Positions 1 to 43,701 of a stretch of DNA of 43,701 bases are shown here, one piece after another. Below the pieces are notes generated by a model. It saw nothing but the letters and a program-made list of their open reading frames with translations. It made no database searches and was not told the DNA's origin. Every line of letters starts with the position of its first letter. Positions within the stretch are counted from its first letter, which is position 1. Source of the DNA: Folioceros fuciformis (taxonomy: Eukaryota); assembly GCA_049999805.1 (NCBI GenBank), contig JBNGIO010005778.1:36155-79855 (forward strand), given 5' to 3'. The position numbers were made by a program, and so were the translations under genes.

Positions 1-958
1 GTGTCGTTGCTGGTTGCTAGTAGTTGCTGGTGTTGGTGCTGGAGCGAGAGAGTGAGTGAAGTGAGTGAAGGAAGACGCAGATCTGAGAGGTTAGAGTCGT
101 TGTAGTGACTGGAGTGAGTTTGTGGGCACCGAGAGAGGTGCAGCTGACCGCCGGACAGCGAGGCCTGTCCTACGCCTGATCGGAGCTGGAGGGGAGCCCT
201 CGAATCCATCATCGAGTTGATCAAGTCCGACCCTCCATCCACAGCAGCAAGGAACCCCATCGCTCCTTCGTGGGAACGAAACCCAATGTCTCAACGACAG
301 TGGGATAAGTGTGGCCACTAAAGGTGGAATCCGTCGGCAATCAGTGCCCGGGGTTTTGCCTCCACAAGAGGAAACACCAGATCTCTCCCCCCGCTGGAGA
401 TTGCATCTTCTGACCTTTTTCCACAGCAGAGAGCAGGAGCGCTGAGCGCCTGGACAGCGAGAGTTGAAACACCACCCACCTTGATGAAGCGTTGCCTGGC
501 ATCTGCCATGTCACTCGAGCAGTCATCAAGCTGGGGTGCCAGCAACTCCTCGCATCTCAGGACCTCAGAATGGAGAACCCACCGGTCGCGCCTCTTCACA
601 TGACCTGGACATGTTGCGGTTGAGTTAGATCCTTCTTTTCATTAAGAGTTTATTTCATAACTTAATGACTGGCATGCATTGCGAAGTGTCTAGATGACCT
701 TCATATGTCCCTTTGCTCGATTGGGATTGCCGAACCCTTGGTCTCTAATCCTTGCTTTGCTAGGAGGGATCAATGTTGAGTCTGTGTCAGGACAGATGGA
801 TAGCTCCAGGTTCCCCTGTGTATCCTGGCATAAACCCAACACCTCCCTCCTTGTGAACCAAGTATTAGAAGTCCTGCAAGAAAACTCACAAACGCTACAA
901 CATTGTGTTTAGTGTCTCTTTTTCCACGAGTCATAACTCAAGGAAGGTCACTTTACGC

Positions 959-2974
959 ATGAACCTAGCGTCTCTTGATCAACTTACAAAACAACTTGGT
1001 CGTCTCAACTTACAGTCCGGGCAGAACACCACCTTGCCAATGGCTTCTGGCTTGGGACTGTCCCACAATCTTGCAGGACCATCCTTCACTTCTGAGCTCA
1101 AGGAAAAGGACTGATTAAATGGAACACGTTACCAAGTTTGGAAAGTTCGAATGAAGTCCACTCTTGTAGCGTGAGGCGTATGGAGTGTGGTTGATGCTAC
1201 ATTCAAGAAACCTGACCCCAACTCACTGCCTCCCCCGTCAGTCAGTGACATCCAAAAATGGGACCAACTAAACTCAATAACACTTGCCCTACTCATCGGA
1301 GGTTTGGATGCTGACTTCGTACCTGATGTCGAGTATCTCACTAGTGCTTCCGAGATATGGGATCAACTTGCGGCCACATATGGGGTACAGAATATTCTTA
1401 CCTTGTGTGCAGCCAGGCAGGAATTCTATGGGCTACGTATGAGGGAGGGAGACAAAGTGGCATATCATGTCACCAAGTTCCGCCACCTGCGAGCTCAAAT
1501 AGTTGCCCTTGGCTGCAAGATGGACGAGGTAGAGGCTGTTGCTCAACTGATGAGTAGCCTCCCTTCTTCCTATCAAAACTTCATCTCCACACAGAATGCA
1601 CCCATCCAGACTGCTCATCAGGCATCCTCTGCTGGTACTCTTGTCACCATTAAACTTGAAGAAGTTATTGGTGTTCTATTCCAGGAAGAGCAAGGGTGCC
1701 TATTTGGCGGATCTAGAAGTAAAGCTGACAAAGTGCTTACCGCTCGGTTTAAGAAATCGAAGGGTAGGGCACATGGTGGTCGAGCTAATGGTGCATCATT
1801 CCCACCAGCAGCGCCCAAGCGGATAGGGAACTGTAATTGGTGTGGTGCCGCTAGACATTGGGCACGTGAGTGCCTCAACAAGAAATTTGGCGAACCACAG
1901 CGATCACAACCCACAAGACCGTCAGCGAACATTGTTGTCAAGGAGAAAGGAGAGAACTCTAAGGCTACAGTGAAGATACTCACAGTCTATATGAGGACTT
2001 CATCGCATGGCATAGATGACTGGTTCCTAGACTCAGGAGCCACTGCACATATCTGCAACAACAAAGATTTGTTCTTTAGTTTGACAGCGTGTCGAATGGA
2101 GGATAAAGTCTTGCTTGGTGATGAAAGGAGTGACACTAGCCTCCGAGTCGAAGGACATGGGGAATGTACCTTCATTCTCGATGACAACACAGTTCTGAAG
2201 GTCGTCGGAGTTCTATTTGTATCTGAGATGGCCAAGAATCTTCTGTCAATGAGCAAGATCATGCAACTTTGGACGTATGAGATACGTGTCGCTGATGATG
2301 CCTGCTGCTTTTACAGGAAGAATTCCTTTGGTGCATGTGCATTTAGAGGCGTCCTTGACCATGACTTGTACAGGCTAGAGCTGAGGTGTTCCCCTCACCT
2401 GTAAGTCACTCCTCCTTTACTGTCAACATGAAGACAACTAGGTTAGCATCCTTGTGGCACGCACGTCTAGGTCATGCTGACAGACACAAACTCATTGACA
2501 TGGCACGGATAGGCTTTCACAGAGAGCCCCTACCTGCTTGTTTTAGGGACCTCCCCATCTGTGAATCATGCATTCTCGTCAAACAGAAGGAGTTACCATT
2601 CCCTAAAGCTGCACACAGAGCAAAGACTGTCCTTGCTCTTGTACATGCTGATATCTTAGGCAAGATCCACGAGCCATCTTTGGGTGGAGCCTTATACTAC
2701 TTAACCCTTACCGATGACTTCAGTTAGTATTCTTGGACTATACCTATACAACTGAAAAGTGATACCCTTATGCACTTCAAGCAATGGCTTCCAATTGCGC
2801 AAAGACAATCTTGATGCCTCCTTAAAGTCGCGCGTAGCGACAATGGGACAAAGTTTGTCAATAATGCATTTGACAACTATCTCCAAGAACAAGACATATA
2901 AAGGCAGCTTATCGTTCCATATACCCAACAACAGAATGACAACGCCGAAAGAAACACTACTAGGGATGGCGAGG
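959..2974 (+). mobile_element. Degenerate, 3'-truncated Ty1/copia LTR retrotransposon (gag-protease-integrase; RT/RNaseH absent)
   Basis: The gag frame starts at ATG 959 and runs in frame through two TGA stops (~1112, ~1172) into ORF 1187-2404. That ORF has a CCHC knuckle (CNWCGAARHWAREC) and protease WFLDSGATAH. After a frameshift near 2400 come GAG-pre-integrase LWHARLGH...CESC and integrase core LVHADI...TLTDDFS*YSW...RSDNG...PYTQQQNDNAER/TLLGMAR with further stops. Protease-integrase order is the copia order. Confidence 0.92.
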
Positions 2975-3221
2975 GGGGGGTGGGTGCTGGATGGCAGGAA
3001 GGGGGTGCTGGATGGCAGGAAGGGGTTTGGTTTGGGTTGTGGTCCTCGCGAAAGGGTTTAGTTTGGGGCATGCTGGATGTCCGGTTTGGTTTTGGCCTTC
3101 AAAAGTCGCGTACGTGCCTTCAAAGTCGTGTACGTGCCTTCGAAGTCGTGTGCGCGCCAAAGGGGACGAATAACCGGTGCGATTGTAAAAAATCCTAGAG
3201 AGAGGGGCGTGTCCCCTTTGG
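2975..3221. repeat. GC-rich repeat cassette at the copia truncation point
   Basis: Two copies of GGGTGCTGGATGGCAGGAAGGG (~2982-3025), three copies of a ~19-20 bp CCTTC(A/G)AAGTCG(C/T)GT(A/G)CG unit (~3096-3157), and an 11-bp inverted repeat CCAAAGGGGAC (3157-3167) / GTCCCCTTTGG (3211-3221). Confidence 0.7.
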
Positions 3222-3939
3222 TATGCCATAATAGACAGGAATCTTCACTTCCCTGAAGAGCGGACATGAACCCAAGAGTTGGTGAAGAACAGGTTTCGGG
3301 CGGCGGGTGGGGGCAACACGGCCCCGCCCGGCCCGGAACGAGCATCAAATGTGTGGGGTGACTCTAATGCGGCTTGACATGGTGTGCGTCTTGCAACGGC
3401 CATGAGGCTGCATGTGTTAAAACATCCGCAGCAGGAGGGTGTTTCGGAACCACAGCAAGAGGAACAGTCGTACGTTCTGGGTTGGGGTGCTACCTCACTT
3501 CCAACTCCAGAGTATGGACCTGCCAGCAACGTCCCACTATCATGACACATGTTCACAGCACAATGCAGCACAGCGCGCGCCCACTGTGTCAAGCCCTCAC
3601 TAAGCCTCCTCCTCCATACTACCCTGCAGAAGTGCCGGCAAGCCGCTGCTCTTGGCTTCACCACCGCCAACTTCTTCTTTGGCTCAACAAACATCCTGAA
3701 CTTCCTCCGCCACTCCACTCTGTCGGGTTGACAGCCCAAGAGCAAGCGTAAGCATTGTCCACTCTGGGAGTTATTCAACAATCGTAACTCTCACGTAAGC
3801 CACATCCCAGGGAGCTGGCACAGCAGAACGCCTCGATTTCAAAATCAGTCCCAATTTGAAGGTTTCTGTCCTGGTGGAGTAGGTGTTCTTATGTCACACA
3901 TGATATGCATGCTCGTGTAAACATGGCTTGTGCAGCGAC

Positions 3940-6900
3940 ATGCAAGCAATCAGACCTTCCTTCTCCAGTTCTGGCAAGCGTGCGTGGACCTGGACCTGGA
4001 TCGGGGTGACAGTCACCCGACGTGCCAGAGGAGCGTGTCCGAGGACGATCGTCACCTTCACAAACATTCAGAATCAGCCACAGCAGGGGCGGGCTGGAGT
4101 AACTGCTGAAGCCGTGAGCGGACTCTGTCAGCAAGGGAACCTTCCTGAAGCCGTCGAAGCTCTGGGACTTTTGGTTTGCACCCACTCCCATCTTTTCAGA
4201 TCCCTCTTCTACACGGTCCTCAAAGAATGTGTGGCTACCAAGGATCTACTCCTGGGTCGCCGGGTTCATGCTCTCGCCGTCAAGAGGGGCTACGAGGCGG
4301 ACACGTTCTTGTGCAACCACATCCTGCGAATGTATGCCTCTCATGCCAGGTTGCAAGAGGCAATGGATGTGTTTACTCGGCTAGCCCAACCAGATGCCTT
4401 TACCTGGTCTGCCATAATTTCTTCCCATGTTAAACAGGGACAAGATAAGCGGGCTCTTCAACTCTATCACCAGATGCGCACGTCGAATGTGAAGCCAGAT
4501 GGCCATGTGTTTGTCGCAGCACTGCAAGCTTGTGCAAGGTCAGCTGACTTGGAATCTGGGCAGCAGGTGCATGCTCATGTCTTGGCTACTGACATGGAGC
4601 CCAATTTGTTTGTTTGGAATTGCCTGCTAGACATGTATGCAAAATGTGGTCGCTTGGATGACGCCCGTAGAGTGTTTGATTCGCTTCGTGAAAAGGATGT
4701 CGTGACTTGGACTGCCATGATAGCAGGATACTCTCAGCAGGGCATGGGGCAGGAAGCTCTTCATCTCTATAGGGCTATGCAGGAAGAAGGCATCGTGGCA
4801 CCCAATTCCATCACACTTGCTAGTCTCCTGCAGGCATGTGCAATTGTGGGTGCCCCGGCGTTAGCCCAAGGGAAGCAGCTTCATGCACACATCAGGGAAC
4901 GAGCACTTCAAGCTGACGTGTTTGTAGCCAACGGTTTAGTAAACATGTATGCAAAGTGTGGCAGCCTGGAAGAAGCTCAGCAAGTATTTGACGGCCTTGG
5001 TCACAAGAATGTGGTGACGTGGAGTGCCATGATCGCAGGGTATTCCCAGCGGGGCATGGGCCTGGGAGCCCTCCGTCTCTACAGTAGTATGCAAAGAGAC
5101 AGTATGGTTGTACCGGATTCTGTGACATTTCTGTGCCTCCTTCAGGCCTGTGCGAGTCTGGGCAGCTCCCAGGCTTTGGAGATGGGCAAGCAGCTGCATG
5201 CACAAATGGGAGGGCAGGGACTTGTCTCTGATGTGTTTGCAGCCAGCAGTTTGGTAAACATGTATACAAAGTGTGGCAGCCTGGAGGACGCTAGGAGTGT
5301 GTTTGATGGACTGGCGTCAAAGAATGTGGTGATTTGGAACGCAATGATTGCGGGGTACTCCCAGCGGGGTTTGCTCCTGGAAGCCCTTGATCTCTACACC
5401 GCTATGTACGAAGAAGGCAAGGCTGCACCTGATGCTGTCACGTTTGTGTCCCTGCTGCAGGCATGCGCAAGTGTAGGTACCCCGGCGTTGGAGAGGGGAA
5501 AGGAGCTTCATGCACAAACTAGAGAACAGGCGCTCCAGGCTGATGTCTTTGTTTCCAACAGCCTGGTGAACATGTACGCCAAGTGTGGCAGCGTAGAGGA
5601 TGCTCTGGCCGTGTTCAATGGAATTCCTCAGAAAGATGTGGTGACATGGAATGCGATGCTGGCAGGATATTCCCAGCAGGGCATGGGTGAGGAGGCCCTT
5701 CGCCTCTTTAGTGCTATGGAAGAGGGAGGTGTGGCTGCACCCAATTCCGTGACATTCGTGTGCCTGCTGCAGGCATGTGCAAGCGTGAGCACCCCAGCTT
5801 TGGAGAAGGGGAGGCAGCTTCATGCCCAAATTAGAGAACAAGGCCTTCAAGCTGATGTGTTTATAGCCAACAGTCTAGTAAATATGTACGCAAAGTGTGG
5901 CAGCCTAGAGGATGCTAAGGGCGTGTTCGACAGGCTTTTGAAGAAGGATGTGGTGACGTGGAACGCAATGATTGCAGGTTATTCCCAGCAGGGCATGGGC
6001 ATGGAAGCTCTTCGTCTTTTCTGTGGTATGCAAGAAGAAGAAGAAGAGGGAGGTCTGGCTGCACCCGATTATGTGACATTCCTATCCCTTCTACAGGCCT
6101 GCGCAAATGTGGGCACCCCAGCTTTGGAGCTGGGAAAGCAGCTTCATGCAAGGGTCAGAGAAGGAGAAATTCAGGCTGATGTAGTTGTTGGTGGGAGCCT
6201 GGTACAAATGTATGCAAAGTGTGGCACTCTTGAGGATGCTAGGGGCGTGTTTGAGGGACTGGTTCAGAAAGATGCGGTGGCATGGAATGCCATGATACGA
6301 GGATATGCCCAGCAGGGCATGGAGTGGGAAGCCCTTGGTCTTGGCAGGCGTATGCTAGAAGACATGGTTGCACCTGACTCTGTGACGTTCATGTCCCTTC
6401 TCCAGGCATGTGCTAGTGTGGGCGAGCCGGCCTTGGAGCAAGGGAAGCAGCTTCATGCTCAAGTCAGGGAGCAGGGATACGAAGGGGATCCTATTGTTGC
6501 CAGCAGTTTGGTGAACATGTATGCAAAGTGTGGCAGCTTGGAAGACAGTCAGAAAGTCTTCGACGGACTTGGTGAGAAAGACGTGGTGATGTGGACTTCC
6601 CTCATGGCAGCGTATTCCCACCAGGGCATTGGACATGAAGCTCTACGTCTTTTTCGTGCTATGCAAGGAGAAGGCATCGTTGCACCGGATTCTGTGACCT
6701 ATGTCTGCCTCCTCCAGGCGTGTGCAAGTTTGGGCACCCAGGCTCTGGAGACAGGAAGGCAGCTTCATGCACAAATTAGAGACCAAGGAATGGAATCTGA
6801 TGAGTTTGTAGCCAACAGTTTGGTGAGCATGTATGCAAAATGCGGCAGCCTGAGGGATGCTCGGGCTGTGTTTGATGCACTTGGGGGAAAAAGTGTGGTA

Positions 6901-7842
6901 ACTTGGAATTCCATGATTGCAGGGTATTCCCAGCAGGACAGGTTGCTGGAAGCACTTTCTCTCTACAGGGCTATGCGAGAAGGAGGTGTGGTTGAACCCG
7001 ATTGTGTGACTTACATGTGCCTCCTGCAGACGTGTGGAAATGTGGCAGCTTTGCATCTGGGAAGGCAGCTGCATGCGGTGATCGAGGAGCAAGGCCTTCT
7101 AGCTGGCGTTGCTGGCAGCTTGATTAACATGTACGGCAAGTGCGGTAGCATGGTTGATGCACAGCAGGTGTTTGAGGAATTGACTGAACGCGATGTTGGC
7201 ACTTGGAGTGCACTGATTGCAGGGTATGCCAGGAGGGGAGACTCTGATAAGGTGTTCGACCTGGTTCTCAAAATGGAAGAGGCTGGCACGTGGCCTGACG
7301 GCATCACTTTCCTGAGTGTTCTTGCTGCATGCAGTCATAGGGGTTTAGTGAACAAGGGGAGGCACTACTTTGATGCCATGAGCAGGCACCATGGCATCAC
7401 CCCAACGGCAGATCACTACACCTGCATGGTGGACCTGCTGGGTCGTGTCGGACAAGTGGAGGAGGCCCTTGCATTTGTAAGGGCGATGCCTGTACTTGCT
7501 GGTCCTGCGGTGTGGCACACTCTCTTGGGTGCCTGTCGAAAATGGGGCAAGGTAGAGGTGGGACGACATGCCTTTGATGAGGCAGTGAGGCTGGACCAGA
7601 GAGATGCCGCAGCATATGTGTTGATGTGGAACATATTCACGGATGCGCACATGTGGGAGCAGGCACAAGAGATTCAGGCGAGGCGAAAAGGAATCAGGGC
7701 CTGGAAACAACCAGGCCAGAGTTGCTGGACAGACATGGACGGACTGGTGCACAGTTTCTTAGTTGGGGATGCCGAGCGGAAGCAGATGACCTTTTGCAAA
7801 TCGGAATACTTAATCAATGACGAGCGAACAACCAACCTGTGA
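3940..7842 (+). CDS. PLS-class PPR protein (about 10 P-L-S triplets, P2-L2-S2, E1-E2), ending just after a WW-like PG box; organellar RNA-editing specificity factor
   Basis: Single ~1300-aa ORF (first ATG 3940) with repeated MYAKCGSLEDA / VVTWNAMIAGYSQQG / VTFVCLLQAC motifs, LSVLAACSHRGLV, HYTCMVDLLGR, E-domain WHTLLGAC...AYVLMWNIF, then WKQPGQSCWTDMDGLVHSFLVGD. No HxE or CxxC deaminase motifs follow. Confidence 0.95.
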   Translation: MQAIRPSFSSSGKRAWTWTWIGVTVTRRARGACPRTIVTFTNIQNQPQQGRAGVTAEAVSGLCQQGNLPEAVEALGLLVCTHSHLFRSLFYTVLKECVATKDLLLGRRVHALAVKRGYEADTFLCNHILRMYASHARLQEAMDVFTRLAQPDAFTWSAIISSHVKQGQDKRALQLYHQMRTSNVKPDGHVFVAALQACARSADLESGQQVHAHVLATDMEPNLFVWNCLLDMYAKCGRLDDARRVFDSLREKDVVTWTAMIAGYSQQGMGQEALHLYRAMQEEGIVAPNSITLASLLQACAIVGAPALAQGKQLHAHIRERALQADVFVANGLVNMYAKCGSLEEAQQVFDGLGHKNVVTWSAMIAGYSQRGMGLGALRLYSSMQRDSMVVPDSVTFLCLLQACASLGSSQALEMGKQLHAQMGGQGLVSDVFAASSLVNMYTKCGSLEDARSVFDGLASKNVVIWNAMIAGYSQRGLLLEALDLYTAMYEEGKAAPDAVTFVSLLQACASVGTPALERGKELHAQTREQALQADVFVSNSLVNMYAKCGSVEDALAVFNGIPQKDVVTWNAMLAGYSQQGMGEEALRLFSAMEEGGVAAPNSVTFVCLLQACASVSTPALEKGRQLHAQIREQGLQADVFIANSLVNMYAKCGSLEDAKGVFDRLLKKDVVTWNAMIAGYSQQGMGMEALRLFCGMQEEEEEGGLAAPDYVTFLSLLQACANVGTPALELGKQLHARVREGEIQADVVVGGSLVQMYAKCGTLEDARGVFEGLVQKDAVAWNAMIRGYAQQGMEWEALGLGRRMLEDMVAPDSVTFMSLLQACASVGEPALEQGKQLHAQVREQGYEGDPIVASSLVNMYAKCGSLEDSQKVFDGLGEKDVVMWTSLMAAYSHQGIGHEALRLFRAMQGEGIVAPDSVTYVCLLQACASLGTQALETGRQLHAQIRDQGMESDEFVANSLVSMYAKCGSLRDARAVFDALGGKSVVTWNSMIAGYSQQDRLLEALSLYRAMREGGVVEPDCVTYMCLLQTCGNVAALHLGRQLHAVIEEQGLLAGVAGSLINMYGKCGSMVDAQQVFEELTERDVGTWSALIAGYARRGDSDKVFDLVLKMEEAGTWPDGITFLSVLAACSHRGLVNKGRHYFDAMSRHHGITPTADHYTCMVDLLGRVGQVEEALAFVRAMPVLAGPAVWHTLLGACRKWGKVEVGRHAFDEAVRLDQRDAAAYVLMWNIFTDAHMWEQAQEIQARRKGIRAWKQPGQSCWTDMDGLVHSFLVGDAERKQMTFCKSEYLINDERTTNL

Positions 7843-8142
7843 CCATGGTGATACCACGGAGCCAGGTTGTTGATCCAACGCTGAATCCGTTCCTGCCCTG
7901 TGTGATCCGATCGTCATTTCGTTTTGCCAGGGGAACGAATACGTGATGAGAAGAAAACTCGTTTTTGCGTGACAACTCGCTCATTAGCTCATCCTGATAT
8001 AACTCTAGCTAGCTCAGACATTCTTCCGTTAGAATCATAGCTTCATGGGACAGAGAAGAGCGGAGGTGAGCTTGATCTTTTCCCTCCGATGCGCCTTGTT
8101 GACTACAAAATTGCTTTCTCAAGATTAAAAGCAATGCACCCG

Positions 8143-11100
8143 TCAAACGTCTATGACGTCATCTCCATTCCTAGGGTCTTCGTCACCTCGGATTCTCCAG
8201 TCCCCCTAAATATTCACACTCTATTGATCAGCTTCCACCAGCGCGCACGAGCAGTCAACAACACACACGTCTCTCAAATCCATTACCTCATTGAACAAGT
8301 CGTCGAAACGAAGAGTTGCTATACCGTTCACACCTCCTGATGACGCATTACCAGACGATCTACCACTGGCTTTCACACCGCCCATCCCTTCGTCATCACT
8401 GTCACTATCTGCGTCAACTGTAACATCTTTATCTGTTGGAGATGCCCATGTTTCCAGCTCTTCATCTTCCTCGACCACTGTATCCCCTGTACGGACTGCC
8501 CGGGGCTGTCTATCTCGTTTCGTGTCATCCTTCAGAGTTGCGGGATTCCCCCAATAGTCATTCCTCCATGACTTGTCACGCGGATCATACCGTTTCTTCC
8601 CAAGCTCACTTTCAGCCATATAGCGTCCAGGTTCCTCCAAGGGCAGCCCGACTTGTAGCCGGCTGGAGGGAGGAGACAAAGTGAACACCCAAGACTTAGC
8701 CCATATTACCTCACTCCTCGAGGAGAAAACAAATCCAAACTTAAAACACCAACCATGCCGTGTCGCGGGCAAGTGCATGTTCCTCCTCTTGGAAACGTAG
8801 ATTGTGCATATTGTTCAGTTCCTCCATTCTCTTTTCTAGCCGTAACTTTGGCATTTTGAAGTTATCGCCTTCTTTAACTCGCAGCTTATTTATCCTCTGC
8901 GCATGTCACACAACTTCTAGTCGGGCCTGTGTCCATCATGAGTGATGGAAGCCAAGATCTGCGGACAAGAACCAGCTGACAGCTCGCATCCACGTCTAGA
9001 AAACAGATGAGAGACCGTACCTTTCTCTCCGCTCGTGCTGCCACAAGATCCAACTCGGAAACATCCGTTTTCTGAACACAACATCAGAAACGTGTCAAGA
9101 CTCTGGTCACATGATCGTTTAAAATTGCACAGACAGCTGAACTGCACAATGGTGTCACCAATTTCAATGTAGGAAGATCATCCTCGTCCTCTCCGTAGTC
9201 CCACCACACTGACTCCCCATTCGGTCCACGCAGGTCCACAGGTCCAGAATCCACAACTTTCCAATTCTCGTCTTCAAACTCATCATCAGTCGGCTTCCCC
9301 TCCTCGTCATCAAGTATCATCTGCTCTGAAACGTGTAACTGCCACAACTGTGGCAGGTTCACGGGGCTTCAGTAATCCTTTCGCTGTGATCAAAGCACCA
9401 GGGACATCACCAACATCCAAAGGCAAACTGACAGACGCAATGCACCTTACTTTGGGTACATGTGGATGGACTATGACGTTGGGTCCGTCTTCAGCATCCT
9501 TCTCTGGCCTCAACTCCGGCAAGAACGGCCGGTGTGTTTCCCTCTGCATTCATGGTACACATAAGTGCCTGGCCTGGCCTTCAGCCGATGGTGTCTAACG
9601 TCGTAGTGAAGTGCTTACAGCAAGATCATCCAAGCTGGCATCTCCAGGCCTTGTCATGATGGGAGGATAATCAAATCTCTTGAATCTACAACACCAGCAA
9701 AAAGGAGCTCGAGGAGACCGACGTAACACATCTGCCTCCAGGAGAGAACAGAGATGGTTCATAAAATCGTGAAAACCAACATGAAAAGATGAGCTGGGAA
9801 AGATGTCCGCACATAAGATGATCGACATTCGGGTCCACGAACCGAGCCTCGATAGGAAAACGGTAACGATACGGGTCTCTCTTTGCCTGCAATAATGCAA
9901 GAAGGAGTGCGAAAGTCTTGACAAAGATAAACAGCTAACCCCTAACAGAGATAGCGAAACAGTCTTGCTTACCAGTATCTCTACGTGTACACGCATGCCT
10001 ACTTTCACGTAGTTCCTGATGTAGAACCAGTCGTTGTCGCGGATTGCGACCCAACTGCACAGTTGCACAATGCACAGGTATGCTTAAGTATCGAGATCTG
10101 TCAAGGTGATTGAGAGCGAACTCATACCAAATGGCAACACCGCATCGTAAGGAACTGACAGACAGTCCGAGCGTGGCTTACGCATCATGCACACAACCGA
10201 TGGTGACGAAAGCCCCTTCGTAGAGATTGACACACGTCACTTCGCCCCACCAATGCTGCCAGTGCAACAGTTGCCATGAGTCCACTGTCTTGCAACATGA
10301 CCTGAAAGCAATGGACGTTTGCACAAGTTCGAGCAAGGAATACAGTCCAGGGATGCTACTACACCAACCTGTCCAGGATAAACAAAAGGCAGCTCGTACT
10401 GGCGGTGTTGTTAAGGAGCAAGAGGCAATAAGAGTTAGTACTGTTCCGAGCCTGCATTCCTCAAACAGCATCGGCACAAGGCAGTATTTGTCAATAGATC
10501 CACACAGATGGGGTAGCAGTAGTTTGTGATCATGGAAACAAGCCCACCATCCAATCGCCAAGATACTTGTCTCCTGTGCGCCGTCTTCCAGGATAATATT
10601 CTGGATCCACCTCAAGCGCCTCTGCGTCCAGACGGTCTTTATTGGCTGCAAACCAGTGTGCATATTGCTTGAGGAACATTTCCCACCTAGGAGTGGCAAT
10701 CTCTGCACCTTCCGGTTGTACATTGTCCAAGTCCTCAGGTGTCACAGTCACAGCACTCAAAGCGTGGGCCTCACGAATGAAGGCGAGTTCATCTGGATCA
10801 ACCTCCCAGCCTGGGGGAGGCCAATCCCGGGGAGGAATGAGGCTGAAAACCCAGGGCTCATTCCAAAACGTGCCCTCGATGGATGTATTCGGCTTTTCCT
10901 GCTTCTGCTGCTGGGCAATCCTTTCAGACTCCTCCTCCAGGATTCTTTGTTTCTCGGCTCGCTTCTTGGGAATGAGATTCTCGATGGCCTCCAGGGACAC
11001 CTCGGGAGTTTCCTCCCCGTCCGCCAGGCTATCGATGGCAAACTGGGCCTCAGGTGTCAAAATTTCCTCCCATGGAGCCCAGCCTCTGAGAACCCAGTTC

Positions 11101-11471
11101 TTCCTCCTTGCCTCATCCTCGGTCTCCGTGGCTTCCATGTCAGGATAATCGCGTTCCTCAAAGGGCACGAAGTCAGCTTCCGACTGCTCCGGTGCTGCAC
11201 GACGGAGCGGGGCCCGCTCATTTTTGTTTCTGCGGCGAGTGTCGACAATCCTGCCATGCGGAAGCCGGTCGATCCTGCAGAAGGTGACAAGAGGAGAAAA
11301 GCCTGCAGTAGAGCATTGCGAAGCCACAGAAGAAGGCCTCCCTTCCCCCCTCTCCTTTCCCTTCCCCTTCCCCCTCCCCTGCCCCTTTTGGCGCCCAGCC
11401 GAAAAGAAGAGCAGTGTGCCACTCCTGGTGCGGTCCATGCAAGGACACAGGCTCCACTCAAGGCTCGCCAT
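8143..11471 (-). CDS. PTAC10: Plastid transcriptionally active chromosome protein 10 (PAP3, S1-domain PEP-associated protein), multi-exon
   Basis: Exon 11471-10548 has GWAPWEEILTPEA, IPPRDWPPPGWEVD and YYPGRRR. Then a 30-nt exon 10398-10369 (YELPFVYPGQ), exon 10255-10182 (GEVTCVNLYEGAFVTIGCVHD, S1-like), and exons NDWFYIR..KVGMRVHVEI, KRDPYRYRFPIE, RFDYPPI, LWQLHVSEQMILDD, with GT-AG borders. The terminal exon ~8205-8143 is inferred; the alternative unspliced stop is at 8221. Confidence 0.92.
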
Positions 11472-11647
11472 GGTGTTCTAAGGGGGCCTGCCAAATCCTT
11501 GCTCACCTCACCTGGGAGGAGCCCAGAGATTTGGCCTACGTCCACCTCACCAGCTTCATTTCCATCTCCACATTCTACGGAGTAGGCAGAGATGTTGGAG
11601 CTCTGCTCTTCCTCCTTCAATCTGTCCAACATGCGCGACGAAGTGAT

Positions 11648-11666
11648 AAACCCTAAACCCTGAACC
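11648..11666 (+). promoter_or_regulatory. Telo-box-like motif upstream of PTAC10
   Basis: AAACCCTAAACCCTGAACC about 180 bp upstream of the PTAC10 ATG. Telo-boxes are known plant promoter/5'UTR elements. Confidence 0.45.
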
Positions 11667-12605
11667 AAGCTCACCCATCGAGCGGTGGGCTGGTAGGTGT
11701 GGTGTGTATTTGGCATGAACAATCAACCTGCACATTGGAGGCGGCATGTGTGCAGCAGCATCAGCGGCCAGAGCGTTGCGAGCACGATGCGGAAAAGCTG
11801 ATCAGGTGGTTGTCCAATCAACTGGTCCACGCTGTTAAACAGGCTGGGATGTCCACAAGGGACGGGTGGAGATGTAGACGATTAGTGCGCAATGCAGAAT
11901 GCTAAGGACTTTGGTGCTTTTGATAGTGGGGATGTCTCCCACTCGCACCTTGCAGTGCACGTTAGTTCCAGCTCGTGTCATACAGTTTCCACCCGAGTGT
12001 GAATGAATGTCTTCAGCCCGTGGATTCATCACGGCGGATGTGGAACACGAGCTGGTACCACCACGTCTCTTGCAGTTGCGTAGCGCTTCGCCTGAGCGTC
12101 CAAATCCATGGCTCTCCACGAGGAATACAAGCCCGCCAGAAAGAGGAGCCGCCGTAGATGACCTGATGCAAGAATCGAGATTCTTGTCATGGACTCAGTC
12201 TTCACCGAGACTTCATGAAACGTGGTTGGTGAAGTCCCTGTGTCTAAACTGGGGATGGGATAAAGTAAATCAAATAAGTCCTTCCAGGTGGTCTCATGTG
12301 GCACAATAAACAATTCGTAACGCTCATTATCACAGCCTAGCCCGCGGTAGTCCCGAACCACGTTGGACTGGACGCCCGTGCACACGACACTCGACGTTCC
12401 CACACCAAACCCTGATGTTAGACGAGTGTCCGGCAAGATCAATACATACATACACCCACAACGGGAGAAGGCACACTGTAGGCAGAATCCAGTGTTCATC
12501 CCTTCAAAAGGATTCAAGACCCTCTCCCGCTATGTTTTGTAAATGCTACAGGGGATGTTGAACGGCAACAGAGATTGAGGTGAGTGGATGACCATGAACA
12601 GATTG

Positions 12606-15600
12606 CTAAATCCCTGTATTTAGCTGGAGTGCGTCATACACTGTTTTAGCCATCTGCTTCACTAACACTTGGCCACCAGATCGTTCACCATCCCGTCGCT
12701 CCCCAATCAGCTTCTGCAGTTTCAGAGGCAAGTCATACTCCGCAATAAGCTGCTTCGGTCGAGGATGATGGTCGTAAACTGCCTGCAAGCGTACAGGGAA
12801 ACAAGTTACGTAGCCCACCAGGACGAAGCCAAACCTCGTGACTTCCTGGTAGCTGCCCACTCTCACATAAAGCCGAGCATGAGGAACACATCATGGACGG
12901 GTTTGGTGTGCACACCTTGATCAATTTAAGAAGGTTGAGTCGAACAATGGCATCTTGATGATCTAATCTACCTACCAGCAGCGGGGTGAGCCCAGAAAGA
13001 GCCAAAGCTGTATTCAGGTGAACCGATTTGCTGCAAGCAACAAAGGTAAACCCAAGTCAGCCTACAAATCAAACTATCATCCCACCTTCAACATTCTGTC
13101 TCCAAATCATCGTCTCCATAACACATCTGCTTCCTTCTCAGCAGGAACTTTTGGCATCCTTCCTTGAATTTGTGAAAAACATTTCCAGTTCCAGTCAAAG
13201 CTACATTATCTGTACTTGAACCAAACACAACGTCATGACTCGAGTAAAATCCACATAGCAGGTCTCGTATATACGTGATCATCTTGAGAAAAGGCTCCAA
13301 TATGTGCACAAATGCAGCACCGCCACACGACTGGAAAAAGGCCACCAGCTTCTGCAAGGCCTCTTTCTTAAGAAGCATCTGCTCCACTTTCCTCTGTTCA
13401 TTGTCATGGGCTAAGCAAACCGCCAGAGAGTCCAGGGCACTGACAGCCCAGTCATCGTCATCAAGCAAGCTCAAATAAACTTCCAGCCCTTTGTGAGCCC
13501 TCAACTGTTCCCTGGTATATCTCGAGGCATGTGCCATGTCGCATAGGAGCGGCAAAGCAAACTGCCTCAAAGGCGAGTTCGAGACAATGAAGTGCATAAG
13601 ATGTGGGATTAAGCCACACTCAGCAGCTTGCTCCTGTCGCCTCTTGTTGATCTTGCACAAGTTGTAGAGGGCATTCAAAACCTGCTTGCACATGTGCAGA
13701 GTCAGAACAGAGAAAGCAAACCCAGCAGCCTTCATCACATCCTGTGCAAGGCCAATAGTAACTGACCTGGTTGTGTATGCGCCCAGTGTGAACTCCAACC
13801 CTTCGTTCGAGTAAAGGGACCAGCTGCTTAATTGCATCTGCTCTCTGCAGATACTCTAATGTACACGGATCCATTGAAAGCTCTTTGATGCACTCCAGGA
13901 TCTGCAAAATAAACAACTCAGGTTCTTTGCTGCAATTATTCAATGCACCACCACAGCAGAAACACCCATGGTACCTTCAAAAGTATTGGAGGCTCAAGCT
14001 TGCCAAGGAGCTGAAAAAGCCGTATTAACACAGTTCCACTGCATACGTGGGACTTCACCGTGGAATCAGCTCTACAAAACTCCAATAGTAGGCAGGCTAT
14101 TTTCGACACATAATCCTTAGCGACCTCAGCACTGATGCCAGAGACTGCCCGCGACCGCACTTCTGCCATAATTGGAATTTCCGACAGTCCATTCGTATCG
14201 TCAGACGACAGGCTACTTCTCACAGAAGATGGCGCACGGGCAGCCTTCAGTCCACCATACAATCCCATGCCCATCCATCCGGCCTTGCCAGGTGTGGAGG
14301 CAGCATCTCGTTGAGGCTCTGAAAGCACAGAAGTACAAGGATCAATCACCAGTAACATCAATCCAGATACAAAGCAACCTGTCAAGCGAGGAACTTACCT
14401 GAATCTATAGAAATCGAATCAAAGTCACCCATAAACTTCTTGTTCAAGAGCTGATGATGCAAATATGAACCGGCACTATCACTTTTCCCATGACCTCCAA
14501 ACAGCTGCCGAGTGCGGTCAAGCTGGCCAGAAAGTGGCCTGGTCGGAGGTTCCTTCTCCAGAAGACTCAAAAGTGGCAAAAAGTCCCCAGTGCTGGTTTC
14601 AAGGACCTCCTTTGTGAGGACGGCCAAATCTGCATTCCCAGTATTCCCCCGCCCCCCTCCAGTTGTCAGTTCATCGGCAAGTTGTTGACAGGCAGATCTT
14701 GCTTCAAGGACAGCTCCCTCACCATCATGTTTTTGCCAGGCAACATCGGATATGGCCTGCTCCTTAGACATGGAAGAATGCCGCCGATGTTTACTCATGG
14801 ACACGGGCTGTGGAGCCTCTGCTTGACCTGATCTCACAGGATAATGCTGTGTTCGTGTGTGTCTCACATTCTCCTGGTGGCTCGCTGAAAACTTTTGCAA
14901 TTGCGCAGTTGGATACCTGGAAGTTTCTGACATCAACGTTGACTGATCATGTTGATTGTCTAGGCCAGACTGGATACGGCTGGGGTCTAATTGGCCAGAC
15001 AGAGCCTTCCCGTTCTCCTTGAAGCCCAGAAAGGAGGGATGTGATTTCTCCAAAGGTCCAGAATAGGACTGCCGCCGGCTTTTGTCAGCAGCCACTGCTC
15101 CAATTCCAGCAGAAGGGAGACGAGTTGACTCGTTTAGACTGTAGAGTGCATCCACAAGTCTCACACATACACCACTCTTAGCAAAAATGCGACAAAAATC
15201 ATTTCGAGGAGTCGATGTTTGTAGTCTGAAAACTTCCCACATCCCATCAATGGCTATGTGCACCATATCCCTGTTGCACAGAAGACTAACCAATTCAGTT
15301 GAATTGCGTTGACATCTGAAAATGAAGACCTGGTTCCACAAGATTGGATGGACATAATGGCAGGTATCAGAATTTACCTGTATTTTACATAGTCAGTCTC
15401 TAGAAGGCCAACCAGGACTGGAAGGCCACGGCAAGCGATGAACATCTGAAGTGTTAGTTTACTGCAACCAACAGGAACAGAACTGACTTCAGCATGACAA
15501 ACCACATGAAGATGCTCTTGCAGAGAAGCAGGAGCAGGTAACTTGACAGGATGGAGTCAGGTAGAACCTAGTATGGCACAACTGCTGCACAAAATATGCA

Positions 15601-18600
15601 GCCTGCATACGAATCTCCTTCGAAACTTCTGGTCCAGCAAAATTCATGACTGTAGGGATCTGCACCATAAAAAAATTGGCTATCATGCCACACGATGACA
15701 TATGAGGAAATTAACCATCACCCAGGCCAAAGTGCCTTACCACACCAACGAGGCAAGCATTCTCCTGAAAGTCAATATTGTTCTTCACTATCTCATTTAG
15801 CAATACCAAGACCGCGTGCACGACCTGAAGCATAATAAACAGGTGAACACACAGTCAGTCGCATTTTTGACAGAGCTACCTTACAAGTATCATTAGTCAA
15901 GATACTTTCCACATTATTCCTATCCTCATTTGCTGAAGCGACTCCTAATGGCACAAATGACACATCCTCACCCTACTATTGTTGACCTCGAGAATCTCCA
16001 GCAGTGGCATCACACCATGCTGATTTATAAGCTGGCTCTTTTGGTCTGGGGATTCGGACAAGATCGTTACAAGCTTTTGACAGGACTCTAAAAGAATGTC
16101 TTCCGGCCCATCCGGTTTGAGAAGCCCAATCAATCTTGTAATCTCCAGTGCCTGGACAAGCAACAATGAGTTACGGGAAAAAGAAAACCGAACAATGGAA
16201 CCAAAAAATGCCAATCGTGACAGCAGGAGGGTAGTTGACAGCGACCTGCTTAGCGACATAATCTCGCCCCTCGGCTTCTCTTTCATATCCCTGTCATTCA
16301 CAATGCATCTGCTGTCATATTCCCGGTTCAGGCACACAAAGGGTTCAACCACTTCACAGCCCTTCTTACCAGGCTGTCTATGTCTGCCCTCTCACTTTCC
16401 GTGCCATCCCCAATTCTGGATAGAACATCTTCATCACTTCTTCGAGAAGATCGAGTAGCATCCTTGTGAAACCTTTTCGCCATCTTTGCTTTCAACTTTG
16501 CCGCCAGACTATCTGACCCACTTCTGAATGAAGGTGAAGTTCCCCTCGCAGGAACTATGTGGGAGATTGAGCTGGTAACACCAACTGCCTCTGAAGCGGG
16601 GCCCTGCCGTGCTCCATCAAGAGGCTCCTCAATCAGGTCATCCAGTTGAGAATCTGCAGGCGTGTCGCTGAACTTATCCAGGCCCACTGCAAAACGTGGT
16701 TCCAAATCCCTGCTCTGAGGATAACAGAAATTAAGCATGTGAAGCAGCTTTGATTCAGTAGTGCGACTTCAACCAGCTGAGTTCCATGTTTGCCCATCTC
16801 ACCACTACAAGTCTCCAAACACAGATGATGAAACTTTACCCACCAGCAAGAAACACAATGCAGAATCCCCAGACAAATTAAACAGAATGGGTGAGACTTG
16901 ATGGGAGACCTGCAGGAGATGTGATGACCTAGCTGCATGCACATTTGAAATCATAGCATGGCTTTCATGACTGCTTGCAAGAACCCCGTTCATGTCACCA
17001 TTGTCTTCCTGCTTCGACACTGTTCCTTTATTAGTTAGCACCCTTCCTGCAGACGTAGCTCCACTTTCAAGCCCGTTCTGCTCACTTGAAGTAGGAAACC
17101 CATCCTCCAGGTCCTGTGAGGCTCTTGTCGACCTACATGGGACAACCAAGCACCATAGTCACTCCGTAGGTCACTTTCCTCTCCCAACATTTTTCTGCCC
17201 ACACTAGATATTCCCATTCCATTGATCTCTGCAATTGTACTGAAATGAAGCCGGGATCATCCATTCCCAGGAGAGGATCTCAATAACTACGTGAGGAGAG
17301 AGGACTCACCCCACGTCCCCACTCAGAACCCTATCAAGCTCTCTCGTGTGGACAGAACTTGGCAGAGTTCGCTTAGAACTTCGGATCCATGGATGTTCCA
17401 GTAGAGTCCTGGCATCTGGTCTTAGCTTTGCATCCTGTTCCTCAGGAAGAGTAATCAATCAGTTCACCTAACCGTTCTTACCAGCTCTCCGAATAGCACC
17501 ACCACAGCTTTGACTGAGCTTAGTCTTACCTTCCGAAAGCATTGGTGCAAAAAGTCCACAATGGATGGTGATAAATGCTCTGGTATGGGTGGGTGATCAT
17601 CCTGCAGAGAGAACAGAGTGAGAATCTTTGAGGGAAATATATACAAAAAAAAAGCTTCCTCTTGGCTCTTGGACAGACATCAGCATCTACTGGGGTTCCA
17701 GGGGGGCACTTCCAACTAAGTCGGGGAGCAGTCTGTGGTACACAAGACCAACAAATATTCGCTTCCCGCATGCCAATACATCTCAAGTTGAAACAGTTGT
17801 AAAATACCTGAACAATCCTGAAAAGAGCTGGCATAGGTTGGAGGTCATAGTACGGAGGCACACATGTGAGCAATTCAATCACGGTGCAACCTACACTCCA
17901 AATGTCAGATGCTGTACTCACACCTGACATATCAATGACCTGTGACAGAACTAGAATGTTAATGGAAGATGAAGTCAAACCCAAAATGATGAACGAAACA
18001 GCCAGATAGAGACCACAGCCAGTCGTCACAGGAAGGACAATTGACCATTGTGTGCGATCTGTATCGCACCTCGGGGGCCATCCAGTATGGTGTGCCAACC
18101 ACTGAATGTGTGTTCACATCGGCCTCAGTCAGCTTTGTGGCAACACCAAAATCTGCCAGTTTGACAAGACCCTGTGGACACCAGAACCCGAGTGAAGTTA
18201 GATCCAGGCCGCAGACATGTACTGTGAGGACAGATGCACATTGCGAGCCAGATCTTCTGCTACCAGGAACAGGTGGAAGCTGCACCTCTTTGGTAGTGAG
18301 AATATTGGCACCCTTAATGTCCCTGTGGATGACTCCCTGTTCATGAAGGTAAACAAGCCCCTCCAAAACCTGTCCCCAGAAACATTAATAAAAGCATGAA
18401 AAAAAACAGAGATGCTTCAAAGAGCATCGGCTACCTCATCCTATGTGCATCATTTGCATTGACAGCAAGAAAAAGTTCAGCTTGTTCTAGTTCCCCAGAT
18501 GGAACCCATCAGAACATGAGATCAAACCAGAAGGTGAGTTCCAACAACACAAGCTCTTGGTCGTCCAGGAGAAAAAAAGAAGGGGAAGCAAGGTTGTGGC

Positions 18601-19452
18601 AGGAAGGAGGACCTGTTTGATGTAGACTGCGACCAGTGACTCGGGAAAGGCCCCAAATTTATTGGGCTTGATAATATTAGCCAGAGAGCCATTCTCGACA
18701 TACCTGAAACAGGACTGATAAGACTGTTGAGAAAAGAAGTGGGGGATGTTCCAAGCATGGTGTAAGGAGGAGGAAAGGATCTCGTACTCAAGTATGATAT
18801 AGAGGTGAGTCTTGGTCTTGAAGGAGCCCAAGTACTTGACAATATTCTTATGGTTGAGGTTCTGCAGGAAAAAAGGTGGAATGTGATTAAGGTCGTTCAG
18901 GGTGGAAGCAGAGGAGGACAGGTGCGAAGTTGGCGGAAGTGCGGGTGGCTGGGGAGATGAAGATAGATACCTTGAGCAGGTCGATCTCTTGCTGCAGACA
19001 GAGACGTACAGTAGAGGCGACAGCAGCAGCAGACAAGTCAGCTATAGAGCAGCGAAGACGAGGAAGGAAAGATTTGGAGGCAAGGCGGGCGGGAGGGAGG
19101 GAGGGAATACGAGAAGACAAGGTACCATGATGCTGGCAAGGTCTTCCGCGGGGATATTCTCCCAGGTGACTTGTTTGATAGCCACAAAGTCGCCATTGTC
19201 CAAATCGAGCCCTTTGTACACCCTCCCGTATGCGCCCTTCCCAATTTCATCTCCCAAGAGCTGTGGCAGCAAGAAGGGGAAGCAAAACCTAAATGACGAG
19301 GGGAACAAGAGGAGAGCAAATTGAAGGTGTCGGGCAATACATACACGCAGGCGGCGGGGTGGGGGCATTGTCGATGTCGTGGCTTCACTTACGTATTTGT
19401 CATTGAGAGTCTTGGATTGATGAAAGTGTGAGGATGCGTTCTGGCGCGACAT
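12606..19452 (-). CDS. MAP3KE1: MAP3K-epsilon (Cdc7/Cdc15-like kinase with C-terminal ARM/HEAT repeats), roughly 20 exons
   Basis: N-terminus [20 protein letters not shown]; kinase motifs [75 protein letters not shown]-terminal [47 protein letters not shown]...NTGI stop. Confidence 0.95.
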
Positions 19453-20204
19453 GGTATACAACAGGATCTGACTCTGAAGCACAGTCAGCTGCCGTCATTT
19501 TCCAATCAAATAAAGATACGAGCTTCCATCCTGTGGCTGCGGCTGTGGTGCGCTGAATGATCCAGAGCTAGCTAGGTCAATTGGTGGTGGGCGATGCGAC
19601 GTCGGGAAGCCTCAGGATGGAGTGGATTCCGCAGGGTGGAGAGCGGTCTGCTGCGCTGAAGCTGGCTCCCGTGTCCCCATCATATCCTAATCCTGATGTC
19701 ACCACTGATGCTACTGCCTCCCGAAGCTGCTGCTGCTGAAGCCGGTGACTGCTAATGCTGAGGCCCACGGAAGGTGGCGGCGGCGGGAGGCAGGGGAGAG
19801 CTCGTCGGGCGATGCTGAATGCTGCAGCTGAAGCAGCAGTTGCTAGTGCCGGAAACAAGAGTCGAGGAGGACGCATCCATAATGGGAGCCGAGCATCCGA
19901 GCAACGGGGATGGGAGGCGAGGCAGAGCAGATGACTAGAGAGCAGAAGAAAGCAGGACAGAGGAGGAGGAGAGGGCCAGCCTGTTGGGCAGACTGACAAC
20001 AAGGCAAGGCAAGGGAAGGGAAGGGAAGGGAAGGACGAGGTGGGTGAGGGAGGAGGGAGCTGCTCCTGATTCCGGCTTTCTGCTCCTACGCCTGCTGTCG
20101 TTGTTGCTGGTAGCTGATGCCTGCAGCTGGTGCTGCTGAGTTGCAACTTGCGGGGGCTACGGGGGGGTGAGGTGCTCCTGGTGCCGGTGATGGTGGTGGC
20201 TGGG

Positions 20205-20350
20205 ACCCGACCCGACCCGACCCGACGACGCGACTCGCATCGACTGGACTCGACTCGACGCGACCGACGCCGAACCCGAACCCGACGGGACCCGAGCCAA
20301 AGCGAGCCGCCTCAAAGAGGGACCCCTTCCCCCGAGCCTCCTAAACCCTA
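20205..20350. repeat. (CCCGA)n/(GACTC)n pentamer repeats and telo-box in the putative MAP3K-epsilon promoter/5' leader
   Basis: Runs such as CCCGACCCGACCCGACCCGA and GACTCGACTCGA; CTAAACCCTA at 20341-20350. Confidence 0.6.
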
Positions 20351-20688
20351 GGCGAGGCCGTAAGGGGAGCCGAGCCTGCGTTTTGTTGCGTTGCTTGCTC
20401 TGCTCGCTCGATTCACGGTGACGACCTGCTGCTGCTAACAGCCTTTGCAAAGCTTGTGTTCCGAGCTTCTTAAGAGTTTTGTGACTGCCTTCTCCTGGCT
20501 GTGGTGTGGTGTGGTGTGGTGTGGTCTCGTGTCGTCTCTCCCTGGCCCGGATGGACTAATGTCTGTCGCTGTGTGCAGCTTGTGCGTGTGCGAGAGAGAG
20601 AAAGAGGGGAAAGGCCGAAAGGCGAGTGCGGGCCTAGTTGCCAGCCCAGTCCAGCCCACCGGCCAGTCCGGAGTCCAACGTTCCAGCC

Positions 20689-20720
<32 letters not shown>

Positions 20721-22411
20721 AGCAAGCCAGCCAGCCACACGGCTGTGCCGTGCTGTGCTGTGCTGTGCGTATTTACTTGTGTCAGCTGCTTTCTGACACA
20801 AATAGACCGGCCAGGACATGGTAACAATGCCAATGCCTAGGACACGCTCATGGTTTCCCTCTCCTTTCCTTTCCTTTCCTTTCCTTTCCTTTCCTTTGTC
20901 TTCCAGCGTATTTTCCCTTTTGTTTCCTTCCCTCGCCTCCTTGGTATCTTCAACGGAGTGGCATCTTCATCCACCTCTCCTGGTCTCGAATCAAATGTAC
21001 GAAGTCCTCCACAGGAATTCTAGTCGTAGGGTAGCGGTCTCACACCAAGATTTCATCCTTGAAGAGTCTCCGCCTCCGTCGCCTCCTCCTCCTAAAGGAC
21101 GAAGACATGGCTATGGCTTCTACCTGGCCGCCCCACATGGATCATCCTGTTACGGCGTTTTGCTTTGGCAGGTCCAAAGTCACACGTGTGTGTAGAGGAG
21201 CGGTGAGTGGCATCCATGTCACTAGGGATACCCGCAAATGAAGAATGAGTGAGGAGGGAGCGAAGCGCTCGGTGCGGTGTGAACCCTAGAGGCCGTTCCA
21301 AACGGCCGAACCAAGGTGGCCTGACTCTACGGTGTAAGGTCTGTATGTTTTAAATGTGTCAGGGCAGAGCAGGGTAGGGCAGGAAAGGAGAGGGTAGGGC
21401 AGGGCAGGTCAGGGGGAGGGCCGTGGGAGTGCAGGGGGAAGCCAGGGCAGGGCAGGGCAGGGCAGGGTAGTGCAGTGCAGGTCAGGTCAGGTCACTATTG
21501 TCATGAGGTGAGCCGGCGGACCAACTGGCTCCCAAGCCAACCCAAGCCAACCCAACCCAAGCAAAGCCAAGCAAAGCCAACCTTCCTTCCCTTTTTGCCT
21601 TTGCCGTGAGCGAGATGGATGGGTTGTACAGTACAGCGCTTTCAATTCTTTCATGCTCTTTACACACCTCCTTTACTGCACTACACTGTGCTCCTCCTCG
21701 CATTCCGCAGCTGCTGGGTGGTATCACACCTTTGGAATTGGCACCAAAGTCTAGTCCATGTGCCAAAGTGGTAATAGACTACATTCGGACATACAAGAGG
21801 ATGAAAAGTATCTTTCTCTACCTTATTATATTTTCTTTTCTTTTATGATATTTTATTAAAATTTTGTACGAATAGGCTGTGAATCCAAGAAGAGAGAGAT
21901 GTGGGGGATGAGAAGGGTTGGGCTCCAAACATGCTGAAAAACAACTCTTGAGAGCAACAAGGTTCCATGCCCACAACACCTATCGGATGCCTTGCCTTGC
22001 CTTCCCTTCCCTTGGATGCCTTGCCTTGCCGCGCCAACAACACTTCAGATGTCCCTTCCCTTGCCAATAACGCCTCATATGTCTTGTCTCGGGAAAGGGG
22101 GAAGAAAGGGCCAAGGACCTAGCTGTCTAGTAGTCCGTCCAATTTCAAAACGCATGCATACCCCATTATACCGGAGGGATTCATGGGTGACAAGATAGGA
22201 CAGGACAAAACAATGCAAGGCAAGACAGGACGACAAGGATTCGTGTAGTTAAGGTTGTCCAATCCAATACACACACATAGTGTACATATGTTGCTATCAC
22301 TAGGCATTTTGTATGTCCCCATGGAGAGCACCATTTTTGTACCATTAGGGTCGACAACCTCAAGAACGTTTCCCCATTCCATAAGAAACAGGGACAAAAA
22401 GGAGCCACTAA

Positions 22412-22600
22412 TTGGACTCACACAAAATATGAGATGGATAGAATGCAGCCACGTAGTGGACTCACATAAGATAAGATATGAGACGAGACGAGATGAGACG
22501 GACAGAATGGAGCCACCCTGTTGAACTCACACAAGATAAAATATGATACAAGACGAGACGGACAAAACAGAGACCCTCATTGGACTCAAACAAGATATGT
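22412..22600. repeat. Degenerate tandem repeat, about 4 units of 45-65 bp
   Basis: Units begin (T/G)TG(G/A)ACTCA at ~22412, ~22456, ~22521 and ~22580; the middle two share AAGATAA..TATGA..AGACGAGA..GGACA. Confidence 0.7.
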
Positions 22601-23085
22601 ATCACCTACTATCATGTCCTCAAGAATGGCTTATATGACATTGTACTACCCTAGGGGGGACAAACCGACCAACATACTACTAGGTGACTTGTTGTCCAAC
22701 TTCGTGCATTTCACGATCTTGTTTTCACCAAACCCAAACATGTACTTCTACCAATAGCAATGCTTTTGTAAGCATATCTATCGATTCAACACATCACTAG
22801 TAGTCTTCATCTTGGCACCTTTTTGTACTTAAGGCTTTCCATTCCATACACACACTGTGCTATAGGCTGCAATTTTACTTGGATTCAACTTAATAAGTCA
22901 TTCATTCACTCTATGCACACCGTGAACTATAGGTACTAAGTGCTAAAACAAAGATGTTCTTCTCAATAGACTATGAAATATATGTACTTCTCTCTTTCTC
23001 GTTCATTCCACTTACTCATGGCCCATTTGTTTCTCTTCGTTGTTGTTGGACCGCTTACTAAGCTCTAGCTAGCTTTATCACTATC

Positions 23086-23088
<3 letters not shown>

Positions 23089-23116
<28 letters not shown>
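23089..23116. repeat. (CT)n microsatellite
   Basis: Uninterrupted CT dinucleotide run, followed by an AT-rich tract. Confidence 0.9.
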
Positions 23117-23122
<6 letters not shown>

Positions 23123-25351
23123 ATGTGTATATATATCTTTGATTCATAGCATACATATATGTATGCAACAATACTAATGATACTTTTATTACAAACAAAA
23201 ATTATTTGATATATGTTTACAAAGTATTATTACAGTTTGAATAATATTTTATCACAAATATAATATTTTTCACTTTAAATATTTAAAGTGGACTATGACA
23301 AAACGTTTGACCGGGTCAACACCGCGCCCACACACCTCCAGTGAAGTCACCAGGGTCCTACAAAGTCTGGATTAGAATATAATTATCATTATTAATATAA
23401 TTATTTGACAAATACAGTAAATAAATAAACTGTAGTATTGGACACCTAACCATTCGTACAGGATGGTTAGCTGACCCCACCAGAGTTTACATACAGCATC
23501 AACAAATGGAGTCAAGGAAGGAGTCTAGGGCTTTTAGGAAAAGACCATGGGTGGACGGGATGTATGGGAAGCATGCTCATGCGTGCTGAGCCATGCCTGG
23601 AAGCCTGTCTCGGCAACCAGGGAAATGACATACTGTGGTAAAATTGCCCCCACAGAAGGGGGGTTCTCTTGCCGTCCACTCCCTTGCAGTGAACTATAGT
23701 CTGTTCGCTCGACTTGCTCCCCCTTCCTTGGCCTTCGTGCTACGCTCTCCCCGCCTACAACAAGCAACAAGGCCAGAGGGAAGCAGCACTCCATCTCCAC
23801 CGGTCTCATCTTATCATGACGAAAGCCTAACTGACACCTCCTGCTCCTGCGAGCATCGCTCCGCGCTGGATGGACACCTGGGCAGACGACAGAACACACG
23901 CAAACACACCAGCAACACGAGGAACAAGATACCCACACATCCTCAACAACAGCCCACTGCTATTGCCGATCACTAAGGACGCTCCAACAACAGAGCAAGG
24001 AGGAGTCCAAACCTGGGACATCTTGCCAATTGCCGCTGAATCCCATAAGGGTATCAGCTGTTCCAGACACAATGAGCAGAAGGACCTGGAAGTGCAAGAT
24101 TCCCCAGAGGCAAACCCGCAACCAACCGAGGCTTCACAACTCCGGCATGCTTCCCAGGTCTGCGCTTCAGGGAGCAACGATTGCTGGGCAGCACATACAA
24201 CATTGCTAGGCACGCCCTTCACAACCCAGAAGAGTATGCCGCTCCACTCACCATGCTGACTAACTGACTTAACACTGCCACGTTCGTTCCATACATTCAC
24301 AAACGTGATGCAGGCTGAACACCAATGATTCATGGGCCCCTACGCCTTTTCCGAACCATATGCATCGTCCTACAGTAGACAAGGACGGCGAGACACACAT
24401 TTGAACTAAAAAAATCAGAGTTTGCCAAATTTGGTGCTTGAGGATATCGCCAACGTCATTCCTGCGTGGCGACCCATGCAGGGAAAAAGTAGATCCGGAA
24501 GCTGCCAGCAAAAAATTTCGACCCCAGATACATACGACTGCACATCAGCTGGACCCAGAGATGGAGCTGCTACATGTATAAACGTGAATAACCAACTGTA
24601 CCTGAAAGTTATGAAACTGCTTCCGCGAAATCTTGGAGCTCGTCTCCGTGCTCCAAGTCACCCACCATTGGCATCGCTCGCCGCCCTGAAAATAAAAACG
24701 GGTCCGTGTACAAGCAAAGAGCGAACGACATACATAAGACGGCACATTAACATGCTGAGTCCTCAGAACCAAAACAAACTCCGAAAATGATCCAAACCTG
24801 TGCTTCATTTGAGTTCACAACTTGCACCAAAATCAGATTGCAGCCATCAAATGACTTGTATCAGCAGGCGGAGGGCACCCTAAAACACCTGAAACAACAA
24901 CAACAACAACATCACTTACGAGAACAAAACGAACCAACGCATTTAAATGGCAGAATGTAAGCGCCCTGAAATCCAACGTTAAAAACAGCAAAACTACAAG
25001 TTCTCAGAGGGGAGGTTCTCCGATTCATATACAGCCTCGGTGTCCGCGTCGTCGTGAGCTAAATTGCACACTGATTCTCGTCTGCCACATACAGTACTTG
25101 CCCTACAGAACATCCAGAACACAGGTCCCGTCAGGACTATCCTTGACGGACAAAACCCTGAAATCATCATCCACCCTTCCACACAAGCATCACCGAAAGT
25201 CCTGCTCCTCCAATAAACTGCAATTGTACCGCACAAGCACATGCAGGATAGAATAAGCAGCACAAGGAGAAAAAATGAGGACGACTGCGTACCTCACTAG
25301 TATTGAACCCGACTGGATACCTGGACCTCATCGTCTCCTCCTCGTTCGCTT

Positions 25352-25384
<33 letters not shown>

Positions 25385-26100
25385 TCTGGGGGTCCGCCCT
25401 GGCAACCTGCTCCTTTCCCGAGATCCCGCCATCATTGTTTCGCAACCACTGCTTCGTTCTCTGGCTCTTTCCCGCCGGGGAGTCCGAGCTCGGCAATGGC
25501 GATCCCTTCGTGACCTGTTTGGGGACCGTACTCTCCTGTCCCCCTGTCCGCAGATATCAGAAGCGGGCAAATCGTTCTCCTCACCTCAAGAGCCGCGCCA
25601 CCTGGGCGACGTGGAATCCGACACGAGTGCCTGGGGCCATCTCTGACCGCATTGTTATGCTATGCTTCTTCTTGCGAGTTTTGTTCCCCTTCCCACAGCC
25701 TTGCCGGAAAACCTCTGCCCCTGTTCTCGCCATGGAATTCCGTGCAAGTCAAAATAAGTAGTAAATACCAATATGACTTAGGAGGGGAATTCTTGCATTA
25801 GGTGAGGATGGACGGAGGTCAGTGGTGCAGATGTGTGCTGCGCCACGCCAGGATAGCATCCAACGCCAGAGCGGCTTGTACATAGTTTGGAAACCTCCTA
25901 TGACGTATAAATGAAGGTGTCGTGTTTGGCAATGCCACCTTCAACTGTCTGTACAATATCGGGTTAGAGCTATATAGTTTGGCTGAAGCTAGAAGCTCAG
26001 GAAACACCAGTACAACTATGTAGAGGTCTTTACGCAGGAAGTAGCGTTTATAAAAGAAGTGTCGGGATGCGAGACGCCTGGAAGTGGATCCTGTCGTCTT

Positions 26101-27228
26101 CTAACCAGGAATTATGACGGTAGAGCCTGTGGTCTTGCGAGATTCCAGATCCGCATGGGCCTTGGCAACCTCCGAGAGAGGATAAGTCTGATTCACACGG
26201 ATTTTCAACACACCAGACGACAGTTGCGCAAACAACTCACCAGCAGTTGACAGTAGCTCATCCCTGGTAGCAGTATATTGCATCAACGAGGGCCTGGAGA
26301 GGAACAAGGACTTGGCTGCCAGTGCCTGAATAGGCACGGGATCCACAACCCCAGATGCATTCCCGAAGCTCACCATGTACCCGCGCACAGCCAGACAATC
26401 GAGGGACCCCTGAAACGTATCCCTCCCTACGGAGTCATACACCACATTTACCCCCTTGCCACTGGTCATGTCTTTCACCCTCGCCACATAATCCTCCTCA
26501 GCAGTAACAATCACATGGTTACAACCATCCTCGGTAGCCTGGGCAGCCTTCTCCCTCGTCGACACCACCCCGATCACCACAGCACCCAAAGCCCTAGCCC
26601 ACTGGGTGAGCAGAGACCCCACCCCGCCAGCTGCCGCATGCACCAACACATGGTGCCCGGGCTCCACTTTGAAGCACCTTCGGACAAGACACTGCGTCGT
26701 CATGCCCTTGAGCAGCACTGCCGCCACAGTAGTAGCGTCCAGAGTGGACGGCACAGGCACCACCTTCTCCGCTGCAATGAGCCGTTCCTCGGCATACGCC
26801 CCCATGATCCCAGCGTAGGCCACAACATCCCCGACCTGCCGCCCTGTCAGGCCCGGCCCGACTGCCGTCACGACTCCCACGCCTTCCATGCCCGGGGTGA
26901 AGGGTAGGCTGGCCGTCTTGTAAACGCCCTTCCGGAAGTAGACATCGATGAAGTTGAGCCCGATTGCTTGTTGCCGGATGCGGATTTCCCCACTCCCGGG
27001 CTCCCCGACCTCCACATCCTCCAGCTTCAGGACCTCTGGACCCCCCAGCTCGTGCACTCGCACAGCCTTTACCATGCCGGAAAGCTCGCTGCTCACTCTC
27101 ACACCGACACGACGAGCTCTCGCCGCTCCGCTCACACGCTTGCGATTGCCAAGGAGGAGGGGAAATGCGGTGACTGCGCTTCTCACAGGCACACTCGTGT
27201 TGCCTTTAATGAAAACCCTGGAGGCCAT
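26101..27228 (-). CDS. NADPH:quinone oxidoreductase (zeta-crystallin/Qor, MDR family) with probable N-terminal transit peptide
   Basis: MVKAVRVHELGGPEVL, AIGLNFIDVYFRKGVY, PGMEGVG, nucleotide-binding HAAAGGVG, VYDSVGRDTF, C-terminal AHADLESRKTTGSTVIIP. An Arg/Ser/Ala-rich leader starts at ATG 27228. The reading frame is uninterrupted. Confidence 0.93.
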   Translation of the reverse strand: MASRVFIKGNTSVPVRSAVTAFPLLLGNRKRVSGAARARRVGVRVSSELSGMVKAVRVHELGGPEVLKLEDVEVGEPGSGEIRIRQQAIGLNFIDVYFRKGVYKTASLPFTPGMEGVGVVTAVGPGLTGRQVGDVVAYAGIMGAYAEERLIAAEKVVPVPSTLDATTVAAVLLKGMTTQCLVRRCFKVEPGHHVLVHAAAGGVGSLLTQWARALGAVVIGVVSTREKAAQATEDGCNHVIVTAEEDYVARVKDMTSGKGVNVVYDSVGRDTFQGSLDCLAVRGYMVSFGNASGVVDPVPIQALAAKSLFLSRPSLMQYTATRDELLSTAGELFAQLSSGVLKIRVNQTYPLSEVAKAHADLESRKTTGSTVIIPG

Positions 27229-28870
27229 GCCCACGGCCGGAATGTGTCCATCTGGGCCGACGCACCCGCCGTCCAGATGCAGAGGCCGCCAGAGACGCAC
27301 CTTCCTGTCAGAAAAAGGAGCGAATTACGGTATGTATGGGGTGACTCCGACTCCGTGTAGCCAACGCGCTTCCACGAGTTTGTATGTATGACACAATCCC
27401 CGTGGGGACGGGATGCCATGGTGCGTGGCAGTGGCAGTGGTCTAGATTGGCTGCTTTCGCCGCGAGTTCCCATGGCCAGCGTCCGTGGGAGTCGGGCGTG
27501 CTTGCTGCAGCTCCCTGCCAAGAGCACAATGGCGGGAGCATGATACCTGGAGCTGATGGAGGAAGAGAAGGTATCATGTGAGTGTCTCCCGGATGCTGGA
27601 TTGTTGCATTGCAGGAGGCGTCTTGGCATGCATGCGCTGTTCCTAAAATCGTATTTAGGCGACCACGAATTGAGAGTCCCGGCGGCGAGTGTGGCGCCGT
27701 TCGGGCTATGCTGAAGACTGAATCGGGGAAGGCTGCACAGGGCCACGGTGTTCGAGCTTGTGCTGGGGAAGCTCGCTGCTCAGGCCCCTGATCTTAGTAC
27801 GTTTCCTGGACTGGAATTGGTGTGTTGTGGTGATGTGAGGATGGGAAGGTGGATGGCTGACTGCGTGGTGTGGTTTTTGTAGTTGGTAGGTAACCGAGGA
27901 GCAGAGGGTGGGTCCGTAGGAGGACATAGTGCTGACCGAGACCGTTTCCAGCAGGTCCATCAAGCTGTCAAAGAGGACTAATTTCCTTTACAGCATGCAC
28001 AGGGATCACGCGGAAGGACTCAGCAAGGGCTTTCGTCCTGCGGGTTGGTCATGAAGTAGCTTTTTGGTTCCAGTATGGGCTGCTGCCGGGGGCAGCATAC
28101 GCAGGGACGGTTCATGCATATGTTTTCTGTGGAGAAGGTGTTGCTGGGAGGGTTTGCTTGTATCGGAGAAGGTATTCAAGGGGACACAGCTGCTGACTTC
28201 ACCGCTGTGTGCAAGCTGGAGGTTGTCAAGGATGATAAAAAGCGGATGCTGTGATGATGACTTTGTTTGGAGACAGGTATGCAACAACGAGCAACTTTTT
28301 GAGAGCCTGAATATATGTGCGAATCTTTTTAGTACCTGGATGCCATGGACATTGAACTGTGGGAGTGAGCGTATTGCCAGAGGTCGCCGAGGCGATTGGC
28401 CCTTGGTCATCGAGTGCGAGACGGGGACCCTGTTTGGCAGATCCTGATGAACTTGGTGGCCGGCCTTGTGACATGTTCTTACTCACTTGCTTTTTTATTT
28501 CTTGCTCGAATGAAAGAGATTTTCTGCGGCAGGATGCTTTTCATGCTGCACAATTTTGTGAATAAAAACCTTGCTGACAAATTTTCCGTTGTAGCCTTGG
28601 AAATGGATATCATATTCAGGGCAAATGTACAAGTCCATTTATCGGTACTTTATCAAGAAAAGTACCAGCTTCAAGTATCCCAGCTCCAACATTCATCTCC
28701 CATGTCAACAACTCCTCCGCGGTATCCTTTAGAGAACCTGCTCCGGTCGGGCCAATTCTTTCATCTAGTACCATTACTGGTCCTCCTGTTTTTAACAGGA
28801 ACAGATGGATGGACATATACTATTAGGGGGTGTCAGACAAGTTTAGCTGAGAGCGGGGTTAACGAAGACA

Positions 28871-28994
28871 ATGATGGAGAACAAAAGCTTAGCTTAGCTT
28901 AGCATGACAAACAGGAGCAAGGTTTGATACCGATGATGGAGAACAAAAGCTTAGCTTAGCTTAGCTTAGCATGACAAACTGGAGCAAGGTTTGA
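28871..28994. repeat. Direct tandem duplication (~60 bp) containing (GCTTA)n
   Basis: ATGATGGAGAACAAAAGCTTAGCTTAGCTTAGCATGACAAAC(A/T)GGAGCAAGGTTTGA occurs twice; the second copy has one extra GCTTA unit. Confidence 0.85.
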
Positions 28995-30064
28995 CACGGA
29001 TCATCGTAAACAGGATAATCAAAGAGATTGCAAATTGGGACCTCGGTTACAAATGGTTGGTTTCAGCAATTGGAAAATTATTGAGGGCTGACACTAGGAC
29101 GATGTTTGAGTGATGTTTGAGGGTTTAGTTTCAAAACTGAATGTTTGAGGCGTGATTGGGTCTGTCTTGGCAATATCTTTTGTTGACTTCTTCCTATGTG
29201 GAATGAAAGGCCTGGCAATCTATAGTATTTTGAACACATTGGTTTAAGGTACATGAATTCAATTGTTGTTAAGTCATAGTACCCACTAACTATATAGTAC
29301 CAATAGAAGAATCAATGTATTCAAATTGGGGTATTTTCTATTAAATAGGTTCTTTAACCCCAAATAACTAATAGTCTCTCATCACATTTAAATATTATGT
29401 TACATGTATATAACCTAATCTTATACAAATTAAAATATGATAGCTGTGAACTTTAAGTGCTAATTTTAACTAGCATGAAGATTCGTACAGATCCTTTTTA
29501 TTCAACTACTAGGTACCCTTCATAATTTAACTGGTACCCTATAGATTTAAAAATATATGAATATTATCTTTTACTTTCAATATATGTAACTTTTTATTAT
29601 AAAAAAGGGGAAAAAATTCTAAAAAAAACTGCTGAAATATTCTTTCACTCACTCCATGAAAGATAATACACACTTCCCTATACTTGGGCTTTCCAATATT
29701 TTTGTTATTATTTTATTCTACTTTATTTGATTCTTTATTTGATTTTATGTTTGGTTGCGTTTCTTGCTTGGTTCCTGGCCGCGTGGGGTAGGGATGCCCA
29801 CTGTCGCTACCACCAACAACAAAGTATGAGCAGGGGGGAGCCAGCCTAGTCCTGTAGAGCGGCCACGGTCCAGTACCACACTTGATTACGACAAACCCGG
29901 TCCCTGGTTCCTGGTCACTGGTTCTTAACCCATCGGACCCCAAGTCCACCCGTGGAGACGACAACGAGGTCCCCCGGTGTTCTCGTGCCGTGGAGAGGAG
30001 TCCAAGCTAAGCGCAGCCAAGCCCAGCCCAGCCCAGCCAAGCAAGGAAGCCAAAGAAGCGAGGG

Positions 30065-31225
30065 ATGTTTTCCCTGCTGTACGGTCTGTGGAAGTATCTC
30101 TTCAGCAAGGCGGAGTTCCATGTGCTCATTTTAGGCATCGACAAGGCTGGCAAGACGGTGCTGCAATTTGCCCTGTGAAGCACTAGCCAAGGCTGCCAGG
30201 GTCATCATCCTCATGTCTCCTTTGCTGTCCTGTCCCCCCGCAGACTCTACTGGAAAAACTCAAGACACTCTACTCCGATCTCGATGGACTTCCCCCGGAT
30301 CGGATTGTGCCTACGGTAGGGCTCAACATTTGCAGGGTGGAGGCGCTCAAGTCCAAGCTCATCTTCTGGGATCTCGGGGGTCAGGTATCGCCCCTCGCTT
30401 CCCTCATTTCTCCTCCTCCTTCTCCTCCTCACTTGCCACCTGGCCTCTGCAGCTTGGATTGCGGAGCATATGGGAGAAATATTATGAAGAGGCTCACGCA
30501 ATTCTTTATGTTGTGGATGCTGCTTGCCAACCTCGCCTTGAGGAGTCCAAGTCTGCTCTAGGTATGCGTGTGTGTCTCTTCCCTTCTTCACGCTGCTGCC
30601 GTCTTCTCCTTTCATCATCTGGGTGTTGCAGGAGTGTGGAAGGATAACAAAGAAGCAATGAATGAATGAATGAGTGCAGCCAAGGTTCTTCGACACGAAG
30701 ATTTAGCCGGGGCACCAATTCTCATCTTTGCAAACAAGCAGGTTGTTGCTTTTGCTATCGTTTCCTCGGTCACCGCTCAGTTACAGCCCGAGCAAGGGCG
30801 CAGCTCCTATCCTCTTCCAGCTCATGTGCGCCTTGCCCTTGTCTGTGCTTTCCTTCTAGGATCTAACAGGAGCTTTGACAGCTGATGAGCTGTCCAGATA
30901 TCTTGGTCTCAAAGAGCTGAGCGAGCGGGCTTCCATGGTCAAGGCCATCTCTGCGTACGACGGGTAACCAGTCAGCCAGAAACCTTTGGGGTTTTGATTG
31001 GATAGTTGTAGTTCCCAAGCTTCTGAGCCTGCCTGGCTGGCCACAGCAAAACCACAAGCAGCCTGTCAAGAGCGATGCCTGTCTGCCAATTCTGATTTCA
31101 CGCCATGTCGGGATGCACGCAGCTCCGGGGTAAGGGACGGTATCATGTGGCTGGTAGAAACCATGAAGAAGAGCAAACGGTTGGAGGTATACAAGCAAAG
31201 AGCTGATTTGGCCACTACGCTGTAG
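30065..31225 (+). CDS. ARFRP1: ARF-related small GTPase (ARFRP1/Arl3p-like), 6 exons
   Basis: Exons 30065-30157, 30244-30384, 30453-30561, 30680-30741, 30860-30963 and 31123-31225 splice in frame (GT-AG). MFSLLYGLWKYLF (no Gly2), G1 GIDKAGKT, PTVGLN, G3 WDLGGQ, G4 ANKQD, G5 SAYDG. Confidence 0.93.
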
Positions 31226-31509
31226 TCTTGACAAGAATCGGCACACAAGATCCACATGGGATGGGTCTTGTTGAAGAAGATCCCTCGACAGCGAAGCGGG
31301 GGCTGTGGGAGTGCTTCTCTACACTATGATCAATTGAGGGTGAATGGCAAGCTTCTCGCTGGCTACTGCACATAACCAGCCTCAGACTAGGGGATTTCTG
31401 CTCCAATGTGGTCAGGGGAGGTACCAGCCCAGCTCAACTCAGCTCAGCCCAGGCCACAACCCATGTGTCCCAGCTATCATTCGGTATGGATGGATGGCTG
31501 TTCAGGACC

Positions 31510-33918
31510 TCATAATTGGGCATCATGCCCCATAGCCGCTGCTAGAGTTGTGAGTCTTACAACTAGCTCAAGAAGCTGTCGAGGCTGTGACGATAAGTGA
31601 TTCTTCTCACGTCGCAGCACCGCAAACGAATGCAACCTGTTGTCATGCTCCAACCAGCTCTCGCCTACCTTTTTCCAGGCCCCCGCCTCTACTCTCATGG
31701 TGTCGATTTGGGCAGCGTCGTCCCACATTTGAGCATGCGAGTAGATGCTGGACATGAGGACGTATGCAGCAGAATGTCCCGCATCCAAGGCTATGGCCTG
31801 CTCGAATGCCCGTCTGCCCAGCCCCACATCCATGTGCTTCCTGCACCCGCCCAGCAGCGACACCAAGACAGGCAGCTGGCAGGAGGCGAGGGGCATCCTA
31901 GACACCACGGCCTCCGCCTGCCTCAGCAGCCCTGCACGACCCAGCAGATCCACCAAGCTCACATAGTGCTGTGTGCCGGGTACCAGCCCGTGATGTGTGC
32001 ACATGCAAGCAAAGAGCTCCACACCCTGGCTCACCATCCCGGCATGGCTACATGCGCACAGCAGCGATGCAAACGTCACTGCATTGGGCTTCAAGGAGCT
32101 TCCTGGTCCCTGCACTTGCATCCTCTCAAAGCACTGGAAGCTGTTGATGTAATCGCCCAGACGAGCATACCCTGCGATCAAGGCATTCCAAGTGACCACG
32201 GTGCGCTGAGCCTGTGGCAGTGAGAGGAAAACAGCTTCCGCCTCCGCCATGCCCCCACATTTGCCGTAAGTGTGGATGAGAGTGTTTGCCAGCTTCACAC
32301 TGCTGGGCTGGTGGAGCAACAATGAGCTGTCGTGAATCTCACGGCACAGATGGAGGGCTCCAGTGTTGCCGCATGCCTTCAGGATGGCCACAAATGTGGC
32401 CTCATTAGGCATGCACTCCTCCTTCATCCGGCTGTAGTAAAGCTGCAGAGCCATATGTCCCTGCACCTGCTGAACGTATCCAGCAAACATGGTGTTCCAG
32501 GACACCACATTGCGTGCGGGCAGATTTTCGAACACCAGCCAGGCATCGTCGATGCTGCCACACCTTGCATACAGGTGGATCAGTGTGTTGCCCACAAAGA
32601 TGTTGGATTCTACACCTCTGCTCACAACTTGGGCGTGCACCACCTTCCCTTGTTGCAACGCTCCCGCCTTTACACATTGCCCGCCCACAGTGGTGTCCTG
32701 TTCCATGCCTGCCATGTTGCAGCATGCTTGCAGTAAGGTCACAAAGGTTCGTTCATCTGGCCTCACGCCCTTCTTCTGCATTTCCGCATGCAGTTGCCAG
32801 ACCTTGTCCACCTCCTGCTGCTGGACACATCCTGCCATGACTGCATTCCACGTCACCACGTCGTGATGCTCCATCTTGTTGAACACCAACCATGCATCCT
32901 GAACGCTGCCACATTTCAAGTACATGTCCACCAGAGTGTTGGCCACGAACATGTCTGACTCGCATTGCATTCTCACCGCTTCCGCATGTACCAGCTTTCC
33001 CTTTTGCAGGGATGCCAGTTTCAATTTCACAGAGCCAGCAGGCTCGTCTTCGGGGGGGTCTGTTGGAGGGCAATCCGTCTCAGCAGCAGCTTCCAGACCT
33101 GCAAGGTTTCCACATGCTTTTAGCACACTCACCAGCGTCCGTTTGTTTGGCATCACGCCTTCCTGCTGCATTTCCATGAACAACTGCCAGGCCTGCTTGC
33201 CCTGCTCATGCTGGCTACATGCTGCAACCATGGCAGTCCATGACACCACATCCTGGGCCGGCAGCGAGCGGAACACTTGCGTCGCTTCCGCAATGCTCCC
33301 GCAGCTGGCATACATGTGTATCAAGGTGCTGCCAACAAACACATCTCTTCCGTAACCCATTCTAACCGCTTCAGCGTGTACCTTCCTGCCCTTCTCCAGG
33401 TCTGCAAGAATGCGACACACTTTGAGCATGCTCACAAAGGTGTAGTGATTGGGCTCCACACCTGCTTCATGCATTCGTTCGTACAGCTTTACAGCCTTCT
33501 CAGCTTCACCTGAAGTGGCATGACCCGCAAGGATTGCCGTCCAAGAGAAAACAGTCCGTTGACACTGGGACAAGCTGTTGAAAACTTGAAGAGCATCGCA
33601 CAGGCCTCCGCACTTGACGAACGTGTCCACAAAATTCTCGCCCAGAACCATCAACAGCTGGCTGCATTGTCTTGAGTTTGACATGTGAGCGTACAGGCGC
33701 TTGGTCTCGACCAATGCCTTCTTTTCCGAACACAACTGCAAGAGAAATCTACAAGTGTGCACCGCAGGAACATAGGCCTGCTGCTCCAGCAGCTGCAAGA
33801 AGGCATCCACCGCCTTCTTCACATCACCCTCCTCACAGCACCTCTTAAGAAGGTTGTCTGTTACGTCATCTGTACCATACCTGCTGGACCATTTCACTTG
33901 AAGTCCTGCTGCTGCCAT
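31510..33918 (-). CDS. PLS-class PPR protein with long-L (LL) motifs and E domain, no DYW deaminase
   Basis: The open frame extends up to ~34125; the first in-frame ATG is at 33918 and an upstream exon is possible. PLS triplets, CACSHAGMV, HYVSLVDLLGRAG, E domain AYVLMSSIY, terminal WKKVGESWLEHDNRLHSF, then stop. Confidence 0.93.
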   Translation of the reverse strand: MAAAGLQVKWSSRYGTDDVTDNLLKRCCEEGDVKKAVDAFLQLLEQQAYVPAVHTCRFLLQLCSEKKALVETKRLYAHMSNSRQCSQLLMVLGENFVDTFVKCGGLCDALQVFNSLSQCQRTVFSWTAILAGHATSGEAEKAVKLYERMHEAGVEPNHYTFVSMLKVCRILADLEKGRKVHAEAVRMGYGRDVFVGSTLIHMYASCGSIAEATQVFRSLPAQDVVSWTAMVAACSQHEQGKQAWQLFMEMQQEGVMPNKRTLVSVLKACGNLAGLEAAAETDCPPTDPPEDEPAGSVKLKLASLQKGKLVHAEAVRMQCESDMFVANTLVDMYLKCGSVQDAWLVFNKMEHHDVVTWNAVMAGCVQQQEVDKVWQLHAEMQKKGVRPDERTFVTLLQACCNMAGMEQDTTVGGQCVKAGALQQGKVVHAQVVSRGVESNIFVGNTLIHLYARCGSIDDAWLVFENLPARNVVSWNTMFAGYVQQVQGHMALQLYYSRMKEECMPNEATFVAILKACGNTGALHLCREIHDSSLLLHQPSSVKLANTLIHTYGKCGGMAEAEAVFLSLPQAQRTVVTWNALIAGYARLGDYINSFQCFERMQVQGPGSSLKPNAVTFASLLCACSHAGMVSQGVELFACMCTHHGLVPGTQHYVSLVDLLGRAGLLRQAEAVVSRMPLASCQLPVLVSLLGGCRKHMDVGLGRRAFEQAIALDAGHSAAYVLMSSIYSHAQMWDDAAQIDTMRVEAGAWKKVGESWLEHDNRLHSFAVLRREKNHLSSQPRQLLELVVRLTTLAAAMGHDAQL

Positions 33919-35299
33919 GTCATCCTCCTGCCAGGGCTTAGGAGAAACGACAGGCAAGCGAGAGACTGGTGGGCGGCAAGCAGGTGCTTGCTTCGTCAAC
34001 CTACGACATCGGCAGCCAAGCTGGGATCCCTTCCAGATCCAGGTCCCGGTCCAGGTCCAACTGCTGCAACAACGTAGAAACAAGTCATTCTGCTGGATTA
34101 GGAGGAAAAAAAAGGAAACGGCCCATCAAGCATGCTTACCAACACCCAGATGCCCTGCAACCAGGTGCTGCAGATTGTCTCATCAACCTCGGGGGCCCAT
34201 GATTTGCTCCCTTCCCATCCTCCATCTCCAGGTGCTTGACCAGCATAAGAACCTTGTTCCAAGAGAACAATGAATAGCACCTCATGCTGTATCCAGTGGG
34301 GGCCCGTGTCGAACTGGTGCCACAGCACGATTACCACCCTGCCTGCCTCACACGAATAACAACCACGCTCCCTCCTACATGTTGCAGGTGCTTGCTTTCA
34401 TGAGAGTCACGACAACAAATATCATAGCCCTTGCATCCATCGAGCACCACAAAGGAGAAGACAACAACAGCACCGGTACCGACACACACACCATAGTAGA
34501 CAGGGCAGGCATGTTCCGTTGTCAGATAAGCCACCAGCAGCTATGTGCCGCTCCAGCTGCATCTCGGTCAGGCGCTGCTGCTGCTACTCTGCACCTGCTG
34601 CCAGTGGTCCAGTGACGATTTTGGGCATGTGAATCGTCATCGTTGAATTGCAGCCCGGGTCCTTACAGGGCGAGTATACCATTTGTGGATCCATGGGACT
34701 CGGACTGGGAAGGGACACCCGGGGTGCATAGCACCTAAACTTACTTCAAGCTCTCCAGCGAAGAAGGAGGGGGTGGAGAGGGGACGGGTCGCGACATGAG
34801 CACAGGCGGCGGTCCTTGTGCCTCGAAGCGTCTTGTGTCATGCCTGAAACAGAGCAAAGGCAGCCCCAGGTCACACATCGAGGAATGGTGCACAAGGCTA
34901 TTCAGTCAGCGGGGATCAGCTGGACGCAAGTCGGGTGGGTGTCTGCCCCTTCCCGTCTGCCTCACAACTTTTTTTGTTGTACAATTCCCATGGTTTGGTC
35001 CGATTACATTGTGGTAAGTTGTTGCGACTGCGACTGCTACAGCTGCAGATGAGCCAAGTACCGATCCTCGTTGCGGCAAGGTACACATACGTTTGACATT
35101 GCCCAATGTTTTGGGTCCTGGGTTCGAGGCATTTTGCATTTGACCATGCCTGATGGGAACAGACCCACCACCCGGCAAAGGCAGAAGCGCTGGAAGTTTG
35201 GAGACAGCCTGATGAGTATGGCAAATCCGTCAGGTATGCATCCTACTCAGCAGCAGCAGCCACCTTCACCAGCACAATGGGTGTGCCTGTCCGGTCCTG

Positions 35300-38200
35300 A
35301 TGAATCATCCATCATGCAGTTACAGGGTGGGCAGGACGGGGAGGTCTCCTCTACAGAGGAGTCACAAGGTGGGTGATGAGGATGGAGTGCTGGGTGAAGC
35401 CCTTCGGACAATGGCCCTTATGGACCAGCAAGGAAGTTTCCTGTCCACCGATGTGTTGTACGGAGCCCTCAAGGGATGCATCCAGGACAAGAACGTGGAC
35501 ATGGGCAGGCGTGTTCATGGCCTTATTGTGAAAAGCGGGTACGAGCTTGATCCATTTCTGGCAAACCACATCATCCGCATGTATGCTGCGGCTGGGAGTC
35601 TGCCGGAAGCAAACCAAGTGTTTTTCAAGCTGCCTACACCAAACGCATTTGTGTGGACCTCCATTATTGCAGCTCATTTGGAGCACGGCGAAGCAGATGG
35701 AGCTGTCAAACTGTATAGACGGATGCGAGAGGCAGCTGCTGTGAGGCCAGACGACCATCTCTTTGTGGCAGTCCTGAAAGCCTGTGCTGCTTCAGGTGAT
35801 TTGGCTGCTGGCAAGCTGGTGCATGCCCATGTGGTCGACTGTGGGTTGGAGCAAAACGTTTTTGTCGGGAACTCTCTGGTGGACATGTATGCAAAATGTG
35901 GGAGCATTCAGGATGCCCGCACCGTGTTTGATAGGTTGCTCGGCAGAGATGTGGTCACGTGGAGCATCATGCTTGCAGCATGTATCCAGCATGGATATGG
36001 TGAGGAGGCTTTGAAGCTGTATGAGAGCATGAAGGAGGATGACATTAGTCCGGACAGGGTCATGTTTGTGAACCTGTTGAAAGCCTGTAGCAGCACAGGA
36101 GCGGTCCAGGCAGGCAGGCAGATGCACTGTCAGATCGTCAAAACGGGATTCGAGTCAGACTTGGGGGTGGGGAACACACTGGTGGACATGTATGCCAAGT
36201 GCGGGGACTTGGTGGCTGCTCGTAGAGTGTTTGACCAGTTGGTTTGCCGTAATGTGGTGACTTGGAATGCCATGATTGCAGGCTATGTTGCTCAAGGGCG
36301 TGCTCAGGAGGCCCTCTTCCTTTACGAAGCTCTGCTGCAGGAGAAATCGACGGGGGTGGTACCGGACAATGTCACTTTCATAAGTATCTTGAAAGCGTGT
36401 GGAAGTGTGCAAGCGATTCAGGAGGGCAAGCGGATTCATTCCGAAATTGGGAAGAGAGGCTTTGGTGCAGATGTCTCATTGGGGAATGCTGTGGTTGATA
36501 TGTATGCCAAATGTGGAGACTTGTGTGATGCTCGCACAGTTTTCGACATGATGCCGAGCAGGAATGTGGTTTCATGGAATGCCATGATTGGCGGTTATGC
36601 CCAGCACGGGCAGGGTGAGGAAGCATTGAAGCTGTTTGATAGCATGCAGCAGACTAGTGTCTCGCCACCAGACAACATAACATTTGCCAGCGTTTTGAAG
36701 GCTTGTGGCAGCATGGGAGCCCTGCAGGTAGGCAAGCGGATTCATGACCAGATTATGAACAGAAATCTGCACTGGGATGTGGTGGTGGGAAGCTCACTGG
36801 TGGACATGTACGCTAAATGTGGGAGCCTTGATACAGCTCGCCAAGTCTTTGACAGCTTGCCTGTCAGAAATGTTATAACATTTACTACGATGATCAGTGG
36901 ATACGTGGAGAATGGTTGTCATCAAGAAGCTCTGAGCCTGTATGTAGATATGGAACAGCAGCATGGTGTGGCAGCAGACCAAGTCACCCTGGTGAGTGCC
37001 TTGAAAGCGTGTGCTAGCCTAGGTGCCCTGCAGATGGGTAAAGACATCCATGCGCAAATCGAGGAAAGGGACTGTGCAATGGATGTCTCCGTGGGGAATG
37101 CCCTGTTGGAGCTGCATGCAAAATGTGAGAACCCCCACTGCGCGCGCCTGGTGTTTGACAGGCTAAAGATTAAGAATCTGGTGACATGGAATACCATGAT
37201 TGCAGCATATGTGGGGCATGGACATGGGCAGCAGGCTCTTCATCTATACTCTGAGATGCTGCAAACAGGCATCGCTCCAGACTTTGTGACTCTGGTGAGC
37301 ATGGTGAAGGCTTGTGGCATGGCTGGAGCCATAGACGAGGGCAAGCGCATTCATGCCCATATACTGCAGAAGGTGGGACTGCTAGAAGAAGACCAAGATA
37401 GCATGTGGGTGCTTGGGAGTGCCCTGGTGTCCATGTACGGTGGGTGCGGGAGCCTGGAGGATGCCCGTAGGGTGTTTTACAGGCTACCAAAACGAAATGC
37501 CGTGACCTGGACGGCGCTGATGGATGCCTACGGCCAGCACAATGAGGGCAGCATGGCAATGCAGTGTCTGGAGGAGATGATCCAAGAAGGTGTGCAGCCT
37601 GATGCTGGAACGTTTACTTGTTTGCTTGTGGCTTGTAGCCATGCAGGGCTGGTGAATGAGGGGCTGCAGTACTTGGAAAGCATGGAAGCAGACCACGGAA
37701 TCAAGCCCAGGCTTGAGCACTATAACTGTGTAGTGGACCTGCTTGCCAGGTCAGGTCGGCTGCATGAAGCGGAGGCCCTTTTGCGCGGCATGCCAGCATT
37801 GAAGCTGGACAGCGTTGGTTGGACTGCGTTACTGAGTGCATGCAAGACTTATGCTGGCGGCCGTCTGGACGTGGCAAGGCGCTGCTTTGAGCAACTGGTG
37901 CAGCTGGATCCCCAGGGAGCTTCTGGGTATGTGCTCATGTCAGACATATATGCCAGTGCTGGGAGGTGGGAAGAGATGGAGGCGGTAGATCAGCTCAGGC
38001 TACGTGCTGGAGCTGATAAGAAGCCCGCCCAGGCAAGTATCCAGGTCGAGGGTAAGGTCCACCAGTTTGTTGTCGGGGCGAAGAGGGACGACACTTCGGC
38101 CAAGCTGTCCAGTTTGATGAATCTGGAAACGGTTACCAGGGAAGAAACTGCCGACAAGTACGACGACGCAGGCCTGTGTGGGCATGCTGAGAAATTGGCT

Positions 38201-38392
38201 TTGGCATTTGGCCTTCTGAATACCCCTGCTGGTACGAGTCTTGTTGTGGTCAAGAATTTGCGAATGTGCAACCAGTGTCACAGCGGCACCAAGATGATTT
38301 CTAGGATAGAAGGTCGAGAGATTATTGTAAGAGATGCCCTCCGCGTGCACCACTTCAAGGACGGTGCTTGCTCTTGTGGGGATTCTCCTTGA
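35300..38392 (+). CDS. PLS-class PPR-DYW protein of the DYW:KP subtype (candidate U-to-C RNA editing factor)
   Basis: 1030-aa ORF with PLS triplets, E1-E2, KKPAQASIQVEGKVHQFVVG (KP box), LCGHAEKLALAFGL, KNLRMCNQCH, and RDALRVHHFKDGACSCGDSP stop. Confidence 0.95.
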   Translation: MNHPSCSYRVGRTGRSPLQRSHKVGDEDGVLGEALRTMALMDQQGSFLSTDVLYGALKGCIQDKNVDMGRRVHGLIVKSGYELDPFLANHIIRMYAAAGSLPEANQVFFKLPTPNAFVWTSIIAAHLEHGEADGAVKLYRRMREAAAVRPDDHLFVAVLKACAASGDLAAGKLVHAHVVDCGLEQNVFVGNSLVDMYAKCGSIQDARTVFDRLLGRDVVTWSIMLAACIQHGYGEEALKLYESMKEDDISPDRVMFVNLLKACSSTGAVQAGRQMHCQIVKTGFESDLGVGNTLVDMYAKCGDLVAARRVFDQLVCRNVVTWNAMIAGYVAQGRAQEALFLYEALLQEKSTGVVPDNVTFISILKACGSVQAIQEGKRIHSEIGKRGFGADVSLGNAVVDMYAKCGDLCDARTVFDMMPSRNVVSWNAMIGGYAQHGQGEEALKLFDSMQQTSVSPPDNITFASVLKACGSMGALQVGKRIHDQIMNRNLHWDVVVGSSLVDMYAKCGSLDTARQVFDSLPVRNVITFTTMISGYVENGCHQEALSLYVDMEQQHGVAADQVTLVSALKACASLGALQMGKDIHAQIEERDCAMDVSVGNALLELHAKCENPHCARLVFDRLKIKNLVTWNTMIAAYVGHGHGQQALHLYSEMLQTGIAPDFVTLVSMVKACGMAGAIDEGKRIHAHILQKVGLLEEDQDSMWVLGSALVSMYGGCGSLEDARRVFYRLPKRNAVTWTALMDAYGQHNEGSMAMQCLEEMIQEGVQPDAGTFTCLLVACSHAGLVNEGLQYLESMEADHGIKPRLEHYNCVVDLLARSGRLHEAEALLRGMPALKLDSVGWTALLSACKTYAGGRLDVARRCFEQLVQLDPQGASGYVLMSDIYASAGRWEEMEAVDQLRLRAGADKKPAQASIQVEGKVHQFVVGAKRDDTSAKLSSLMNLETVTREETADKYDDAGLCGHAEKLALAFGLLNTPAGTSLVVVKNLRMCNQCHSGTKMISRIEGREIIVRDALRVHHFKDGACSCGDSP

Positions 38393-39059
38393 GCCCTAGG
38401 AAGGACTGGCAAAGCAGGTCGGATAAATTATTCTACACAACATAAGCTCCAGCTGAAGCTGGAGCAAGTTGCTCACCTACTTACAGTTTGCACTAAATCT
38501 CGATCTTCCTACTTTACAGTTTGCACTACAACTCGACGTACGATACACGTACCCGCAGAGTAGCTACTCCAGCATCTTCCATGGTTTACCATCAGACTAC
38601 CTTCTGCAACTCTAACCAATGGTGCAGAAGAAAAAATATCTGCTGCGAACGACAGAACGACCGCATGAAAAGAGGAGAGGGCGTGACCTGTGGTGAATTG
38701 TGCACTGTGCCACACAGTCGGGCTGCTGCCAATAAAGAGGGCATTGAGCTTCACTCCGCTGGCGATCCACAAAGTTGCCAACCCTGACAGCATGCTGCCT
38801 CGCAAGACAAACGGTTTACCTCTTCTTCCCCAGCAAGATTGTCAACAACACCAGGCATGAGTCTTCCCATTGGGTTGGCCAGCATGTCAGGGAAAGGAAG
38901 GGAAGGGGAGGGGAAGGGAAGGACAGGAAAAGCAGTCTTCTCCTGCCCTAGCTGACAGTTGACAAATTCATCCTGGCAATGAAAAGCGAAATCTATACCC
39001 CAAAACCCACACCACTGCAAGAGCAGGGTGACTTTCACTAGTACTTAAATCTTGGCTGG

Positions 39060-41089
39060 TCAAGCACAGAGAACTACGAGACACGTTAGTGTAGACAAGA
39101 CAATCAGAAGAAGGCTAGTGATTGCAGCGGGTCCTCTCAAGGGTAGTGAAGGGGCTGCGCTGGGCAGTTGGGGATAATCATCGGGTTCAGGTAATACACA
39201 GTCGTCACCGTTGAAGTAAATTCTGCGAGGGAATGCCCAACCTTGCTTGAAAGTGAAGGTGGAGGGATCCTTCCGAAATAGAATCTCCGACTGCACATTC
39301 CCGTCAGGCCCAGCTGACATAAGCATGTCGTTGAAGTATTTGATCCCGTAGAAGACTGCTGTATTGTCTGCAGGCAAGGAGCAAAAGGATAGTGTGAATG
39401 AGGTACAACACGTAAGCCCTAGGGTGTGAGCAAAAGGGTGGCAAAAGCAGCAGCGAAGTCCAGCGAAGCAAATAGACTGAGAAGGAAGAAAAGTAGGAGC
39501 CGGGAGGATGGATGACGCAAGCAGGCAGTCAGACAAGCAAAGGCAAAGGAGGAAGTATTTTACTGATGTCGCCGTAAGGAGAAATGCCCCTGTAGGTGAA
39601 ACTAAAAGCTTGGGTGAAGTTGTCAAAGTTGGGATGCTGCACCACAATGTTCCACTGTGTGTAATTGGTGAAAAGGTTCCTGTTGGTGATGGTGATCTTC
39701 GCCCTCCAATACTCCACATAATTGGTTTTGACGTGCCAGTGTATCTTCACCGGGCACATGTCGTTGGTGCAATACAATCCAGGATTCTTTGAGTCCCTCC
39801 TGAGAGCAGCTGCGACAGCAAGTTTGTTATCCCTGCAAGCACAGCAGATGCAGTAGGGCGTGTAAGTGCAATGAAGGGTATGGCAGCAGCAGCAAGGAGG
39901 AACGAGAGAAAGCGAGGCACATTGGGGGTGGTCTCACGGGTCCACACAAGTTGGTCCATAAGGACTGTTCATATCGGCTTGGCAAGCACAGGAGCATGTT
40001 TGACAAGGGACAATCTTTTCGTCGTAGAAGGCCGAATATGAGACGCAGCAGGTGGGTGCCTTGTGTGCCAGGAGTTGTGAGTAGACACAGGTGACATTCC
40101 AGGTCACTGCAAGCCAGAGCGAATTGCCAGTATCGTCAGGAGGAGAAGAAGGCTGATGGTGACGAAGGCAGGCATTGCAGCAGCATGAGGAGCACTTACT
40201 CAGAGCTTGCGAGAACCTTCTGCCATCTGGGGTAGGGAACAGCGTCTGCAGGCCCACTACCGCGGGACCACAGGTGTAACCGGGACCCGGCGTAGACAGC
40301 GTGAAGTCCTTAGGCAGCAACACACTGGTGTTGGAAGTACCAGCCTTGCCCACCATGACCTGAAAGGAAGCCACAGAATTGGCTGGGTCCTGCAAGTAGG
40401 AAGCCAGCACGCCGCCCCGGCAGCAGTTGCCTATCTGATTGTTGTAGGGCACTCCGGGGAGCAAGTCCACGATCTGCGGGTCTCGCTTACAGCAGTGCGG
40501 CAAGGTTCCCTGTTTAAAAGCGCTGCAGTCGCCCTGCATGGTGGCCTGTGCTCCCACCATGGTCCAGATCACCTCGTCCTTCGCCCAAGTCCACCCCAGC
40601 GTCCATCCCGGGGACTGGATGTGCCGGTACTGTTGGAGATTGTACATGGACACCACGGCCTGCAGCAACCCAACATCATTGCATGCCATGGCATTGCATA
40701 GCGTTGCATAGCATACCTCTCTTGGATCAAGGCCAAGGCCAAGGCCCAGGCAAAGGGAAGGCGAGGGGAGGGGCAACGGGAGCATGCTGCTTACCACATA
40801 ACCGTCGCCAGTCCAACTCATGAGATCCCATTTGATTGTAATGGTGCCGTAAGGGTCCAGGACGTCGAGCGCATCTGCAGCGGAGCCAGGGAGGCCGTGT
40901 GAGCAGGAGGAAGGGAAGGAGGCACTGGGTGCTCGGATCCGCAATGCCCACAATGCAGAACGAATGGGCAGTGGATGACAACTGACCGAGCCTGAAGGGA
41001 AGCGTCGAGGCGAGGAGGACGAGGAAGAGCAGGGGCCATGGTGAGGCCCCTGCCGCTGGTTGTGGAAGGAAGGCGGAAAAGGAGGCCAT
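39060..41089 (-). CDS. COBL: COBRA-like GPI-anchored protein, about 6 exons
   Basis: Signal peptide from ATG 41089; LDPYGTITIKWDLMSWTGDGYV; YRHIQSPGWTLGWTWAKDEVIW; PHCCKRDP; CCVS motif (TCCVSYSAFY); CTNDMCPVKIHWHVKTNY; GWAFPRRIYFNGDDC; hydrophobic C-terminal GPI signal. Confidence 0.95.
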
Positions 41090-41969
41090 GTTCCCTCGCT
41101 GTTCCTGCTCCTGCAACTGGTCTGGTTCACCCACGCTATTCTTTCCTCGGCCTGCAGCTGCGGCTGCTGCTGCTGCTGCTTGCTGAGACAATCAGGCACA
41201 GAGTGGGCGAGCGAGCGAGCGAGAGAGAGCGCGCTGCTGCTAACACCAGGAGGAGGAGGAGGAGGAGGAGGAAACAGCTGCAGGCTGGGCTGGCTTAGCG
41301 TAGACCGGCCTGGCATGGGATTGCTCGTGCTGGTTTGCTGCTCCCGAGTCCTCCTCCTCACTGCCCAGAGGCGCCGGATGAGGTGGAGGCGGGAGGCTGG
41401 GCTTCAGCCCTTGAAATGGAAGAAGGTGTGTGCGAGACAGCCAGCCAGCCATCCATTGCCTGGGTTGTGAAAAGGAAAATCCAAGGGGAAGAAAGGACCC
41501 ACAACTGGCACACCACCGGCACCGGCACCGGCACTGGCCTGCGCTGCGCTGCGCGAGTAACGGAGAAGCGACGGTGAAACGCGAGCTCATTGCATTGAGA
41601 TAGTTTTCTTTCCTATTCGTTTCATCCTTTCTCTTGCCCCCAACCACCCATAGTACCCGTCTGCCAACCGACTTCTCGCTACATGCCACTCTCCGTCTCT
41701 CTCAAAGGGGATGCACTAACTACCACATCACCGACGCACCTTGACGCAGCTGTTGCCCTGTCGCCTTTCAGCCGCGTCTCTCATCACACTCTAACCGACC
41801 GACTAACTCACAACCGGAGCGATGGGGCCAGGAGGGGCGGGAACTCGCGTCCTTGCTGCGATTGCGGCTCGTACTACTGCCGCCACTGCAGTGAGCCTCG
41901 AACAACAGTGGAAGCAGCATCTGGTGGTAGGAAGTTGGCTGGCCAAAGGGCAGCTGAACCGAAGGGAGG

Positions 41970-42390
41970 GAGAAAAGGAGGGTACGCTGGAGCTAGCACA
42001 AGAAAGCTATGCGGCGCACCATGAAAGTGGCAGGCATTGTGATGGAGGCGGCAGGGCATCACCAGCGCCAGCGGCCGATGAAACGACCTGGATGAAGCGG
42101 GCAGCACCAGCAGCGTGACACCACGCCGTTGCACTCGAGGCGCGGGGTTGCTGGCCAACTCGGAGGTGCTCTACGTCGGCCTCCTCGAAGACGAGTTCGT
42201 GCCTGGCCTCGTCGATACTGGCCTCCGGCTCCATTTCTCAAGCAGACGCTGTCTCTCTGGCAGGCGTACGTCTCGGTGAACAAGGCGTTAGCTGGCAAGG
42301 TGATGAAGGTCATGGACCGCTGGATGATGTGGACGTCTGGATTCATGAATCCCAGAGGCTGATGCTGCCAATCCCCCCCTGGACCAGGTC
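41970..42390 (+). pseudogene. Fragmented class II trehalose-6-phosphate synthase (GT20) relic
   Basis: Across frameshifts the + strand reads EVLYVGLL, then SLWQAYVSVNKALAGKVMKVM, then DVWIHE..LMLP. These match, in order, recalled class II TPS blocks (IIYVGCL; SLWQAYVSVNKIFADKVMEV; VWVHDYHLMVLP) with most intervening sequence deleted. The 5' boundary is uncertain. Confidence 0.7.
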
Positions 42391-42929
42391 CGTCAACCAG
42401 GTCCACCTCGGCTCCTCTTCCACGCTTCCTTCCCCTTCTTTTGTGATCTGCTGTGTGCTTCTACTCCATTCTCGTTTGCCTTGCCATTTTTCTGTGATCT
42501 ACCGTGTCGTCAGTCTGTCATGTCCCAGGCTTACAGTCTCATTCCTCTATCAATTTCAGGAGGAAAGTTTTTGGAAATTCTCTTGTGAGTTGAGTTGCAT
42601 AAGCGACTTGCTAGACTTCTGTCTGGAATTTTCTCCTCCCTTGATTGCACAGGGGGCACTCCGGAGGTCTAGGCGGTGATGTGTTTTTGAGTTGTCGTCT
42701 GTGTAGCCGTACTGTGAGTATTATGCATTGAGAGTGTTCCGTGCACACGCGTGTCCACCATGGACGATTTTACATCACCCGGAGTGATATGCAGTGGACG
42801 TGGACGTGGCTTCTGGGTTATGTTTACTGCTTCTTTGTTTCACCATTCACCTGTTTCACCATTCACCATTGCCAGGTACTGGGTATGGAATACGGATACG
42901 GTCAGGTTGGCTTTGCCACAAAGTTTTGC

Positions 42930-43190
42930 GCGGTGGTATACGGTTCATTATACTATCCAAAAGTTTTTCGCGATGGTATACGGTTCAGATGGTATACGGT
43001 TCATTATACTACATATGTGCCTCCGTCGGTCGTAGAGTAATGGCATAAGTGAAACAAAATGAAAGTTAAAAGTAGAAAGGTGAAAGTTAAATCTAGAGCT
43101 GTCTTGATGAAAAAGCATATAGTGAAAGTTAAAAATAGAAAGGTGAAAGCTAAATCTAGAGCTGTCTTGATGAAGAAGCAAGTATGCTTC
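42930..43190. repeat. Short tandem repeat arrays
   Basis: TGGTATACGGTTCA three times (~42934-43003), and a ~63-bp unit GAAAGTTAAAA.TAGAAAGGTGAAAG.TAAATCTAGAGCTGTCTTGATGAA.AAGCA twice (43061, 43124). Confidence 0.8.
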
Positions 43191-43299
43191 TTGCTTCTTC
43201 ATTCTAGATTCAAGGTCTAGATTTCCTTTGGAAATGCTTCGTGCTTCCTTTGGAAACAAAATGTGTGTTCCAAGCAAAACCTCCTAAGAAGGATGAAGT

Positions 43300-43701
43300 T
43301 GTAATGACCACTAGTATTCTAGAATGAGTGGTGTGTATCATTCCCAGTTTTAGCAGTGGCTTAGCTGTGGAGTATAAATAAGCCAGTGTTAGCTGTGGAG
43401 TATAAATAAGCCAGTGTTAGGGTCTTAAGGATACTGTGATACACTGATACACAAAGAGGCAGACAATGAGAAGTCTAGCCTGGAGGCATAGCTGGGGAGG
43501 GCTTGAAGAGCAAGCTTGTCAGATAGAGTCAAGGGCAGTAGCCAGTGGGGCGTAGATCGCCAGACTCTTTTGTAAGTAACTGGAATAAAGAGCAGCACCT
43601 AGAGGAGGTGGTCTGCGAGTCGTTAGTGGACGGCGGGCTACTTGGAGCCTAGTGCTGAGTCGTGTGAGAGGGAGTGAGTGAATTGCAAGTGGAGCGCTGC
43701 G
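43300..43701 (+). mobile_element. Possible LTR running off the window end
   Basis: Begins TGTAATG directly after a purine-rich tract (AAGAAGGATGAAG). Contains a perfect 28-bp tandem duplication carrying TATAAATA (43361-43416) and an AATAAA at ~43584. No coding evidence inside the window. Confidence 0.4.

What the first reader, a model, noticed from the sequence alone, without database searches (positions are those of the whole stretch)
38018..38392. Complete DYW:KP domain: candidate reverse (U-to-C) RNA editing enzyme
Seen: the PG box is replaced by KPAQASIQV, the first zinc motif is HAEK rather than HSEK, CxxC (CNQC) is intact, and the protein ends SCGDSP rather than DYW. Established: KP-type DYW domains are restricted to hornworts, ferns and some lycophytes, the lineages with U-to-C organellar editing, and designer DYW:KP proteins have shown U-to-C activity in heterologous cells. 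Inference: this is a natural full-length U-to-C editor whose DSP terminus differs from the described DYW, GRP and DRH ends.
Basis: partly seen in the sequence, partly recalled or inferred. Interest (0 to 1): 0.85.

Follow-up and report, generated by a model that had tools for sequence, protein, structure and literature searches.

The report
KP-type DYW RNA-editing factor gene
This is an intact plant nuclear gene for an RNA-binding repeat protein that ends in the variant deaminase domain linked to uridine-to-cytidine editing in organelles; it belongs to a large known family, and its only unusual trait is a shortened regulatory loop.

Summary
An uninterrupted 1030-codon ORF (35300..38392, +) encodes a PLS-class PPR protein.

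The domain classes as DYW:KP, not DYW:PG. It has the KP box, lacks the xHP tripeptide, and carries HAEK, the conserved lysine 88, Met92 and RVHH. Home-made profiles score it 180 bits (KP) against 144 (PG). In a 168-domain tree it sits in the non-PG half (support 100), next to the DRH and GRP ends that a paper ascribes to hornworts.

So the refuting condition is not met, and "candidate U-to-C editor" stands as an inference. No activity was tested, and only 3 of 7 designer KP proteins were active.

Two points need correcting:
- The DSP end is not distinctive. KP termini vary widely: 24 different triplets among 37 KP domains, and one other also ends in DSP.
- The domain is not fully typical. At 124 residues against the usual 132-133, it has the shortest gating region of the 37, and the gating beta-finger is missing.

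A relative's contig matches the 3' 2.1 kb with 165 substitutions and no indel. A spliced RNA-like assembly also covers that part.

Verdict: a new member of a known kind, of modest interest.

The parts
35300..38392 (+). Intronless ORF of 1030 codons plus stop: PLS-class PPR protein with E1, E2 and a DYW:KP domain
   Evidence: upstream in-frame stop at 35213-35215
35300..35446 (+). N-terminal leader, residues 1-49. The first 25 residues are basic, Ser-rich and free of acidic residues; a possible organelle presequence (inference only)
   Evidence: no targeting predictor was available
35447..37810 (+). PPR array of 23 motifs: L-S, six P1-L1-S1 triplets, then P2-L2-S2
   Evidence: Manual segmentation; Pfam PPR, PPR_1, PPR_2 and PPR_3 hits
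37811..38017 (+). E1 (37811-37918) and E2 (37919-38017) motifs
   Evidence: Pfam E_motif 7.8e-10; segmentation
38018..38389 (+). DYW:KP-type deaminase domain, 124 residues (907-1030)
38021..38047 (+). KP box (KPAQASIQV), in the place of the PG box
38078..38182 (+). Shortened gating region, residues 927-961. It has 35 aa against a median of 44 in 37 KP-type domains; there is no xHP and no beta-finger motif
   Evidence: 12-residue gap against 9kfx_A; pLDDT below 50 and no strands for residues 949-959
38183..38194 (+). HAEK: zinc-binding His962, the KP-type Ala, the catalytic Glu964 and Lys965
   Evidence: roles taken from PMC9478123 and PMC11713852
38252..38269 (+). KNLRMC: Lys985 is the equivalent of Lys88, and Met989 of the KP-type Met92
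   Evidence: PMC11845758, PMC9478123
38267..38281 (+). CNQCH zinc motif. It has Gln where 105 of 109 HSE-type and 19 of 19 DRH/GRP-clade domains have Asp
38342..38389 (+). C-terminal part: RVHH (Val where PG types have Phe/Tyr/Trp), CSC and the terminal D-S-P

Best explanation
The gene is a nuclear gene of a land plant, probably a hornwort. It encodes an organelle RNA-editing specificity factor of the PLS-class PPR family, fused to a KP-type DYW domain.

Inferred mechanism:
- The 23-motif PPR array binds one strand of a chloroplast or mitochondrial transcript.
- Under the PPR code the P and S motifs read 5'-nYGnUGnYUnYUnAGnYUnAGnU. Motif S2 sits over position -4, which places the target base four nucleotides downstream in the zinc site of the DYW:KP domain.
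- By analogy with designer KP proteins, the target is a uridine. The active-site lysine (Lys985, equivalent to Lys88) attacks its C4, next to the zinc ligands His962/Cys990/Cys993 and Glu964. The base then reads as cytidine.

Shown here: the gene is intact, all catalytic and zinc motifs are present, the domain classes and groups with KP-type domains, the fold matches solved PPR-DYW structures, and a relative carries an indel-free counterpart.

Inferred only: organelle targeting, the RNA target, the direction of the reaction, and whether the enzyme turns over.

The shortened gating region suggests a domain with little or no steric autoinhibition.
For: - Gene and family: ORF and motifs. Pfam shows PPR, E motif and DYW_deaminase at 1.3e-31.
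- KP features by alignment column: K-P-A box, nothing in the xHP columns, HAEK, Lys88, Met92, CxxCH, Val113/Ala116/Val119, Asp131.
- Profiles built from session hits: KP 180.3 bits, HCE 148.2, PG/HSE 143.6. With the class-defining residues masked the scores are 163.0, 137.4 and 134.3.
- Tree of 168 domains. The window lies in the 67-row non-PG side, split from 101 HSE/DYW rows with SH-aLRT 100. Within it, the window sits in a 30-row KP clade that also holds the DRH- and GRP-ending domains, and it is sister to P0004 (87).
- Structure: AlphaFold2 mean pLDDT 89.2. Best Foldseek match is 9kfx_A, a synthetic PPR-DYW bound to RNA (E 1.1e-22, TMq 0.79). OTP86 DYW chains give TMt 0.73-0.80.
- Conservation: a contig of a relative (X4) matches 36254-38390 with 165 substitutions and 0 gaps. 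The match stops at the first base of the stop codon.
- RNA: run X1 carries spliced joints in the neighbouring gene that the DNA runs X2 and X3 lack. One of its contigs covers 36253-39367 with no difference.
- Literature (passages read): KP domains occur only in lineages with U-to-C editing; designer KP2, KP3 and KP6 convert U to C; the HAA and AxxA mutants abolish this; Lys88 is essential (PMC9478123, PMC11845758, PMC11713852).
Against: - No activity, target or localisation was tested.
- Only 3 of 7 designer KP proteins worked, and the DRH-based design was not among them. KP6 also edits C to U, and one to three substitutions switch its direction (PMC9478123, PMC11845758).
- By the Lys88-anchored numbering the window has Gly64 and Val113, the residues that pushed KP6 towards C-to-U. 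It also has Ala116 and Val119, which pushed KP6 towards U-to-C.
- The gating region is the shortest of 37 KP domains. Removing the beta-finger of OTP86 markedly reduced C-to-U editing (PMC7611903).
- The 30-row KP clade has only 82% support, and the smallest strongly supported set holding the window is the 67-row mixed set.
- My class labels and profiles are home-made, not the PPRfinder models.
- Of 34 codons changed among the 38 listed X4 differences, 20 are non-synonymous, so constraint on the N-terminal PPR part is only moderate.
- RNA contigs give neither strand nor level, and this contig is merged with the convergent neighbour.
Confidence: 0.6

Rival explanations
1. It is a C-to-U editor, or one that works in both directions, despite its KP-type motifs. 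The zinc site and glutamate would carry out ordinary hydrolytic deamination of a cytidine.
For: Designer KP6 performs both reactions, and replacing Lys88 turns KP proteins into efficient C-to-U editors. E64G and L113V pushed KP6 towards C-to-U (PMC11845758), and the window has Gly and Val at the equivalent positions. All residues needed for deamination are present.
Against: Gly64 and Val113 occur in all 11 rows of the window's group and in the printed DRH- and GRP-ending rows. The GRP-based designs KP2 and KP3 showed U-to-C editing only (PMC9478123). Lys88, Ala66 and Met92 are all KP-type. The domain scores about 36 bits higher on the KP profile than on the PG profile.
Confidence: 0.15
2. It is a catalytically weak or dead paralogue. 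It would be either a young duplicate on its way to decay or an RNA-binding PPR protein that no longer edits, because the gating beta-finger has collapsed.
For: The gating region is the shortest of 37 (35 aa against a median of 44), and the finger motif is absent. Residues 949-959 are modelled with pLDDT below 50 and without strands. Deleting the finger in OTP86 markedly reduced editing (PMC7611903). The CxDC aspartate, present in 105 of 109 HSE-type domains, is Gln here. PPR families in these plants are very large and turn over quickly (PMC13386178). 20 of 34 changed codons against X4 are non-synonymous.
Against: The 1030-codon frame is open. The core from HAE to the end is 53-58 of 72 identical to ten relatives that also have degenerate fingers, while the gating part is only 6-13 of 26-32 identical. 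So the core is conserved while the loop drifts. X4 shows 165 substitutions and no indel over 2137 bases, and the likeness ends at the stop codon. An RNA-like assembly covers the region. Alanine substitutions in the gating region kept more than 90% activity in a PG-type protein (PMC13324415).
Confidence: 0.2
3. It is a chance ORF or an assembly artefact, not a real gene.
For: None found. PPR repeats do break short-read assemblies: the contigs of all four runs break near 35900 and 36250.
Against: Pfam E-values reach 5e-102 for PPR_2 and 1.3e-31 for DYW. Two DNA runs and one RNA-like run of the same coded organism cover the gene without differences apart from those breaks. 2194 proteins match the domain.
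Confidence: 0.01

Closest known systems
Hornwort DYW:KP proteins of the DRH and GRP subgroups (Gerke et al. 2020 as cited in PMC9478123), the basis of designer KP1 (DRH) and KP2/KP3 (GRP)
   Same: K-P-A box, no xHP, Gly-HAEK, Lys88, KNLRMC, RVHH, CSC and the same overall fold. All fall in the same 30-row clade of the tree. The domain scores 164.3 bits on a profile of that clade alone.
   Different: The window lies outside the 19-row DRH/GRP clade (SH-aLRT 95). It ends D-S-P. Its gating region has 35 residues against 44-45 and lacks the finger motif that 19 of 19 of them keep. It has CNQC where 19 of 19 of them have CxDC. I could not read Gerke et al. 2020 or Gutmann et al. 2020 (not held), and supplements are closed. 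Those sources may therefore already describe this grade of KP domains.
Designer KP6 and fern DYW:KP proteins (e.g. the Adiantum and Ceratopteris proteins P0027 and P0034)
   Same: KP box, HAEK, Lys88, Met92 and variable ends. KP6 is the best-studied active U-to-C enzyme (PMC9478123, PMC11845758, PMC11713852).
   Different: The named fern proteins form a separate 7-row clade (SH-aLRT 98). They are 48-51% identical to the window's domain. They carry Glu, Asp or Lys where the window has Gly64, and mostly Cys, Gln or Ser where it has Arg118.
DYW:PG cytidine deaminase domains (OTP86, PDB 7o4e/7o4f; DYW1, 7w86; synthetic PPR-DYW with RNA, 9kfx)
   Same: Deaminase fold with HxE and CxxCH, a second zinc site and the active-site lysine. 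Sequence E-values are 2.6e-42 to 6.1e-23. TMq is 0.79 to 9kfx_A, and TMt is 0.73-0.80 to OTP86 chains.
   Different: KP replaces PG, there is no xHP, Ala replaces Ser in HxE, Met replaces Val before the first Cys, Val replaces Phe in RFHH, and the end is not DYW. There is a 12-residue gap in the gating region. The domain falls on the other side of the 100%-supported split.

Membership tests
DYW:KP domain | Lys-Pro pair in the N-terminal box in place of Pro-Gly (PMC11845758) | tested here: met
   K908-P909-A910
DYW:KP domain | Three-to-four-residue deletion, with xHP missing (PMC9478123, PMC11713852) | tested here: met
   No residue in the xHP columns of the 168-row alignment
DYW:KP domain | HAE instead of HSE within an intact HxE(x)nCxxC signature | tested here: met
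   HAEK at 962-965 and CNQCH at 990-994
DYW:KP domain | Conserved active-site lysine (Lys88), and Met92 where PG types have Val95 | tested here: met
   KNLRMC at 985-990
DYW:KP domain | The last three residues are not DYW; the Asp is conserved except in the GRP group | tested here: met
   Ends G-D-S-P. 24 different triplets among 37 KP rows.
DYW:KP domain | Usual domain length of 132-133 residues | tested here: not met
   124 residues. The gating region has 35 aa against a median of 44 and is the shortest of 37. This is a typical length rather than a stated criterion: the design study dropped only domains of 115 residues or fewer (PMC9478123).
DYW:KP domain | Groups with KP domains rather than PG in profiles and trees | tested here: met
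   180.3 bits against 143.6. The window is on the non-PG side of a split with SH-aLRT 100, but the KP clade itself has only 82. The official PPRfinder models were not available.
DYW:KP domain | Occurs in hornworts, lycophytes or ferns | tested here: inconclusive
A hornwort is suggested by the DRH/GRP-ending nearest relatives and by two truncated, E+-like PPR genes in the window. PMC13386178 reports the E+ subgroup as enriched only in hornworts.
DYW:KP domain | U-to-C editing activity | not testable with these tools
   Needs an editing assay or a knock-out
PLS-class PPR editing factor | P-L-S triplets followed by P2-L2-S2, E1 and E2 before the DYW domain | tested here: met
   Manual segmentation gives 23 motifs plus E1 and E2. 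Pfam PPR families and E_motif hit. PPRfinder was not available.
Hornwort DRH or GRP subgroup | Last three residues DRH or GRP, and membership of that clade | tested here: not met
   Ends DSP and lies outside the 19-row clade (SH-aLRT 95)
DYW:PG domain | PG box, xHP, HSE, Val95 and a terminal DYW | tested here: not met
   None of the five is present

The most novel reading that the evidence does not exclude
The window's protein and about ten relatives (P0003-P0009, P0012, P0018, P0022) may form a natural grade of KP-type domains that has given up the gating beta-finger and the Asp of CxDC while conserving the deaminase core. If these proteins are active, the gated autoinhibition described for C-to-U DYW domains would be dispensable for the KP reaction. 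They would then be natural, always-open U-to-C enzymes of a type that none of the seven designer KP proteins is described as representing.
Probability: 0.2. Interest if true: 0.55.

Novelty: new member of a known kind. Interest (0 to 1): 0.3.

Why it matters
U-to-C editing is still mechanistically unresolved. In the papers I read, activity was shown only for consensus-designed proteins. These appear to cross-link to their RNA through Lys88, and I found no report of a native factor matched to its site. Any intact, conserved native KP gene is therefore a usable test case.

This gene is one of a large family already catalogued across many hornwort, lycophyte and fern genomes, so on its own it changes little. 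Its one specific value is the naturally shortened gating region. That offers a ready-made test of whether the gating finger, which matters for C-to-U DYW domains, is needed for the reverse reaction.

Tried and rejected
- Whole-genome search: no genome is held for this window, so paralogues could not be counted.
- Earlier findings: none on record for this genome or for these words.
- Naming the organism: a search with the neighbouring quinone oxidoreductase gave only flowering-plant names at 66-75% identity, plus one unnamed 84% hit. The protein atlas gave only 'Streptophyta'. 'Hornwort' therefore stays an inference.
- Source papers: Gerke et al. 2020 and Gutmann et al. 2020, which define the KP, DRH and GRP groups, are not held. 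Supplements are closed. Class definitions were taken from passages in later papers.
- RNA holders: no listed holder is on record as RNA. X1 is only guessed to be RNA. I treat it as RNA-derived because its contigs skip five minus-strand CT..AC intervals in the neighbouring gene, and the DNA runs show none of these joints. Strand, ends and level cannot be read from contigs, and I drew no conclusion from depths.
- 5' exon: an upstream spliced exon, suggested by pieces of X1 record 1, could not be resolved.
- Selection: only 38 X4 differences within the coding sequence were printed, out of 284 differences in the table for all runs (244 not shown). The 14:20 synonymous to non-synonymous count covers the N-terminal part only, and the contigs there may be paralogues.
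- DSP as a new terminus class: rejected.
- Remnant DYW domains behind the two other PPR genes: none found.
Full report
**What is there**

The region 38018-38392 is the 3' end of one uninterrupted ORF, 35300..38392 on the + strand, 1030 codons. The nearest in-frame stop upstream lies at 35213-35215.
- KKPAQ starts at 38018.
- KPAQASIQV lies at 38021-38047.
- HAEK lies at 38183-38194.
- CNQC lies at 38267-38278.
- SCGDSP lies at 38372-38389, followed by the stop codon.

Pfam finds PPR families (PPR_2 at 5e-102), the E motif and DYW_deaminase (1.3e-31 on the last 263 residues). My manual segmentation gives:
- a 49-residue leader;
- 23 PPR motifs: L-S, six P1-L1-S1 triplets, then P2-L2-S2;
- E1 and E2;
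- a 124-residue DYW domain.

It is the only full DYW domain in the window.

**Which kind of DYW domain**

The papers I could read define DYW:KP against DYW:PG by six features (passages of PMC11845758, PMC9478123, PMC11713852):
- a Lys-Pro pair in place of Pro-Gly;
- a three-to-four-residue deletion that removes xHP;
- Ala for Ser in HxE;
- Met92 for Val95;
- a variable end in place of DYW;
- a conserved Lys88 that is essential for U-to-C activity.

The window has all six.

To build a comparison set I collected 52 relatives from the word-indexed search and the best 150 of 2194 from the full HMMER search. Together these gave 198 different proteins. I kept the 167 with a complete domain and dropped 31 fragments.

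By alignment column the 168 rows, window included, fall into four groups:
- 109 HSE-type rows, nearly all with PG, xHP and a DYW-like end;
- 37 KP-type rows with HAE, Met92 and no xHP;
- 16 HCE-type rows;
- 6 others.

Profiles built from these groups, without the window, score the window's domain as follows:

| Profile | Bits | Bits with defining residues masked |
|---|---|---|
| KP | 180.3 | 163.0 |
| HCE | 148.2 | 137.4 |
| HSE/PG | 143.6 | 134.3 |

A quick maximum-likelihood tree separates 101 rows (100 of them HSE-type) from a 67-row set with SH-aLRT 100, and the window lies in the 67-row set. Within that set:
- The window falls in a 30-row, all-KP clade (support 82, not strong).
- It is sister to P0004 (87).
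- It lies outside a 19-row clade (95) that holds all 12 DRH- and GRP-ending rows of the sample.
- The named fern proteins (Adiantum, Ceratopteris) form a separate 7-row KP clade (98).

My labels and profiles are home-made; the PPRfinder models were not available.

**Fold**

AlphaFold2 on the last 263 residues, with 47 homologues as alignment, gives mean pLDDT 89.2 and pTM 0.77. The best structural match is the synthetic PPR-DYW bound to RNA, 9kfx_A (E 1.1e-22, TMq 0.79). The OTP86 DYW chains follow at TMt 0.73-0.80 and DYW1 at 0.68. Sequence search of the PDB finds the same three molecules.

The domain has 124 residues. The papers describe KP domains of 132-133 residues. The stretch between the first hairpin and HxE has 35 residues here. 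The median is 44 in the 37 KP-type rows and 48 in the HSE rows, and the window's is the shortest of the 37.

In OTP86 this stretch is the gating domain (H837-G891). Replacing its beta-finger with three glycines markedly reduced editing (PMC7611903). The alignment to 9kfx shows a 12-residue gap exactly there. The model has a low-confidence loop without strands at residues 949-959.

The trait is shared with the window's nearest relatives. The table compares the window plus the ten other rows outside the DRH/GRP clade with that clade.

| Trait | Window's group (11 rows) | DRH/GRP clade (19 rows) |
|---|---|---|
| Finger motif kept | 2 of 11 | 19 of 19 |
| Gating length | 35-55 aa | 44-45 aa |
| Asp kept in CxDC | 3 of 11 | 19 of 19 |

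For comparison, 105 of 109 HSE rows keep that Asp. Yet the core from HAE to the end is 53-58 of 72 identical between the window and each of the ten rows, against 6-13 of 26-32 in the gating part. The loop drifts while the catalytic core is held.

**The DSP end**

It is not distinctive. PMC11845758 states that KP termini are diverse. The 37 KP rows carry 24 different last triplets: DRH 8, GRP 4, and DSP 2, the second being P0021. The Asp that the papers call conserved is present.

**Is it a living gene**

Three runs of one coded organism hold 0.88-0.97 of the gene's sampled words.

One of them, X1, is only guessed to be RNA. Its contigs skip five intervals with minus-strand CT..AC ends in the neighbouring COBRA-like gene. 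The DNA runs X2 and X3 show none of these joints, and an X2 contig reads straight through the first two. I therefore treat X1 as RNA-derived. One X1 contig covers 36253-39367 with no difference and continues into the neighbour's spliced exons. The 3' two-thirds of the gene is thus present in RNA-like data. Strand, ends and level cannot be told, and the contig is merged with the convergent neighbour.

A contig of a second coded organism (X4) matches 36254-38390 with 165 substitutions and no gap. The match ends at the first base of the stop codon. That is what a conserved coding frame looks like, and it shows the short gating region is kept at the same length.

Of the 38 printed X4 differences inside the coding sequence, all in its first 852 bases, 14 codons change synonymously and 20 non-synonymously. 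This suggests moderate constraint, but the sample is partial and the contigs there may be paralogues.

**Which organism**

It is unnamed. The window holds two more PLS-class PPR genes (3940..7842 + and 31510..33918 -). Both stop about 20-45 residues after a PG-box-like start, with no DYW remnant behind them. [quoted passage not shown] Together with the DRH/GRP-ending relatives, which PMC9478123 ascribes to hornworts, a hornwort is the likely source. This is inference.

**How it most likely works**

Under the PPR code the P and S motifs read 5'-nYGnUGnYUnYUnAGnYUnAGnU, with S2 over position -4 (the code table is recalled). The DYW:KP domain would then act on the base four nucleotides downstream.

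By analogy with designer KP2, KP3 and KP6, the substrate is uridine. Lys88, here Lys985, is needed and appears to form a covalent link with the RNA (PMC11845758, PMC11713852).

This is inference, and there are real grounds for caution:
- Only 3 of 7 designs were active, and the DRH-based design was not among them.
- KP6 also edits C to U.
- One to three substitutions flip its direction. The window carries two residues of each tendency: Gly64 and Val113 against Ala116 and Val119. These four are shared with the printed DRH- and GRP-ending rows.
- Whether native enzymes turn over is unknown.

**Verdict**

This is a real, intact gene, apparently conserved in a related species, for a DYW:KP PPR protein. 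It is a legitimate candidate U-to-C editing factor, but it is one of a large catalogued family. The shortened gating region is the only unusual trait. Four literature searches turned up no description of such KP variants. However, the two founding papers and all supplements were out of reach, so I cannot say it is undescribed.

Noticed in passing
window 3940-7842 (+) and 31510-33918 (-): Two further long PLS-class PPR genes (1300 and 802 aa). Both have an E motif and stop about 20-45 residues after a PG-box-like segment, and no DYW remnant follows in any frame. They look like E+-type truncated editing factors, which would need a DYW domain supplied in trans.
   Followed up: partly
window 39060-41316 (-): A COBRA-like gene (Pfam COBRA 3.1e-59) convergent with the PPR gene. 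Contigs of X1, and in part of X4, skip five minus-strand CT..AC intervals (39368-39563, 39832-39936, 40107-40199, 40659-40793, 40875-40986), and the two DNA runs show none of these joints.
   Followed up: partly
window 26101-27228 (-): An intronless 375-aa zinc-type quinone oxidoreductase with an N-terminal extension. It is 66-75% identical to flowering-plant proteins, and the best hit is an unnamed 84% protein.
   Followed up: partly
window 1439-2404 (+): A copia-type LTR retrotransposon gag / Pol beta-barrel fragment.
   Followed up: no
window 35587-37180: Short-read contigs of all four runs break or make false joints inside the PPR array, near 35900, 36252 and 37172-37179. Many loose ends read like other PPR genes. 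This is the expected assembly confusion among paralogous repeats, not a feature of this locus.
   Followed up: no
window 34063-35259: An X1 contig that covers the minus-strand PPR gene carries about 234 letters where the window has 427 bases (34064-34490). It may skip a further stretch before 35259. This could mean spliced 5' UTR exons or merged divergent transcripts; it was not resolved.
   Followed up: no
protein set (e.g. P0032, P0033, P0037, P0046): 16 domains with HCE in place of HSE/HAE, mostly with a K-P-G box, xHP retained and non-DYW ends. They sit between the PG and KP types in the tree without forming one clade. They may correspond to a third published class that I could not check.
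   Followed up: no
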